NCBI GenBank assembly: GCA_934503195.1
Contig: CAKSVM010000001.1
Span: 27,414 to 91,413, forward strand
Direction: 5' to 3'
Length of the DNA: 64,000 nucleotides
Source: an uncultured Eubacteriales bacterium
Lineage (GTDB): Bacteria; Bacillota; Clostridia; Oscillospirales; CAG-272
Shown here: piece after piece, positions 1-64,000 of the stretch
Layout of the letters: each line of letters begins with the position of its first letter
Numbering within the stretch: the first letter of the stretch is position 1
Made by a program: the position numbers and the translations under genes
Notes under the pieces: model-generated
Told to the model about the DNA's origin: nothing
The model's database searches: none
The model's input: the letters and a program-made list of their open reading frames with translations, nothing else

Positions 1-522
1 CTCTCGGCCTCGATGTCGACTCTCTCATCGCTCGTCCTGACCTCAAGCTCGACCCTCACGCTCGACCTCATCCGCGGAAACATCGTAAAAAAGATGGACG
101 AAAAGAAGCAGCTGCTGATAATCCGCGTCCTCGTCGCCTTCTTCATCGTCATCTCGGCCGCGATCGCGATCTTTCAGTACGGCTCGCCGAACGCCTTCAT
201 CGCTCAGCTGATGGGCATCTCGTGGGGCGCGCTCGCCGGAGCCTTCCTCGCTCCCTTCCTCTACGGTCTCTACATGAAGAGAGTCAGCCGCGCGGCAGTC
301 TGGACCAGCTTCATTGTAGGAGTCGGACTCACCGTGTCGAATATGTTCCTCAAATTCATCTCGTCCCCGATCAACGCCGGAGCGATCGCGATGGTTCTCG
401 GACTGATACTCGTGCCGGTCGTCAGCCTCTTCACTAAGAAGCCCGACGTGGATATCGACTCGATCTTCTCCTGCTACGATGAGAAAATCACCGTCAGCGC
501 AAAGACCTCAATCGAGGATTAA
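1..522 (+). CDS. sodium:solute symporter family permease, C-terminal fragment (5' end outside window)
   Basis: Frame open from nt 1; consecutive hydrophobic TM-like segments (GISWGALAGAFLAPFLYGLY, AIAMVLGLILVPVVSLF) typical of SSF (PutP/PanF-like) permeases; TAA stop at 520-522. Confidence 0.6.
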   Translation, partial: LSASMSTLSSLVLTSSSTLTLDLIRGNIVKKMDEKKQLLIIRVLVAFFIVISAAIAIFQYGSPNAFIAQLMGISWGALAGAFLAPFLYGLYMKRVSRAAVWTSFIVGVGLTVSNMFLKFISSPINAGAIAMVLGLILVPVVSLFTKKPDVDIDSIFSCYDEKITVSAKTSIED

Positions 523-526
523 CGCC

Positions 527-1015
527 ATGGTATCGATCCGCCCGACTCTCCGGGAGGACGTGAAAAAGCTCTCTGCGATTCAGAAGGACGCGTTTCTCCC
601 GCTCTTCATCCGTTACCATGACACCGGAAACCCCTGCCTCCGCGGCACGGAGGACATCACCGACCGCCTTGAAAGCGACGACTTCAGATGCTATTCGATC
701 CTTGAAAACGACTCGCTTGTCGGCGGAATGTTCTATAAATGCAGCGGCAGCACACCGTTCGGAAAGCTCGGCCGCGGCGAATATCACCTCGGGCGGATCT
801 ATATCTCGCCCGAGCGTCAGAACCGCGGCATCGCCCGCCGGGCGATAAAGCTCGGCGAGCGTGAGTTCCCCGACGCCGTCCGCTTCACCCTCGAAACCCC
901 CGAAAAAAATCATCAGACCCGTCTTTGCTATGAAAACGCCGGCTGCCGCGACACCGGAATGAGGCTTGAGGTCTCGCCCGGACTCATTATCGCCGCGTTT
1001 GAAAAGATAGTCTGA
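527..1015 (+). CDS. GNAT family N-acetyltransferase
   Basis: ATG at 527 preceded by GAGGA; acetyl-CoA binding-like motif QNRGIARRAI; about 160 aa, typical GNAT size. Confidence 0.75.
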   Translation: MVSIRPTLREDVKKLSAIQKDAFLPLFIRYHDTGNPCLRGTEDITDRLESDDFRCYSILENDSLVGGMFYKCSGSTPFGKLGRGEYHLGRIYISPERQNRGIARRAIKLGEREFPDAVRFTLETPEKNHQTRLCYENAGCRDTGMRLEVSPGLIIAAFEKIV

Positions 1016-1059
1016 CCCCTTCACGCTTACAGCCACAAAGAACCAAAAATTCCAAAGCC

Positions 1060-2253
1060 ATGCGAAATCTCAGTAAAAAAACAGAAAAAAGTGAAGAAAC
1101 CCAATACGACAAAAATCTTGCCGATTATCTGACGGAACGCGGCGTGGACAACGTCTATATCCCGATGATCATATGCGACAAGGATTTTCGAGTCTGCTTT
1201 TCCACCGGAACAATGAAAAAACTGATACGGAACATATCGGATGGAATGTCCATAAGCAAATACATAGACACCGGGCTTCTGTACGACCTCCCGTCGGGAG
1301 GCAGAACCTATCAGGACTGCTTCAGAGTAACTTCGAAGATCTACAACGTACTCGCCTTCAGAAAGCACTACGTTTCGGACTGCTATGTGCTGATACTTCT
1401 TGTCGGCAATGAAATTTTCGTCGACAATCCCGCGTTCGGCAGAATCGATCTGCTGTACCACAATATAATCTGCCAGATTGACAGTCAGATAGACGCTCTC
1501 TTTGACCGGAACGCGGACACCCCATGCAGACTCCTCGCGGAAAACGTGCGGAATCTCTCGCACATAAGCCGGCTTGCCAAGATGTTCTCCACCCTCGCTA
1601 AAGATCAGATTGGGAAACCGTCGCTGATTGATGTCGCATCATTTTTCAAGCAGATTGAATATGAGGGCAACGCCTGTATAAACAACGCCGTGATACAGCT
1701 GACCTTCAGCAACGATGTCCGGACGCTGGATAAAATCGAAGTTGACTACTGCATGGCTTTCTATTATTTCACGCTGATAATCCTGAATCTCATGATGGTT
1801 TCGCTTGACGGAATTATAAGTCTCAACGTCTCGGCCACGGATCCGACGACATTGGTTATCACCTGCTCGGCAGATATCCCGCGCAATCTTTTCGCTAATG
1901 AAACGCTTTTCAGGATGAGCGCGAGATATCCACACAGCCGTCTGTCGCTTGACGAGCTTGCCGTCGATCTTTTCGGCAGCAACGTTCCCTTCGCGCTTGA
2001 TCTCGCGATGCTGAACGGATTTCTGGTCGAAAGCGGCTGGAACGCCTACTGCGCTTATGAAAATGATTCGCTGCACGTATACACGATGATTCCGAGCATT
2101 CCGAATCCGGGACGTTATATCTGCTCGGCAAACGAGCCGGACCGGAACATCTTCGAGGAATGTCTCAGAAGCTTTATCGACTGGAACGGCAAGGAAGCGG
2201 CGCGCTTCATGAAATCCGGAAACCCGGTATACAGGAACAAAATCGTGAAGTAG
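1060..2253 (+). CDS. hypothetical protein (397 aa)
   Basis: Long ORF with lower GC3 than the flanks and no recognisable motif; weak RBS, so the start is uncertain. Confidence 0.45.
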   Translation: MRNLSKKTEKSEETQYDKNLADYLTERGVDNVYIPMIICDKDFRVCFSTGTMKKLIRNISDGMSISKYIDTGLLYDLPSGGRTYQDCFRVTSKIYNVLAFRKHYVSDCYVLILLVGNEIFVDNPAFGRIDLLYHNIICQIDSQIDALFDRNADTPCRLLAENVRNLSHISRLAKMFSTLAKDQIGKPSLIDVASFFKQIEYEGNACINNAVIQLTFSNDVRTLDKIEVDYCMAFYYFTLIILNLMMVSLDGIISLNVSATDPTTLVITCSADIPRNLFANETLFRMSARYPHSRLSLDELAVDLFGSNVPFALDLAMLNGFLVESGWNAYCAYENDSLHVYTMIPSIPNPGRYICSANEPDRNIFEECLRSFIDWNGKEAARFMKSGNPVYRNKIVK

Positions 2254-2593
2254 CGGACAGATTCCACGTGCGGCGGACGCTCGCGATAAATCCGCGCATA
2301 GATGTAAAATCACATAAAAGCCCACGAAGGAGCGCGAAGCGCGGCAAACGCCGCGCTTCGCGTGTTCCGGCGCGCCGGAACGGCTCGCGTCCGGTCGGCT
2401 TCGCCGCCCGGACGCGAGTGCAGGTTGCGCACTTCGCGCGCAATCGACCTCGCAGGCGAGGTCGACGGCAACTGCGTTGCCGCCTGCGGCCTGCGGCCGC
2501 CCCGCTTTTCTTTCATAATCCATCAAAAGTACTGCCATAAAAGCAACACCCCTTCACGTTTTTCCTCATCGGCTCCCCGAAGCTTCCCACACA

Positions 2594-2634
2594 AAAATCG
2601 GCTGCTGCCGCGAACGCGGCAGCAGCCTTTCTTT
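2594..2634. terminator. bidirectional intrinsic terminator (palindromic module copy 1)
   Basis: 13-bp GC stem GGCTGCTGCCGCG/CGCGGCAGCAGCC, A-run upstream and TTTCTTT downstream; lies between convergent genes. Confidence 0.8.
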
Positions 2635-4849
2635 ATCCGTAAATAAAACTTTCGCCGCGTCCCAGCCTTACCGGGATCTCGCCGCCGTTTACGCTCAGCA
2701 CAAACTCAACGTCCGCCCTGACCGCCTTTATCACACAGGAAGTCACCTTTCCACCCTTCCACGCGGCCGAGATTTCGGCTCCGCCGCGGATCAAGAACCC
2801 CGAAAAGCTTCCGTCCCACTCCGCCGGGAAGGCCGGAAGAAGCTCGACCCGGTTTCCCTGCGACTGAACGAGCATTTCCGCGATCGCCGCCGTCGCGCCG
2901 AAGTTTCCGTCAATCTGGAACGGCGGGTGCGAATCAAACAGATTCTCGCGCGTCGATTTCGTTAAAAGCTTGTGGATCGTCGACTTCGCGCCGTCGGCGT
3001 CACCGAGTCTCGCGAAGAGCGCGATCAGCCACGCGCATGACCATCCGGTGTGTCCGCCGCCGTTCGCGAGTCTGCGTTCAAGCGAACGCTTCGCCGCCGC
3101 GAAAAGCTCGGGAGTGTCCTTGTTTATCGCCGCGTCGGGATAGAGCGCGAAAAGATGCGAGACGTGACGATGACCGGGTTCAGGCTCGTCGTAGTCCTCC
3201 TGCCACTCCATCAGCTGTCCGTGCTTTCCGACTTTGAGCGGCGGAAGCTTTGACAGCGCGGTCTCCGCCTCCTCAGCCTGCGCGGCGTCGAGCGAGAGAA
3301 GCTTCTCGGTCTCGATGTAGAAGCGTAAGAGTCCGCTGATGATCTCAATGTCCATCGTAGGCGAAAGGCAGAGATTCACCGACTTTCCGTTGCAGAAATA
3401 GTGATTCTCGGGCGAGGTCGAGGGTCCGGTCATCAGAACCCCGTCTTTCTCGAACATATAGTCAAGGAAAAATCTCGCCGAGTCGTGGATGTAATCATAT
3501 GCCGTCTCGCGTAAGAATTCAAGGTCGCGCGTGAAGAGATAATGCTCCCACATCGAGTAGCAGAGCCACGCGCCACCCATCGGCCAGAGTCCCCACACTC
3601 CGTCGGCCGCCGCCGTGAAGCCGTAGATATCCGAAAGATGATGCAGAACCGTTCCGCCGCACTTATAGTTGACTCTCGCCGTCTCACGTCCGCTTTCGAG
3701 AAGGTAATCGTTCATGTAATCGAAAAGCGGCTCCGCGCACTCGGAAAGGTTCGTCGTCTCGGCGTGCCAGTAGTTCATCTGGAGATTTATGTTCGTGTGA
3801 TAGTCGGAATTCCACGGAGCCGACGTGTAGGCGTTCCAGACGCCCTGAAGATTCGCGGGGAGACTTCCCGGACGGCTCGACGAGACGAGCAGATAGCGTC
3901 CGAAGTCGAAATAGAGCGCGGCGAGTCCGGGATCCGACGCGGTGTCGTCGGATTTGAGTCTTTCAAGCCGCCTGTTCGCCGGAAGCTCTGCGAATTCGTC
4001 GCCAAGATCAAGCTCCGTCCGGCTCATGAGCGAGTTCACATCTGAAACCGAACGCGCTTTCAGCACGTCATAGTCGCAGACCGGGAACTCGGGTTCATCG
4101 CCGGTCGCGAGGACTATGAAGTAATCGGTCTTTGTCGCACTAGAGATAAGGAAATCGCGGCCGTCGTCGGTGAGCTTTCCGTCAGTGATGACCTTCAATT
4201 TCACTGTGAACCGCTCGCCGCCCTCGGACGGATGCGCGAGGATCGTCATCATGTTCCCCGCGACCGAAACGCTCTCAACGCCTAAGTCCGCCGCACCCTC
4301 GACGATATGCGACTCGCGCTTCTTCCAGTCGATATTCAGAACGGCCTTTCTCCGCGAATATGAAACCCTCACCGAATGCGGTCCGGTGTGGCGCATACAG
4401 ATAACCTTATCCGGATACGACGCGAAGGACTCGCGGAGAATCTTCCCGCCGTTTTTCTCAAACGACACGCGGCTTGTTCCGTTAAAAAGATCAAGCTCGC
4501 GGCGGTAGTCCGAGCATTCGTCGGACGCGTCCTCGGACGTTATGAAGAACTCGCCCGCCGTCTCCTGAGATTTGATTTTGTAGAATGAATTTTTGAGAAG
4601 CTCGACCGCGTAGTCGTCGGCCTTTGACGGGTCTTCGAGAAGCACCGCGCGGAGCTTTTCAATCTTGTCGCGGAAGGTTTCGTCGGAGGTGTCGATTTTA
4701 CCGCCCGCCCAGATTTTTTCCTCGGTCAGCTGGACGCGCTCGGCTCCGACGCCGCCGTAGATCATCGCGCCAGAAAAGCCGTTTCCAATCGGCGAGGCGA
4801 GTTCCCATTCCTTCGCGGGATAGTCAAGATAAAGTGTGTGTCTGGTCAT
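2633..4849 (-). CDS. glycoside hydrolase family 95 (alpha-L-fucosidase-like)
   Basis: 738 aa; N-terminus YPAKEWELASPIGNGFSGAMIYGGVGAERVQLTEEKIWAG is the characteristic GH95 N-terminal signature. Confidence 0.85.
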   Translation of the reverse strand: MTRHTLYLDYPAKEWELASPIGNGFSGAMIYGGVGAERVQLTEEKIWAGGKIDTSDETFRDKIEKLRAVLLEDPSKADDYAVELLKNSFYKIKSQETAGEFFITSEDASDECSDYRRELDLFNGTSRVSFEKNGGKILRESFASYPDKVICMRHTGPHSVRVSYSRRKAVLNIDWKKRESHIVEGAADLGVESVSVAGNMMTILAHPSEGGERFTVKLKVITDGKLTDDGRDFLISSATKTDYFIVLATGDEPEFPVCDYDVLKARSVSDVNSLMSRTELDLGDEFAELPANRRLERLKSDDTASDPGLAALYFDFGRYLLVSSSRPGSLPANLQGVWNAYTSAPWNSDYHTNINLQMNYWHAETTNLSECAEPLFDYMNDYLLESGRETARVNYKCGGTVLHHLSDIYGFTAAADGVWGLWPMGGAWLCYSMWEHYLFTRDLEFLRETAYDYIHDSARFFLDYMFEKDGVLMTGPSTSPENHYFCNGKSVNLCLSPTMDIEIISGLLRFYIETEKLLSLDAAQAEEAETALSKLPPLKVGKHGQLMEWQEDYDEPEPGHRHVSHLFALYPDAAINKDTPELFAAAKRSLERRLANGGGHTGWSCAWLIALFARLGDADGAKSTIHKLLTKSTRENLFDSHPPFQIDGNFGATAAIAEMLVQSQGNRVELLPAFPAEWDGSFSGFLIRGGAEISAAWKGGKVTSCVIKAVRADVEFVLSVNGGEIPVRLGRGESFIYG

Positions 4850-5717
4850 TTTCGTTCTCCTTCATTGTGAATTCTATTTTATTTTTGTTTCTCCTTGAAA
4901 TGTAGATGAGCAGTCCGAGCGAGATCGCCGCGCCACCGAGCATTATTATATACATAACCGACTCGCTGACGTTTCCTAAAAGATCGCCGAAGCACGAGAA
5001 GAGATTGAACCCGAAATGCACGAGTATGCAGGCGGTCAGCGACTGATATTTGACTCTTGTATAGCAGATGATATATCCGAGCAGAGCCGCGTAGAGCATC
5101 TGAATCACGTTTCCGTGAACGACGCCGAAGATCCACGACGAGATCAGCATCGCCGCGAACATCGGCATTCCCTTGCAGAGTCTTGAATACATCAGCCCGC
5201 GGAAGGTGATCTCCTCGACGATCGGCGCGCAGACCAGCGTAGTCAGAAGTGTGATGACAATCCCGGCCTCGGCGATTACTCCGGTCGACGTGTTGTACGA
5301 CTCAACCCAGCTCTCCGGAAAGGGAATCATGCTTAAGAACACCGAAATAAACATATTGAGCGAAAGCCCGAAGAGGATCAGCACGGGGACCTGCGAAAGC
5401 GGAATCTTCGTTATCCCCATCTCAAGAAGCGGCTTTTTCTTGCGGACTTTGAAGATGATCACAAAGGTCAGCACCGCCAGCGCACCGGCCACAAAGGTTA
5501 TGTGGAGAGAGTATTTATCGATTATGTCGTAAACCTTCGCGGTGATCTCGTCCATCATAGCGCCGTAGTCGCGCATCTGTGTGTCGTCGTAGCCCGACGA
5601 GACGAAGAATGTGGCGATGATCGAAACCCAGTTCACAACGATGACCTGCCAGACAAAATAAACGGCAAAATAAGCGGCAGCCTTGCCGCAGGCCTTCAGA
5701 AAGCCCTTTATGGACAT
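4824..5717 (-). CDS. CPBP family intramembrane glutamic endopeptidase (CAAX protease-like)
   Basis: Multi-TM protein with EEITFRG and FGVVHG motifs; 26-nt overlap with the downstream GH95 start. Confidence 0.8.
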   Translation of the reverse strand: MSIKGFLKACGKAAAYFAVYFVWQVIVVNWVSIIATFFVSSGYDDTQMRDYGAMMDEITAKVYDIIDKYSLHITFVAGALAVLTFVIIFKVRKKKPLLEMGITKIPLSQVPVLILFGLSLNMFISVFLSMIPFPESWVESYNTSTGVIAEAGIVITLLTTLVCAPIVEEITFRGLMYSRLCKGMPMFAAMLISSWIFGVVHGNVIQMLYAALLGYIICYTRVKYQSLTACILVHFGFNLFSCFGDLLGNVSESVMYIIMLGGAAISLGLLIYISRRNKNKIEFTMKENENDQTHTLS

Positions 5718-5827
5718 AGCTTTTCCTCCGATGGAAATATAATCAGATGAATTATACCATATCGCGGAAAAAAATTAAACCATGATTTTGTAAACATGAA
5801 GTCGGATCAAAAATTTACAAAATATGT

Positions 5828-5856
5828 TTTACAAATAAGCGTCGGTGTGGTATAAT
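5828..5856 (+). promoter_or_regulatory. sigma-A type promoter (TTTACA -17- TGgTATAAT)
   Basis: -35 at 5828-5833, extended -10 at 5851-5856, 17-nt spacer, about 30 nt upstream of the 5888 start. Confidence 0.6.
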
Positions 5857-5887
5857 TTTAGTAAGAATTATTTTTTAAGAGGTAAAT

Positions 5888-7075
5888 ATGCAAAGCGATC
5901 TTTCCTCACTTTTCTCCGAAATCACCGACCGCCGGATCTTAAAGAAAGCGGTCTTCTCAAAATCCGCCGACAAGTCGGTTGTAAAGCTTGTCATAACTCC
6001 GTTTGACAAAAAAGGCATTCTGATGCTCGCCGCCGAGACCTTCGGCGCGGACAACAAGGCAACCCGCAAAAATCTTCCCTATTCGCCGGAAATTCTGATA
6101 AAAAGCGCGGTCACCGACTTCCGTCAGGCAAACATCTTCACGACGGCCGGGGATATCGAGATCCGCCGCTCTAAATCCGACTCGGTTCACATCTCGGGAA
6201 AGCTGAGTCCCGACGCCAAAGAGGCCGGGGCGGCCTCGCACAACGAGTCGAAGCACTATATAATCGACCCGTCGCGCGACGTCGGATTCCTCTTCGAACT
6301 CGGTCTTTCCGACAAAACCGGTCGGATTCACGACAAAAAGCAGGCTAAATTCCGCCAGATAAACCGTTTTCTTGAAATCGTCCGCGACGTTGAGGACAGG
6401 CTCCCGTCAGAACGCCCGGCCGTGATCTATGATCTCTGCTGCGGAAAAAGCTATCTCACCTTCGCGGTCTACTATTACTTCACCGCGATAAGGAAGCGTC
6501 AGGTTCATATGTACGGCGTCGATCTCAAGGCCGACGTCATTGAGTTCTGCAACGCGGCCGCGGCGCGTCAGGGATTCGAAAACCTGAAATTCGTCTCGGG
6601 TAACATAAACGAGTACGATCCTCCCGAAAAGCCGGATATGGTGATCTCGCTCCACGCCTGCGATATCGCGACCGATATCGTCCTCTACAACGCGATCCGC
6701 TGGGGCGCGGGAATAATCCTCTCGACTCCCTGCTGTCATCACGAAATGTCAAAGCAGCTCGCGGTGAAAAAGGAAAACGCGCCGCTCCGGGAGGAATTCG
6801 ATTTCATCCTCTCAAGCCCGATGTTAAAGCAGAAATTCTGCGACACGCTGACCGACGCGCTTAGAGTCAAGCGTCTTGTCTCGCGCGGATATGACGTGAC
6901 GACGCTCGAACTCATCGACCCTGACGAGACGCCGAAGAATCTCATGATCCGCGCCGTTCTCGACCCGAAAATGTCCGAAGCCGAAAAAAACGCCGCCCTC
7001 TCGGAATACGAAAGAATCAGCGGCGGACTCAGAGTCGAGCCATTCCTCGACAAATTATTAAAAAATGAAAGCTGA
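5888..7075 (+). CDS. class I SAM-dependent methyltransferase
   Basis: Motif I-like VIYDLCCGKSY and ISLHACDIATD; AGAGG RBS. Confidence 0.75.
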   Translation: MQSDLSSLFSEITDRRILKKAVFSKSADKSVVKLVITPFDKKGILMLAAETFGADNKATRKNLPYSPEILIKSAVTDFRQANIFTTAGDIEIRRSKSDSVHISGKLSPDAKEAGAASHNESKHYIIDPSRDVGFLFELGLSDKTGRIHDKKQAKFRQINRFLEIVRDVEDRLPSERPAVIYDLCCGKSYLTFAVYYYFTAIRKRQVHMYGVDLKADVIEFCNAAAARQGFENLKFVSGNINEYDPPEKPDMVISLHACDIATDIVLYNAIRWGAGIILSTPCCHHEMSKQLAVKKENAPLREEFDFILSSPMLKQKFCDTLTDALRVKRLVSRGYDVTTLELIDPDETPKNLMIRAVLDPKMSEAEKNAALSEYERISGGLRVEPFLDKLLKNES

Positions 7076-7895
7076 AAAATTTCTCGACCGTCTGACGCTC
7101 ATAACGTCCGGGATCGTCGCGGTCTATTACACGGTCTATCTGATCCTCTGTCTTCTCGGGTTCGATTCGAGAGTCATGAGCATTTTCGCGCTCTTTGTGA
7201 TCGCGGTCGTTGTCCTCCCGGTCGTTTTCCGTGAAAAGCTCAGAAAAAAGCTCGGACGCGCGGCAAGGCCTCTGCAAATAATCTTCACGACGCTGATTTC
7301 GGTCTATCTCATAACGCTCGCGGCATTCTGGTGCTACATCGGCTTCGACTCGTCAAAGGACGCGGGAAGCTACGCCGTCGCGGCGTCGACCTCTGGCGAC
7401 ACGGGCGCGGATACGCTTATCGTGACCTTCGGATGCCGGACATATCCTCACGGCCCGAGCAAGACGCTCAGCCTCCGGCTTGACGAGACGATAAAGCTCA
7501 TGAACGCGCTCCCCGACTCGATCTGCGTCGTCAGCGGCGGACAGGGAGTCAACGAGCCGACGACCGAGTCGGCGGCGATGCGCGAATATCTGATTTCACA
7601 CGGAATCGCGCCCGAGCGGATAATCGAGGAGTCCGAGTCGCATTCGACAAGCGAGAATATAAGACTCACGAAAAAGCTCATCGAGGAGCTTGGAATCGAG
7701 TGCGGACGGATAATCGGAGTCTCGACGGCCTTCCATCTTCCGAGAATCGAGGCACTGGCGAAAAGATACTGGCGGCCGATCGAGGTCTGCGCGTCCGAGG
7801 CGGCGAATCCCGCACTCTATTTTGTCAGCATGGTGCGGGAATATCTCTCGTACATCAAGATGACCTTCTTCGACACGCTGACCTTCAATTTCTGA
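7065..7895 (+). CDS. YdcF/ElyC family (DUF218) protein with N-terminal TM helices
   Basis: SGGQGVNEPTTESAAMREYL...SHSTSENI matches the DUF218 core; 11-nt overlap with the upstream gene. Confidence 0.75.
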   Translation: MKAEKFLDRLTLITSGIVAVYYTVYLILCLLGFDSRVMSIFALFVIAVVVLPVVFREKLRKKLGRAARPLQIIFTTLISVYLITLAAFWCYIGFDSSKDAGSYAVAASTSGDTGADTLIVTFGCRTYPHGPSKTLSLRLDETIKLMNALPDSICVVSGGQGVNEPTTESAAMREYLISHGIAPERIIEESESHSTSENIRLTKKLIEELGIECGRIIGVSTAFHLPRIEALAKRYWRPIEVCASEAANPALYFVSMVREYLSYIKMTFFDTLTFNF

Positions 7896-7898
7896 AAA

Positions 7899-8681
7899 TC
7901 ATTTCCGGAGCGGCGAATGACCGCGGATCCGGCGGTAAATCCGGTAAAAATGCGCCGTGTCGTAGAATCCGAGCTGCTCGGCTACCTGCGCGACCGTGAA
8001 TTCTCCCGACAAAAGAAGCTCGTCCGCGCGTTCTACACGCATACGGTTGCGGTACTCGGTCGGCGCGTATCCGCCCGAGCATTCCTTGAAGCGGCTCCGG
8101 AAACCCGTCTCGGAGAGACAGCATTCGCGGGCGATTCTCGAAACGTCGAGTTCGTTTCCGGGGTGGCGGCCGATCTCACGCATCGCGTCTCTGACCGCTT
8201 TGTCGGCCTGACTGAGTCCGTCTGACGCGGCGGCCGATGAGATGTCCGAGAGAAGTCGGTAAAGCTCGGCACGGACTCTCAGCCGATCTGGTCGGTTCTC
8301 GGCGACCGCCTCGAATCTGCGTCTCAGGCGGTCGTCCGAGATTACACGAAACGGCTCGTCTATGTAAACCGTCTCGCCACCCGAGGACAGCGTGAAATCT
8401 ATGAAGATCCCCTCAGAGTCCTCAACGCTGACGACGGTTGAGGTATATTTCGTCCCGATCGGAATGAAGATCGCCTCGCCCGGATGAAGGGTCAGGATAT
8501 CCGCTCCGTCGGTTCTGTAGCTCCGCTCGCCCGAGATCATGTAGTAGAGGAGATCTCCGTTTCTCCCCTCGGTTTCAAATATATTCATTACATTTCCGCT
8601 GTTCCACATACCGCGCGCCGCGCCGACGAAGCGCAGATCGACGTCAAATCCCGAAAGCGCGGAAAATTTCGCTGTGATCAT
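7899..8681 (-). CDS. AraC family transcriptional regulator (cupin + HTH)
   Basis: C-terminal AraC HTH (GFYDTAHFYRIYRRIRGHSP); start moved to ATG 8681, preceded by AAGGAGAG. Confidence 0.8.
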   Translation of the reverse strand: MITAKFSALSGFDVDLRFVGAARGMWNSGNVMNIFETEGRNGDLLYYMISGERSYRTDGADILTLHPGEAIFIPIGTKYTSTVVSVEDSEGIFIDFTLSSGGETVYIDEPFRVISDDRLRRRFEAVAENRPDRLRVRAELYRLLSDISSAAASDGLSQADKAVRDAMREIGRHPGNELDVSRIARECCLSETGFRSRFKECSGGYAPTEYRNRMRVERADELLLSGEFTVAQVAEQLGFYDTAHFYRIYRRIRGHSPLRK

Positions 8682-8828
8682 AAGCTCTCCTTGAAAAAAT
8701 GCTGAAACGTACACTCTTTTTGTTGATATATACATTGTATCACAAATCGAAATGGTTTACAATATATTATAAGGAGATTTTTTTAGAAAAAAATCCCCTG
8801 CACCTGTTAAAAAAGGATGGTATATAGC

Positions 8829-9887
8829 ATGAACGAAACAATCAGAGTCGGACTCATCGGATGCGGCGGCATCGCCGGAAAGCATTTAAGCGAGCTTTCA
8901 AGATCGACGGGCTGTGAGATCTACGCGCTCTGCGACATAAAGCCCGAAAGACTCAAAGCCGATGGAGAAAAGTACAACGTCCCCGAGGAGCGGAGATTCA
9001 CCGATTATCACGATCTCATAAACCTCCCCGGGGTCGACGCGGTCGATATCTGCACGCCGAACTATCTGCACGTGCCGATGGCAAAGGCGGCCGTCTGTGC
9101 CGGGAAGCCCTTCTGTTGTGAAAAGCCACTCGGCGTAAACTATGAGGAGACGCTCGAACTCGAAAAAATCGCGGACGAAAAGGGCGTGAAGTCGATGGTC
9201 TGCTTCTCCTACCGCTTCCTCCCGGCCGTGCGCTACGCGAAATATCTCGTCGACAAGGGCGAGATCGGAAAGGTGATCACCTTCTACGCACAGTATTTCA
9301 AGTCGAGCGCGTTCATAAAGAATCGCGGACTCGACTGGCGTTTTGTCGGAAAGGACGCGCGCTACGGCGTCTCTGGCGACCTTGGAGTACATATTCTCGA
9401 CCTCGCCTCATTCCTCTCGGGCGACGTCACCTGTCTCGCGGCAGACCTCGGAATCGCGGTGAAGGAGAGAAAGCGTCTTGACAGCGACGAGATCGCTCCG
9501 GTCGAGACCGACGACTTCTGTCATTTCCTCGCGAAATTCGACGGCGGAGCCTCGGCGACCTTCTCGATCACCCGCGCGGCTTTCGGTAACACGAACCAGA
9601 TCCGCGTCGAGGTCTACGGTGAAAAGGGCGCGTTCCGCTTTGATCTGAATCACCCCGAAAAGCTCGAATACTACACCGGGGGAATCAAGGACGGCAACGC
9701 GATCGAGCATATGGAGACAATCGAGGTTCCGAAGGAATTCTATACGATGCAGATGCAGTGCTTCATCGACCTTCTGCACGGAAATCCCGACCGCTACATT
9801 CCGACTCTCCACGACGGAGTCAAGCTCCAGCGCGTACTCGACGCGATCCTTGAATCGGACGAAAAGCGCAAGTGGATCAATATCTGA
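8829..9887 (+). CDS. Gfo/Idh/MocA family oxidoreductase
   Basis: N-terminal Rossmann IRVGLIGCGGIAGKH; ATG 8829 preferred over 8817, which abuts the RBS. Confidence 0.8.
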   Translation: MNETIRVGLIGCGGIAGKHLSELSRSTGCEIYALCDIKPERLKADGEKYNVPEERRFTDYHDLINLPGVDAVDICTPNYLHVPMAKAAVCAGKPFCCEKPLGVNYEETLELEKIADEKGVKSMVCFSYRFLPAVRYAKYLVDKGEIGKVITFYAQYFKSSAFIKNRGLDWRFVGKDARYGVSGDLGVHILDLASFLSGDVTCLAADLGIAVKERKRLDSDEIAPVETDDFCHFLAKFDGGASATFSITRAAFGNTNQIRVEVYGEKGAFRFDLNHPEKLEYYTGGIKDGNAIEHMETIEVPKEFYTMQMQCFIDLLHGNPDRYIPTLHDGVKLQRVLDAILESDEKRKWINI

Positions 9888-9934
9888 GGTAACTCCGGCA
9901 TCAATCGGATGGTAACTTTCCAGCCCTATAAACC

Positions 9935-9978
9935 AAAATCGGCTGCTGCCGCTCTCGCGGCAGCAGCCTTTCTTTCTC
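9935..9978. terminator. bidirectional intrinsic terminator (palindromic module copy 2)
   Basis: AAAATCGGCTGCTGCCGC-TCTC-GCGGCAGCAGCCTTTCTTT; nearly identical to 2594-2634 except for the loop. Confidence 0.8.
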
Positions 9979-9988
9979 TCTGCCCCCA

Positions 9989-10948
9989 TCACGCGGCAGA
10001 ATCATCCGCTGACTTCTCCCTCTTCCCGAAAAGATATACTTCTTTCCCGTCCGAGATGAATACAATGTCGCCGATCCGGTCTGTGCGGAGAATCCGCTCG
10101 TCCGGAATCCCGTGCGACCTCAGCCGATCCAACAGCTCGCTGTGCGGATGCGAATACGGATTGTCCCGCCCGCAGGAGATCACCGCCCACTCCGGCTTCA
10201 CCGCGTCGAGAAACGCATCGCTCGTCGAAGTGTATGAACCGTGATGACCTGCCTTCAGCACGTCGCACTTAAGCTCCTCCGGCTGAAAAACCGAAAGAAT
10301 CTTTGCCTCCGAACCCGACTCGGCGTCTCCGGTCAGCATAAACGACGTTTCGCCCCACATGACCTTCATGACAATGCTTCCGTCGTTTCCCGAGGTATCC
10401 TCACCCTCATTCGGCGCGAGTACACGGAAGCTTATCTCTCCGACTCCGTATGTGTCGCCCGGAATCGGCTCGATCAGCTTTATTCCCTTCTCGTCAATCA
10501 CTTCAAGCGCACTCTCAAGATATACCGACGTGGAATCCGATCCGCACATCACAACCGTGCCGATCTTGAAATTCTCCAGAATCCGCCGAGCACCGCCGAT
10601 ATGATCGGCGTGCGGGTGCGTCATCACAAAACAGTCGATCTTCTTTATCCCGAAGGACTTCAGATATAACAGAAGCCTGTACTGCGATTCCTCGGTTCCG
10701 GCGTCGACGAGAATCACATTTTCCTTCGTCCGGATAAGCACCGAATCGCCCTGACCGACGTCTATGAAGTGCGCTTCAAGCTCGCCGTCGGAAATCCCCC
10801 GGAACCGCACCCGGACAAGATCCGCGATCCGCCCGTCAAAAATACACGCGGCAAGCGCGAGCGCGGCTAAAACCAGAATCATCCTGAGCGGCTTTTTGAA
10901 GATCCGCCGTAGCACGCGCTTTATGCTTATGAATGCCTTTCCTATCAT
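9989..10948 (-). CDS. MBL-fold metallo-hydrolase, ComEC/Rec2 C-terminal-domain-like, membrane anchored
   Basis: HFIDVGQGDSVLI and MTHPHADHIGG motifs; N-terminal TM helix. Confidence 0.75.
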   Translation of the reverse strand: MIGKAFISIKRVLRRIFKKPLRMILVLAALALAACIFDGRIADLVRVRFRGISDGELEAHFIDVGQGDSVLIRTKENVILVDAGTEESQYRLLLYLKSFGIKKIDCFVMTHPHADHIGGARRILENFKIGTVVMCGSDSTSVYLESALEVIDEKGIKLIEPIPGDTYGVGEISFRVLAPNEGEDTSGNDGSIVMKVMWGETSFMLTGDAESGSEAKILSVFQPEELKCDVLKAGHHGSYTSTSDAFLDAVKPEWAVISCGRDNPYSHPHSELLDRLRSHGIPDERILRTDRIGDIVFISDGKEVYLFGKREKSADDSAA

Positions 10949-10976
10949 ATGCCCCGGAAAACAACAGAATCTTTTC

Positions 10977-13127
10977 TCAGAACTTCATCGTAAGCGAAAT
11001 CCGCTTTTTTTTGAGGTCGACCGCGAGTACCTTGACCTTCACCACGTCTCCGACCGAAAGCACCTCGCTCGGATGCTTTATGAACTTGTTCGAAATCTGC
11101 GAAATGTGTACAAGTCCGTCCTGATGCACGCCGATATCGACAAACGCGCCGAAATCGATGACGTTTCTGACCGTTCCGGTCAGAATCATGTCGGGCTTAA
11201 GATCCTCGATGTCGAGAACGTCGTCGCGAAGCACTACCGGAGGCAGACTGTCGCGCACGTCGCGCCCCGGCTTTTCAAGCTCGCCGATTATGTCGACAAG
11301 CGTCGGCTCGCCGACTTCAAGCTCGGCCGCGAGCTTCTTCATGCCCTCTGACTTGCACTTTCCGCGAAGATCCGAAAGTCCGCCGTGTTTCACGTCGTCC
11401 GGGGTGTAGCCGAATTTCGTGAGCAGCTTCTTCGCCGCCGGATAGCTCTCGGGATGAACTCCGGTCGAGTCGAGAATTTCGTCCGAACCCGATACGCGTA
11501 AAAATCCCGCGCACTGCTCAAACGCCTTCGCGCCGATTCTCGGAACCTTCTTTATCGCCGCGCGCGACCTGAACTCGCCGTTTTCCTCGCGGTACTTTAC
11601 GATATTCTTCGCCGACGTCGCGTTGATTCCTGAGACGTAGGAGAGGAGCGAATACGAAGCCGTGTTGACGTCGACTCCAACGCTGTTGACGCAGTCCTCA
11701 ACGACTCCGCCGAGTGCCTCGTCGAGTCTCGCCGGCTTCATGTCGTGCTGATACTGACCGACGCCGATCGACTTCGGGTCGATCTTGACAAGCTCGGCCA
11801 GCGGATCCTGAAGCCTTCTGGCGATCGAGACCGCGCTTCTCTGCATGACGTCGAAATCCGGGAATTCCTCTGCCGCGAGCTTTGACGCCGAATAGACCGA
11901 CGCGCCCGCCTCGCTGACGACCGCGTACTTGACGTCCTCCTCAATCTCGCCGAGAAGTCCGGCGATGAAGATCTCGCTCTCCTTCGAGGCCGTTCCGTTT
12001 CCGATCGCGATGACGCCGACCTTGTAGTCGCGGATCAGGCGTTTTATCACGCGCTTTGCCTCTTCGGTGCGCGACTGCGGCTTCATCGGGTAGATAACCG
12101 CCGTGTCGAGAACCTTTCCGGTCTTGTCGACAACCGCGAGCTTGCACCCATGCGCGTAGCCGGGATCGTAGCCGAGCGCGGTCTTGCCTTTGAGCGGCGG
12201 CTGCATCAGAAGATGCTTTAAGTTGTCCTCAAAGACCTTTATCGCGCCCTCGCAGGCCTCGTCGAAGGCCGCGGATCTTATTTCGCGCTCAACGCTCGGC
12301 GCGATGAGTCTCTCGTAGCTGTCGACAATCGCCGACTGAATATACTTCTTCGCCGGGCTGTTCTGCTCCTTCACGACCTCGGCGAAGAGCCAGTTTAATA
12401 TGATATCCTCGGGCATATCGAGCGAGACCTTGAGAAATTCCTCCTTCTCACCGCGGTTTATCGCGAGAATCCGGTGTCCGGGAAGCTTCGAGAGCTTCTC
12501 GTGGAAATCGTAGTAGAGCGAATAGACCGAATCCTCGTCCTTCGCCTGCTTTGTGACTATTTCGCCGTATTCGCTCGTCAGCGCGCGGATGCGCTTGCGG
12601 TACTCGGCGTTGTCCGAAATGTCCTCGGCGATTATGTCACAGGCTCCGGCAAAGGCGTCTTCGACAGTCTCGACTCCCTTTTCGGGATTCACGAGCGATT
12701 CCGCGATCTCCTTCAGAGTCGGCTTGTAGATTTTAAGCTGCTTTGAGATCGCCTCGGCGAGCGGTTCGAGTCCGCGTTCGCGCGCGACCGACGCGCGTGT
12801 ACGGCGTTTCGGTCTGAACGGGCGGTAGATATCCTCAATCTCGGTCAGAATCTTTGCGTTGTCGAGCGCGAGACTTATCTCTGGCGTCAGCTTTTCCTGC
12901 TCGGAGATGAGCCGTCTGACCTCCTCGCGTCTCTCGTCGAGCGAGCGGAGGTAGTTGAGCCTTTCGGAAAGATTACGAAGCTGCTCGTCGTCGAGCGAAC
13001 CCGTGACTTCCTTTCTGTATCGCGCGATGAAGGGGATCGTGCTTCCCTCGTCGAGAAGCGCGACGGTAGCCTCGACCTGCGGTTCCTTCAGTCCGAGTTC
13101 GGCGGCGAGTGTTTTTATAATATCCAT
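10977..13127 (-). CDS. tex: Tex-like RNA-binding transcription accessory protein (YqgF/HhH/S1 domains)
   Basis: 716 aa; N-terminus LGLKEPQVEATVALLDEGSTIPFIARYRKE and a C-terminal S1 domain (GTVRNVIDFGAFVDIGVHQDGLVHISQ). Confidence 0.9.
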   Translation of the reverse strand: MDIIKTLAAELGLKEPQVEATVALLDEGSTIPFIARYRKEVTGSLDDEQLRNLSERLNYLRSLDERREEVRRLISEQEKLTPEISLALDNAKILTEIEDIYRPFRPKRRTRASVARERGLEPLAEAISKQLKIYKPTLKEIAESLVNPEKGVETVEDAFAGACDIIAEDISDNAEYRKRIRALTSEYGEIVTKQAKDEDSVYSLYYDFHEKLSKLPGHRILAINRGEKEEFLKVSLDMPEDIILNWLFAEVVKEQNSPAKKYIQSAIVDSYERLIAPSVEREIRSAAFDEACEGAIKVFEDNLKHLLMQPPLKGKTALGYDPGYAHGCKLAVVDKTGKVLDTAVIYPMKPQSRTEEAKRVIKRLIRDYKVGVIAIGNGTASKESEIFIAGLLGEIEEDVKYAVVSEAGASVYSASKLAAEEFPDFDVMQRSAVSIARRLQDPLAELVKIDPKSIGVGQYQHDMKPARLDEALGGVVEDCVNSVGVDVNTASYSLLSYVSGINATSAKNIVKYREENGEFRSRAAIKKVPRIGAKAFEQCAGFLRVSGSDEILDSTGVHPESYPAAKKLLTKFGYTPDDVKHGGLSDLRGKCKSEGMKKLAAELEVGEPTLVDIIGELEKPGRDVRDSLPPVVLRDDVLDIEDLKPDMILTGTVRNVIDFGAFVDIGVHQDGLVHISQISNKFIKHPSEVLSVGDVVKVKVLAVDLKKKRISLTMKF

Positions 13128-13146
13128 TTTATGTATTTCCTTTCAT

Positions 13147-13845
13147 TCAGTGACTTTTCAGGGCTTCTTCCTCATCCTTTGTAAGCTCGCGCCACTTGCC
13201 GCGCGAGAGCGTGCGGTCGAGCGGGATCCCGGCGAACTCAATCCGTTCGAGGTAAGTGATCTTGTTGCAGACGGCTTCGAGCATCCGCTTTATCTGGTGG
13301 AATTTTCCCTCGGTGATCGTGATCTCGCCCGAACGGCTGTCCGAAAGGACGACCTTCGCGGGCTTCGTGAGCTCGCCGTCAAGGTTTATCCCGCGTTCAA
13401 GACGAAGCCGATCCTCCTCGGTGATATCACGTTCGGAGCGGAAGAAATAGGTCTTCGCGACGTGATTCTTCGGCGAGAGAATCCGGTGGCAGAGCCCGCC
13501 GTCGTTTGTGAGAATCAGAAGTCCGGTCGTGTTCTTGTCAAGCCGCCCGGCCGGAAAAAGCCCGAGCTTTCTTAAGCGGTCGTCAAGAAGCTCAAGAACC
13601 GTCTTCTCGCGCGGATCGTCGGTCGCCGAGATGTAGCCCTCGGGCTTGTTCAGCATTATGTAGGTGAATTTTTTATAAAAAACCGGCTCGCCGGAATAGG
13701 TGACCGAATTCTTTTCGGGATCGATGTGAATATCGGCGCGCTTCACGGTGACGCCGTCGACCGCGATTTTTCCGGCTCTGGCGGCCTTTGAGGCCTCGGA
13801 GCGGCTGCATACCGCCGCCTCCGAGAGAAATTTATCAAGTCTCAT
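13147..13845 (-). CDS. pseudouridine synthase, RsuA/RluB family (S4 domain + catalytic domain)
   Basis: MRLDKFLSE S4 N-terminus; GRLDKNTTGLLILTNDG catalytic Asp motif. Confidence 0.85.
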   Translation of the reverse strand: MRLDKFLSEAAVCSRSEASKAARAGKIAVDGVTVKRADIHIDPEKNSVTYSGEPVFYKKFTYIMLNKPEGYISATDDPREKTVLELLDDRLRKLGLFPAGRLDKNTTGLLILTNDGGLCHRILSPKNHVAKTYFFRSERDITEEDRLRLERGINLDGELTKPAKVVLSDSRSGEITITEGKFHQIKRMLEAVCNKITYLERIEFAGIPLDRTLSRGKWRELTKDEEEALKSH

Positions 13846-14333
13846 ATGAATAAATCTGTTATCGCGCGGACGACGAAAATCGCCGCGGTTCCGAAGATCG
13901 CAAAGCCGATTCCCATCCCTAGGAGAAAATCCCGCAGGAAGGAATTCTTCGCGCGTTTTTTCGCGGTGGGGCGTGGTTTCGGCCGGGAATTACCCTGCGC
14001 CGCGATTTGAGTCCGGGGGCGCGGCTGATAGTTGCCGCCGCTGCTGACCGGACGGAGAGTGTCGACTCTGACGCCTTGGTTCGGCCTTACGTTATTCGCG
14101 TTCGGATAAGCCCCGCGAGTCGGCCTTACGCTCGCTCCGTTAATGTCATTTCTCATATTCACCCGCGGACGCTGTGAGTCCGCCGCCTGACGCGCGGGTC
14201 GGTACGCACTCTGATCGGGACGTCTGCTTACGGAACCATTTACGTAATTCTGCCCCGACACCTTCCGTGCGTCCGGCATTCTTCCGGGGATATTCGAATA
14301 TTCGGCTTTGAAGTTTCTTCCGTTCCGGTTCAC
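13842..14333 (-). CDS. hypothetical tail-anchored protein with R/N/P/Q-rich disordered N-terminus
   Basis: 163-aa ORF; single C-terminal TM (LLGMGIGFAIFGTAAIFVV); 4-nt ATGA overlap with the downstream pseudouridine synthase gene. Confidence 0.5.
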   Translation of the reverse strand: MNRNGRNFKAEYSNIPGRMPDARKVSGQNYVNGSVSRRPDQSAYRPARQAADSQRPRVNMRNDINGASVRPTRGAYPNANNVRPNQGVRVDTLRPVSSGGNYQPRPRTQIAAQGNSRPKPRPTAKKRAKNSFLRDFLLGMGIGFAIFGTAAIFVVRAITDLFI

Positions 14334-14497
14334 ACGCTCACCTCTCCTCGGGTAAATTATTCCCTGCTTACTATTATTTTATCACAAATCGCGCGAAAAG
14401 TAAAGCGTATTGCGGAATTTTTTTGTTCTTTACATAAAAGTCCCTCTGTGAGGAGAAAATATCGTGAAAAATCCCGGAAAAAATTTGCCGCACCCTC

Positions 14498-14526
14498 TTG
14501 CAATTTTTGAAAAAATGTGGTATAAT
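14498..14526 (+). promoter_or_regulatory. sigma-A promoter of rplS (TTGCAA -17- TGgTATAAT)
   Basis: Consensus-like -35 and extended -10; leaves a leader of about 105 nt before rplS. Confidence 0.7.
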
Positions 14527-14635
14527 ATATTTGTTATGCGAAGCTGAGGCTGTCGCGTGACGGAAGCATTCCTCTGCTAAGCTCGGCACGAATACTTTCA
14601 TCGATTGAATAAAATAATTCAAGGAGGAAGCCAGA

Positions 14636-14977
14636 ATGGATTTAATCAAGGCTTTAACAAATGAGCAGCTCAAGGAAAATGTCCCGGTGATCAATGTCGG
14701 TGACACCGTCCGTGTTCACAACAAGATCAAAGAGGGTTCGCGTGAGCGTATTCAGATCTTCGAGGGAACCGTTATCGCAAAGAATGGCGGCGGCATCTCC
14801 GAGACCTTCACTGTCAGACGCGTTTCGTACGGTGTCGGCGTCGAGAAGACCTTCCCGGTACATTCCCCGAACGTTGACAAGGTCGAGATCATAAGAGTCG
14901 GTAAGGTAAGACGCGCAAAGCTCTACTACCTTCGCGACAGAGTCGGCAAAAGCTCCAAGGTCAAGGAGCAGCTCTGA
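14636..14977 (+). CDS. rplS: 50S ribosomal protein L19
   Basis: 113 aa; [28 protein letters not shown]...RRAKLYYLR is canonical L19; AAGGAGG RBS. Confidence 0.97.
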
Positions 14978-15013
14978 GTTTTTACAAAAGAGCGTTATCA
15001 CACTATACGAATC

Positions 15014-15040
15014 TCTCTCCGGCATCCCCGGAGAGATTTT
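15014..15040 (+). terminator. intrinsic terminator after rplS
   Basis: 9-bp stem TCTCTCCGG/CCGGAGAGA followed by TTTTCGTTTT. Confidence 0.75.
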
Positions 15041-15065
15041 TCGTTTTATCTCAAAAATAAGAATA

Positions 15066-15102
15066 TTAAAAACCCCATCGCCCGCCATATCGGGCGATGG
15101 GG
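15066..15102 (-). terminator. intrinsic terminator after 15143..15778
   Basis: 12-bp stem CCCCATCGCCCG/CGGGCGATGGGG; T-run on the minus strand. Confidence 0.8.
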
Positions 15103-15142
15103 CTTTCATGTCAGATTTTTTACTTTACTTTCCTGAAAAGAA

Positions 15143-15778
15143 TCAGTGAGCGCGCTTCTTAGCGACAACGATAGCGGCGGAAGCCGATACGGCGAGAGCG
15201 ACAACCGCGACAACCGCGGTGTCAGCGGTCTTCGGAGCGTCGGTAACAGCGGGCTTGGAAGCCTCAGCAGCCTTGGTGAAGTATGCGGACCAGCCGTATA
15301 CGTCGCAGCTCTTCAGGTTGGAATCGTCAAATCCGGTCGGGCAGAAGAAGTAGAAGCTGTGAGTGCCGGCGGTGAGCTCCTCGGTAACGATCGCGAAACG
15401 ATGATCCGCGCTCTGGTCGAGGTCGAGGAGAACGCGCTTGGAAGCGTCGGTCGAATCGATAGCGTAGTCAAGTCCGCGATCCTTGTCAGGGCGTGCGACG
15501 TACTCGATCACGAATGTGTAAGTACCAGCCTTTTCAGCGTTGAACTCGTAACGGACCCAGCAGTTAGCCTTCGGGCAGAAGGATGTGCCGGTGTCAGCGA
15601 GATTGACAACCGAGCCGTTCGACTCGGTGATGTCCTTCTTGGATGCGCCCTTCTTGACGACGAGAGTTCCGACGTCAGTGGGTTCCTTGTCAGAGTACGA
15701 AGCCGCGGCGGATACGCCGAGAGCTGCCATGGAAACGAGCATTACCATGCAGAGGATGAATGCGAGTGTTCTTTTCAT
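15143..15778 (-). CDS. secreted beta-sandwich (CBM-like) protein with a C-terminal hydrophobic anchor
   Basis: Signal peptide MKRTLAFILCMVMLVSMAALGVSAAA; C-terminus APKTAD + hydrophobic stretch + KKRAH resembles a tripartite sorting signal. Confidence 0.6.
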   Translation of the reverse strand: MKRTLAFILCMVMLVSMAALGVSAAASYSDKEPTDVGTLVVKKGASKKDITESNGSVVNLADTGTSFCPKANCWVRYEFNAEKAGTYTFVIEYVARPDKDRGLDYAIDSTDASKRVLLDLDQSADHRFAIVTEELTAGTHSFYFFCPTGFDDSNLKSCDVYGWSAYFTKAAEASKPAVTDAPKTADTAVVAVVALAVSASAAIVVAKKRAH

Positions 15779-16064
15779 TTCTTAATAACTCCTTAAATGA
15801 TATTATTTCGCCGCGCACCGAAGATATGGCTTCATGTGTGCAACTATTACAGAACTGTTTGTCCTGCCATGACAATATTATACACCCTTTTCCCGGTTTT
15901 GTCAAGAGGTTTTTACAATCTCATCTCAGAAATTATATAAACCGAGATAAAAAATTTTGCGATATCCGCAAGATATTTTTCAAAAACCGATTGATTTTTG
16001 CCGAAAAATGTGATATGATATATAGTGAAGAGGAATCCATAACGACGCTTACGGAGAATTTATC

Positions 16065-18596
16065 ATGGAAAACAACAAAAAAATACGGATAATCCGCTTT
16101 TTCGTCCTGCTTTTCACCCTGACGGTGATCGCCGCGGCCGCGATGATTCCGGCCGCCGCCGCGAAGCCCGCGACAAGCGAAATAACTTCGATAGCCCTCA
16201 ATAAAAAAGGCACAGATATCACAATAAACATAAGTCTTGAAAAAAGCTATGTCGGTGAGCATAAGAACGAGACGCTCTATGTTTTTGAGCTTTCGCCGTG
16301 GCAGTCGACTTCCGAGCTTTCGACGCTCGAACCCATCGCCACCGTAAAGGCAGCCGAGACGATGAAGGTCACGCTCCCGTATATAAACGGCAACGCGAAC
16401 CGGCTCTACTCTAAGTTCCTCATCGCCGAAAAGTCGGCCGACGGCTCGTATGTCATCGTCACCAGCGCGAAGTATATCGAAAATCTCACAAAGCTCGCCG
16501 AGAACATCGAGCCGTATCCGACGACAAAAAGTAAAAAGGGTCTTCAGGCTCAGATGATCCCCGACCTTCAGCTCCTCGGCGTTCGCCACGCGCTCGTCAC
16601 CGTCGCGATAAACGACTACCTCGTCGGCGAGAATACCGACGGAACCGCGTCCTTCGTCTACAACGGACAGACCTATTACGTCAACCGTGCGAAGCTCGAA
16701 AATCTCGACTACAAGATCAAATCGCTCACCGACTCCGGGATGAATGTCTACATGAACTTCATCCTCTCAAAGCCCTCTGACAACGCCTCTTCGGTCGTGA
16801 AGAGCTTATATTACGACGGGATCTCGGACAACGCGCAGTCCTTCGCGCTCAATACCCGGAACGAGACCGCGATGAAGAATTTTCAGGCCTTTATGGATTA
16901 CATGGCGTCGCACTACACCCGCGCCGATCATGCCTACGGATTCGTTCCGAACTTCATCCTCGGCTTTGAGATAAATTCCGGCCGCAACTGGCACAACGCC
17001 GGAGCCTCGTCGCTCCAGTCGAGCGTTTACGCATATCACACGGCGTTCAGAGTCGCCTATGCGGCGATGAGTTCGCATTACTCCGAAGGGCGGGTCTTCA
17101 TCTCGCTCGGAAACAACTTCAACTCGGCGTCGGCCGCGCCCGGCGGAGAGGTCGACCCGGCGTTCGACTGGTCGTCAAAGGAATATCTCGACTTCTTCGC
17201 GTCGGTCGTGCGGAATTCCGGCGACATTCCGTGGGGACTCTCGATAAATCCTTATCCGTCCGACAAGTCGCTCACCGAGTTCTGGAGCGACGACTACGCG
17301 ACTACCTCCGACACAACGCCCTTCATCACGATGAAGAACATCGGCGTCCTCACTGATTATATGCACTCAGACACGATGACTTACAACGGCGGGGTCAGAA
17401 ATATCATAATCGGCGAGTTCGGCGTGAACGGCGATCCCGCAAGCAACGACTCGCAGTCAATGCAGGCGGCGGCCTTCGCGCTGGCCTACTACGCGGCCGC
17501 CCAGAACGATGACATCGACGCTTTCATCTGGCACAGACACGTCGACCACTCGGGCGAGGGCTTCCACTACGGACTCTGGTCGGCCGAGAGCGGAAACGTG
17601 CAGTTCCCGCTGGCGAAAAAGACGATCTATCAGGTCTTCGAGCGGATCGACACCGAAAAGAGCGCAGACGTCACCTCGTTCGTCAAGACGCTTGTCGGAA
17701 GCGGGGCGTTCAGTCTCTTCATGCCCGACAACGTGAAATATGACATATTCAACGTCCGCACCGTGATCGACGCGATCCGCGCCGACGAGAGCGAGTTTGC
17801 CAAGGGCTTCGGCGACCGTACGCTCTTCGATCTCACTCAGGGCAGCATCTGCAAATTCTTCCCGACCGATAACTTCAAGTACGTCGACCTGAGTCCGTTC
17901 GGCGACGGACAGACGACGATGCTCCACGCGAAATCTACCGGAATCCCGACCGAATACGCAGGAATCGGAACCGTGATATCCGAAGCCAGTGCGCTTAAGG
18001 ACGCGCAGTTCATAACGCTCGGAATGATGGTCGAGGCTCCGGCAGACGTCGCCGGGGTGAACGTGATGCTTCGGCTCGAAAAGAGCGGCGATTCTGAGAC
18101 GAACGCGGTCGTCTTCGACGGAGAGGTTCTCGTGAAGCCGAACGAGCTTCAGGAGATCAGCTTCAAGATAAAGGATTTCGTCGCGAAGACCGGAGGTGAG
18201 GTCGACACGCTCAAGCTCTGGATAAAGACTCCCGACTCGGAATCGCCCGACGGCGACTACGGAATCTGGTTAAGAGACGTCGTCCTCAGAACGAAGGCGA
18301 GCGTTTCGGTGATCGGAATCATCGTGAAAACACTTGTGATCCTGATCGTACTCGCGGTGGCGGGATACGTGGTTCTCTACATCCGCGCGCAGAGGATCCG
18401 CCGCAGAAGACGCGCCGAGCGTGAACGCCGTATGCGCGAACAGCTCCGCGCGCAGGCGATGCGCCAGAACCGCGGAATGAATCCGCCGCCCTATTCGAAC
18501 CCCGCGCAAGGGCAGAATGGTCAGTGGAATCAGAATAACCAGTGGAGCGGTCAGAACCAGAATCAGAACGATCAGTGGAACAATTACGGAAGATGA
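16065..18596 (+). CDS. large secreted, membrane-anchored protein with a putative glycoside-hydrolase-like TIM-barrel region and a Q/N/W-rich tail
   Basis: Signal peptide; 843 aa; C-terminal TM (IIVKTLVILIVLAVAGYVVLY), then an Arg-rich stretch and the QWNQNNQWSGQNQNQNDQWNNYGR tail. Confidence 0.6.
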   Translation: MENNKKIRIIRFFVLLFTLTVIAAAAMIPAAAAKPATSEITSIALNKKGTDITINISLEKSYVGEHKNETLYVFELSPWQSTSELSTLEPIATVKAAETMKVTLPYINGNANRLYSKFLIAEKSADGSYVIVTSAKYIENLTKLAENIEPYPTTKSKKGLQAQMIPDLQLLGVRHALVTVAINDYLVGENTDGTASFVYNGQTYYVNRAKLENLDYKIKSLTDSGMNVYMNFILSKPSDNASSVVKSLYYDGISDNAQSFALNTRNETAMKNFQAFMDYMASHYTRADHAYGFVPNFILGFEINSGRNWHNAGASSLQSSVYAYHTAFRVAYAAMSSHYSEGRVFISLGNNFNSASAAPGGEVDPAFDWSSKEYLDFFASVVRNSGDIPWGLSINPYPSDKSLTEFWSDDYATTSDTTPFITMKNIGVLTDYMHSDTMTYNGGVRNIIIGEFGVNGDPASNDSQSMQAAAFALAYYAAAQNDDIDAFIWHRHVDHSGEGFHYGLWSAESGNVQFPLAKKTIYQVFERIDTEKSADVTSFVKTLVGSGAFSLFMPDNVKYDIFNVRTVIDAIRADESEFAKGFGDRTLFDLTQGSICKFFPTDNFKYVDLSPFGDGQTTMLHAKSTGIPTEYAGIGTVISEASALKDAQFITLGMMVEAPADVAGVNVMLRLEKSGDSETNAVVFDGEVLVKPNELQEISFKIKDFVAKTGGEVDTLKLWIKTPDSESPDGDYGIWLRDVVLRTKASVSVIGIIVKTLVILIVLAVAGYVVLYIRAQRIRRRRRAERERRMREQLRAQAMRQNRGMNPPPYSNPAQGQNGQWNQNNQWSGQNQNQNDQWNNYGR

Positions 18597-18608
18597 TCAC
18601 AGAAAGAA

Positions 18609-18642
18609 GCCTTGGCGGAAACTCCGCCAAGGCCCGCTTTTT
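18609..18642 (+). terminator. intrinsic terminator
   Basis: 11-bp stem GCCTTGGCGGA/TCCGCCAAGGC followed by a T-run. Confidence 0.7.
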
Positions 18643-18757
18643 ATAGAAAAATGAAAACGCCGAACCGCGTTAAGGCGATCCGGCGATACCACAGAAATTC
18701 AATGAAAATGTATAGGCTGTCCGCGGGAGAGCGGCAGTCTTTTTCATCAGATCTGTT

Positions 18758-19096
18758 TTATTCGGCGTCGGGAGTTACGTTTTCGGTGAAGCCTTCGGCA
18801 TCCTTTTCGACAGCCTCGGCCGCGGCCTCAGCCTCCGCCTCGGCGAGAGCCTTGTTGTAGGCGTCGATGACAGCTTCCTCAAGAACGCTTCTGAACGGTG
18901 CGTTTATAGGATGAACTATATCGCGATATGTGCCGTCGGGATTCTTGCGGCTGGGCATGACGATGAAAAATTTGTCGCGAGCGTTGATGACCTTGATGTC
19001 ATGAACGGCAAGCTGACCGTCGAAGGTTACGGAGACGATGGCTTTCATTGGTCCCTCGTCGAAAAGCTTTCTTACTTTGATATCGGATATAACCAT
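18758..19096 (-). CDS. spoVG: septation protein SpoVG
   Basis: ISDIKVRKLFDEGPMKAIVSVTFDGQLAVHDIKVI...FIVMPSRK...DIVHPI is canonical SpoVG; acidic/Ala-rich C-terminal extension. Confidence 0.9.
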   Translation of the reverse strand: MVISDIKVRKLFDEGPMKAIVSVTFDGQLAVHDIKVINARDKFFIVMPSRKNPDGTYRDIVHPINAPFRSVLEEAVIDAYNKALAEAEAEAAAEAVEKDAEGFTENVTPDAE

Positions 19097-19369
19097 TTTT
19101 ATACCTCCAAGTATGACAATGACTTTCAGGCATCCGCGCCTTCCCTGCGTCCTACGCGAAGCGCGGCATTTTTATGCCTGTATGATGCGGTAGGTTCAGA
19201 AGCACTTCCCCGCTTCATCACCTACCAATATTATACACTGAATTTATGAAAAATAAATCCGTTTTTTTTGAAATTTGTTCGGCGTCAAGGAAAGAATTTC
19301 TTTAACGGAACAAGAGCAGAATTTGAATGACCGTGATAAATGTCGAAAATGTTTTTTTCGGACAGGGGC

Positions 19370-19398
19370 TTGAATATCGCGCAGGTCTGTGGTATAAT
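19370..19398 (+). promoter_or_regulatory. sigma-A promoter of murC (TTGAAT -17- TGgTATAAT)
   Basis: Hexamers at 19370-19375 and 19393-19398. Confidence 0.65.
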
Positions 19399-19437
19399 AT
19401 AATGTAATATTAAGGCAACGCCCATCGGAGGAAAATC

Positions 19438-20835
19438 ATGTACACAAGCTATAGTAAGGATAGGCTCGAAAAGATCTTTTCGGTGCCGCGGAAGATCTAT
19501 TTCATCGGAATCGGCGGCATAAGTATGTCATCGCTGGCGCATATCGCGCACGACCGCGGGCAGATTGTCGGCGGCTACGACCGCACGCCGTCAAAGCTCA
19601 CCAAGGCTCTCGAGGACGACGGGGTGAAAATCTTCTATGAAACCGATCCCGCGCATATCAAAGACTATGACGTCATCGTCTACACCGCCGCGATAAAGCC
19701 CGATCAGCCCGAACTCGCCGCCGCGCTTGAGGCCGACCGGAAGGGTGAGAAATTCTGCGTATACCGCGCCGATTTTCTCGGCTGGCTGATGAGTCAATCG
19801 GAGAACCGGATCGGCGTCGCCGGAATGCACGGCAAAAGCTCTACGACCTCGATGATCTCGCACATCTTCCTCGCCGCCGGACGTGACCCGACAATCGTCT
19901 TGGGAGCCGAGCTTGACGAGCTTAGCGGCGCGTATCGTCTCGGCTCGAAGCGCGACTTCATAATGGAGGCCTGCGAATATCAGGATTCCTTCCTCTCGTT
20001 CACGCCGAACATCGCGGTCGTGCTCAACATCGACCTCGACCACACCGATTATTTCTCGGGGATAGATCAGATAATCGACTCGTTCAGACGCTATCTCTCG
20101 ATCGCGGAGAACGGATACGCCGTGGCGAATGTCGGCGACCCGAACGTCAGAAAGGCTCTTGAGGGCTACAAGGGAAAGCTCGTCTCGTTCGGCGAGGGCG
20201 GAAGCTTCACGGCCGCGAATGTCACCCGCGACCACGGGCGCGCCGAGTTTGACATCGAAAAGGACGGTAAATTCTTCACTCACGTAAAGCTCGGAGTCAT
20301 CGGAACGCATCACGTGATGAACTCGCTCGCGGCGGCGGCGGCCTCGGATATCTGCGGCGTCTCGCCTGAGGACATTTCAAAGGGACTCGGAAGCTACCGC
20401 GGAGCAAAAAGAAGAATGGAATACCGCGGCGACATGACGACCGACTCTGGCGACAAAATTCCGGTTTTTGACGACTACGCGCATCATCCGACCGAGATAA
20501 AGGCGACCCTCTCGGGCGCGCTCGGGATGGGCTATGAGCGGGTGTTCGTCGTCTTCCAGCCGCACACCTATTCGCGCACGGCGTCGCTCTTTGACGGCTT
20601 CGCGGCGGCTTTTGAGGGCGTACACGCGGTCTTTGCCGACATCTACGCGGCGCGCGAGGTCAACACCTTCGGCGTAAGCTCCGAAAAGCTCGCCAAGGCG
20701 GCTGGCGGAATCTATCTCCCATCGGACGAGGAGATCGCGAAGTACCTTCGCTCCGAGCTGAGATCCGGCGATATGCTGATCGTCATGGGCGCGGGCGACA
20801 TAATAAAGCTCGACGATATGATTCTTGACAGATAA
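19438..20835 (+). CDS. murC: UDP-N-acetylmuramate--L-alanine ligase
   Basis: IYFIGIGGISMSSLA Rossmann motif, GVAGMHGKSSTTSM P-loop, DDYAHHPTEI motif. Confidence 0.92.
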   Translation: MYTSYSKDRLEKIFSVPRKIYFIGIGGISMSSLAHIAHDRGQIVGGYDRTPSKLTKALEDDGVKIFYETDPAHIKDYDVIVYTAAIKPDQPELAAALEADRKGEKFCVYRADFLGWLMSQSENRIGVAGMHGKSSTTSMISHIFLAAGRDPTIVLGAELDELSGAYRLGSKRDFIMEACEYQDSFLSFTPNIAVVLNIDLDHTDYFSGIDQIIDSFRRYLSIAENGYAVANVGDPNVRKALEGYKGKLVSFGEGGSFTAANVTRDHGRAEFDIEKDGKFFTHVKLGVIGTHHVMNSLAAAAASDICGVSPEDISKGLGSYRGAKRRMEYRGDMTTDSGDKIPVFDDYAHHPTEIKATLSGALGMGYERVFVVFQPHTYSRTASLFDGFAAAFEGVHAVFADIYAAREVNTFGVSSEKLAKAAGGIYLPSDEEIAKYLRSELRSGDMLIVMGAGDIIKLDDMILDR

Positions 20836-20889
20836 TCGGATTTTTTTCCGGATTCACCCAATGAGACGCGGATTTTCGTCACTTTACAG

Positions 20890-22437
20890 GTGAAAGGACG
20901 TGAAAATGTGGACGCTTGCAGATTAGAGAAATACGTCGACCGGATCTACGGCTGGGCGGTCAGACACACCTTCACATATGACGAGGCTGACGAGCTTTCG
21001 CAGGAGATATTCTTGGCTGCTCTGAAAAGTCTTCCAAGGCTTCGCGACGAGAGTCGCTTTGAGCCTTGGCTCTGGGGAATCGCGAAGAATACCGGCAGAG
21101 TTTTCGCCAGACGCGCGGCCGGAAATCACATAGTCTCGATCGACACCCTGCCCGATCTCCCAGAACCCGAACCGGACAATATCGAGGAGGAAGCGGCAAG
21201 GCTGAGACTTATGATCTCGCGGCTCTCGTCGATCTGGCGCGACATTGTCGTACTCCACTATTTTGACGACCTTTCGACAAAAGAAATCTCGCGAAAGCTC
21301 GGAATCCCCGAGGGGACGGTCACATGGCGGCTGTCCGAGGCGAGAAAAAAGCTTCAGAAGGAGTATGAAAAAATGGAAGAATCCGCGCTTCACCCGGTAA
21401 AACTCAGGCTCGACATCTACGGTGGCGGCAACTACGGCGCGAACGTCCCGTTCCCGGACGAGTACATCTCCGACGCGCTGAGTCAGAACATCCTCTGGCA
21501 CTCATACGAGACGCCGCGAACCGTCGAGTCGCTCTCAAAGCTCTGCGGAGTCCCCGCGTATTATATCGAGGACTCGCTGAGAAATCTCATAAGGCGCGAG
21601 GCCGTGACCGAGGTCTCAAAGGGAAAATATCAGACCGATTTTCCGATAACGACAAACCGTCAGAGCGACTGGCTTTACGAAAACACGTCAAAACTTATCT
21701 CGGGCTTCGCCGACCCGATGTATGACGCGCTGACAAAGCTCTCTGACGAAATGAAGTCGGTCAGTCACTACCGCGCCGGATATAACGACGAAAAGCTGAA
21801 ATATCTCTACGGCGTCAAGGCCTTCTATGACCTGAGCGCGGATCACTGCAAGCTTCCCTACCCAGAGATCCCGGCGGCGTATGACGGCTTCAGGTGGCGT
21901 TATATCGGCCATGCCGAGAATTCCGACCGCCCGGTCTACCGCGTCGGACACCAGTCAAACTCAAATCTCGGAAGCCGCGGACACTATTCGGCCGAGCAGT
22001 TCAACTTCGCCGGATTCGTCTGGAAGCCGCTCCTCTTCGACTACGAGATAAATATCTGCGAGGATCTGATGACGACCGGGACGACTTCTGACACCGAACA
22101 TCTCCCATCCTGCGTCGAAAGCGGTATCGTCGGAAGGCGCGGCGGAAAGCTCGTGTCGGAAATCCCGGCGATGACGGCCGGCGAGTACAGACGCTTTTCG
22201 GAGCTTCGCGAAAAAATCTTCCTCACGCTCGTCCCCGGCTGGAACAGAGCCGCCGAAAGGCTCTGCGCGGGATATGAAAGCCTCTTTCCAAGGCACCTTT
22301 CGAACGACGCGAAACGCCTCAGCCGCTATCTCTGGTTCTCGGCCTCCGGAGAGCTTTTCCGGATCTGGCAGGAGGACGGGAGGCTGAAGTGCCCCGAAAA
22401 CGGAAGCTTCATCTCGCTTATGACAGAAAAGGATTAA
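20890..22437 (+). CDS. ECF-type sigma-70 family sigma factor fused to a ~340-aa C-terminal extension
   Basis: Region 2 (DEADELSQEIFLAALKSL) and region 4 (LSTKEISRKLGIPEGTVTWRLSEARKKL) lie in the first ~170 aa. GTG start at 20890; in-frame GTG at 20908 is an alternative. Confidence 0.7.
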   Translation: MKGRENVDACRLEKYVDRIYGWAVRHTFTYDEADELSQEIFLAALKSLPRLRDESRFEPWLWGIAKNTGRVFARRAAGNHIVSIDTLPDLPEPEPDNIEEEAARLRLMISRLSSIWRDIVVLHYFDDLSTKEISRKLGIPEGTVTWRLSEARKKLQKEYEKMEESALHPVKLRLDIYGGGNYGANVPFPDEYISDALSQNILWHSYETPRTVESLSKLCGVPAYYIEDSLRNLIRREAVTEVSKGKYQTDFPITTNRQSDWLYENTSKLISGFADPMYDALTKLSDEMKSVSHYRAGYNDEKLKYLYGVKAFYDLSADHCKLPYPEIPAAYDGFRWRYIGHAENSDRPVYRVGHQSNSNLGSRGHYSAEQFNFAGFVWKPLLFDYEINICEDLMTTGTTSDTEHLPSCVESGIVGRRGGKLVSEIPAMTAGEYRRFSELREKIFLTLVPGWNRAAERLCAGYESLFPRHLSNDAKRLSRYLWFSASGELFRIWQEDGRLKCPENGSFISLMTEKD

Positions 22438-22496
22438 AACCCGATCCGCGCCGGGTCAAAAGATCATCGTCTGACTATGATTTGCAGGAAAGAATC

Positions 22497-22525
22497 TTGA
22501 AAAATTCACAAATATGTGCTATCAT
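22497..22525 (+). promoter_or_regulatory. sigma-A promoter (TTGAAA -17- TGcTATCAT)
   Basis: Hexamers at 22497-22502 and 22520-22525. Confidence 0.55.
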
Positions 22526-22570
22526 ATTATTGTACGAAAAAAAGCAACCACATGTCGGAGGAATAAATAT

Positions 22571-24829
22571 ATGGTCGAAATAATCAGAAACGGCGCGTAT
22601 CTCGCGTTCGGAAGCACGGTGATCGAGGACGACGGCTCGGCAAAGCTCCAGCTCGCCGCGCTCGGAAAGGAAAACGTCTCACGTGAGGAGGCAAGAAAGA
22701 ATACCATCGCGTATTCGATCCTCTCCGCGCACAACAAGGGCGACGAAAATGAGCTTAAAATCAAGTTCGACGCGCTCGCCTCGCATGACATAACCTATGT
22801 CGGCATAATCCAGACCGCCAGAGCCAGCGGACTTTCTGAGTTTCCGATCCCCTACGTCCTCACGAACTGCCACAACTCGCTCTGCGCGGTCGGCGGAACG
22901 ATCAATGAGGACGACCATGTCTTCGGTCTCTCAGCCGCGAAGAAGTACGGCGGAATCTTCGTCCCGCCGCACATCGCCGTCATCCACTCATATATGCGCG
23001 AGATGATGTCGGGCTGCGGAAAGATGATCCTCGGCTCTGACAGCCACACCCGCTACGGCGCGCTCGGAACGATGGCGATCGGCGAGGGCGGACCCGAGCT
23101 TGTCAAGCAGCTCCTCTCGCGCACCTATGATATCAGACGTCCCGAGGTTGTCGCGGTCGTTCTGACCGGATCGCCGAAGGCCGGAGTCGGCCCGCAGGAC
23201 GTCGCACTCGAACTGATCGGCGCGGTCTTCAAGGACGGATTCGTCAAGAACAAGGTGCTTGAGTTCGTCGGCGACGGCGTTTCGAATCTCCCGATCGAGT
23301 TCCGCAACGGAATCGACGTCATGACGACCGAAACGACCTGCCTCTCGTCGATCTGGATCACCGACAGCGAGACCCAGCGTTACTATTCGCTCCACGGCCG
23401 CTCCTCCGACTACAGAAAGCTCACTCCAGGCGCGGTCGCTTATTACGACGGCGTGATCAAGATCGACCTCTCGCGCGTCGAGCCGATGATCGCGCTTCCC
23501 TTCCACCCGAGCAATGTCTACAAAATAAAGGATCTCTGCGAGAATCCCGGCGACATTCTCCGCTCGGTCGAGGAATCCGCGAAGGAGCAGTTCGGCGGCA
23601 AGGTGAAACTCCCGCTCACCGACAAGATCACCGACAGGGGAATCAGGGTCGATCAGGGAGTCATCGCGGGCTGCGCGGGCGGAACCTTTGACAATCTCAT
23701 GGCGGCGGCCGATATTCTCTCCGGAAAATCGACCGGAAACGGCGAGTTCGCGCTCTCGGCGTACCCGGCAAGCCAGCCGACCTATATCGAGCTCGTCAGA
23801 AACGGCGCGGCGGCAAAGCTGATGGAAGCCGGAGTAACGCTGAAAACCGCGTTCTGCGGTCCCTGCTTCGGCGCGGGCGACGTCCCGGCGAACGGCGGAC
23901 TCAGCATCCGCCACTCGACGAGAAACTTCCCGAACCGCGAGGGTTCGAAGCCGGGCAACGGTCAGCTCTCAGCGGTCGCTCTTATGGACGCGCGCAGCAT
24001 CGCGGCTACGGCTGCGAACGGCGGAATCCTCACCCCCGCGACCGAGCTTGAGGTCGAGTACACGACTCCCGATTATCATTTCGACGGCAGCATTTACGCT
24101 CACCGCGTCTACAACGGCTACGGCAAGGCCGAAAGGGACGCGAAGCTCATCATCGGCCCCGGCATCGCCGACTGGAACAAGATGCCTGAGCTTCCCGAGA
24201 ATCTTCTACTGAAGGTCGTATCGGTGATCACCGACCCGGTCACTACAACCGACGAGCTTATCCCGTCTGGCGAGACCTCGTCCTATCGTTCGAATCCAGA
24301 AAAGCTGTCCGAATTCGCGCTTTCGAGAAAGGATCCGGAATACGTCGGTCGCGCGAAGGAAGTCCGCGCGCTCGAAAAGAGCCGTGAGACCGGCGAGTCG
24401 ATCCTCCCCGAAATCCTCGCGAGAATTTCGCCCTGCACGTGGGAGAACACCGGTTTCGGAAGCGTTGTCTGCGCCGTGAAGCCGGGTGACGGATCTGCGA
24501 GAGAACAGGCGGCGTCATGTCAGAGAGTCCTCGGCGGCTCGGCGAACATCGCGGTCGAATACGCCACGAAGCGTTACAGAAGCAACCTCATCAACTGGGG
24601 AATGCTCCCGCTTCTCTCCGATTCCTTCGGAGAATTCGGGCTCGGGGATTACGTTCTCATAAAGGGCGTGAAGGACGCGATCGCGTCCGGCGCGGAAAAG
24701 CTCAACGCCGTGATCCTGAAGCCCGACGGCGAAAAGGAAACCTCCTTTTCGCTCGGAAAGCTCACCGACGATGAGCGAGACATCCTCCTGCGCGGCTGCC
24801 TTATAAACTACTACAAGGCGCAGATGTGA
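22571..24829 (+). CDS. aconitase-family hydratase (aconitate hydratase-like, ~750 aa)
   Basis: ILGSDSHT and CGPCFG Fe-S cluster ligand motifs; start moved to ATG 22571, preceded by GGAGG. Confidence 0.8.
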
Positions 24830-24854
24830 GCCGTTAAATTAAAATTAAAGAGAA

Positions 24855-24889
24855 GTCCCGGGTCGGATCCGACCCGGGACAGACTTTTT
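24855..24889 (+). terminator. intrinsic terminator
   Basis: Perfect 26-nt palindrome GTCCCGGGTCGGA/TCCGACCCGGGAC followed by TTTTT. Confidence 0.75.
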
Positions 24890-24946
24890 GTCCTTCAGGC
24901 AAACCAAAAAGTCCTCCCGTCCGGGAAGGCTTTTTTACTGTTCGGT

Positions 24947-25948
24947 TTACTTCTTCGCCAGATATCTCGCCATAGCCTGACGCATTTCCTCGGCCTTTTC
25001 CTCGGGAGCGGTCGGGTTGCAGTGCGCCCAGACGCCGGTTTCGCTCGACGCCATGAACTGCTGCTTGTTTGCCGCGCGGAGCACGGGGTAAAGCTCGATG
25101 TGGAAATGATAGATATCGTCAAGTCCCTCGATATCGCAGTTGACCGGAGCGTTGTGCATACACATCATATACGGGAAGACCGGACGCTCTTCGAAAATGT
25201 TGTCGTACATTCCCGAAATGTCGCGGATGATCTTGCCGAGATTGTCCTTCTCGCGGTCATTGAAATCAGCGATCGTCGGCTTGTGCGACTTCGCGACGAT
25301 ATAAATTCCGTAGGTGTAGTCGGCGAAGAAGGGGATATACGCGACGAAATCCTCGTTCTCGTGGACGATTCTGAGCTTGGCGTCAGTCTCTTCCTTGTTC
25401 ATACGGCAGAAGATGCACTCGTGATGCTCGTCGAAATGCTCCTTCGCGGCGTCGAGTTCAAGCTCGATCTTCTTCGGGATCATCGGATAGCCGTAGATCT
25501 GACCGTGCGGGTGCGGCATAGTGACGCCGACCTCGTTTCCGCGGTTTTCAAAGATGAAGACGTACTTTATCTCGGGATCCGACTTCATGACCTCGAAACG
25601 CTCGACCCAGAGGTCGACAAGCTTGCGGAGATGCTCATCCGAAAGCTCCTTGAGGGTTCCGGTGTGATCCGGGGAGTAAAGAACGACCTCGCACTTGCCG
25701 TGCGACTTTCTCACCTTGTAAAAGTCGGTCGCGACGTCGTCGGGTTCGGGCGGATTCTGAGAGAGCGCGGGGAAGTCGTTGTCGTATTCAAGCACCTCGT
25801 AGGTGTCCGGAACCTTCTTGTTCGGGTTGTGATCGTTCGGATCGGGACAGAAGGGACACCAGTCCTTGGGCATCTGCGGACGGTTCTGGCGGTTGGAGGC
25901 CACCATGACCCAGTCCTTTATCATCGGATTCCATCTGAGTTCAGCCAT
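24947..25948 (-). CDS. galT: galactose-1-phosphate uridylyltransferase (HIT superfamily)
   Basis: CPFCP zinc motif near the N-terminus and catalytic HPHGQI motif; 333 aa. Confidence 0.88.
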   Translation of the reverse strand: MAELRWNPMIKDWVMVASNRQNRPQMPKDWCPFCPDPNDHNPNKKVPDTYEVLEYDNDFPALSQNPPEPDDVATDFYKVRKSHGKCEVVLYSPDHTGTLKELSDEHLRKLVDLWVERFEVMKSDPEIKYVFIFENRGNEVGVTMPHPHGQIYGYPMIPKKIELELDAAKEHFDEHHECIFCRMNKEETDAKLRIVHENEDFVAYIPFFADYTYGIYIVAKSHKPTIADFNDREKDNLGKIIRDISGMYDNIFEERPVFPYMMCMHNAPVNCDIEGLDDIYHFHIELYPVLRAANKQQFMASSETGVWAHCNPTAPEEKAEEMRQAMARYLAKK

Positions 25949-26076
25949 TTTATTTTATCCTCCGTAAAGTGTTATAAATAGAGCTTCTTTACATTATTAT
26001 ACCACAATCCGCGCTGACTTACAAGAGGGAGACGAAAAAAAATCTTCCGCAAAATGCACAAATTTCGAAAAACCGC

Positions 26077-26105
26077 TTGACAAATTCTGAATCATGGGTT
26101 ATAAT
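26077..26105 (+). promoter_or_regulatory. sigma-A promoter (TTGACA -17- TATAAT)
   Basis: Consensus hexamers; leader of about 110 nt with hairpins before the 26220 start. Confidence 0.65.
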
Positions 26106-26219
26106 ATATACAGTTACGCGTCACGCGCGTAACCTTTTTATCTGAAATCACACCAAGCGGAATGCCCGCAAAAACGGGCGGAAAGGACGCCCCGGCTTCA
26201 TAAGGCCAGGAATCTTATA

Positions 26220-27629
26220 ATGATGAGGAAAAAAGCAAATCTGACACTCCGGATACTCGATATCCTTCTTCCCTGCCTTATGGCGGCCGTCGCGGTCTTC
26301 CATATCGCGAATATACTTTCGTATGATATCGTCATCGAGGCACGCGTTGACGGCGAGAACGTGGGATATGTCTCGTCATATAACGAGATGACCGACGCGA
26401 AGCGCGCACTCGAGTCCGAGATCTCGGCCGACATCGGAGAATATACAAAGCTCTCGAACAAAATTGATTATAAGATCGCCTACGCGAAGAATCCCGAGTT
26501 TCTGACCTATGACGACTGCCTCGCTATCCTCGAAAACGCCGCCTCGGACGAATATTCGGTCGGCGGTATGCTCTGGGTCGACGGCGTAATGACCGCGGCC
26601 ACCGAGGACACCGAGAGTCTCCGCGCACTCATTTCGGATATCTCAGATGAGCTTCTCGAAAACGCCGACGGATACGACCGGATCGAGTTTGACAGCGAGA
26701 TCTCGATTGAGGAGCAGTACTGCCCGAACGAGTATTTCTATCCGATCGACGAGATAAACGACATGATAAATCCGCTCGCCGCGAATGAGAGCGTCAGAGT
26801 CAGCGCGTTCGCGTCGCTCGCCCCGTCTGACGAGGCGGTCGACCCCGACGTCGATTTCGGACTCACCCGCGCCGCGGTGAATGCGCAGAATGTCGACAAA
26901 ACCCTCGGCTACAGCCTTATCTCGACCGAGACGGTCGACGAGGTCGTGCCTTTTGAGACGGTGTACATTGACGATCCCGATTCGTTTGTCGGGAAGGACG
27001 TACTTCTTCAGGAGGGCGCGGACGGCTTTCGCACAGTTACATACGAGATAACTCACGACGAATCGGGAACCGAGACATCGAGAAAAGAACTCTCCGAGAC
27101 AATCCACGAAGCGTCGGTCGACGAGGTCATACAGCGCGGCACAAAGCCGATTCCCGACGCCGTTCCGACCGGAACCTTCATCGCGCCCTGCGTCGCCGTC
27201 AAGGGAATTTCCTCTGGCTACGGAAGCCGCGATCTCTATGGCTCCTATGACTTCCACCTCGGAATCGATATGCCCGGAACCAAGGGCGACCCGATCTACG
27301 CCTCAGACGGCGGAGAGGTCATTTGGGCGGGCTACACACCGTCCTACGGCAAATCGGTGCGGATAAAGCACAACGACGGTCTTGAGACGCTCTACGCGCA
27401 TATGAGCAAGCTCCTTGTTGAGGTCGGCGACAATGTATATCAGGGTCAGCAGATCGGCGAGATGGGACAGACCGGAGCCGCGTACGGAGTTCATCTGCAC
27501 TTTGAGATCAGAATCGACTCGAAGACGGTCAATCCGTTAAAGTACGTGACGATCCCCGAGGTCACCGAGGAAGAGATAAAGACTCTTGAAGCCGGACAGG
27601 CTTGGGAAGCGAGAATTTACAACAAGTGA
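26220..27629 (+). CDS. M23 family metallopeptidase with N-terminal TM anchor and a G5-like domain
   Basis: HLGIDM...YAHMS...GVHLHFEI (HxxxD / HxH M23 motifs); G5-like LLQEGADGFRTVTYEI. Confidence 0.85.
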   Translation: MMRKKANLTLRILDILLPCLMAAVAVFHIANILSYDIVIEARVDGENVGYVSSYNEMTDAKRALESEISADIGEYTKLSNKIDYKIAYAKNPEFLTYDDCLAILENAASDEYSVGGMLWVDGVMTAATEDTESLRALISDISDELLENADGYDRIEFDSEISIEEQYCPNEYFYPIDEINDMINPLAANESVRVSAFASLAPSDEAVDPDVDFGLTRAAVNAQNVDKTLGYSLISTETVDEVVPFETVYIDDPDSFVGKDVLLQEGADGFRTVTYEITHDESGTETSRKELSETIHEASVDEVIQRGTKPIPDAVPTGTFIAPCVAVKGISSGYGSRDLYGSYDFHLGIDMPGTKGDPIYASDGGEVIWAGYTPSYGKSVRIKHNDGLETLYAHMSKLLVEVGDNVYQGQQIGEMGQTGAAYGVHLHFEIRIDSKTVNPLKYVTIPEVTEEEIKTLEAGQAWEARIYNK

Positions 27630-27638
27630 TTTATCATA

Positions 27639-27678
27639 CGTAACGCCGCGCCTTTCGGTGCGGCGTTACGGCTTTTTT
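27639..27678 (+). terminator. intrinsic terminator
   Basis: 11-bp stem CGTAACGCCGC/GCGGCGTTACG followed by TTTTTT. Confidence 0.8.
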
Positions 27679-27720
27679 GTACAAAAAAGCCCCGGACGGC
27701 AAAAACTTCCGGATTTTCTA

Positions 27721-27749
27721 TTGACAATTTATTGGCAGTGTGTTATAAT
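27721..27749 (+). promoter_or_regulatory. sigma-A promoter (TTGACA -17- TGtTATAAT)
   Basis: Consensus hexamers 30 nt upstream of the GH43 start. Confidence 0.7.
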
Positions 27750-27778
27750 TAAAGTAAATTCAGAATGCGGGGAAAATT

Positions 27779-28675
27779 ATGCTCGGAAAACGGCTTTTTG
27801 ATGGCGGAGATCCTTTTCTCTTTCATCATGACGGAAAATATTACATTTACTGCACCAAGGAAAACAGTATGCCGACTTTCACGCCGGAGTATCCCTTCTA
27901 CGAAACCTGCGAAAACGGGATGGACGGCATAGAGGTTCATGTTTCGGACGACCTCATTCATTGGAAAAACGCGGGCTACTGCCTGAAAAAAGGCGATGTT
28001 GTCGGCACGCGCGGCTTCTGGGCACCCGAGGTCTCGTTCCGGAACGGGAAATTCTACATGGCCTATTCGGCGGACGAACACTCTGCAATAGCCGTCGCTG
28101 ACAGCCCGCTCGGCCCTTTCAAGACGCACGGCAAAGGCTGGCTCCGTGAAAAGCCCTCGATCGACGGACACATTCTTTTCGACAACTCGGGCGTGTATTT
28201 CTATTTCGTGGATTTTGACAACTGCAACCGGATCCGCGTGGCAAAGATGTCAGACGATCTCACAAGGCTTGAACACGAATATGAGGATGTGCTGATATCG
28301 GTTTCGGATCCGTGGGAACTTGTCGACTGCCGCGTCGCCGAGGGACCCTTCGTGATAAAGCACGACGGAAAGTATTATCTCACGTATTCGGCCAACCACA
28401 CGCGGAACGCCGCGTACGCGGTCGGATACGCCGTGTCGGACTCCCCAATCGGCCCATTCGTCAAGTATCCCGGGAACCCGATCGTACACTCTGTCGGAAA
28501 CGACGTTCAGGGAACCGGGCACGCCAGCTTCATGAAGCTTCCGGATTGTGAGCGGTATATCTGCGCGTTCCACTGCCACAACTCAAAGGAAAGCTTCAAG
28601 CCGCGAAAGGTCTGCCTTGCCGAGGCGTGGTTCGAAAAATCAGAACCTCACGACATTCTGACCGTCGGTCTGTGA
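27779..28675 (+). CDS. glycoside hydrolase family 43 (arabinofuranosidase/xylosidase-like), cytoplasmic
   Basis: GGDPFLFHHDGKYYIY, FWAPEV, IDGHILFD and AEGPFVIKHDGKYYLTYS, characteristic GH43 five-bladed propeller repeats. Confidence 0.85.
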   Translation: MLGKRLFDGGDPFLFHHDGKYYIYCTKENSMPTFTPEYPFYETCENGMDGIEVHVSDDLIHWKNAGYCLKKGDVVGTRGFWAPEVSFRNGKFYMAYSADEHSAIAVADSPLGPFKTHGKGWLREKPSIDGHILFDNSGVYFYFVDFDNCNRIRVAKMSDDLTRLEHEYEDVLISVSDPWELVDCRVAEGPFVIKHDGKYYLTYSANHTRNAAYAVGYAVSDSPIGPFVKYPGNPIVHSVGNDVQGTGHASFMKLPDCERYICAFHCHNSKESFKPRKVCLAEAWFEKSEPHDILTVGL

Positions 28676-28716
28676 CCGCCCCCAAAAACGAATTTTATAT
28701 GTAAGGAGATATTAAC

Positions 28717-30186
28717 ATGAAACGAATATTATCATCGGTTCTCGCGCTTTCACTCATCGCGGGAATCACCGCCTGCGGCTCAGAGCCCGCCCCGACCGGA
28801 GGAGACGAAACGACCGCCGAAAACTCCGGCGAAACCACCGCCGCCGTCACCGGACGCGACGCCGTTTCGGATGGCCTCCCCGACAAGAAGTACAACAAGA
28901 CCTTCACGATAATGGACCGCACCGCCTATAAGTATGAGTTCGAAATCCCCGAGGAGACCGGAGATCTCGTCGACGACGCCGTATACAAGCGCAACACGAC
29001 GGTTGAGGATCGATTCGGAATCGAACTCGCCTACTACACCCTAGACGCGGCGTGGGGCGATCAGGCGACCAACTTCAACAACACTCTCCGTGCCTCGGTA
29101 ATGTCGGGCGACGGCGCGTTCGATCTCGTCGCCGGATACGCCGCGACAATCCCCGGAGTCGTCTCGGACGGAATTTTCTTAAACTGGAACGACTTTCAAT
29201 ACAACGATTTCACTAAGCCGTGGTGGTCAGAGGAGGTCGCGAACGAGCTTACAATCAACGGCAAGGCCTACATGGTCACCGGAGATATCTCGCTCGCGCT
29301 CTGGAAGGGCATGACCTGCTTCTTCTTCAACAAAAAGCTCGCCGAGGATTATAAGCTCCCCGATATCTACCAGACCGTCAAGGACGGAAACTGGACATTC
29401 GACAAGCTCGTCGAGTACACGAAGGACGTCTACAACGACGTTGACGGCGACGGAAAGCCTTCCGAGGGCGATATGTACGGTCTTCTCTGCATGAGAGACA
29501 CCGAGGTCGACAACATGAAGGAGGCCTTTGAGATCAAGGTCACCGAAAAGGGTGCCGACGGGTTCCCGAAGCTCGTATTCAACAGTGAGCGTACAATAGA
29601 GGCTGTGACCAAGCTCAACGCCTACATACACGAGAGCGGAAGCGTTCTCTTCCCCGCCTCCGGAGGAAACGAAGGCAGACAGCAGCTCGCCACCGCGTTC
29701 TCCGAGGACAGAGGAATCTTCTTCACGTCGACGCTCGGCGTTTCCGAGACGCTCAGATCGATGAACAGCGACTTCGGAATCATTCCGTATCCCAAGTATG
29801 ACGAGAATCAGAAGAACTACCACTCAAGCTCGCTTGACGAGTTCTCGCTCTTCCTTGTCCCGGCCGACGTAAAGGATCCCGAGATGAGCTCGATAATCAC
29901 CGAGGCTCTCTGCGCGGAGAGCTACAAGCTTGTCGTACCGAAGTTCTACGACGTCGCGCTCAAGACGCGCAACGCCCGCGACGACAACTCCGCGGCGATG
30001 ATCGACTTCATCCGCGACGGACTGACCTTCGACTTCGGATATCTCCATTCGAGCGCACTCGGCGGAGTCGGACACCTCTTCGTCAACCTCATCAGAAACA
30101 ACGACAACAACGTCGCCTCGTCCTACGCGGCAAATTCCGCGAAATACGAGGAAAATCTCGAGAAAGTCATCGAAATTTACAGATAA
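28717..30186 (+). CDS. extracellular solute-binding lipoprotein (ABC-type sugar SBP, LipO-like)
   Basis: Lipoprotein signal with Cys (LIAGITAC); about 490 aa; paralogous to the four other SBPs in the window. Confidence 0.8.
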   Translation: MKRILSSVLALSLIAGITACGSEPAPTGGDETTAENSGETTAAVTGRDAVSDGLPDKKYNKTFTIMDRTAYKYEFEIPEETGDLVDDAVYKRNTTVEDRFGIELAYYTLDAAWGDQATNFNNTLRASVMSGDGAFDLVAGYAATIPGVVSDGIFLNWNDFQYNDFTKPWWSEEVANELTINGKAYMVTGDISLALWKGMTCFFFNKKLAEDYKLPDIYQTVKDGNWTFDKLVEYTKDVYNDVDGDGKPSEGDMYGLLCMRDTEVDNMKEAFEIKVTEKGADGFPKLVFNSERTIEAVTKLNAYIHESGSVLFPASGGNEGRQQLATAFSEDRGIFFTSTLGVSETLRSMNSDFGIIPYPKYDENQKNYHSSSLDEFSLFLVPADVKDPEMSSIITEALCAESYKLVVPKFYDVALKTRNARDDNSAAMIDFIRDGLTFDFGYLHSSALGGVGHLFVNLIRNNDNNVASSYAANSAKYEENLEKVIEIYR

Positions 30187-30206
30187 GGCAGTAAAAAAGC
30201 CGATAA

Positions 30207-30239
30207 AGTCCCGCTATTTCGCATGGCGGGACTTTTTTT
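30207..30239 (+). terminator. intrinsic terminator
   Basis: Stem AGTCCCGC/GCGGGACT followed by TTTTTT. Confidence 0.75.
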
Positions 30240-30271
30240 CAAAAAAATCTGATTTTTTTTGAAAAACCCCT

Positions 30272-30300
30272 TGACAAACGCTTTGAAATGTGGTATAATA
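30272..30300 (+). promoter_or_regulatory. tRNA promoter (TTGACA -17- TGgTATAAT) with A/T-rich UP-like region
   Basis: Consensus hexamers; about 85% identical over ~65 nt to the promoter at 40018-40081. Confidence 0.75.
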
Positions 30301-30319
30301 TATTCGTTCCAGTGAGAAC

Positions 30320-30394
30320 GGCCTGTTGGTCAAGCGGCTAAGACGTCGCCCTCTCAAGGCGAAAACATGGGTTCGATTCCCGTACGGGTCACCA
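30320..30394 (+). tRNA. tRNA-Glu (anticodon CUC)
   Basis: Cloverleaf folds by hand: acceptor GGCCTGT/ACGGGTC, anticodon loop CTCTCAA, T-loop GGTTCGATTCC, encoded CCA. Confidence 0.9.
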
Positions 30395-30456
30395 CTACCA
30401 GTAGCATCCGAACACTAACGATCCTCACCGATCGCCTGTTCCTGCTCAAAGTCAAA

Positions 30457-30487
30457 AGGACAGACGGATAACCGTCCGTCCTTTTTT
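30457..30487. terminator. bidirectional intrinsic terminator
   Basis: Stem AGGACAGACGG/CCGTCCGTCCT with TTTTTT on + and TTTT on -; lies between the tRNA and the end of the giant gene. Confidence 0.75.
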
Positions 30488-30499
30488 CGTTCTCAACGA

Positions 30500-30856
30500 T
30501 CAGTCAAGCTCCGGCATCCTGATCTCCGGCAGCGAAATCTCCGGAAGTTTCACCTCCGGTAAATCAAACTCCGCAAGCCCGCCTTCGTCCGCCATGATCT
30601 TCCGCACGCCGAGATTGTGCCACGGCGTGTCCGGAAGTCCGCCTTCCCGGTAGAAGCAGCAGTACAGAACGTCCTTCTGCGAGTTTGAAAGCTTAAGGTT
30701 CTGAATCGCGTTCACGACGCCGACCTTTCTGGCCTCGCCCTCGCCGCGGAGATAGACTTCGTACGCGTCAAGATAGTTGTCAAGCCCGATGTTCGCCTCC
30801 TCAAGCGAGTCGAGCTTTTTTTTTCGCGCTCTCGATAGAGTCAGCCGAGCCGAGAA
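30500..30856 (-). other. out-of-frame C-terminal continuation of the giant ORF (frame open 30856->30500, crosses the A9 tract)
   Basis: No ATG or RBS of its own (first start is GTG 30715). The frame is open through the A9 run at 30816-30824. The translated sequence repeats a motif seen just upstream in the giant protein. Confidence 0.6.
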
Positions 30857-33800
30857 TCATCTGCTCGAAGACAACACGCTTCGCGTCAGAGTTGCCATCA
30901 AGCCCTCGGAGATACTTCACCTTGTCCGCCCTTGACGAGTATGTCTTCATCTCCTTCATGCTCTCGTAGGCGTCGCCCTGATCCATACCGCCATCGACCA
31001 GAGCTTCGTACGCCGCCGTCGCTTTTACCGACAGCGAGCCGAATCCGTCGTCAACCCAATCGCGTCCGTACCTGTTGGCCGTCTTTCCGAAGAGTACCGC
31101 CTGCGGCAGCGTCGTCAGAGCGTCACCGACCGTCTTGTTCTCGACCGGATATTGCAGCTTCTTTCCGCCATCGTTGTCCCGCGTGTAGGATCCGCCTTTC
31201 GCGTACGCCGTCACGCCCTCGACCGCCTTCTTGATCTGCCCGCCGCCGAACGGAGGAATGATGTACGCGGCCGGCTTCGCGATCTCCTTGCCTAACATCT
31301 CCGCACGCTTGCTGAGAGCCTTGTCTCCGGTGAGCGCGTTTTTTATATTCCCGAGATCGGGAAGTGCCGACTGAATCGGAATTCGACCGCCGCCCAGAAC
31401 GCCGCCGATGAACGGCATCTCGGACGCGACATTTACCGCGAGATTCGATCCGGCTGCCACAATGCCCTTCCGGTCGGCCTTCACAATCTCACTCCACTTC
31501 TTCTTTCCGAACACAGCGTCGCCGACATCCGCGATTCCTGGCGCCTTGTATCCGGTGAGGTCTCCGGCGAAATCGTTGAATATGTCGATAGGATCGAGCG
31601 CACATCTCCGCCCGACGACAAGCTCGTAAACCTCGTTGTACAGCCAAGCCCCGAGACACATCTTCACGAGCATCTTCACAAGCTCCTTCGCCCACTTCGG
31701 GTCACGCGCTTTCGCTTCCTTCGGCAAATCCTTCAGGATGAACGCCAGCTGATTGTTGACCTCGAGCTGGTACTGTGTGAAGAGCTTCAGAACCGGGTTT
31801 GACGCGTGGAAGATCGTCGGCATGTCGCCCTTCGCGCGGTTCGCCATCAGCTTGTAGGCGAACATATCCGCCTCGCTCATTGCGTCCGACTCGGCGAGTC
31901 CCTTCGCGATGTTCTGCGCGTATCTCGCCCGGACAATCGTCTCAGCCGTGAAGCCGTCGATGATCTCCATCGGTTTCCCGAGCGTCTTCGCGAACTTGTC
32001 CGCCTTCGTCTGTACAAGACTCTCCGAGCCGAATCTGTTCGTCAGGAAGTCGGAACGCTCTCTGAATCCGTCGCTCTGCTTGTAGTTCTTCACCGTGTCC
32101 CACATCGCGTTCAGCAGCTGTTTCTGAGTCAAAACCGAACCCGCCTGAGTCAGCGGTACAAAGTTCGTGAGCCACGATCCCGGGTTCAGTGAAACCTGAT
32201 TCGCCGCGATGCGCTGTTCAAGCTTCTTCATGTTCTGGTACATCGACCGCCCGAGAAGCTGTTCAAACTGCCTGTCAAGAATCGACTTCTTCCCCGCGAT
32301 TATGTTCGTCCACTCCTCGAGGTTCACGACGAAGTTCGACAGCCTGTAATGCTGCTTGTTCTCGAAAAGCTCCGCGATCCGGCTGTCCTGCTCCTGCGGA
32401 GTCAGCGTCGAGTCGGCGCGCAGTGTGTCAATCTGCTTCTTTCGCCCCTCGTCGGTAGTCGAGTACCTGATCGCGTCGGAGAGCGCGCGGAGATTCTGAA
32501 TGTCATCGGTGTGATAGATGACATCCGCCGCGGTCTGAATGTACCGGTCGAAGCCCTCAACCGCTCCGGCCGTCAGCGTGAAGCCGTTGTACATCTCGCC
32601 GACGCCGTAAACCGAACGCTGCTTAACATTCGACATATACTTGATTCCCGGCCGGAAGGTGTGCGTCAGTCCGTTGATTGACGTCGGCAGCACGTCATTG
32701 TCAAGCGATAACCCGAGCCCCGACATCACATTCGCCAGAAGTCCGTCCTGCCCCGACTGATTGTTGAAATGTGGGAAATATCCGGCGTGATACTCGACCG
32801 GAGCGTAGCCCGCGAGTATCCGCGCACGGTTCAGAGCCGAGAAAAGCTCGTCGTAGATCGCGTGGAACCCGGTTATCGCGCGCTCGATCTTCGCCATATC
32901 CATGTTCCGGTTTTCGGCGAGGATCGTGTTCTGAATGTTCTTCCACTCCTCCAGCGTCTTTCCCTCGCGTATCGGCTCGCCGTTCATGTTCTCGGCGTTG
33001 CCGTTGCCGTTTTCGAGCATTTCAATGTTGCTCCGGCACTCGCCGAGAAGCTGAACCATCGCCGACTCCGAGAGCTTGTTTCCGTCCTTCACAGTCATGT
33101 CAAGTCCGAGAGCCTTCACCTTTTCACGCATCGAGGTCATGAATCTCTGCTTCATCGCCTCATGCTCGTGAACAGGTTTTACGTAGTTGTCGATAATCTC
33201 CTTTCCGAGCGCGTCGCCCTTCGAAATGTCCTCGATGTTCCGAACCATCGTGTTGATCGCGTACCCGAACCCCGTGCTCTTGTCCTTCCATGCCATGATG
33301 TCGCCTTTGGCGATCTCAGCGAGTGCCCGGTCGACGCGCACTTTCTTCTGCACCTGATGAACCTTGTTGATGTACGAGTTGATATTGTCGAGCTGCTCAA
33401 ACAGCTTCTTCACCTCAGCTCTGTGGTCTTCCGAAAGCGACTCGATGTCGACGTTCGCGTATTTCGCGCACTCTTCTGAGAGGTCCTTTGCCGTGTCGTG
33501 AAGCTTCATCATCTTCGACTCGAAAGAGCCGTCCTCGATAGCCGCGCTTATCTTGTCGGCTGAGATGTCGCCGCCGCGGTCATGCCGACGCTGTGCCCGA
33601 GCCGCCTTGTCAGCCGCTTCTTTGTCAAGCCGCGCCTTTTCCTTTGACTCGTAGTAATCCGTGACCTCCGCGACGCTCTTGTTCGCCTGGTCAATCGCCG
33701 TGTTCACGCGCGAGTGATAGAACTTCTCATTCTCATCCTTGTAGCGGTTCGCGTCGTCGACGATATTCCTTATTCTGCGCTCCGCGTCGGCCTGATAGTC

Positions 33801-36800
33801 GGCAAGCGTCTTCTCGGCGTCGGCCTGAACTTTCTCGATCTCGGCCTGCATCTCAGAGAGTATTCTGTCAGTTTCCGCCGCGTGTTCTCGCTGCATCTGC
33901 TGGAACGGCTCCACGACAGCTTTGAGAATGAACTTGTCCTCCCAGCTCTTCGGCCGCTGTTCGAGCTTCTGATACCCCTCTGCCAGCTTCACCATCAGAT
34001 CGGCGTGATCTTTTGAATAGACCTTTTCCCACCCCGAAAAATCGTAGTGAGATTTCTTCGCGAAGCTTCTCGCCGAAACCGTCTTCACAACGTCCATCAT
34101 CTGCGCGAACTGATCGGCCTCGTTCTCGATCTCAGCCGGGAAGAGATCCCCGAACTTCGACGAAAGCTCCATGTACCGCACGTCAACCGGAGTACCCTTG
34201 CTCCGGTCGGTGACAAGCGTAATCCGGCTTCCGACCGCCTTCCGGATTTTCGAAAGACTGCCGCCGAAATCCCCGCGCGCCTTGGGCGAAAGGAACATCG
34301 GAGTCTTGAATTCCTTCAGAACCGCGTCGCGCGTCGCGGCGTTGTCAACGTCCTCGACGAATCTGCTGTCCTGAATCTCGGTCGCGATCGCGTCAAGCTC
34401 CTTCGAGATCTCATCATTGCCCCAGATCTCTTTTCCGGCCGACTGTAACTCGCCCATCTTGTCATAAAGCGCGGTGAGCTTCTTCGTGATCGATCTCCGC
34501 TTCGAGTCCGAAATGTCGTCCCCCATGATCTCGCCCGCGAACTTCCGTACGAATTTCGCGTCGGGAGTCATGTTCGGCGAGGTGTGCAGAGCCTTTTCAA
34601 GCGTCTCGCGCGTTTCGGCCTTGCCGCGCTCGTAGGCCGCGTGCATCGCCTCGACGTTAAGCTCGCTGCTCTTCTTCGATTCGAGAATCTCGGCCGCCTG
34701 CTTTTTCAGATCCTCGTTCTCGGCGCGAAGCTTCGTCTCGCTCTCTGACTCGTTATTGCCGAAGAGGTAAATGTCAGCGTAGTGGTCGACGACGAGGTTC
34801 CCGAAGTCGTCCTTGAACCATCCCGTCGTCGTGAAGACATACTCGGGATTCTTGCCGCGCGCGAGCATTTTCAGAGCCTTCTCGCGGTTTATCGCCTCGG
34901 CGGAGTTAAGCGGCTTCGTGCCGTACTGACTGTCGGCGAGGGAATACTGACCGCCCATCCGATGGAACATGGCAATGTCAGATTCACTTCCCGTTCCGCC
35001 TTCAAAATACTGGTGAATGTCGTCAAGGATCTTCGCCGCGCTCGTTCCCGAATCGTACTCCAGACTCTTCACCGTGTTGCCGTTCGCGTCGTCAATATCA
35101 ACTATCACTTCGCCTCTGACTCGGTTAATGTAGCGTCGAAGAGCCGTTTCCTGCTTTCCTGTGGGCAGAGTCGCGAGATTTATGCTGTTCGTTTCAGGTG
35201 CTATCCTGATATTGCCTCTTTGCATGAAATCAACTTTTCCCTCGTATTGATCCCTGTCGTTATAGAGGTTTCCGACTTCCCTGTGGTCAACAACCCTCAT
35301 TCCTTCATCGTATCCCTGATGCTTGCCCGAGAAGTCAAGCTGAGAGCCGTCAGTCAGAAGGTATCCGGTCTTGTTCCAGTCGTAGGTCGTGCCGAAGAAC
35401 TTTTTCGAAGCCTCGGTTATCTCGTCGGTTTTCGCCAGCGAATAGCTTGTTTTGCCCGAATTTTCCTTCGCGGAGGTATTGACATTTTCGCCGGAGCGTG
35501 ATATAATATTATTGTCAGCAGACGTGAAGTTGCTGTTGGACACGGTTTTACCCGGGGTCTGGCTAGTAACGTCTGCTGATTTTTTGTTTATGTTTGCCGA
35601 GGAGAAATTTATAATATCATACAGAACGATTTTTCCGGAGCGGGTATACCCGAACACAGAATTAGCCGTGTAATCCCTTCCGCCTATGCTGATATTGACT
35701 TTACCTCTCGCGAACTGAACTATGTTGTCCTTTCGTTCATGATTCAGCGACTCATTCACATAGTCTCTCGTCGCCTTGATCACCTCGTCGGCTTTTGTAA
35801 GTACATTCAGCCGATCCGGGAATACCATGTCGCCATCGTTATTATAACCATTGCGAACATATCTGGCATATCTCGAATTCAGACTTTCACGAACGCTCGG
35901 ATTATTCTTTATCTCAATCTCGCTGTTCCCGAGCTTGACACTGACAAGCGGTATCTGAGCCTTGACGGTTTCGACCCATTTGTCTCTCGGCACGCCCTCC
36001 AGCACATCCCGGTCGATCTCAACATAAGGTGTGTTGCTCTTGTCGTATTTTATCGACATCCGGCTCTCGCCCTCTCCGAAGTCCCTTTTCGTCTTCCTGA
36101 GTGCCGCTGCGAACCTGTCTCTGAGGTCTTCAACCTGCCTTAATGCGAGCTGAGCGTTCCGCGCGTCAAGATTCAGCCGGTCGCGGTCGTACTGCCATCT
36201 CGCCTTGAAATCCTCCGCGAGCCTTTTCGCGCCCTGCGTCAGCCGATGCCAGAATCTCGTCGCGGCGTTCCGGTTCTGCCTTGCGAAATTCTCAATAGCC
36301 GCGTCGTCACTGAACATCGACTGCGCGACCTTAGCCAGCGTCTCGTTCTCACAGTCAGCGTCGGTAAACTCCTGTCCCATGTTGTCGTAGCGAACCTCGT
36401 ACTCGGCGCGTACCTGCTCTTTGAGCGCGTTCCAGTTTCCGCCCTTGTCCGAGATCGAACGTTTCAGAAGTCCGACAACCGACTCGTATTCGCTCGTCCC
36501 TTCGAGCGAATGCGTGAACTCATGCGCGAGAATCGTCCCGACGTTGTCCGTGCCCTTCGGATTCACATAAATCGTCCCGTTTGCGAACTTGCCGTTGACA
36601 TTCGCCTCGGTCGAGTCGAAGATGATATTTCTCCCGAAGACTTTCGAGAGCGTCTGAGCCGTCCTTATCTGCGAGTCGGTCGCTCCCGCGAGCCGTCCTG
36701 AGCGTTCAATGTCATCGTTCGACGCTTTCGCGCGTCTGATGCGGTTCTCCTGCTCGGCAGTCCTCAGAATGAAGTGCCCGTTTTTGTCGAACTGCTCGTC

Positions 36801-38504
36801 CTTCGGATTCACGATCGGCTCGGTCGCCTGTTCCGCTGTCTGCTCAGTCTGCGCTTTTTGTTCAATCGGCGCGGTCTGCGCGTTCTCAGCCGCCGTCGCG
36901 GTCTGTCCGGTCTGCCCGGGAGTCGTGTTGACCTGTGTCTGTTTTCCGGCAATCCTCGACGCGAGGTTCTCGGCATCGGGATTCACAAGTGCCCGACCTA
37001 TCTCCCCACGCTTGTGCCACGCCTCGCCCGCTCCGGTCATGACCGCGCCGGAAAGCGCACCGCCCGCGAAAGACACTAACGGATTCGTTACATAAAACTG
37101 CTTGAACGCCGTCCGGCAAGCCTCTTCATAATCCATACCGCCCTCGACAAGCTCGCGGGCGTATTTTTTCATCTCGGACTCGTCGCCCATGATCGACCCA
37201 TTCGCGATGTTGTTCACGTACTCGGTGATAAGCTCCTCGAGACCTTCCTCGGCAGCCGAACCGGCGACCGCTCCGAGACTCTGCCCGAGACTCGACTTCA
37301 TGGCGTTCCCGAGGAATCCCGCGATAGCCTTTTTCTCGCCGCCCTTGAACGCCGCTGCGACGTTCTCAAACGGAATCTTCTCCGAAGCGTATTCCGCGAT
37401 TCCGGCAATAGTTCCGAGCTTCAGCGCCTGATCGGTCGAGCCGCCGTTCCGCTTCACCTCATTCGCCGTCTTTCCGGCCGCGCCGGAAGCCATTACGACG
37501 AGTCCGGCCGCACCGAGCGGAATTCTCGAAAGAAACTGCGCCGTCGAAAGCCCGGTGTCCGCGAGGAACTTCCCGAAGGTCGGAAGATCTCCTGTCAGTC
37601 CCTCCTGCATTGCCGAAGCGTTCAGCATTCCGCGGTTCATTCCCGAGTAGGGATCGTTCGGCTTTCCGATGATCTTCGACCCGACGCTCGAAGCGAACGC
37701 CAGCGGCGTGGTGTAGGTGTCAAGCGTGAGCTGTGCCAGTCCCGCCCCGATCGTCCCGGCGGCTCCCGAGTCGCGCATCTTTCGCGTGTCGGCCATGGAC
37801 TTCTCCATTTCCCTCTCGGCCGTGCGTCTGTTGACCTCTGACGAGATCGATTCGAGATACCGCTTCGCGGCGTGAGGACTCTTCTCATACCAGTACGAGT
37901 AGGTTTTCAACTCCTCCGGAGTCATGTCCGAAGCGTTGACCCCGCTCATGTACTGAATTCCGGTCTGCGTGCGAAGACCGGAATCGTTGTTTGCCATCTG
38001 CTCAGAGAGCGTCGGCGCGAAGGTCGCGTAACCGTCCGCAATTCCGTTCATGAGATCGGCGTTATTGGAAAGTTGTCTCTGCCTCTGCCGCTGAATCGGG
38101 TTTGATTTTTCCTCATATCCGGCCGCCGCCGTCGAACCGAAATGCGGATCCCCCGCCGCCAGCCTCTCGCCGACGTCCCGGATTCCGGCCTGTCCGGTGC
38201 TGTAGGCCGAATCCCGCAGCCTCCCGGCAGCTGTCCTCTGCGCCTTCTGACGCTCGCGGACTTCCTTCCGCACCTCAGTTTCAAGCCGTCCCGACTCGGC
38301 GCGGCGGCCTTCTCCATAAAGTTCGACCGCCCTGTTCTGCTTCGCGAGTTCTTCAGCCGTCTTTCTCGCCGCCTGATAGTCGTTCCTCTCGGCCGCGGCT
38401 TTCAGCCTCATCGCCTTCGTCTGCGCCCCGCCGTCGATCTCCTCGCGCCTCACCAGCAAACCGAGGATTTTCATCCTCGGTTTTTCTTTGTTTTCATACC
38501 ACAC
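30801..38504 (-). CDS. giant multi-module protein (2,567 aa) with HExxH zincin motif; polyvalent-protein-like
   Basis: Single uninterrupted 7.7-kb ORF. HEFTH at aa 661-665 (nt 36510-36524), Gly/Ala-rich hydrophobic blocks, Q/T linker, long E/K/A-rich tracts. True start uncertain (GTG 38504, ATG 38474 or ATG 38411). Confidence 0.85.
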   Translation of the reverse strand: MWYENKEKPRMKILGLLVRREEIDGGAQTKAMRLKAAAERNDYQAARKTAEELAKQNRAVELYGEGRRAESGRLETEVRKEVRERQKAQRTAAGRLRDSAYSTGQAGIRDVGERLAAGDPHFGSTAAAGYEEKSNPIQRQRQRQLSNNADLMNGIADGYATFAPTLSEQMANNDSGLRTQTGIQYMSGVNASDMTPEELKTYSYWYEKSPHAAKRYLESISSEVNRRTAEREMEKSMADTRKMRDSGAAGTIGAGLAQLTLDTYTTPLAFASSVGSKIIGKPNDPYSGMNRGMLNASAMQEGLTGDLPTFGKFLADTGLSTAQFLSRIPLGAAGLVVMASGAAGKTANEVKRNGGSTDQALKLGTIAGIAEYASEKIPFENVAAAFKGGEKKAIAGFLGNAMKSSLGQSLGAVAGSAAEEGLEELITEYVNNIANGSIMGDESEMKKYARELVEGGMDYEEACRTAFKQFYVTNPLVSFAGGALSGAVMTGAGEAWHKRGEIGRALVNPDAENLASRIAGKQTQVNTTPGQTGQTATAAENAQTAPIEQKAQTEQTAEQATEPIVNPKDEQFDKNGHFILRTAEQENRIRRAKASNDDIERSGRLAGATDSQIRTAQTLSKVFGRNIIFDSTEANVNGKFANGTIYVNPKGTDNVGTILAHEFTHSLEGTSEYESVVGLLKRSISDKGGNWNALKEQVRAEYEVRYDNMGQEFTDADCENETLAKVAQSMFSDDAAIENFARQNRNAATRFWHRLTQGAKRLAEDFKARWQYDRDRLNLDARNAQLALRQVEDLRDRFAAALRKTKRDFGEGESRMSIKYDKSNTPYVEIDRDVLEGVPRDKWVETVKAQIPLVSVKLGNSEIEIKNNPSVRESLNSRYARYVRNGYNNDGDMVFPDRLNVLTKADEVIKATRDYVNESLNHERKDNIVQFARGKVNISIGGRDYTANSVFGYTRSGKIVLYDIINFSSANINKKSADVTSQTPGKTVSNSNFTSADNNIISRSGENVNTSAKENSGKTSYSLAKTDEITEASKKFFGTTYDWNKTGYLLTDGSQLDFSGKHQGYDEGMRVVDHREVGNLYNDRDQYEGKVDFMQRGNIRIAPETNSINLATLPTGKQETALRRYINRVRGEVIVDIDDANGNTVKSLEYDSGTSAAKILDDIHQYFEGGTGSESDIAMFHRMGGQYSLADSQYGTKPLNSAEAINREKALKMLARGKNPEYVFTTTGWFKDDFGNLVVDHYADIYLFGNNESESETKLRAENEDLKKQAAEILESKKSSELNVEAMHAAYERGKAETRETLEKALHTSPNMTPDAKFVRKFAGEIMGDDISDSKRRSITKKLTALYDKMGELQSAGKEIWGNDEISKELDAIATEIQDSRFVEDVDNAATRDAVLKEFKTPMFLSPKARGDFGGSLSKIRKAVGSRITLVTDRSKGTPVDVRYMELSSKFGDLFPAEIENEADQFAQMMDVVKTVSARSFAKKSHYDFSGWEKVYSKDHADLMVKLAEGYQKLEQRPKSWEDKFILKAVVEPFQQMQREHAAETDRILSEMQAEIEKVQADAEKTLADYQADAERRIRNIVDDANRYKDENEKFYHSRVNTAIDQANKSVAEVTDYYESKEKARLDKEAADKAARAQRRHDRGGDISADKISAAIEDGSFESKMMKLHDTAKDLSEECAKYANVDIESLSEDHRAEVKKLFEQLDNINSYINKVHQVQKKVRVDRALAEIAKGDIMAWKDKSTGFGYAINTMVRNIEDISKGDALGKEIIDNYVKPVHEHEAMKQRFMTSMREKVKALGLDMTVKDGNKLSESAMVQLLGECRSNIEMLENGNGNAENMNGEPIREGKTLEEWKNIQNTILAENRNMDMAKIERAITGFHAIYDELFSALNRARILAGYAPVEYHAGYFPHFNNQSGQDGLLANVMSGLGLSLDNDVLPTSINGLTHTFRPGIKYMSNVKQRSVYGVGEMYNGFTLTAGAVEGFDRYIQTAADVIYHTDDIQNLRALSDAIRYSTTDEGRKKQIDTLRADSTLTPQEQDSRIAELFENKQHYRLSNFVVNLEEWTNIIAGKKSILDRQFEQLLGRSMYQNMKKLEQRIAANQVSLNPGSWLTNFVPLTQAGSVLTQKQLLNAMWDTVKNYKQSDGFRERSDFLTNRFGSESLVQTKADKFAKTLGKPMEIIDGFTAETIVRARYAQNIAKGLAESDAMSEADMFAYKLMANRAKGDMPTIFHASNPVLKLFTQYQLEVNNQLAFILKDLPKEAKARDPKWAKELVKMLVKMCLGAWLYNEVYELVVGRRCALDPIDIFNDFAGDLTGYKAPGIADVGDAVFGKKKWSEIVKADRKGIVAAGSNLAVNVASEMPFIGGVLGGGRIPIQSALPDLGNIKNALTGDKALSKRAEMLGKEIAKPAAYIIPPFGGGQIKKAVEGVTAYAKGGSYTRDNDGGKKLQYPVENKTVGDALTTLPQAVLFGKTANRYGRDWVDDGFGSLSVKATAAYEALVDGGMDQGDAYESMKEMKTYSSRADKVKYLRGLDGNSDAKRVVFEQMILGSADSIESAKKKARLA
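38450..38494 (+). repeat. tRNA 3'-end-like TCACCA plus terminator hairpin; near-copy of the tRNA-Glu(UUC) 3' end and terminator at 40287-40327
   Basis: TCACCAGCAAACCGAGGATTTTCATCCTCGGTTTTTCTTTGTTTT versus TCACCACGAACCGAGGAGATTTTCTCCTCGGTTTTCGTTTT. Confidence 0.6.
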
Positions 38505-38551
38505 CCCGACGCCGCATAGAATTGCAGTAAAAACAAAGGGGTTGATACGAA

Positions 38552-39088
38552 ATGGAATCAGAGATCATGATAAAGGAATACGACCGCACGGCGGCGGTCG
38601 CGTACGCAAGGAAATGGGCATTCAGCCGGAATCCTCTATACTACGACTTCACCGGACAGGGCGGAAACTGCACGAACTTCGTCTCGCAGTGCGTCTATGC
38701 CGGATGCGGACAGATGAACTTCACGCCGATCTTCGGCTGGTACTACATCTCGCCCGAAGACCGCGCCGCCGCGTGGACCGGAGTCGAGTTCTTCTATAAC
38801 TTCATGACAAATAACGCCAATCCGGAGGATCCGGTCGGCGACGGTCTGGGGCCTTTCGCGCGCGAGGCCGGAGCGGGCGAGCTTCTGCCAGGCGACGTGA
38901 TTCAGCTCGGCCGCGAGGAGGGCGATTTCTATCACACGCTGATCGTGACCGGATTCTCGCGCCGCGGATATCTTGTCGCCGCGCAGAGCGACAACGCGCT
39001 CGACCGCCCGCTCTACACCTACAGCTTCCGGAGAATCCGCTTTCTGCACATACTCGGATGCCGGGCGGGGATTCCGGACGATATGTAA
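38552..39088 (+). CDS. putative amidase-domain protein (Amidase_6 / papain-fold NlpC-P60-like)
   Basis: YDRTAAVAYARKWA...GGNCTNFVSQCVYAG (catalytic Cys context) and ...GDVIQL...FYHTLIV (His context). Confidence 0.7.
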   Translation: MESEIMIKEYDRTAAVAYARKWAFSRNPLYYDFTGQGGNCTNFVSQCVYAGCGQMNFTPIFGWYYISPEDRAAAWTGVEFFYNFMTNNANPEDPVGDGLGPFAREAGAGELLPGDVIQLGREEGDFYHTLIVTGFSRRGYLVAAQSDNALDRPLYTYSFRRIRFLHILGCRAGIPDDM

Positions 39089-39122
39089 AAAAAAAAACGA
39101 CAGCCCGGGAGAAATCCCGGGC
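39087..39122 (-). terminator. intrinsic terminator of folT
   Basis: Stem GCCCGGGA/TCCCGGGC followed on the minus strand by a 10-nt T-run. Confidence 0.75.
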
Positions 39123-39142
39123 ATAATACGTTCAGGCAATAC

Positions 39143-39718
39143 CTACGACCGTGCGGCCGAACGCTTCATAAGATGCGCCTTCTCAAAGACGCCCGACTTC
39201 ACGAGAATCCAGACAACCGCCGTGTCGATGATCCAAGTCACCGCGAACTGAACCGATCTCGTCGCGAGCTTCGTCAAAAAGAAGCTCGTGAACGCCTCTC
39301 CGCCGTAGACAAACGCCAAGGCGAAGCTCTGGTAAAGCACCGAACCGAGGACTACCGACGGCAGGAACGCGAGCCCGATCCGGAACACGGTCGGCTTCGC
39401 GCGGACAAAATCACCCAGGAGCCCCGCGATAAGTCCGTACATTATCGGCGGAACGCAGAAGATCGGATTGAATCCGTAGCCTGAGATGAGCGCGCCGATG
39501 AAATCGGCCGCCGCGCCGACCAGCGCACCCGGAACCGGTCCGAACAGCATCCCCGCGAGGAAATACGGCACGGCCTCGATCGAGTATCTCGTCGTGACGT
39601 TCGGCATCGGAAGCCGGGCTATGACGACCGACAGCGCGACGAAGATCGCGCAGGATGTCAGCACCCTGACCGCCATCGGATGACGTTTTTCGCTTTGTGA
39701 ATCGTTTTGTTTTTGCAT
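39143..39718 (-). CDS. folT: ECF transporter S component, folate family
   Basis: About 190-aa 5-6 TM protein (LAGMLFGPVPGALVGAAADFIGALISGYGFNP); ATG 39718 preceded by GGAGG; THF riboswitch immediately upstream. Confidence 0.75.
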   Translation of the reverse strand: MQKQNDSQSEKRHPMAVRVLTSCAIFVALSVVIARLPMPNVTTRYSIEAVPYFLAGMLFGPVPGALVGAAADFIGALISGYGFNPIFCVPPIMYGLIAGLLGDFVRAKPTVFRIGLAFLPSVVLGSVLYQSFALAFVYGGEAFTSFFLTKLATRSVQFAVTWIIDTAVVWILVKSGVFEKAHLMKRSAARS

Positions 39719-39793
39719 AAAAATACCTCCTTGAAAGCGGCATTCCGTTGATTGCCACATACAGGGAGGCGAAAAAAACTCCGTATATGAAAG

Positions 39794-39888
39794 CAGCGGG
39801 ATGCGATCCTGATACCGCGGAAAGAATCCTTCGTTCCCATGACAACTCCCCGTCCATGAGACACTTTACGCATCGGGATCTACTCTGT
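39794..39888 (-). promoter_or_regulatory. THF (tetrahydrofolate) riboswitch aptamer
   Basis: Minus strand AGAGUAGAUCCCGAUGCGUAAAGUGU...GGGGAGUUGUCAUGGGAACGAAGG...CCGCGGUAUCAGGAUCGCAUCCCGCUG matches the conserved THF-I core (AGAGUAG, GCGUnAAGUGU, AACGAAG, CGCGGU, GCAUCC). GCCUCC downstream can pair with the folT SD. Confidence 0.8.
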
Positions 39889-39913
39889 GTCGATGTTTTT
39901 TACCGACAACGAT

Positions 39914-39942
39914 ATTTTACCACAAATCCGCGATTTTTTCAA
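39914..39942 (-). promoter_or_regulatory. sigma-A promoter of the THF riboswitch-folT unit (TTGAAA -17- TGgTAAAAT)
   Basis: Hexamers on the minus strand at 39942-39937 and 39919-39914. Confidence 0.6.
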
Positions 39943-40047
39943 GCCGCAAAAGGCAAAAACATTCACCGCGCAAAGGTTCCTCGGCTGTACATTATGACAA
40001 ATCGGCGGGAAAGCAAAAAAAATCGCGGATTTTTTTCAAAAACCCCT

Positions 40048-40075
40048 TGACAAACGCCCCGAAATGTGATATAAT
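40048..40075 (+). promoter_or_regulatory. tRNA operon promoter (TTGACA -16- TGaTATAAT)
   Basis: Consensus hexamers; paralogue of the 30272-30300 promoter. Confidence 0.75.
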
Positions 40076-40117
40076 ATTCAAGCACGATGATTGAAGCAGA
40101 TCCGAGTGCGAAACAAT

Positions 40118-40194
40118 GGCGGAGTAGCTCAGCTGGCTAGAGCAACCGGTTCATACCCGGTAGGTCATGGGTTCAAGTCCAATCTCCGCTACCA
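40118..40194 (+). tRNA. tRNA-Met (anticodon CAU, elongator type)
   Basis: GGCGGAGTAGCTCAGCTGGCTAGAGC..., anticodon loop TTCATAC, encoded CCA; lacks initiator features. An Ile2 (lysidine) identity cannot be fully excluded. Confidence 0.85.
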
Positions 40195-40217
40195 TCCTGA
40201 CTTTCATGTCGGGATTT

Positions 40218-40292
40218 GGCCCGTTGGTCAAGCGGTTAAGACACGGCCCTTTCACGGCTGTAACATGGGTTCAATTCCCGTACGGGTCACCA
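40218..40292 (+). tRNA. tRNA-Glu (anticodon UUC)
   Basis: Anticodon loop CTTTCAC; acceptor GGCCCGT/ACGGGTC; encoded CCA. Confidence 0.9.
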
Positions 40293-40296
40293 CGAA

Positions 40297-40327
40297 CCGA
40301 GGAGATTTTCTCCTCGGTTTTCGTTTT
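40297..40327 (+). terminator. intrinsic terminator of the tRNA operon
   Basis: Stem CCGAGGAG/CTCCTCGG followed by TTTTCGTTTT. Confidence 0.85.
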
Positions 40328-40614
40328 GCTCTGACGCGTCTTTGCACGACAAAAAAGGAAAGCCGCCACGCTCATCTGAGCGTGGCGGCTCGGTTATCCG
40401 GCAGGCGTCCCCAGTTGCCGTCAGGCAACTGGTCTGCATCCTCTCAGGCTTTAAGGCGACCTCAAAGTCTTGTCAAACCATCGGCGTGTGGACGTGGACG
40501 AAATCTTCCACCTCGAATAACCTGTTTGTATCCTATACATATTATATCACAGATATTCGGATTTGTAAAGTACTTTAAGAGAATCAGCTCCACACCGGAG
40601 CTTTTTTATTTTTG

Positions 40615-41385
40615 TCACCGATTATTCGTATGTCCGTCCCGGTACGCCTTGCGGAATGTGGTCGGCGTCACGCCCTCGTGATACCTGAAAAACTTCGTGA
40701 AGAGCTTCACGTCGGTAAATCCCCCGCGATCAGCGATTTCGGTCATCGTAAGCTCAGTCTCGGCGATCAGATATTTCAGATAATTCATCCGCCGCTCGGA
40801 AATGATCTGCTTCAGCCCGTGTCCGTACTCGCTCCGGAGAATCCGCGAGATGTATTCCTCGTTGTAGCCGAACCGCTCCGATATGTCGGCGGAGGTCAGC
40901 GGACGATCCGAGTTGATTCTTATCCACTCGATCACCTTCCCGGCCAGCTTGTCCTCGGGTTCGCGCTTTATGTCCTGCGACGCGATCTCGGCCATCAGCA
41001 CCGCAAGGAGACTGTCAAGCGTCTCGCTCCCGAATTTCCGCTCCTCATAGTGGAGTATCTGACGGCAGAGCAAACTCACCGGATATACGTCGCCGAGCCG
41101 CAGATGCTTTATCCCCGGATTTTCGCCGCCAAGGTCAAAGTGGAGCCAGTAAAACGAAACCCGCTCGTCGGTCACGCCGACTCCGCGGTGAAGCTTTCCC
41201 GGGTCAAGATATATGATATCCCCGGCAGTCAGTTCGTAAAGCTTACAGACGCCGCCTGATTCCTCTTCGAGTCTGAAGTTCCCCTCGGTCACGAAAATAA
41301 GCTCGGTCGTGTCTATCTTTATCTCGGGATGAATCCATTCCCCGCGCGACGTAAACCTTCCACCGTTGTGATATGACGCTTTCAT
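40615..41385 (-). CDS. AraC family transcriptional regulator (cupin + HTH)
   Basis: C-terminal GGFTDVKLFTKFFRYHEGVTPTTFRK HTH; AAGGGGA RBS. Confidence 0.8.
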   Translation of the reverse strand: MKASYHNGGRFTSRGEWIHPEIKIDTTELIFVTEGNFRLEEESGGVCKLYELTAGDIIYLDPGKLHRGVGVTDERVSFYWLHFDLGGENPGIKHLRLGDVYPVSLLCRQILHYEERKFGSETLDSLLAVLMAEIASQDIKREPEDKLAGKVIEWIRINSDRPLTSADISERFGYNEEYISRILRSEYGHGLKQIISERRMNYLKYLIAETELTMTEIADRGGFTDVKLFTKFFRYHEGVTPTTFRKAYRDGHTNNR

Positions 41386-41420
41386 GTCGGATTTTTTCCC
41401 CTTTTCTACGGATTTTGGAG

Positions 41421-41449
41421 TTGAAATCGGCTTTCCGATATAGTATAAT
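41421..41449 (+). promoter_or_regulatory. sigma-A promoter (TTGAAA -17- TATAAT)
   Basis: Hexamers at 41421-41426 and 41444-41449, upstream of the GH127 gene. Confidence 0.6.
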
Positions 41450-41518
41450 TATATCATAGAGCTTGGGAAGTTTCAAGTACCTGCCCTGAAAAAATTATAG
41501 AACGCGAGGAAAAACAAC

Positions 41519-43354
41519 ATGACTGAATTTCTCCCCCACGACAAAATCAGAATCACCGACGGATTCTGGCACGAAAAGCAGCGGCTCATCAGAAAGACGA
41601 CAATATGGAACGTCTACAAGCGTTTCTCGGACACCGGACGCTTCTCGGCCTTCAAGCTCGACTGGAAGGAGGGGATGCCGAACAAGCCGCATTACTTCTG
41701 GGACTCCGACATCGCGAAGTGGCTTGAGTCGGTCGCTTATCTCACGAAGGAGGAGCGCGAGCCCGAGCTTGAAAAGATCGTCGACGAGGTCGTCGACGAC
41801 ATCGAGAAGGCGCAGATGGAGGACGGATACTTCAATATCTACTACGAGCTCTTCGCCCCCGAAAAGCGGTTCACCGAGCGCGGACACCACGAGCTTTACT
41901 GCGCCGGACACCTTCTTGAGGCGGCGATCGCCTACGATGACGCGACCGGAAAGCACAAGTTTCTCGACCTCATGATAAAGTATATCACCTTCATAAAGAA
42001 GGTCTTCATGGACGACAATTCGGCCGCCTTCGATTCGCCCGGCCACGAGGAGATCGAACTTGCGCTTGTAAAGCTCTACGACTACACGAAGAACCGCGAC
42101 TGGCTCGATCTCGCGCTCTTCTTCATAAACAACCGCGGCTCGCAGGCAAAGCTTCCCAATGGCGACAACTACAACCGCGGAACGAACATTCAGGATCATC
42201 TTCCCGTCCGCGAGCAGCTGACGGCCGAGGGACACTGTGTCCGCGCCTGCTATCTCTACTGCGCGATGGCCGATCTCGCGCTGAGACTCGGCGACGAGGG
42301 GCTCAGAAAGGCCTGCGAATCGCTCTTTGACAACATCATAAGCTCGAAGATGTACATCACCGGCTCGATCGGCTCGACCAAAAACGCCGAGGCCTTTGAG
42401 GACGCTTACCGTCTTCCGAACGACACGGCCTACGGCGAAACCTGCGCCGCGCTGTCCCTCGCGCTCTTCGCCCGCCGCATGGAGCGGATAAACCCCGACG
42501 TCAAGTACGCCGACACGGTCGAGCGGATCATATACAACGGATTTTTATCGGGAATGTCGCTTGACGGCAAGGCGTTCTTCTACGAAAACGCACAGGAGAT
42601 CGATCTTGAAAACCGTAAGATCGTCCGCGCGTCGCTTCATCCGAACCGCGATATGCACTTTCCCATCACCGAGCGGATCGAGGTCTTCGGCTGTTCCTGC
42701 TGTCCTCCGAACGTGACGCGCTTCATCCCGTCGATCGGAGACTTCATCTACAATTACACCGACGAGCTCATCTACGTGAATCAGTTCATGTCGTCGACTG
42801 CCGATTTCGGCGACGCGACGCTCATCCAGAAAACGAACTACCCCTTCGACGGCAGAGTCGCCTTCACGCTGACCGGAGAGACGAAGAAGCTCGCGATCAG
42901 AATCCCCGGCTGGTGCAATGTTTACGGCGCGATAAAGGACGGAAAGCGTTTCACGCCAGAGGTGAAGGACGGATATATCCTCACGGAGCTTTCAGAGGGC
43001 AGTGAGCTTGTCTTCGAGATGCGGATGGCTGTGAGACTTGTCAGAGCCGACCGCCGCGTACGCGCCGACAGAGGCCTCAGAGCGGTCTGCTATGGGCCCT
43101 TCGTGATGTGCCTTGAAGGTGTTGACAACGGCGGAAGTCTTTCCGACGTCGAGATCCGCGGAGGATTCGCGGTCGGATTTGACGATGAGCTTAAGCTTCC
43201 CTGCATCTTTGCCGACGCGGCGCGGGTGAACACCGAATCGCTCTATTCGGACAGAGTGACCGAGGTTCCCTTCCGCGCGAAGTTCATCCCCTACTTCGCC
43301 TTCGCGAACCGCGGCGAGACCGATCTTAAAATCTGGGCGGCGCATCGCGTCTGA
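41519..43354 (+). CDS. glycoside hydrolase family 127 (beta-L-arabinofuranosidase, DUF1680)
   Basis: N-terminus ITDGFWHEKQ...; HELYCAGHLLEA; Cys-rich zinc/catalytic motif CSCCPPN. Confidence 0.85.
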   Translation: MTEFLPHDKIRITDGFWHEKQRLIRKTTIWNVYKRFSDTGRFSAFKLDWKEGMPNKPHYFWDSDIAKWLESVAYLTKEEREPELEKIVDEVVDDIEKAQMEDGYFNIYYELFAPEKRFTERGHHELYCAGHLLEAAIAYDDATGKHKFLDLMIKYITFIKKVFMDDNSAAFDSPGHEEIELALVKLYDYTKNRDWLDLALFFINNRGSQAKLPNGDNYNRGTNIQDHLPVREQLTAEGHCVRACYLYCAMADLALRLGDEGLRKACESLFDNIISSKMYITGSIGSTKNAEAFEDAYRLPNDTAYGETCAALSLALFARRMERINPDVKYADTVERIIYNGFLSGMSLDGKAFFYENAQEIDLENRKIVRASLHPNRDMHFPITERIEVFGCSCCPPNVTRFIPSIGDFIYNYTDELIYVNQFMSSTADFGDATLIQKTNYPFDGRVAFTLTGETKKLAIRIPGWCNVYGAIKDGKRFTPEVKDGYILTELSEGSELVFEMRMAVRLVRADRRVRADRGLRAVCYGPFVMCLEGVDNGGSLSDVEIRGGFAVGFDDELKLPCIFADAARVNTESLYSDRVTEVPFRAKFIPYFAFANRGETDLKIWAAHRV

Positions 43355-43550
43355 GATCCAATATATGTGAGGTCAGCACGGCGCAAATGCCAATATTTCA
43401 TTTATCAAGGCCAATTATGGTAAATCTTTCTTCCCGGATGTATGGTATAATATAGCCGAAGGAACGCTGATTAAAGGTTGTTTTTCCCCGAAAGCTCCGA
43501 TCATTCAGCTTAACCCTTAAGTAAAGGAAGGAAGTCCCTCATACCGGACT

Positions 43551-45059
43551 ATGGCAAAGAAAATGAAAAAACGACTCGCTACACTTCTCCTCGCGCTCGC
43601 GCTGGCCGCGCAGCTCATCGCCTGCGGCGGCGAAAATCCCGACACTCCCGAAACAAGCGGCGATCAGTCATCCGAAACCACATCCGAAGCCGCTTCCGAC
43701 GAACTCACCGACTCGCTTCCGAAGGATCTCAAGTTCGACGGCGAGACGATAAATATTCTCTACCGCGGACGTGAGGATATCGCCGACTACGATCTCATCG
43801 GTCAGGAAAACAGCGGAGATATCGTCTATGACGCCGTATATGAGCGGAATCTCGCGGTCATGGAGCGGTTCGGAGTCGAATTTGAGTTCACCGCCGCGCC
43901 GAAGTCGATAGGCGACGCGATGCCATATTTCAAAACCGCCGTCCTCTCGGGAGCCGACGGAATCGACCTCATCTGGGCGACCGGAAACACGCTCGTCGTC
44001 AGCGGGCTAAACAGCGCGTTCAGGGATTTTTCCGAGTCGGAATACCTCGATTTCGAAAAGCCGTGGTGGAATCTCCCCGCGATGCGTGAGATCTCGCTCG
44101 ACGGAAAGACGATAAACTACCTCTACGGAAATCTGATGCTCATCGGTCTCCGCCAGACCGGACTGATGTACTTCAATAAGAACATTTATACCGATCTCTA
44201 CGGCGACCCGGATAAGCTCTACGAAACCGTCCTTGACGGAAACTGGACGCTTGACGAGTTCGCGAAGCTCTGCAAGGGAGTCTATCAGGATCTTAACGGA
44301 AACTCAAAGGCCGACGAGGACGACGACCGTTTTGCCGCGGTCTTCTCGACCAGCATCGAGGAAAATCTCACTCACTTCGTCTATTCGACCGATTTCACCA
44401 CATATAAGCGCGGAAACGACAATCTCCCGGTCATCGACATGACAAGTGACCGCTCGGTCACGATCGCGACGAGATTCTGCGAGCTTTTCAAGGCGTCGGA
44501 TCCCGACTACAGCTTCTCGACGCATTCCTTCTCGGACACAAAGCTCTATGAGAATTTCGCGGCGGGACACTATCTCTTCTTCCCCGAACGTTTCTACGCG
44601 GCGACTCTGCCGACTCTCCGCGACATGAAGGACGAGTACGGCATGATTCCCTACCCGAAGTTTGATGAGAATCAGAAGGAATACCGGAATCTAATTCACA
44701 ACTCGGGAACCGTCGCGGCGGCTCCGATCGCGCTCTCCGACGAAAGATTCGAAATGGTCTGCGCCGTGCTTGAGGCGATGGCGGCAAAACAGCAGACAAC
44801 CGTTCTTCCGACCTTCTATGAGGTCGCGTTAAAGACAAAATACAGCCGCGACGATCTCTCGTCGCAGGTCATTGATCTCGTCTATAACTGTTCGACAAAG
44901 GATCTTGTCAGCGAATACGGCTCATTGACAAAGCACATCTACGCAATCGTCGCAAAGTGCGTTCAGAAGGGACTCCCCTTCGCCTCGACCTACGCCTCCG
45001 AGATAACCGCCGCGAACGCCGAGCTTCAGAAGCTCGGCGGCGACATAATCGGAAAGTAA
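43551..45059 (+). CDS. extracellular solute-binding lipoprotein (ABC-type sugar SBP)
   Basis: Lipobox LIAC; about 500 aa; paralogue of 28717..30186. Confidence 0.8.
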   Translation: MAKKMKKRLATLLLALALAAQLIACGGENPDTPETSGDQSSETTSEAASDELTDSLPKDLKFDGETINILYRGREDIADYDLIGQENSGDIVYDAVYERNLAVMERFGVEFEFTAAPKSIGDAMPYFKTAVLSGADGIDLIWATGNTLVVSGLNSAFRDFSESEYLDFEKPWWNLPAMREISLDGKTINYLYGNLMLIGLRQTGLMYFNKNIYTDLYGDPDKLYETVLDGNWTLDEFAKLCKGVYQDLNGNSKADEDDDRFAAVFSTSIEENLTHFVYSTDFTTYKRGNDNLPVIDMTSDRSVTIATRFCELFKASDPDYSFSTHSFSDTKLYENFAAGHYLFFPERFYAATLPTLRDMKDEYGMIPYPKFDENQKEYRNLIHNSGTVAAAPIALSDERFEMVCAVLEAMAAKQQTTVLPTFYEVALKTKYSRDDLSSQVIDLVYNCSTKDLVSEYGSLTKHIYAIVAKCVQKGLPFASTYASEITAANAELQKLGGDIIGK

Positions 45060-45075
45060 ACGCCGGATAAAACAC

Positions 45076-45115
45076 GGCTCCCGCCCCGGAATCCCGGAGC
45101 GGGAGCTTTTGTATT
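45076..45115. terminator. intrinsic terminator between convergent SBP genes
   Basis: Stem GGCTCCCGC/GCGGGAGC followed by TTTTGTATTCTTT. Confidence 0.7.
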
Positions 45116-45163
45116 CTTTCTCTGTCTTTTCAGCGGGATTCTTTCTTTCCGTCGAAGGCGGTC

Positions 45164-46615
45164 TTATTCCTCTCCGGTCAGAAGCTTTATAAGCTTCTCG
45201 TTTTCGGCGATCGCGTTCGACTCGCGCGCGGCGTACCACGACGCAAAATTCGCCGACTTTTCTTCAAGAATGTTCCAGATCGGGAAGGCGAAGCCGACAT
45301 TGTTCACCATTCCGAAGTCGATCACAATGTTGCGCGTGATGAGGTCGAGCATCTCCTGCGAGTCGGTGTCGCGCATATACTTGCCCTTCAGCGCATCTTC
45401 GTAAATCGCCGGACGAACGTCGGTGTACGAAATCGCCGCCAGAGCCTCGGTCATGAGTCCGACGAACTCATATTTGTCCTCCGGAAGGCTCGCCGGGACG
45501 ACGACAAGATCCGAGTTGCCCTGAATCAGCGTGTAGTAATTCTCCTGCGCCTCGTCAAATTTCGGCGCGGGGATCAGGCCGTACTCGTCCTTCATGTCGC
45601 GCATGATGTTCATGTCTGCGACGTAGCCGTTGTAAAAGAGGCCGTGCCCCTCGGTAAATAGCTTGCAGAATTCAAGCTCCTTGTTTATCTTGTCAAAGAG
45701 CGTGTCGCCGCTCTCGATGCAGAGCTTGTAAAGCTTTTCGACGATCGTCGCCATCTTCGGCGTGTTAAGCGCGAGAGTCGGGATGCCGTCAGAGTTCGTC
45801 TTCATTATCGGCTGATTGCAGGACGGGAGGAAGATGCTCGTCGAGCCGCTCGTCGTGATGAAGCCCCAGAGATCGTTCTCGTCCATCTTGTCGTCGCCGT
45901 TGAGGTCGGTCGTCGCGGGCTTTGCAAGCTCGGCGAGCTTGTCAAGCGTCCACTTTCCGTCGCGGATGAGCGCGTAAATATCGGGAGTCTGATATTTTTC
46001 GGCTATCGTCTTGTTGAAGTACATGACATGGTTCATGCAGATGACGCGGTAGGTCGGAATGTCGTTCTGCGCGATGTAGGTCTTTCCCTTGACCGTCAGG
46101 TTCTCGCGCGCGGTCTGGTTCCACCACGGGTTCGTCATGTCGATGAAGGGGATCGTGTTCAGCTCGGCGAGAACCTCGCGCGCCGCGAGCGATCCGGCCT
46201 GCGTGACGTGTACCGCCGCGAACTGGAACTCGTCGTCGCCCGCCAGAACCGCGTTCGTGAAGATGTTGACATAGTCGTTTTCCTCGCATTCCTTCCACTC
46301 GATCTTCGCGCTGTAGTAGTCGCTGACCGTGAGATTGCGCTTGTAAACGGCGTCGTTGACGACCTCACCGTTCATCGAGTCTGGTGCGATCTGATCGACG
46401 TCGGCCTTGTTTACCGGACGCGCCATGATCGTGAAAGTCATGCCCGAAAAGTCGCGTTTTTCGAAGGATTCGATAAGCGCGGTCGTGACCTCAGGAGTCG
46501 TTTCGCCCGACTCGCCGGCCGAGGTCTGAGAAGGATTATCCGCGGGCGTTCCGCCGCAGGAAGCGAGAGTCATCAGAAGAGTCAGGAGAAGCGCGGATAT
46601 ACGTATGTTTTTCAT
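45164..46615 (-). CDS. extracellular solute-binding lipoprotein (ABC-type sugar SBP)
   Basis: Lipobox LASC; 483 aa; paralogue of the other SBPs. Confidence 0.8.
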   Translation of the reverse strand: MKNIRISALLLTLLMTLASCGGTPADNPSQTSAGESGETTPEVTTALIESFEKRDFSGMTFTIMARPVNKADVDQIAPDSMNGEVVNDAVYKRNLTVSDYYSAKIEWKECEENDYVNIFTNAVLAGDDEFQFAAVHVTQAGSLAAREVLAELNTIPFIDMTNPWWNQTARENLTVKGKTYIAQNDIPTYRVICMNHVMYFNKTIAEKYQTPDIYALIRDGKWTLDKLAELAKPATTDLNGDDKMDENDLWGFITTSGSTSIFLPSCNQPIMKTNSDGIPTLALNTPKMATIVEKLYKLCIESGDTLFDKINKELEFCKLFTEGHGLFYNGYVADMNIMRDMKDEYGLIPAPKFDEAQENYYTLIQGNSDLVVVPASLPEDKYEFVGLMTEALAAISYTDVRPAIYEDALKGKYMRDTDSQEMLDLITRNIVIDFGMVNNVGFAFPIWNILEEKSANFASWYAARESNAIAENEKLIKLLTGEE

Positions 46616-46711
46616 ATCTGTACGTTCCTTTCCGTGATTTATACTGTTATTATATCATAAAACCACGGGAGTTAATATAACTTATTGGAACATAATTTTA
46701 TATAAAATGGC

Positions 46712-46740
46712 TTGATTTTTGATTCCGGATATGTTATAAT
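46712..46740 (+). promoter_or_regulatory. sigma-A promoter (TTGATT -17- TGtTATAAT)
   Basis: Hexamers at 46712-46717 and 46735-46740. Confidence 0.6.
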
Positions 46741-46819
46741 TAAGGAAAGACTGAATAATTCGCGGTTTTCTCAGGTAAACCTGATTATTCGGCTTATACT
46801 TTGTCAAGAGGTGATGATA

Positions 46820-47635
46820 ATGCTCGGTGGGATAAATACACACATGATAAACCGCGGCATAAGGCAGGCGGGAACCACGGTTCCGGACGACGCGCACAAA
46901 TGGTATGAGTTCGTTTACTACATAAGCTGTCGCGGCGAGCTGACGCTTAAGGGCATGAAGCACGAGATAAAGCCGGGCAGATATACGCTCATCCGCCCAG
47001 AGACGCGCCACAGCGAGGTTCACGACGTCACGGGCTTTGTCTTCTTCACGATCTTTTCCTGCGACACCGAGCTTCCTGACATAATCGCGGACGACAGCGA
47101 CGGAAAACTCGGCGCGATCTGCGAAAAGGTCTTCTCCGAACACATCTCGACCGACAGATATTCGCTGGATCTTTCGCTAATCGCGCTTGTGGAGCTGATC
47201 CTGAACGTCCTGCGGCTGAACGACTATGGCGAGGAGTCGGTTCATACCGAAAAGGCGGCGGTCTATATCGAGACGCATTACATGGAGAAAATCGACTTCC
47301 AGACGCTGGCGCGCATGGGAAACTACAGCTACGATTATTTCCGGCATATGTTCCGGAAAAAGTACGGAATTCCACCGAAACGCTATCAGATCGAGTGCCG
47401 CCTGACTCACGCCGCGAAGATGCTGAAACTCACAAACTACAACTGTACCGAGATCGCAAGTCTCTGCGGCTTCTCAAACAGCGTGCAGTTCTCGGCGATG
47501 TTCGGCGAGAAGTACGGTATGTCGCCGACCTCGTGGCGCGCGCTCGACGACAAAAGCGGTTCAGGAATGACTCTGCCGCCACTCGGACGGAGTCATGCCG
47601 AGGTATTTTCTGAAGACGGTGAGGAAGTATTCTGA
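46820..47635 (+). CDS. AraC family transcriptional regulator
   Basis: C-terminal HTH (CGFSNSVQFSAMFGEKYGMSPTSWR); start moved to ATG 46820, 8 nt after AGAGG; 3' end overlaps the convergent AraC gene by 75 nt. Confidence 0.75.
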   Translation: MLGGINTHMINRGIRQAGTTVPDDAHKWYEFVYYISCRGELTLKGMKHEIKPGRYTLIRPETRHSEVHDVTGFVFFTIFSCDTELPDIIADDSDGKLGAICEKVFSEHISTDRYSLDLSLIALVELILNVLRLNDYGEESVHTEKAAVYIETHYMEKIDFQTLARMGNYSYDYFRHMFRKKYGIPPKRYQIECRLTHAAKMLKLTNYNCTEIASLCGFSNSVQFSAMFGEKYGMSPTSWRALDDKSGSGMTLPPLGRSHAEVFSEDGEEVF

Positions 47636-48388
47636 CGACTCGAAGCCGCTTTCGCGCGAGATCTCCTTTATCGGCGTGTAAGACGTCGTCAGCATCGCGC
47701 AGGCATAGCGGAGTCGCGTGAGATTAAGATAGCGGTTGAAGCTTATCCCGAGCGTCTTACGGAACTTCGCGCCGAGGTGATTAGGCGTGACATAGAGCGA
47801 GTCGGCGACCTTGGCGAGGGTTATCGGCTCGCGGAACGAACCGTTTACCGTCATCACAGCACGGTGAACGAGCGGCGATATGTTGTCATGAAAATTTCCG
47901 CTCGACTCACGCAGCAGAGTGACTATCAGCTCTTCGGCGAGATTACGCTTCATGATCCCCGAAAAGCGTCGGCTTCCGTCCTCGGCGATCGCGCGGCTGA
48001 AGAGATCGTTTATGTGACCGAGCCGTTCGCCGGGAAAGCGGCAGTTTATGTTTCCAACGCCATAGCCGAAAGATCCGGTGAGAATCGGGTCGACGCTGTC
48101 TGAGGTGAAGGACAGATTCAGGAGAGTCAGCTCCTCGATGACGTCGATCCCGTGAAAGTCGCAGCTAGACATGAGATAGGCCGAGCCGGGTACCAAAAGC
48201 GACTCGACACCGTTTGACATATGCCTCGCGGTTCCCGAGAGGACGATCTCGATCTCGGTGTAGTCGTGCCAGTGAACGTCAATATGGTGTCCGGCTCTGA
48301 AGACGCGCCTTGAGAATATCACGCTGTCGGATTTCGAGTATCTTTCAAGCGTGACGAGGTGATAGTTATCGTGATATGGTTTATTCAT
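47561..48388 (-). CDS. AraC family transcriptional regulator
   Basis: Cupin-like N-terminus, C-terminal HTH (SGFESSEYFLTVFRKYLGMTPSEWR). Confidence 0.8.
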   Translation of the reverse strand: MNKPYHDNYHLVTLERYSKSDSVIFSRRVFRAGHHIDVHWHDYTEIEIVLSGTARHMSNGVESLLVPGSAYLMSSCDFHGIDVIEELTLLNLSFTSDSVDPILTGSFGYGVGNINCRFPGERLGHINDLFSRAIAEDGSRRFSGIMKRNLAEELIVTLLRESSGNFHDNISPLVHRAVMTVNGSFREPITLAKVADSLYVTPNHLGAKFRKTLGISFNRYLNLTRLRYACAMLTTSYTPIKEISRESGFESSEYFLTVFRKYLGMTPSEWRQSHS

Positions 48389-48420
48389 TGATTTTCTTAC
48401 CTGATGAGCTTATTTATACA

Positions 48421-48449
48421 TTGCATTTACGCGCGGAATGTGGTATAAT
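48421..48449 (+). promoter_or_regulatory. sigma-A promoter (TTGCAT -17- TGgTATAAT)
   Basis: Hexamers at 48421-48426 and 48444-48449. Confidence 0.65.
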
Positions 48450-48478
48450 CTGAGAAAACGCAAAAAAGGAGATGTCAT

Positions 48479-49480
48479 ATGAAAAAGATCATATTCGTAT
48501 CAAAAAACAACGCCGAGCTTTGTGACGCGCCCGACCGCGCGCCGCTTTCGGGCGAGGTCAGGGTGAAGCTCGCGTACACAGCGGTAAGCGCGGGAACCGA
48601 GCGCGCGCTTCTCACCGGAAACGAGGATGGCGGCAAGGGATTCAGATTCGGATTCCCGTCGTCCTCGGGCTACAGCGGAAGCGGAATCGTCTGTGCGGTC
48701 GGCGATGGGATAACCGATTTTCATCCCGGCGACCGCGTGATGGTTCACGGCGGAGGTCATCAGGAGTTCTGCACGGTTCCCGAAAAGGAGCTTGTCCGCG
48801 TGCCAGACGGGGTGGATCTCAAAGAAGCGGCGATGGTGATCATCGCGGGCTTCTCGCTCGCGGCGGTCAGAAAGGCGCGGATTCACCTTGGCGAAAGCTG
48901 TCTTGTCGCCGGACTCGGGCTTCTCGGACTCTTTTCCGTGAAGTACGCAAGACTCTCGGGCGCGTATCCGGTCTTAGCGGCCGATTTTTCGGAGGAGCGG
49001 CGAAAGCTCGCGAAAAGCCTCGGAGCCGATTTCGCCCTCGACCCGTCCGACCCCGACTACGCGAAGACCGTGAAGGAGCTCACAAAGGGCGGCGCGAACA
49101 CTGCGATCGAGGTCACCGGAAACCCTCTCGCCTTAAAGCAGACGCTCGGCGTGACGGCGAAATTCGGCCGTGTGCTTCTCCTCGGATGCACTCGGACGCT
49201 GACTGAGGTCGATTTCTATCACGACGTCCACCGTCCGGGAATCGAGCTTATCGGCGCGCACAGCGGCGCGAGACCCGAACATGAGTCGCACTCGGGATTC
49301 TTCACCGAGATGGACGACTGCCGCGTGACGCTCGACTACCTCTCGGCGGGAAGACTGAGCTTTTCGGACATGATAAGCGAAATCCGTTCGCCAAACGAGG
49401 CGCACGAGGTCTACTCAAGGCTCGCGGACGGAAAATTCCCGATCGGCGTGTTATTTGACTGGAATAAGCTCGGCGGCTGA
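48479..49480 (+). CDS. zinc-binding medium-chain dehydrogenase/reductase (polyol/alcohol dehydrogenase-like)
   Basis: GDRV...H motif region and Rossmann VAGLGLLGL; 333 aa. Confidence 0.75.
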   Translation: MKKIIFVSKNNAELCDAPDRAPLSGEVRVKLAYTAVSAGTERALLTGNEDGGKGFRFGFPSSSGYSGSGIVCAVGDGITDFHPGDRVMVHGGGHQEFCTVPEKELVRVPDGVDLKEAAMVIIAGFSLAAVRKARIHLGESCLVAGLGLLGLFSVKYARLSGAYPVLAADFSEERRKLAKSLGADFALDPSDPDYAKTVKELTKGGANTAIEVTGNPLALKQTLGVTAKFGRVLLLGCTRTLTEVDFYHDVHRPGIELIGAHSGARPEHESHSGFFTEMDDCRVTLDYLSAGRLSFSDMISEIRSPNEAHEVYSRLADGKFPIGVLFDWNKLGG

Positions 49481-49507
49481 TTTATGCCGCTATTTCTGCC
49501 GGATCCT

Positions 49508-50524
49508 TCACAGGATCCGGCAGGCCTTCATCAGCGTCGAATGGACACGGAGCTCGCGGTCATAGTCGAACTCATTCTCCTTTTCGCCCGCGACGGTCAG
49601 CGCGAAATCCTTCAGCATCGCGTCATAACGTCCGTACGGCGGGAAGGAGATTGTCTCGGGGCGGTCGGCGAACATCATCGTATGCCCTTCGCGCGTCACC
49701 GTCATTGAGATTTTGTTCGGGCAGACCGTGCCGGGCAGATCGTACGGATTCTCGAGCGGCTTTATCTCGATCGTCCCCTTCGTCCCGCAGATCACGAGCT
49801 GACGTCTCGCGTCGCCGCTGACCTCGCAGGCGACCGACTTGATCATCGAATATCCGCGCGGATAGCGGATCATCACGAGTCCGAAATCCTCGCCGCCGGT
49901 CTCGAGTCCGGTCGACATATTCATCGGGATCACCTCGCCGCCGTCGCCCATGAAAAGACTCACAAGGTCGACAAGATGGCATCCGAGGTAGAACATCATC
50001 CCGCCCGGAAGCGTCGAAAGCCATTTCCGCATCCCGCCGTGATAGCACTGGCTCATCTGCGCCTCGACGCAGATTATCTCACCGAGCCCGCCCGAGTCGG
50101 CGATCTTCTTCGCGCGGATAACCGCCGGGTTGTAGCGGTACATATATCCATTCTGAAAGACAAGCTTCTTTTCCCGGACGGTTCTTATCAGCTCCCCGAA
50201 GACCGCGTGATCGGCTCCGCAGGGCTTGTCCGAGTGGACGCTGAATCCCGCCCTCGCGAATCTCAGCGCGTCGTCCGCCTGCGCGGTCTCGGCCGTCTCG
50301 ACCATCACGGCGTCGATTGTCCGGTCGGCGAGGATCTCCTCCTCGGTGTAGATTTTGAGCCCCTTATACGCGTCGCGGCGCGTGGCGGACTCCATGCGGC
50401 TCCGGTCAGGTTCACAGAACCCGGCGACCTCGTAATACGCGGGAAGACTCCGCATCGTGAGCATCGTATGCTCCGAGTGCGTATATCCCCAGCTTCCGTA
50501 CTGAACTACTCTTATCGGCTTCAT
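49508..50524 (-). CDS. Gfo/Idh/MocA family oxidoreductase
   Basis: Start moved to ATG 50524, preceded by GGAGGAG; N-terminus IRVVQYGSWGY and a C-terminal alpha/beta domain. Confidence 0.75.
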   Translation of the reverse strand: MKPIRVVQYGSWGYTHSEHTMLTMRSLPAYYEVAGFCEPDRSRMESATRRDAYKGLKIYTEEEILADRTIDAVMVETAETAQADDALRFARAGFSVHSDKPCGADHAVFGELIRTVREKKLVFQNGYMYRYNPAVIRAKKIADSGGLGEIICVEAQMSQCYHGGMRKWLSTLPGGMMFYLGCHLVDLVSLFMGDGGEVIPMNMSTGLETGGEDFGLVMIRYPRGYSMIKSVACEVSGDARRQLVICGTKGTIEIKPLENPYDLPGTVCPNKISMTVTREGHTMMFADRPETISFPPYGRYDAMLKDFALTVAGEKENEFDYDRELRVHSTLMKACRIL

Positions 50525-50618
50525 AATTCTCCTCCTGAACGGTTTTCTTTTATTATACCATACCGAAGGAGCGAAAGCAAGTGTGAAAATCAATTGTCAT
50601 GCTCTGATTTTCAATTTT

Positions 50619-50660
50619 CGAAAAGCCTGACGGTTATCTCCCCGTCAGGCTGATTTTTTA
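50619..50660. terminator. bidirectional intrinsic terminator
   Basis: Stem AGCCTGACGG/CCGTCAGGCT with T-runs on both strands. Confidence 0.75.
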
Positions 50661-51428
50661 TTTCCTCGACGTCACAAGCTTCGTCACCACCGACACGGCA
50701 CCGAACAGCACCCCGGCGACCGCCCAGACGATCCAGCTCTCATTCTGCGTCATGTCGACCGACGGGGAGAAGGTCACGAAGAGATATACCGCCGTCACGA
50801 TGAGCCAGTAGCAGACCGCGACCGCCCCGGTGATTCTGCTCCTCGACTTGTTCTTCCGCGTGTAATCGCCCTCTTCGAGAAGCTTTTACATCGACGAGTT
50901 GATCGTCCCCGCGTAGGTGAAAATCGCCGCGCCCGCGCCCGCGATCACGAGCAGAAGGCACACCGCGCCGACTATGAAAATGTCGCCCGGCTATACGCAG
51001 ACCGCCGCGAATATCGGAAGCGCTGAGAGGATGCAGAGGATCGTCGCGATTATGTTCAGCGTCGAATACTTCTCGGCGAACTCGCGCTTACGCTCCTTCA
51101 CCATCCCCGAGAATCCGTATTCGGTCTCAAACGGCTCGTGTTCGAGAAACCCGAATTTCTTAATCTTCGCGCCGTTGCGCATGAAGATCGCCACTCCGAT
51201 CGCGACGAGAATCAGAAGCACGCTCACGCCGACTCCGACCGCGATTCCGGTCATGTCGGTGGCGACCGCCGCCGCTCCGTTTGACGTCACGGTTTTCCCA
51301 TCGTCGGCGAGTGCCGCGAGGATCATGAAGAGCACCGGACAGATCACGCAGAGGAAGACCGCGACCGCGTTGCCCGGCGCGTTCTCACGGCAGAGTCGCA
51401 GATATTCCGAGGCCTCCTCCATCGTCAC
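50658..51428 (-). pseudogene. multi-TM membrane protein gene interrupted by two in-frame stop codons
   Basis: One continuous frame encodes TM-rich sequence with the repeated motif FLEHEPFETEYGF / KLLEEGDYTRK. It is broken by TAG (50991-50993) and TAA (50886-50888); final TAA at 50658-50660. Confidence 0.6.
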
Positions 51429-51523
51429 GCGCCGCAGTCCCGACTCGAACTCAACCTGAGGCCCCGCGGTCGGCTCCGAATCGATGGTGTTTTTCTTGCA
51501 ATTATATTATACCATAAAAGCAG

Positions 51524-51563
51524 CGTCCAGGCGACCTTTTTTTGGTGGCCTGGACGTTTTTTT
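51524..51563. terminator. intrinsic terminator downstream of the amidohydrolase gene
   Basis: 13-bp stem (one mismatch) CGTCCAGGCGACC/GGTGGCCTGGACG, T7 loop, T-runs on both sides. Confidence 0.7.
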
Positions 51564-51595
51564 GAGGACGTTATTGCGACAGCCCCTTTTTGTTT

Positions 51596-52678
51596 TCAGA
51601 GCAGTTCTTTTCTGTAAAATTCCTCGGTCATCCGCTTGTTATTCGAGTCGGGCATCAACGGCAGGTAACGCTCAATATAGCGTTTCAGTGCCTTCTTGTT
51701 GATCTCGCGCGGTCTGATTCCGACCTCACGCTCGTGATTTTTGTGCAGGATGTTCTCAAGCGGTTCGGACTCAAGCTTTATGCCGTGGGCTCTCACCGTG
51801 TCGGAGTAATCGAACTCATCGTCGGTCTCCAGGAATCTGAGCACGTTTCCGGCTATGCGCGACCGGTATTCGTCGGAGGAAGTGGCTGCGACGTCGGTCG
51901 CGTAGACGAATCTGTCGGAGAATCTTCTGAATATCCCGTACCATTTCGCATAATTCTCGCGGTAGCCGTTGAACATCTCGCCGCCAGGAGCTAAGTCGAT
52001 TGTGACGTTCGGGTGATTCTCGAGCAGGGCGACGACCTCGTCGGGAGCGTTTGACTTGAAGAACGCGTGCGCGAGCATGACGTGAAGATCCGGGTGTGCC
52101 TCGATGAGACGGTAAGCCATCGATATGAGATACTCGTAGGACACGTAATTTCCGTCTCCGTAGAACCAGCCGCGTTTTTTGATCGCGTCGGAGACCTTGG
52201 ACGCGTCCCAGAAATAGCTCGGGTCGGCGACGTGCCAGCACATGTGGACGTGATTCTTCTCGCAGCAGCCGATGAAGTCGTCGTACTCGTCGAGATTATC
52301 CGCCACGCCGAGGATATTGTACGCGTCGGGCTTGAAGTCACAGATCTTGATTCCGTCAAGTCCCAGCTCCATGAGCTCATCCAGCTGATCCCTGAAGCGG
52401 AACTTTCCGCGCATCGCCGGGTCTTTCGGGATGTAGAGGCAGCCGTGCGTGAAGACGTTCGGATTTCTCAGCTTCACAATGGCACCAAGTATGCTTTGAT
52501 CCATCTCATACCCGTCCCAGAGGTCGGCGTTGTTCGAGCAGCACATGTTGTCGACAAAGGAGATACCGTTGTCCTTGCAGTAGTCCTCGAGGGCTTCGAA
52601 CACGGACTTGCCGTCGCTCCGCTGCCACTGCAATATGTGCATATGACCGTCGATGATAGTTTTCTTCTTCATAATCAT
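51596..52678 (-). CDS. amidohydrolase-family (TIM-barrel metal-dependent hydrolase) protein
   Basis: N-terminus IIDGHMHILQW (HxH metal motif); ATG 52672 may be the real start (better spacing to GGAGG). Confidence 0.7.
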   Translation of the reverse strand: MIMKKKTIIDGHMHILQWQRSDGKSVFEALEDYCKDNGISFVDNMCCSNNADLWDGYEMDQSILGAIVKLRNPNVFTHGCLYIPKDPAMRGKFRFRDQLDELMELGLDGIKICDFKPDAYNILGVADNLDEYDDFIGCCEKNHVHMCWHVADPSYFWDASKVSDAIKKRGWFYGDGNYVSYEYLISMAYRLIEAHPDLHVMLAHAFFKSNAPDEVVALLENHPNVTIDLAPGGEMFNGYRENYAKWYGIFRRFSDRFVYATDVAATSSDEYRSRIAGNVLRFLETDDEFDYSDTVRAHGIKLESEPLENILHKNHEREVGIRPREINKKALKRYIERYLPLMPDSNNKRMTEEFYRKELL

Positions 52679-52687
52679 TTCCTCCTG

Positions 52688-53907
52688 TTATGGTCGGCTT
52701 ATGAGGACTCGCATTCTGCCCTCAAGCCTTATATTCTTCGCGGTCTTCGGGACGAATCCGTCGCGGCTCTGAGCGCATTCGACAAGTGTCTCCTCAATTC
52801 GCTTGCATATGTCGCCGTCGGAGTCGATCAGCGAAAGCGCGAGCGCGGCGAGTCTCGCGGCGGCTTCTCCGGTTTTCTGGCAGTCGTCCTTCATGCGCAT
52901 TCCCATCGCGATATCGTGATCGACCGCGACCGCGCGTCCGGCGACAAGGATCCCCTCAGAGTCCTTCGGAATCAGCGCGCCCATCGGAAGCGGAATCGAC
53001 ATTCCGTAGCCCCAGAGTCCGCAGATCGTGATGAAGTCCTGATAAGCCTGATTTTCAAGCACGGAATCCTTGCCGTGGTTGTCAAAGTTCGAGAAGCCGA
53101 ACGCGACCGGAAGTGCCGTGTGCTTTCCTTCAACTATATCGGGGAAGTCGGCGGTCGACGTTCTTTGTCGCTCTGTCGAGCGCGATCACCTTTTTCGACG
53201 CGCTTATCCCCGACGAGGTGACAAATCCGTCGATCTTCGCGGCCGCGTCGTCGATCTCACGGTAGACTCCGCCCTTGAATCCGAAGTAGTATCCGAGGAC
53301 TCCGCCCGCCGTTCCCGAACCGCCCTGCGTCGAGAGAGTGTCGACTCCGAGAACCTTCAATCCCTTTTCGGAGGCGACAGACGCGGCGATCGCTCCGGCT
53401 GTTCCGAGTCCGGCGATTATAATGTCATATTCTCCGTCGCAAATCGGCGAAGGCGTCTTCGCGGGGACAACCGGAACCGTGTCAGGGTCAAGCGACGCCC
53501 CGGCCGAGTACGCGCTGACCGGATCGGCGAAATACGCCGAGTGGTAGAGGATTCCCTCTCCCAAAGACGCGAATATGTATTCCGGCTCGGAAGCGAAGAG
53601 GATTATCTTTTCGGTCTCAGACGCGGCGATCTTCTCGCGGGTCTTCGCGATATCGCTTTCAACGCGGCCGAGCGGACAACCGGTTTTCCGTCGGACGAGA
53701 CGAAGTATCCGAGTCTTTCGGACGAGTCGCCGCGGATTCCGGTGAACGGCGCGGAGAGACTTTGAGCGAAGCCGAGAATTCGGGCGCACCCGCCATACCT
53801 TCCTCAAGGATGACAATGTCAAGCTCGCCATGCGCCGCCGCGAATCCGACCGCGAAGGCCGTTGCGCCGAGGATACAGATATCATAGTTCGCTTGCATTT
53901 TTTCCAC
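52688..53907 (-). pseudogene. FAD-dependent oxidoreductase, degraded by at least 3 frameshifts
   Basis: Rossmann motifs YDICILGATAFAVGFAAA (frame A) and YDIIIAGLGTAGAIAA (frame B), with the C-terminal part in frame C (…PDIVEGKHTALPVAFGF…ENQAYQDFITICGLWGYG…). Confidence 0.7.
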
Positions 53908-54019
53908 CTCACAATGTGAAATTCAGAGGATGCCGCATAAAAAGACAAAACCTGTGTCATATATTATAACACAGGTTTTGTGAAATGTCTATAGTTTCCG
54001 AGAAATTTTCCAACCACCC

Positions 54020-54553
54020 CTAATAGTTTTTTTCGTAGTTGGTGCAGACCATATTGAAATCCTCTTCCGTCTTGGCGTCGTGATACGGGCAGCTGAATCT
54101 GGCATAATGAGTGCAGGTATAGCAACTGCGTTTTTTCTTGTAGTCGTCGTATCCGGTCTTGCGGCGCGCGTAGACCGCGAGATGACTTAAACTCTCCCCG
54201 GCTCCGCCGACGATGCCGCCGCAGAGACTACAGAATACCAAAAGCGCGATCGGCCAGTAAACGACAAATCCGATTATCTCGGCAAAAAGCCACGTCTCAG
54301 TGAAGCTTTCATATATAGTCGACGCGATTATATGCAGGTAGAACCAGATAAGGAACGCGGCCACTGCCAGTGTCCACGCGGCTCCCATCACGAAAAGGAT
54401 CACGCAAAATATCGGATTGAGTATGGGAAGCAGGACATATGTAAAGAAAAGATACAGCAGAAGTGCCCCGACCGCGACAATCGGTATCGCGATCCAGCCG
54501 ATATTCTTGTAAAGTCCGTAGGTCAGCAGAATCAGAAAGATATATTTGAACAT
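54020..54553 (-). CDS. hypothetical polytopic membrane protein with Cys-rich C-terminal tail
   Basis: 177 aa, about 5 TM helices; tail CYTCTHYARFSCPYH...CTNY; locally AT-richer DNA. Confidence 0.5.
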   Translation of the reverse strand: MFKYIFLILLTYGLYKNIGWIAIPIVAVGALLLYLFFTYVLLPILNPIFCVILFVMGAAWTLAVAAFLIWFYLHIIASTIYESFTETWLFAEIIGFVVYWPIALLVFCSLCGGIVGGAGESLSHLAVYARRKTGYDDYKKKRSCYTCTHYARFSCPYHDAKTEEDFNMVCTNYEKNY

Positions 54554-54654
54554 TACCGATCATCCACCCCGCTTTGTCTGTTTATGACATAATTATATGA
54601 TAATTATCGGTATTTGTCAAGGCTTCGGATCCGCGGACACATACTTTTGTGTGC

Positions 54655-54684
54655 AAACAAAAGGATCACCCCGCGGTGATCCTT
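54655..54684 (-). terminator. intrinsic terminator after SBP 54694..56157
   Basis: Stem AAGGATCACC/GGTGATCCTT followed on the minus strand by TTTTGTTTG. Confidence 0.75.
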
Positions 54685-54693
54685 TGCGAATGA

Positions 54694-56157
54694 TTACTTT
54701 TCCTGTTCCTGAATCTTCTCGACAAGATCCTCAAGGAAGCTCTCGGCACTGCTCTTCTTCGATTCGTAGAAGGAAGCGATGTTCGTCTGCTTCTTCGCGA
54801 GGTTGTTGCGGTAGGCATTCATCGGCGAGAATGGGAAGTTAGAGTTATATTCGAGGAACATTGAGAAGTCATAGGTTCTCGAATCCATGATGAGGTTCAG
54901 CATCTCGGTCGAATCCTCGTCGCGGACTCCCTTGGCGGTCAGCGAGACGTCATAGATCGCCGGGCGGAGCATCTTGTAGCTGTACGCGCTCAGGCACTCG
55001 ATCACGTTTCCGATCGTCTCCATCTTCTCCTCCGAAACGGTTATCGGAAGGTAGAAGGTTCCGGTGCGGCCGAGCATATGCGTCTTGTAGTTTTCCTGAT
55101 TCTCGTCGAGCTTCGGATACGGAAGGATTCCGTAATCGTCGCGCATCGAACGCAGATCGGTGTCGATGAGATAATTCAGAAGCATCGGCGCGAACGCGCC
55201 CTGTCCGTTCGCGAACTTCACGCGGTAGTCGTAGGGCTTCGCGGTGTCGACGAACGCGCCATCGTTGCTCCAGTAGAGATCGTTTATCTTCTCAAACGAG
55301 GTCACAAGTCGTTCGGAATAGAAGTCAAGCGTCGGATAGTTGTTTTCGTCGCGTCCCATTGATCTGATTCCATGCGAAACCATGAACGCGTCGGTGTAGA
55401 GTCCGTAAATATCATCGGCGTCGTGCTGGTTGTTGCCGTTCAGATCCTTGTAGATTCCCTTGGTGATCGAATAAGCTTTGTCCATCGTCCACCCGCCGGA
55501 TCTTACGAGTTCGTACGGATCCTCAACCTTCCATTCGTCGGCAAGCCGCTTGTTGAATACCCAGACCCAGCACATGGTTATGTTAGTCGAGCAGGCGTCA
55601 GAGAGGATTCCGTACTGATTCTTTCCGAGCTTTATCTGCTCGTTGGCGTTCTTAACGTACCACGGGTTTTCGAGATCAATGCTCTTGACGTCGTTCCACG
55701 GCTGAACCGTTCCGCTCGTGATCAGCGTTCCTGCGTAGATGGCCTTCATCACGTAGATGTCGCAGAGATCGTCACCTGAGAGTACGCTCTGATTGTAGGT
55801 CGAGAGCGAGTCGCGTTCGGAAAAGGAGTGATCCCAGACGAGTTTGACTCCGAGGCGGTTCTCGGTGTCGATGTTTCGCTGATAGATCGCGTCGTCGATC
55901 GGCTCACCGGTCTGCTCGGCCTCAAAGGCCTCGGAATCGACGTAGTTGTATCCGCCCGCGCCGTAGCCGAAGATCTTTATCTCGGTTCCGCCGAGATCGC
56001 TTTTCGGGAGAAGGTCATAGACGCTCGTCTCGGGAGCCTCACTGTCGGTCCCGGTGTCAGCTCCGGTCGTGACGTCAGCGTCGGAGGGTGTGCCTCCGCA
56101 GGAGACGGATGAGAGGATAATCGCCGTGAGAAGTGCTGTGGAAATCGCTTTTTTCAT
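54694..56157 (-). CDS. extracellular solute-binding lipoprotein (ABC-type sugar SBP)
   Basis: Signal/lipobox MKKAISTALLTAIILSSVSC; 487 aa. Confidence 0.8.
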   Translation of the reverse strand: MKKAISTALLTAIILSSVSCGGTPSDADVTTGADTGTDSEAPETSVYDLLPKSDLGGTEIKIFGYGAGGYNYVDSEAFEAEQTGEPIDDAIYQRNIDTENRLGVKLVWDHSFSERDSLSTYNQSVLSGDDLCDIYVMKAIYAGTLITSGTVQPWNDVKSIDLENPWYVKNANEQIKLGKNQYGILSDACSTNITMCWVWVFNKRLADEWKVEDPYELVRSGGWTMDKAYSITKGIYKDLNGNNQHDADDIYGLYTDAFMVSHGIRSMGRDENNYPTLDFYSERLVTSFEKINDLYWSNDGAFVDTAKPYDYRVKFANGQGAFAPMLLNYLIDTDLRSMRDDYGILPYPKLDENQENYKTHMLGRTGTFYLPITVSEEKMETIGNVIECLSAYSYKMLRPAIYDVSLTAKGVRDEDSTEMLNLIMDSRTYDFSMFLEYNSNFPFSPMNAYRNNLAKKQTNIASFYESKKSSAESFLEDLVEKIQEQEK

Positions 56158-56239
56158 GGATGTTTTCCTTTCTTAATAAATATAGTCATTTATGGATTAC
56201 TCGCGGATCCGGCACGTCTCACAGGCAGAATGAAAAAAC

Positions 56240-57723
56240 TCACTCTATATCCTCAAGCTGCTTTACCAGATCCTCGATATACTTGTCAGCGGCCGATTTG
56301 TTCGACTCGTAGAAGGAGGTGATGTCCTTATTCTTCGCCTCGAGAAGTTTGCGATAGGTCTTGTCCTGAGTGAATACGAAGGATCCGCCGTACTGGAGCG
56401 CGCCGACGAAATCGTATCTGCGGCTGTCAAGGATGAGATCGATCATCTCGACCGATTCCTCGTCGCGGACACCCTTTGTGGTCAGAGCGACGTCATAGAT
56501 CGCCGGACGGAGTTCCTTATAGCTGTACGCGCTCAGGCACTCGACGACGTATCCGATCATCCCGGCCTTTTCTGCCGTCAGGGTTTTCGGAAGCATGAAG
56601 CCGCCGTGACGCGGGAGAACGTAGGTCATGTACTCCTGATCCTCGGTGAGCTTGGGGAACGGAAGCACGCCGTACTCGTCGGACATTGAACGCATCGTGT
56701 CCTCCATGAAGTACTGGATGAACATCGGCGAGAATACTCCGTGTCCCTCGGCGAACTTCTTTATATAGTCATAGAAATTATCCTGCTGATTCCGCTGGAC
56801 AACGCACGCGCCGGTGTTTTCATAGAGGAGCGAGTAGCATTTTTCAAACGACTCTACGAGTCTTTCGGAATAGAAGCAGATTTCGGGATAATCGTCCGCG
56901 TTCTTTTCGAGCGCGTAGATTCCGTTTGTCAGCATGAAGGCGTCAAGCGGACCGCCCACGTCGAGATAGAGTCCGTAAATGTCGTCAACATCCGGCTTTC
57001 CGTCGCCATTCGTGTCGGAATAGACGTTCTTCGTAAGTTCGCCGAGCTTGTCGAGCGTCCATTTGCCTTCCTTGACGATCTCGTTGAGTCCGGTGATCTT
57101 CCACTCCCCGGCCAGACGCTTGTTGTAGGCAAACGCCCACGCGCAGGTCATATTGGTCGCCAGCGCGTCGGAGAAGATCATAAACTGATTGTTTCCGATC
57201 GTGAAGGTATCGTTCGCGTCCTTTACGTACCACGGGTTTGAGAGGTCATAGCCCTCGATCCCGTCCCAGCTTCTGAGAACATCCTTCGTGAAGATGCTTC
57301 CGAGCGCGTAGACCTTGAAGGCGAAGGTGTCAAACGCGTCGTCGCCCGCCAGAACCGTGTTCGTGAAGAGCTTTATCGCGTCGTATTCGGTGTTGGCGTC
57401 GTCATAGACGAGCTTGACTCCGAGTCGGTTCTCGGTTTCGAGATTGCGCTTGAAGAGTGCGTCGTCAACGACGTCTCCGGTCTGCTCGGCGTAAAGAAAC
57501 TCGTCGCGCTTGCCGTAGGAGGAGTTGTAGGAGAGAATGTTGATCTCGGTTTCGCCGAAATCCTTCTCGGGGAGTGTCGAATAGATATCGGTCGTCACCG
57601 CGTCGGTGGACGTGTCGCCAGAACTAGTTGTTACCGTACCCCCCCCGTTGGAACTTTTTCCGCACAGGAAAAGGTTGAGAGGATAATTGCCGTGAGAAGT
57701 GCAAGGGAAATCGCTTTTTTCAT
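56240..57723 (-). pseudogene. solute-binding lipoprotein paralogue, frameshifted in a G8 tract between the signal peptide and the mature domain
   Basis: ATG 57723 (RBS AAAGGAA) encodes MKKAISLALLTAIILSTFSCAEKVPTGG, then stops after the G8 run (57639-57646). The mature domain (ORF 56240..57598) is in another frame; one extra G restores a single ORF. Confidence 0.75.
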
Positions 57724-57798
57724 GGTAGTATTCCTTTCTTTATTTTTCACGGCGCGGGCGGATTTTCCCGCACCGCTTTCATTTTTTGATGTTTTTCG

Positions 57799-59016
57799 TC
57801 AGTCGTAGGTGACACCGAATTTCTTTTTGCAGACCTCGGAGAGATCTGGCTTGCCCCACGACTTATTAAGATTCGTGAAGCCGAGATCCTGCGGCGTGCG
57901 GTAGTCGGGAAGATTGTCGCACTCGGTAAGCTCGGCGCGGATCGCCTCCAGGTATCTGAAGCCGTACTCGACACTCGGCGAGACGTAATGTCCCTCGTCC
58001 CACTCGTTCCAGTTGTCGATCATAAAGATCTTCTTGCCCCACGCGCCGTCGGGGAGCGCGTCGGCTGCCTTTTTCATCCGGCGGATGACCTTGCGGAATC
58101 CGTCGGGAGTCAGATGGTATGGAGTCTCGCGGGCGAAGTTGAAGCCCATGCTGTTCCAGTGCTCGGTGCATCGCGGCGCGGCGTCGCGGAAGCAGGAAGC
58201 CGTCGGGATCGTCCGCATAGGATCGGCCTCAAAGCGTTTTTCGAGAATCGAACACTGCCCTTCGATTATCTCGCTGTCGGGCGGAAGTGGATCCTTCGGC
58301 GAATATCCGGAGTTGTAGCCGAAATGGAAGTCGTATCCGCGCTCGGCGCACTCGGCATAGACGGCGGGAACCGAGCCGTCGTTCCAGACGCAGGCGGCTA
58401 TTATCAGTCCGTCAAAGCCGCGCGACTTTGCGTATTCGCGGCATTTGTCGAAGATCTTTCTCTGCTCCTCGGGCGTTCCGAGATCCTTGTTCAGGTCGGC
58501 GATTGAGCAGACGAAAAGCACAGGCTTGTTGTCGATCTTAAGATAATTATCGCGACTGAAATAGTTGTCGACCCAGAAGGGCATCAGGTTTTCAAGAAGA
58601 TCCCCGGGCGACGTCGAACTCCATCTGACACGGCTGTTCTCGAACATGATCGCGAACTTCATGAAATTCTGATACTTAGAATTGAAGAGAGCCTCGTGGA
58701 GTCCGTGCGCGCAGCGGAGCGACTTTTCGGTCACGGGCTTGCCCTCGAATTCCTTCAGTCTGTACCAGCAGTGGATGAAGCAGTTGACACCGTGTTCGAC
58801 CGCCCATTTGATCTCCCAGTCGGCGACGTCGGGGCTTTCCTCGTCGTAGTAGCCCATCAGCGGCGTGCGTTCGGGATAGGGATGAAGATCGTCAAATCCG
58901 CCGTGAATCAGAGCCGCGCCCTTCTTCCACGCTGCGTAGTAATGCGCGGCGACAATCCGGTCGGTCGTCGCGGGCATCGGCACGGGAATCTCATCTGAAA
59001 GCTTTATTTTGTACAT
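57799..59016 (-). CDS. GH99-like / WbsX-like glycan-active protein (tentative)
   Basis: Start ATG 59016 preceded by AAGGAG. AHYYAAWKKG...PLMGYYDEESPDVADWEIKWAVEHGVNCFIHCWY resembles the WbsX/GH99-like family as I recall it. Confidence 0.55.
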   Translation of the reverse strand: MYKIKLSDEIPVPMPATTDRIVAAHYYAAWKKGAALIHGGFDDLHPYPERTPLMGYYDEESPDVADWEIKWAVEHGVNCFIHCWYRLKEFEGKPVTEKSLRCAHGLHEALFNSKYQNFMKFAIMFENSRVRWSSTSPGDLLENLMPFWVDNYFSRDNYLKIDNKPVLFVCSIADLNKDLGTPEEQRKIFDKCREYAKSRGFDGLIIAACVWNDGSVPAVYAECAERGYDFHFGYNSGYSPKDPLPPDSEIIEGQCSILEKRFEADPMRTIPTASCFRDAAPRCTEHWNSMGFNFARETPYHLTPDGFRKVIRRMKKAADALPDGAWGKKIFMIDNWNEWDEGHYVSPSVEYGFRYLEAIRAELTECDNLPDYRTPQDLGFTNLNKSWGKPDLSEVCKKKFGVTYD

Positions 59017-59020
59017 AATC

Positions 59021-61537
59021 TTACTCCTTTTCGGTAAATTTCCAGTCCTTGTCGGGCAGGAGATCGGGTGTGCGGAGGAACTCAAGCTTCCGGAAGTCAC
59101 CGATATTCTCCTTTTCCTGAATCATCACCGAGACCTTTCCGGAGACATGATCCGCCACGTAGCATCCGCGTTTCTCGTCGAACTTTGCCTCGAACGCCGG
59201 ACCCTTCCATGTTCCCCAGAACTTCGCCACCCACGCGAGTCCGCCCTTTGGCGGGAAGATCGTCAGAGTCGCGTCGTCAAGGCCGAAGATCGAATAGAGT
59301 TCGTCCGCGTTGAGATATGTCTCGGGATTGTCGCGCTTGACGCAGATTTTCGCCTTCTTCGACTGCTTTATGAAGACGCGGCAGTCGGTGTGAACCCAGC
59401 GCGAGAGCGGATAAAGTCCGGTGTCGTTCTCGATCGTGAACTCGGTGTTGTCAAAGGCGGGCGCGCCGTCGGGCGTCGTGAAGCGCATTCTGATTGAGGC
59501 GTCTTTCGCGAAGAGGTTGTAGATCACGGCACTGCGGCACTTCGCGAGCTGCACGATCGGCAGATTGTCGTCGACGTTGAAGCACTCAAAAGTCATCGGA
59601 TATCCGAAAAGCTCGAGCGCGGCGCGGGAAAGCAGCGCGGTCGGGAAGAATCTTGACGGCGCGAGCTTTATCGGGAGCGGATATTTCGGATTCGTGTCGT
59701 GCGGGAAGGAGCCGCGGATCCAGACGAGTCCAAGATTCTTGTTATAGGTCATGTAAGCTCTCGTTTCGCCGTCCTTTGAAACGATCGCCGTGACCCTTGT
59801 CGAGCCGTCTGACACTTCACCGATTCCGCCGTTTGAAACGAGCGGCGGATGCGAGATCACCGACGCGTATCTGTTCGTCTCGGAGACATCGAGCATGAGG
59901 TCGGTCGAGAAGCCGAGCGTACCATCAATCTCGGAGGAATATCCGGTTCCGGCCGCCTTTCTGAGCTTTTCGGACGCGTTCCGGAGGCTTCCGACGAGAA
60001 TAACCTTTCCGCCCTTTTCCATGACCTCGAAGAGCGAATCTTCAAGCGCGCTTCCGGCCTTCGGAACCGGAGTCAGCAGGATTGTGTCGGTGAGCTTTGA
60101 CTTGTCGGCCGCGATGAAATTTTTGTCCGAGATTACGCTGTTGATCGGAAGTCCCATGTCGACCGCGCTCTCGACGAACCAGTCGTCCATGAATATGTCG
60201 GCGAGCTTGCCCTCGGCGAGTCCGAGCTCGCAGTAAGCGTCGAACGGATAAACCCACGTGACGAGTCCGGGCGCGTCGGGATAGTCGTTGTAGGCCGTCA
60301 GGAGATGCGGGATAACCTCGTTCGGGCAGCGTTCGGGAAGACGTCCGAAGGAGTCGTCCGCGCTTAAGAACGCGAGTCCGAAGGGCTTTGTGACCTCAAG
60401 CTTCTCGTCGAGTCTGGCGAGCGCGAGCGGGAGATAGATATCGTGCGGACTGCGGTCGTAGCGGTCGAACCACGGGGAGTTGAGCCACCACGGGTCGTGA
60501 ATGTAGTAGCGGAGATTGAAGCCCTTTTCGGGAAGCTCGGCGATATGCGACATAAATCCGGCAAGCTCGAGTCCGAAGCGGTAGTTGAGCGGTGCCCACG
60601 GGGAGTTGGGCGGCGCGACGAGGTTCTTCTGCGAGTAGATCACGTCGATCGGGCATCCGTGCGCCGAGATGTCCATTCCGGCCGAGAGATTCGATCCGCG
60701 CGTCTCGACTCTTGTGTCGCCGATCGCCCCGGTGAAGTATTTCCAGAACTCGGCGATGTTCTCGCGGACCTTTTCGGCTCCGTCGAAGTTGAATTTCGTT
60801 CCGTCGAAAAGCTCTCCCGTCCAGTTCCACGACGCCAGCGAGAAGCCGAAGCCGTTCGAGAGCCAGATGTAATCGAATCCGAGGTCGCGTCTCATAGCCA
60901 TGAACTGACGGCCGAGGAACTCGCCGATATGGGTTCCCTCCGGGATTCCGTCGGGATAAGCGGCGTAATGGCGGTCGTCGGCGTGGAGTCTTGAAGCGCA
61001 GTGGAGCCACAGTTTCGATCCCATGATGTTTCCCTTCGAGATTTCGGGGTGACGCTCATACTTGAAGGACGAGTAGGCGAACTCGGGTCCCGGATCGAAG
61101 GTCTCGCCGACCTCGATGTCGAATCCGGTCAGCTTCTTGCCGATCTTCTTCATCGCGGCGATTATCCGTTTGAGGTCGCCGTAGGTCATCTCGGGTGGAT
61201 TCTCCATGTAGTGGATCGGGAAGGCGTGGAGCGAGAGACGGTCGGGACGGTCCTTCGGCGGGGTCTGGCGATCCCAGTTTCCGATTCCTATGTACTTGCA
61301 CCACTCAAAGCTGTCCTCGGGGTCGCCCGTGTAGTCAAGGATCTCGGAGCCGTCGCTCGTCCAGAAGAGGACGGCGCATCCGGTCGCGTATTTCAGGAGC
61401 GGACGCCACTGTGTGAAGAGTTCGCAGGCGATCTTTTCAAAGGCCTCGTCGGATTTGTCGTAGCCGAAGGGCTTCAGGCTTATTTCAAGGCAGACGCGCC
61501 CGGCGGTCGTCGTGGAGCGGTATTCGTAGTTGAACAT
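59021..61537 (-). CDS. uncharacterised 838-aa cytoplasmic protein, putative novel glycoside hydrolase/phosphorylase
   Basis: Long ORF translationally coupled to both neighbours. ATG 61537 is preceded by AAGGAG. No signal peptide and no motif I can assign. Confidence 0.6.
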   Translation of the reverse strand: MFNYEYRSTTTAGRVCLEISLKPFGYDKSDEAFEKIACELFTQWRPLLKYATGCAVLFWTSDGSEILDYTGDPEDSFEWCKYIGIGNWDRQTPPKDRPDRLSLHAFPIHYMENPPEMTYGDLKRIIAAMKKIGKKLTGFDIEVGETFDPGPEFAYSSFKYERHPEISKGNIMGSKLWLHCASRLHADDRHYAAYPDGIPEGTHIGEFLGRQFMAMRRDLGFDYIWLSNGFGFSLASWNWTGELFDGTKFNFDGAEKVRENIAEFWKYFTGAIGDTRVETRGSNLSAGMDISAHGCPIDVIYSQKNLVAPPNSPWAPLNYRFGLELAGFMSHIAELPEKGFNLRYYIHDPWWLNSPWFDRYDRSPHDIYLPLALARLDEKLEVTKPFGLAFLSADDSFGRLPERCPNEVIPHLLTAYNDYPDAPGLVTWVYPFDAYCELGLAEGKLADIFMDDWFVESAVDMGLPINSVISDKNFIAADKSKLTDTILLTPVPKAGSALEDSLFEVMEKGGKVILVGSLRNASEKLRKAAGTGYSSEIDGTLGFSTDLMLDVSETNRYASVISHPPLVSNGGIGEVSDGSTRVTAIVSKDGETRAYMTYNKNLGLVWIRGSFPHDTNPKYPLPIKLAPSRFFPTALLSRAALELFGYPMTFECFNVDDNLPIVQLAKCRSAVIYNLFAKDASIRMRFTTPDGAPAFDNTEFTIENDTGLYPLSRWVHTDCRVFIKQSKKAKICVKRDNPETYLNADELYSIFGLDDATLTIFPPKGGLAWVAKFWGTWKGPAFEAKFDEKRGCYVADHVSGKVSVMIQEKENIGDFRKLEFLRTPDLLPDKDWKFTEKE

Positions 61538-61550
61538 TGATATTCTCCTT

Positions 61551-62987
61551 TCAGTCAAGCGGCTTTTCGAGCTTTATATTCATCATCCGCGCGAAGGTCT
61601 CGATTTCGGCCGAGCGGTCGCCGATTCCGAGCGCGAGATGGTGAGTCGGGCCCGCGGAGCACCAGCGTTCGACAAACTCGTTCGCGGGGACTCTGAAATG
61701 GCACTTCGTGTTGGTGTTTCCGGTCGCGGGAATCGCGCCGGGACGCGACTCGCCGGGAGCCGAGATCAGCTTGAAGCTTCCGTCGCGCGAAACCGAGCAG
61801 GAAAGGAGCGAGATCGGCCCGGTCTTCAGCTTGAACTCGACCGAAACGCCCGCGCCCGGCTTGCCGTGGAACTTCTTGAGCTTCCGGAGCACCGGACGTC
61901 CGTCGCTTATATTTATGTTGTGCGGTCCGTCGTGGCCGATGAGGACGATATCGTCAACGACGTCGAAAGGATGAAGCTCGGCGAAGGAGCCTCCGCCGCC
62001 GACGCGGTTCATGATCAGCATCGCGGCGGCCGTCTTGAGGTCGGCCTCTCCGGCGAGCGGAATTCCGCGGCTTGTCAGAAGCGAGTTTCCGAGAATGAGA
62101 TTCGACGCGATCGTCTCGTATTCGTTGCCGTGTTCGCCCTTGTAGAAGTAGGCGAGTGCGGTGAGTCCGTTCTTCTCGACGAGCGTATCGAGTCCGATCG
62201 AGCATCTGGCGGCGAGTTCGAGGTCAGAATCGTGGACATAATCGGTCAGCGGATCGTTTGAGGGTTCGCGGATATCGAAGATCGACTTGAACTCGGTGAT
62301 CTTTTCTTTGACCTCAGCGTCGGTCGCGGCGTGGACGTACTCGATGAGCTCGCACATTTCGAGCATCTTGACGTGCGCGCCGAAGGTTCCCGAAAACGCG
62401 GTCGGGTCGGTGTTCATGTCATACATTCCGTCGTAGGTGTGGCCGAGGTAACCGAACTTCGCGTACTTGAAGGCCGCGACAGCCGAGATCGCGCGCTCAT
62501 AGATTCCGATCCGCCCGGCGATTTTCTCGCGGTTTCCGGCGGTCTCGACGATGAAGAAGGGCTTTTGCGCGCCGAGTCTCTCGTAAACTCCGGCAAACTC
62601 GGGCATCGAGCAGATATCGTCGTTCACGAGCTGCATATAGGTCGTCGTCTTCGAGTAGTCGAGGCGATCGAGCGGCTGGAGGCCGACGAGAATCTGCGGG
62701 ATTTTCAGGTACTTCGCGAAGGGGAAGACGACCTGGGAGGTGATATAGGTCGACATGACGACAAAGAGCGCGTCAAGATCGGCGGTGAGAGCCTTTTTGA
62801 GACAGATGAAGGAACTGTCGATATCGTCGGCGTAGCCGAGGTCGATCGTCTCGACGTTATCCGAAAAATATCCGGCGAGTTCGGTCTGCTTTTTCTTAAG
62901 CTCGTCGAGGAGTCCGTCGAACTGCGGCCAGTAGATGAAGTGACCCATTCCGATGATTCCGACGCGGGGTTTTCTGGTATGTATCAT
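61551..62987 (-). CDS. L-arabinose/L-fucose isomerase family protein
   Basis: 478 aa; PRVGIIGMGHFIYW N-terminus and GEADLKTAAAMLIMNRVGGGGSFAELHPFD resemble the AraA/FucI fold. Confidence 0.6.
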   Translation of the reverse strand: MIHTRKPRVGIIGMGHFIYWPQFDGLLDELKKKQTELAGYFSDNVETIDLGYADDIDSSFICLKKALTADLDALFVVMSTYITSQVVFPFAKYLKIPQILVGLQPLDRLDYSKTTTYMQLVNDDICSMPEFAGVYERLGAQKPFFIVETAGNREKIAGRIGIYERAISAVAAFKYAKFGYLGHTYDGMYDMNTDPTAFSGTFGAHVKMLEMCELIEYVHAATDAEVKEKITEFKSIFDIREPSNDPLTDYVHDSDLELAARCSIGLDTLVEKNGLTALAYFYKGEHGNEYETIASNLILGNSLLTSRGIPLAGEADLKTAAAMLIMNRVGGGGSFAELHPFDVVDDIVLIGHDGPHNINISDGRPVLRKLKKFHGKPGAGVSVEFKLKTGPISLLSCSVSRDGSFKLISAPGESRPGAIPATGNTNTKCHFRVPANEFVERWCSAGPTHHLALGIGDRSAEIETFARMMNIKLEKPLD

Positions 62988-63070
62988 AAAAAAATAATCT
63001 CCGTTTTTTTATTCAGTCAGACTGACTGTCACAATATAATGATATCATGATTTATGCCGCTTGTAAATGG

Positions 63071-63101
63071 ACAAATCGACCAAATTAGCACAAATCGACC
63101 A
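63071..63101 (+). promoter_or_regulatory. 12-bp direct repeat ACAAATCGACCA x2 (19-bp period), candidate AraC-type operator
   Basis: Exact repeats at 63071-63082 and 63090-63101, in the divergent region between the isomerase operon and the AraC gene; a partial third copy ACAAATCA at 63123. Confidence 0.5.
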
Positions 63102-63119
63102 CTTGCAGCGATTTTTCTC

Positions 63120-63148
63120 TTGACAAATCAAGAAAGATATTGTAAAAT
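63120..63148 (+). promoter_or_regulatory. sigma-A promoter (TTGACA -17- TGtAAAAT)
   Basis: Hexamers at 63120-63125 and 63143-63148. Confidence 0.6.
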
Positions 63149-63161
63149 TAGAACGGAGGCG

Positions 63162-63995
63162 ATGGAAATGATAAACTCGGTTCAGGTAGCGGATTTTGAC
63201 ATAAGAATAAAGGAGCTTCTGCTCGTCCACCGGAACACCTTTGTCCACAGGTTCAAGTGGACCGAATACCGGACGGGGAGGATAATCGACGGCATGACCT
63301 TCTGCGTCTCAGGCCGGGCGGTTTTCGATTACGGAGACAACAGCTTTGAGCTTTCGGCCGGACAGGGAGTCTTTCTCACGGCGTCGAGCTCGTATGTTGT
63401 GCGGTGCGAGAGCGAGGAGCCGTTCATCCACTACACGATGAATTTCACGCTGGAGCGTGAGGAGGCATCCGAGCAGACGGCGTTCTCGGAGATTTTAGCC
63501 GGGAATCTGCGGCACATAACTTCGTCCGAGAACGCTGGAATTTATCTTCCGAAGTTCGCCGAGCTTCTTTCGGTCTGGCAGAGCAAGAAGAGCGGCTATC
63601 GTGTTATGTCGAAGGCACTGGTCTATGAGATTCTGTATCTCTATTTCACTGACGCGGGGCGGGCGCACCGGAACAAGGACGAGTACAACAAGCTTCTCCC
63701 CGCCAAACGTATTCTTGACGACGACTACGCGGGTTCGCAGAGCGTGACCGAGCTTGCCGGAGTCTGCGGGATGAGCGAGACGAGCTTCAGGCGGATGTTC
63801 GCGAAGGTTTTCGCTATGCCGCCGACCGAGTACCGGATAAACAAAAGGATCCTCCGTGCGAAGGATCTTCTGCTTTCGGGGCAGTATTCGGTGAGCGAGG
63901 CGGCAAGCGAGGTCGGATTTTCGGATCCGAACTATTTCACGAGGGTATTCAGGGCGCGCGAGGGGATTTCGCCGTCCGAGTTCATAAAGGGATAA
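63162..63995 (+). CDS. AraC family transcriptional regulator
   Basis: C-terminal HTH (VGFSDPNYFTRVFRAREGISPSEF). Start at ATG 63162 or 63168, after GGAGG. Confidence 0.8.
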   Translation: MEMINSVQVADFDIRIKELLLVHRNTFVHRFKWTEYRTGRIIDGMTFCVSGRAVFDYGDNSFELSAGQGVFLTASSSYVVRCESEEPFIHYTMNFTLEREEASEQTAFSEILAGNLRHITSSENAGIYLPKFAELLSVWQSKKSGYRVMSKALVYEILYLYFTDAGRAHRNKDEYNKLLPAKRILDDDYAGSQSVTELAGVCGMSETSFRRMFAKVFAMPPTEYRINKRILRAKDLLLSGQYSVSEAASEVGFSDPNYFTRVFRAREGISPSEFIKG

Positions 63996-64000
63996 AATGA

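Follow-up and report, generated by a model that had tools for sequence, protein, structure and literature searches.

The lone giant gene found in the window (the entire 64,000-nt stretch of DNA analysed here) is interpreted as the remnant of a prophage. We give a probability of about 85% to this reading, which joins the history proposed for the locus, the function proposed for the intact protein and the silence of the copy in the window. The preliminary description had regarded the gene as an orphan and offered three options, namely a relic, a domesticated effector or the sole cargo of an unusual insertion; the first of these agrees with our results. Rather than an isolated cargo, the gene appeared to be one end of a ~43-kb prophage, as indicated by an att junction at a tRNA gene and a breakpoint within the gene itself. 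The reading frame is located as follows:

30801..38504, minus strand: giant ORF of 2,567 codons from a GTG at 38504 (phage-derived part, 30804-38447)

All motifs quoted previously were found in this single ORF at the residues given (GAAGTIGAGLAQLTL at 247, IPLGAAGLVVMASGAAG at 328, HEFTH at 661, GYLLTDGSQLDFSGKH at 1047, VDHREV at 1072, TTGWFKDDFGNLV at 1226, PFIGGVLGGGRIPIQ at 2364 and IIPPFGGGQIKK at 2415). The block composition also agreed, being A/G-rich at residues 245-495, T/A/Q-rich at 525-565 and S/N/T-rich at 969-1020. An alternative ATG start at 38474 gives 2,557 aa, and the same gene call appears in public assemblies.

The parent phage is the IMG/VR UViG 3300013947_000065, a temperate phage of ~43 kb with an ENA contig of 46,201 bp (L001). 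In blastn, window positions 30391-38447 matched L001 18277-10274 with 90.5% nucleotide identity, and the window matched nowhere else in this phage. It encodes a TerL (phrog_3717, 1e-65), a portal (phrog_156, 2.5e-52) and a major head protein (phrog_371), together with collagen-like and Gp58-like fibres, a GH25 lysin, a replication initiator and an HTH repressor. Its integrase is of the large serine type (Resolvase, Recombinase and Zn_ribbon_recom). The intact orthologue (P0002, 2,722 aa) is the last late gene and adjoins attP and the integrase; the giant gene would therefore lie at the prophage end next to the tRNA after integration. Residues 89-2618 of P0002 aligned with residues 7-2553 of the window protein (P0001).

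On the tRNA side, the junction between host and phage DNA could be read directly from the following features:

30320..30394, plus strand: host tRNA-Glu(CTC) (ARAGORN; Rfam tRNA, 60.7 bits)
30391..30405, no strand: att junction between the host tRNA body and phage DNA (blastn and manual alignment)
30391..30468, plus strand: remnant of the final 26 integrase codons (tblastn, 88% identity to integrase aa 518-543)
30458..30481, no strand: bidirectional terminator hairpin of phage origin, past the 3' end of the giant gene (terminator scan; hairpin also in L001)

The tRNA gene has a perfect sigma-70 promoter at 30271-30299. Phage homology stopped within the ACCA 3' end of the tRNA, facing the palindromic attP core. 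The junction in the window reads ...GGATGCTACTGGTAGTGGT|GACCCGTACGGG; in the phage, attP is ...GGATGCTACTGGGAATGGT|CCACCATTTC and contains the palindrome AATGGT-CC-ACCATT. The serine-integrase gene runs over attP, and its C-terminus overlaps attP in L001. On this sequence comparison, the ACCA end is the prophage integration site.

The other end of the phage-derived DNA falls inside the giant gene:

38447..38448, no strand: deletion breakpoint inside the giant gene (blastn, sequence comparison and protein alignment)
38450..38483, plus strand: TCACCA, GC and an 11-bp-stem terminator with a T-run (terminator scan and sequence)

Window position 38447 corresponds to L001 10274, and the giant gene of L001 begins at 10001. 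Homology stopped at about codon 91-92 (protein alignment from residue 89), so that the copy lacks its first ~88 codons, and the remaining ~35 kb of the phage is also absent from the window. Codons 1-19 of the giant ORF are translated junction DNA. The TCACCA at 38450 is the same as the tRNA-Glu 3' end, and the segment 38450-38483 probably represents the host DNA that originally followed the tRNA (the attB right flank). The terminator itself (38458-38483 in the scan) starts with AAA and contains the ATG at 38474. Four bases at the 5' junction, CCTC, had no counterpart in the phage or in the predicted attB and attR. The flanking tRNA-Glu(CTC) and the 5' truncation had both been overlooked in the earlier reading.

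The C-terminus of the giant gene was altered by a frameshift:

30816..30824, minus strand: A9 homopolymer with a +1 insertion (alignment with the intact copies L001 and L006)
30506..30823, minus strand: 106-aa C-terminal tail, out of frame with the giant ORF (tblastn and translation of the shifted frame)

At this site the intact phage copies carry AAAGAAAA or AGCGACAA, an interrupted stretch of 8 nt. The +1 insertion in the A9 run leads to the premature stop at 30801-30803 and cuts about 101 final residues from the protein. The ambiguity between 2,567 and ~2,668 aa noted previously was thus genuine, since the A9 run precedes the stop and one A fewer extends the ORF by 101 codons, to an end at about 30503. 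The tail is 95% identical to residues 2616-2721 of P0002, and gene callers mark a 71-aa ORF there.

It is highly improbable that these features result from an assembly artefact, in which phage and host contigs were misjoined and a homopolymer sequencing error produced the frameshift. The source is metagenomic, and one assembly breaks within the giant gene (contig k141_178734). However, the 5' junction was repeated in two other ENA assemblies, ERZ28614312 and ERZ27286918, which derive from different samples and, as their contig names suggest, from different assemblers. ERZ28614312 also showed the junction on the tRNA side and the A9 run. Both assemblies were 99.995-100% identical to the window, and the recurrence of the same junctions in independent assemblies argues against a chimera. 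Nor would a chimera be expected to place the 3' junction exactly at the tRNA 3' end opposite the palindromic attP core.

The earlier statement that mobile-element genes are lacking nearby was borne out by Pfam annotation of the called genes at ~1-57 kb of the window, where only host-type neighbours were seen (Tex, L19, SpoVG, Mur ligase, sigma-70, aconitase, GalT, GH43/95/127, AraC regulators, Amidase_6 and an ECF S-component). A tblastn search of the window with all parent-phage proteins found nothing beyond the giant gene, its frameshifted tail and the 26 integrase codons.

These observations are consistent with a history in three steps. A ~43-kb temperate phage of gut Clostridia would have inserted at the 3' end of tRNA-Glu(CTC) via its large serine integrase. 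A deletion starting near codon 90 of the giant gene would then have taken out the virion, replication, lysogeny and integrase genes and ended only a few bases from the other att junction. Only 8 kb is left, comprising the gene without its first ~88 codons or promoter, the terminator and 26 integrase codons. A +1 insertion in the A-run would subsequently have removed the last ~101 residues. The deletion is deduced from a single clone, because the host species is absent from the collections, no empty site or full prophage at the locus was found among the genome and metagenome collections (best Amidase_6 identity there, 73%), and the synteny of the locus was not preserved in relatives. The locus resembles cryptic prophage remnants at tRNA genes in its att junction at the tRNA 3' end, its truncated and frameshifted phage gene, and the loss of the integrase and every other phage gene. 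It differs in that the remnant is a single, nearly full-length ORF of 7.7 kb, and that the parent integrase is a large serine recombinase with an ORF spanning attP. Targeting of tRNA genes is more typical of tyrosine integrases than of large serine recombinases.

The copy in the window most likely has no function and survives as a silent relic of very recent origin, a pseudogene too young to have acquired stop codons. The dN/dS value was 0.07 on the window branch (114 synonymous and 29 non-synonymous changes) and 0.06 on the phage branch; since the two are alike, nearly all of the divergence should be older than the decay. We consider it unlikely that the host instead keeps the truncated polyvalent protein as a domesticated effector under selection, for example against incoming phages or competitors. 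Such a gene might be driven by a promoter that is weak or escaped recognition, and slippage at the A9 run, during transcription or translation, might restore the C-terminus in some molecules; A9-type tracts are known to allow slippage. Retention would agree with the 2,567 uninterrupted codons and the low dN/dS of the window branch, and Iyer et al. (PMC5512222) suggested that hosts may capture polyvalent proteins as weapons against invaders. A 7.7-kb ORF without internal stops and a dN/dS of 0.07 are explained equally well by continued selection and by recency, and the copies are identical. However, the upstream scan found no minus-strand promoter-like site between the plus-strand terminator hairpin and the terminated ECF gene. 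The start codons of the giant ORF fall in the terminator hairpin without proper ribosome-binding-site spacing, and about 88 conserved N-terminal residues are gone. The relic was seen in one clone only (100% and 99.995% identity), with no sign that other lineages had retained it. Given the lack of a promoter-like site, the missing N-terminus and the frameshifted C-terminus, nothing pointed to domestication.

The protein encoded by the remnant is composed of conserved regions around a variable centre, arranged as follows:

37020..37772, minus strand: amphipathic Gly/Ala-rich block within the conserved N-terminal region (aa 245-495; phrog_22978, E=3.8e-16)
36090..36767, minus strand: zincin-like metallopeptidase region (aa ~580-805), with HExxH in 57/57 close homologues
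35601..36059, minus strand: cargo module 1 (aa 816-968), weakly LPD3-like (Pfam LPD3, E=1.2e-4, 22.7 bits)
34995..35444, minus strand: cargo module 2 (aa 1021-1170; GYLLTDGSQLDFSGKH...VDHREV), a shuffled module with AF2 pLDDT of 60-82
34785..34928, minus strand: LPD23 domain (aa ~1193-1240), including TTGWFKDDFGNLV (Pfam PF18838, 27.5 bits)
33405..34784, minus strand: E/K/A/D-rich helical, coiled-coil-like region (aa ~1241-1700), identified by composition and kept in close homologues
30804..33407, minus strand: conserved all-alpha module at the C-terminus (aa 1700-2567), shared across the family more widely than any other part

The Gly/Ala-rich block is kept across the family and contains a single moderately hydrophobic segment (aa 324-343). 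In the zincin-like region, HEFTHSLE occupies aa 661-668 (nt 36501-36524), and H92, E93, H96 and E99 are invariant or nearly so among homologues. The AF2 model of this region had a pLDDT of ~80, with no Pfam match and no significant PDB fold match. Each of the two cargo modules was found in only a subset of homologues, and the first was modelled by AF2 with low confidence. The coiled-coil-like region gave apolipoprotein and myosin coiled-coil matches at chance level only. AF2 modelled the C-terminal module entirely as helices (pLDDT 74, pTM 0.71), and the module had no significant PDB, Pfam or NCBIfam match. Its relatives comprised 2,479 cluster representatives at E<=1e-3; among the 150 listed, it was nearly always C-terminal, in proteins of about 970-3,900 aa. 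There were 107 BFVD matches, and the best 50 were mostly split pieces of giant phage proteins, roughly one third of them bearing polyvalent-protein-domain names.

These features support, at the family level, the assignment of the predicted protein to the phage-type polyvalent proteins. The polyvalent or mobile origin proposed previously stood at that level, where LPD23 passes its Pfam cutoff, HExxH is present throughout the close homologues and the cargo is swapped; LPD3 fell short, with 18-23 bits against a cutoff of 27. The profile search placed LPD23, a polyvalent-protein domain, just above its cutoff of 27 bits, and scores in homologues reached 102.7 bits, nearly all family members carrying the domain and some two copies. 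The GYLLTDGSQLDFSGKH...VDHREV module had been likened to polyvalent-protein domains, but cargo module 2 had no Pfam match of any kind, LPD and PBECR families included. Homologues were found among capsid, terminase and integrase genes, and they bear PBECR3, GNAT, Zeta toxin, ART-PolyVal, DUF6782 and strong LPD23 matches. Modules were present or absent independently of one another.

Polyvalent proteins were defined by Iyer, Burroughs, Anand, de Souza and Aravind (2017, J Bacteriol; PMC5512222), who predicted their packaging, injection and zincin processing. Their third genomic context comprises copies without distinguishing mobile-element surroundings, proposed to be acquired by hosts from integrated elements and prophages. 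The giant protein is similar in being a single giant polypeptide with LPD23, a weak LPD3 and a conserved zincin-type HExxH, in having homologues with PBECR3, ART-PolyVal, GNAT and Zeta toxin, in the location of its orthologues amid the virion genes of a portal-terminase phage, and in its chromosomal copy without mobile-element neighbours. It differs in that no MuF, portal or DarA-N fusion was detected, and about 60% of it (N-terminal block, module 2, coiled coil and ~850-aa C-terminal module) has no Pfam family. In the present case the junctions themselves show how a phage gene became an "orphan".

The intact protein may travel inside the capsid of a probably short-tailed virion and enter the host by ejection together with the DNA. 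The best experimental analogue is gp47 of the Stx phage phi24B, a 2,811-aa polyvalent protein that proteomics revealed in podovirus virions and that was proposed as an ejection protein (bioRxiv 10.64898/2026.04.10.717836). It is absent from the ordered virion structure. The two proteins are alike in size, in combining LPD domains with a metallopeptidase and in belonging to temperate phages (a short tail being probable here), but they share no detectable sequence similarity, and gp47 has LPD1, 5 and 38, a MuF-C peptidase and a Gram-negative host. A tblastn search of 50,697 phage records with the intact orthologue gave just three matches, all unrelated or uncultured. In the intact protein, the conserved N- and C-terminal regions (the latter ~850 aa and all-helical) might serve as a chassis for packaging and ejection, with the conserved zincin-like HExxH peptidase and a central slot for interchangeable effector modules. 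The cargo could act in host take-over or counter-defence, possibly once the zincin has cut its own protein.

Ejection (internal virion) proteins of podoviruses include T7 gp14/15/16, P22 gp7/20/16 and the N4 gp50 vRNAP. N4 gp50 carries a central enzyme and a zincin as well as terminal regions that serve injection and encapsidation, an arrangement to which the giant protein may be likened. The parent phage similarly has three consecutive late genes (~520 aa, ~610 aa and giant), the first matching the PHROG "internal virion protein" (phrog_511, 7e-61), and the conserved regions are largely helical. However, the giant protein matched no solved ejection protein in sequence or fold (best PDB Foldseek E-value 0.6; cyanophage A4 pre-ejectosome, only E=1.0), and the host is a Gram-positive-type Clostridia bacterium.

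Great length, a helical structure rich in coiled coils, Gly-rich hydrophobic patches and a peptidase motif occur in many tape measure proteins. The giant protein shares these features, and some BFVD relatives are labelled "Siphoviridae" or "Myoviridae", although taxon labels are unreliable for metagenomic viruses. Nevertheless, we consider it very unlikely that the phage is long-tailed and uses this protein as its tape measure, instead of ejecting it from the capsid as a polyvalent protein. Tape measure, tail tube, sheath and chaperone families were not matched by the giant protein or by roughly 19 other parent-phage proteins scanned (structural, late and a few early genes). The gene lies at the far end of the late operon, past the lysin and fibres, not between chaperones and distal tail proteins, and the centre of the protein holds swappable enzymatic cargo (ART, Zeta toxin, GNAT, PBECR3). 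The virion was probably short-tailed, given the lack of tape-measure, tube and sheath matches among the proteins scanned, the "internal virion protein" encoded next to the giant gene and the P22_portal in a distant relative.

The order GH25, fibre, ~520 aa, ~610-640 aa, giant gene and integrase on the opposite strand was maintained at a homologue of 41% identity. At two distant homologue loci (P0100 and P0058), the giant gene was the last before host-type genes and was preceded by a gene of ~480-520 aa. P22_portal, capsid, amidase and holin genes lay upstream in P0100. The P0058 contig begins 2.2 kb upstream of the giant gene, where short neighbours alone are visible; there, 230 bp separate the end of the giant gene from the 3' end of a convergent tRNA, a layout also found in the window.

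The giant ORF very probably represents a phage gene left in the host chromosome after the rest of its prophage was deleted at a tRNA gene. Among the alternatives offered in the preliminary description (relic, domesticated effector or sole cargo of an insertion), the relic was the right one, and the mobile origin and polyvalent nature it proposed were also supported. The gene's "orphan" status is accounted for by ordinary prophage decay caught very early, which removes its apparent oddity. A single ORF was confirmed, running on the minus strand from a GTG at 38504 to 30801 (2,567 codons); an alternative ATG at 38474 gives 2,557 aa, the product reported by gene callers in public assemblies. All motifs quoted earlier lay at the residues assigned to them, and the compositional blocks matched their description. 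The proposed length range of 2,567 to ~2,668 aa also held, with a run of nine adenines (A9) at 30816-30824 just ahead of the stop: removal of one A opened 101 further codons, ending at ~30503. Mobile-element genes were indeed absent nearby. The precomputed Pfam annotation of called genes, covering ~1-57 kb of the window, contained only host-type genes, including Tex, ribosomal protein L19, SpoVG, a Mur ligase, a sigma factor, aconitase, GalT, glycoside hydrolases, AraC regulators, Amidase_6 and an ECF S-component.

A protein search revealed ~57 relatives over the full length, 2,270-2,910 aa in size, many of them encoded on contigs between 42 and 46 kb long. The closest, P0002 (2,722 aa, 91% identity to the window protein), was encoded on an ENA contig of 46,201 bp and on the IMG/VR genome UViG_3300013947_000065 (43,258 bp). 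On these contigs the genes followed the order GH25 lysin, Gp58-like fibre, three small genes, a 521-aa gene, a 612-aa gene and the giant gene. Directly past it, on the opposite strand, lay a large serine integrase (Resolvase, Recombinase and Zn_ribbon_recom domains), and beyond this HTH repressors, small early genes, PcfJ and a replication initiator. In the reassembled 43-kb genome, PHROG searches identified a terminase large subunit (1e-65), a portal (2.5e-52), a major head protein (2e-26) and a collagen-like fibre, and assigned the 521-aa neighbour to phrog_511, 'internal virion protein' (7e-61). The same gene order was retained in a relative whose giant protein was only 41% identical. The temperate phage thus carries this orthologue among its late genes, in a cluster with a homologue of the PHROG 'internal virion protein'.

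The arrangement extended to two distant homologues, P0100 (1,824 aa) and P0058 (3,322 aa). In both, the giant gene was the last ahead of host-type genes and was preceded by a gene of ~480-520 aa, as in the parent phage. Upstream of P0100 were a P22-type portal (P22_portal), capsid, amidase and holin genes. The P0058 contig begins 2.2 kb upstream of the giant gene, so that only short neighbours were visible; a convergent tRNA follows, with its 3' end 230 bp away from the end of this gene. Homologues do occur in phages: both the 91%-identity orthologue and more distant ones adjoin virion genes of portal-terminase phages, and it is the phage genes of such an element that have been deleted from the window. 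An ICE origin, raised by PcfJ and Peptidase_M23 hits, was rejected in view of the terminase, portal and head genes that the element carries. Its PcfJ-like domain, in the early region, was the only conjugation-flavoured hit, and no relaxase, T4SS or coupling protein was found in the parent element. In INPHARED, the giant protein and its 521-aa neighbour matched only unannotated human-faecal 'Bacteriophage sp.' fragments and one methyltransferase-annotated stretch of a Rhodobacteraceae phage, with no cultured relative.

One parent-phage variant carries a reverse transcriptase (RVT_1) beside a DUF6273/Hoc-like head-decoration protein at 1-1269 of contig L001, probably a diversity-generating retroelement. 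Another phage of 43 kb, related to it and present in the same samples (contigs L111/L112, 19298-21028), has a gene for a 509-576-aa trypsin-like protease beside the integrase; in the parent phage a small uncharacterised gene occupies this position.

Phage homology in the window was confined to 30391-38447 (90.5% nucleotide identity, blastn), and tblastn of every phage protein against the window gave three matches only. The features of the remnant and its junctions were as follows.

30320-30394 (+), tRNA-Glu(CTC)
30391-30468 (+), match to the last 26 residues of the phage integrase
30823-30506 (-), out-of-frame match to the giant protein tail, aa 2616-2721, 95% identity
30801-38504 (-), giant ORF, carrying the match to giant protein aa 89-2618
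38448-38451, CCTC, explained by neither the phage, the predicted attR nor the predicted attB

On the 3' side, homology passed the gene terminator and ended in the ACCA of the tRNA. The phage carries at this junction the palindrome AATGGT-CC-ACCATT, as expected for a serine-integrase attP core, and the junction at the tRNA 3' end is an att junction. In L001, the parent-phage contig, the serine-integrase ORF extends through the attP core (region 18197-18277), so that its last ~26 codons must be exchanged on integration. The ~26 codons in question persist beside the tRNA. Further into the gene, the window reads GCG-A9-GCTC, versus GCGAAAGAAAA-GCTC in L001 and GCGAGCGACAA-GCTC in L006, another intact phage copy. 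By this comparison the A9 run holds a +1 insertion that shifts the frame.

On the 5' side, homology ended at 38447 (L001 10274), near codon 91-92 of the complete gene; the alignment of P0002 with the window protein began at residue 89. Past this point came CCTC, TCACCA, GCAAA and then a plus-strand terminator with an 11-bp stem and a T-run. The six bases TCACCA are the same as those of the tRNA-Glu 3' end. We infer that the segment from TCACCA through GCAAA to the terminator is the original host DNA downstream of the tRNA; on this reading, only a few bases separate the end of the deletion from the second att junction. Homology to a fragment of the phage, the att junction at tRNA-Glu, the breakpoint at ~codon 90 and the +1 frameshift in A9 are the marks of a prophage remnant.

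The 5' junction was also present in two other ENA assemblies, ERZ28614312 and ERZ27286918, and the tRNA-side junction together with the A9 run recurred in ERZ28614312. Given this recurrence, neither chimeric assembly nor a simple error in the homopolymer is likely. With the junctions shared by independent assemblies and the tRNA/attP junction precise, we consider it extremely improbable that the truncated gene is an assembly artefact. The two assemblies were 99.995% and 100% identical to the window across the shared DNA, so the relic is known from a single clone only. The ERZ27286918 contig with the relic (L106) ends inside the giant gene, at window ~34112, as would happen if the assembler were confused by related phage copies in that sample.

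The predicted empty site (attB) would read ...TTCGATTCCCGTACGGGTCACCAGCAAACCGAGGATTTTCATCCTCGGTTTTT.... An exact pattern for it (the tRNA-Glu 3' end, 0-30 nt and the hairpin) gave no match in the genome and metagenome contig collections. The host species itself was absent from both, as probed with the flanking Amidase_6 gene, whose best match in each was at 73% amino acid identity, in uncultured Clostridiales UMGS874 and Ca. Flemingiibacterium. In these relatives neither the synteny nor the tRNA was conserved. An exact look-up of the Amidase_6 protein returned the same clone only, leaving no polymorphism for testing selection. Branch changes were counted as single-base changes with L006 as the outgroup. 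The window branch had 114 synonymous and 29 non-synonymous changes (dN/dS ~0.07), and the L001 branch had 219 and 48 (dN/dS ~0.06). These counts point to essentially all of the divergence having arisen under the strong constraint that the gene has in phages. The low dN/dS and the lack of internal stops imply that decay was very recent, although continued selection would give the same figures and identical copies cannot separate it from recency.

Both the intact ORF and the low dN/dS are thus also compatible with domestication, in which the host keeps the window copy as an effector. This was without positive support, and we regard it as quite improbable. We give a very low probability to a more specific version, in which the N-terminally truncated protein is retained and serves the host clone in defence or competition, for instance when relatives of the parent phage superinfect it. 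The protein would be expressed at a low level or under certain conditions, with slippage at A9 acting as a switch that restores the full C-terminus in some molecules. The window copy is most likely non-functional: it has no promoter-like site, has lost its conserved N-terminus and is frameshifted at the C-terminus. The ECF gene upstream is followed by a terminator of its own, and no promoter-like minus-strand site was found between this gene and the giant ORF. Both candidate starts lie in junction DNA, the ATG within a hairpin loop. The annotation should accordingly read pseudogene or remnant, not host effector. A share of polyvalent proteins is reported to lie in host genomes without mobile-element context, and these have been attributed to capture from prophages (Iyer et al. 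2017, PMC5512222); the present locus provides a junction-level example of how such proteins come to lack that context.

In pairwise comparisons, P0002 showed conserved N (aa 1 to ~870) and C (1242-2721) regions on either side of a variable centre (~870-1242); the core of the C region (~1800-2640) shared 26-28% identity with many other giant proteins. The central slot was occupied in different homologues by PBECR3, a GNAT acetyltransferase, Zeta toxin, ART-PolyVal or a DUF6782 metallopeptidase. Modules 1 and 2 (aa 816-968 and 1021-1170 of the window protein) were present or absent independently, in distinct but overlapping subsets of homologues. Several unrelated domains are thus combined within the family, with fixed ends and a variable centre whose cargo differs among homologues; the comparisons argue for a fixed chassis with exchangeable cargo. 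The expectation that a polyvalent-associated domain would be found was borne out marginally in the window protein, where LPD23 (PF18838) scored 27.5 bits against a cutoff of 27, spanning the TTGWFKDDFGNLV motif; in homologues it scored 48.8-102.7 bits. LPD3 (PF18798) stayed below its 27-bit gathering threshold, at 18.4 bits in the whole protein and 22.7 bits in isolated module 1, and some homologues carried precomputed LPD3 matches. Module 2 (GYLLTDGSQLDFSGKH...VDHREV), which the preliminary description likened to domains of polyvalent proteins, matched no Pfam family. These features fit the phage-type polyvalent proteins of Iyer et al. 2017.

The HExxH motif, HEFTH at aa 661 in the window protein, was at the same position in 57 of 57 close homologues, as HExxHxxE, and the zincin-like region was predicted with a pLDDT of ~80. 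It matched no zincin Pfam family and no PDB fold, giving only a weak match to DUF6055 at the motif (E=0.006). That match and the sub-threshold LPD3 in module 1 were the only hits when isolated segments, LPD23 left out, were scanned against Pfam at E<=5. A Foldseek search of PDB with the zincin and cargo model gave a best E of 0.2, a weak negative given that the model is multi-domain with module 1 at low confidence. Single-sequence and family-profile searches of PDB found no meaningful match, and neither the giant protein nor the two proteins encoded upstream of it matched NCBIfam. A transmembrane-rich channel protein was rejected, as a Kyte-Doolittle scan found a single moderately hydrophobic 19-mer (aa 324-343).

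The C-terminal 868 aa (30804-33407, minus strand) gave an all-helical model (pLDDT 74, pTM 0.71). Foldseek found nothing significant in PDB (best E 0.6). Among predicted viral structures there were 107 matches at E<=1e-3, and the best 50 of these were mostly split pieces of giant phage proteins; about one-third of the 50 carried names such as PolyVal ART, LPD3, nuclease, MuF-C, methylase or N-acetyltransferase, and most others were unnamed. A search of 1.84 billion cluster representatives (50% identity) returned 2,479 relatives at E<=1e-3, including 1,584 at E<=1e-30. In the best 150 of the 2,479, the module was nearly always C-terminal, in proteins of ~970-3,900 aa. This ~850-aa module, with no counterpart in Pfam, NCBIfam or PDB and ~2,500 clusters, would be a reasonable basis on which to define a new domain family. 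Many of its polar residues were invariant, such as R56, R88, E123, H213 and D378/R379.

The nearest experimental analogue of the intact protein is phi24B gp47, a 2,811-aa polyvalent protein that was detected in podovirus virions but is missing from the ordered structure, and was proposed as an ejection protein (bioRxiv 10.64898/2026.04.10.717836). By analogy with it, the intact protein may be enclosed in the capsid and enter the host together with the DNA. The conserved terminal regions would then serve encapsidation and ejection, as in N4 gp50, and the cargo would act early in infection, perhaps following self-cleavage by the zincin. The gp47 protein has no detectable sequence similarity to the giant family. 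The giant protein had no PDB sequence match and no significant Foldseek PDB match to characterised ejection proteins, and only the 521-aa neighbour matched a family of this label, phrog_511 'internal virion protein'. That the giant protein is instead a tape measure protein seems highly improbable: it matched no such family in Pfam or PHROGs, and its gene is the last late gene, past the lysin and fibres, rather than between chaperones and distal tail proteins. Both its neighbours and its enzymatic cargo contradict this assignment. No tape-measure, tube or sheath family was found among the ~19 other parent-phage proteins scanned, and P22_portal occurs in a distant relative; on these grounds the parent phage may be short-tailed. 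At the family level, the results offer a modest lead, an uncultured ~43-kb temperate phage lineage of gut Clostridia with proteins of 2,400-2,900 aa built on a fixed chassis with swappable cargo. Its C-terminal module would also suit tests of the 'giant ejection protein' idea in phages of Gram-positive hosts.

Some features of the host DNA beside the remnant were also apparent. A tetrahydrofolate (THF) riboswitch (RF01831, 80 bits; 39792-39889, minus strand) precedes the ECF S-component gene (39143-39718, minus strand), which is therefore probably a folate transporter (FolT). A promoter-like site for this gene spans 39942-39914, and its terminator 39122-39103. Upstream of the tRNA-Glu(CTC) locus and of the tRNA-Met/tRNA-Glu(TTC) locus lie 62-nt segments that are ~85% identical (30241-30301 and 40016-40077); in both, the promoter is a perfect TTGACA-17-TATAAT that includes an extended -10 TG (30271-30299 and 40047-40075).
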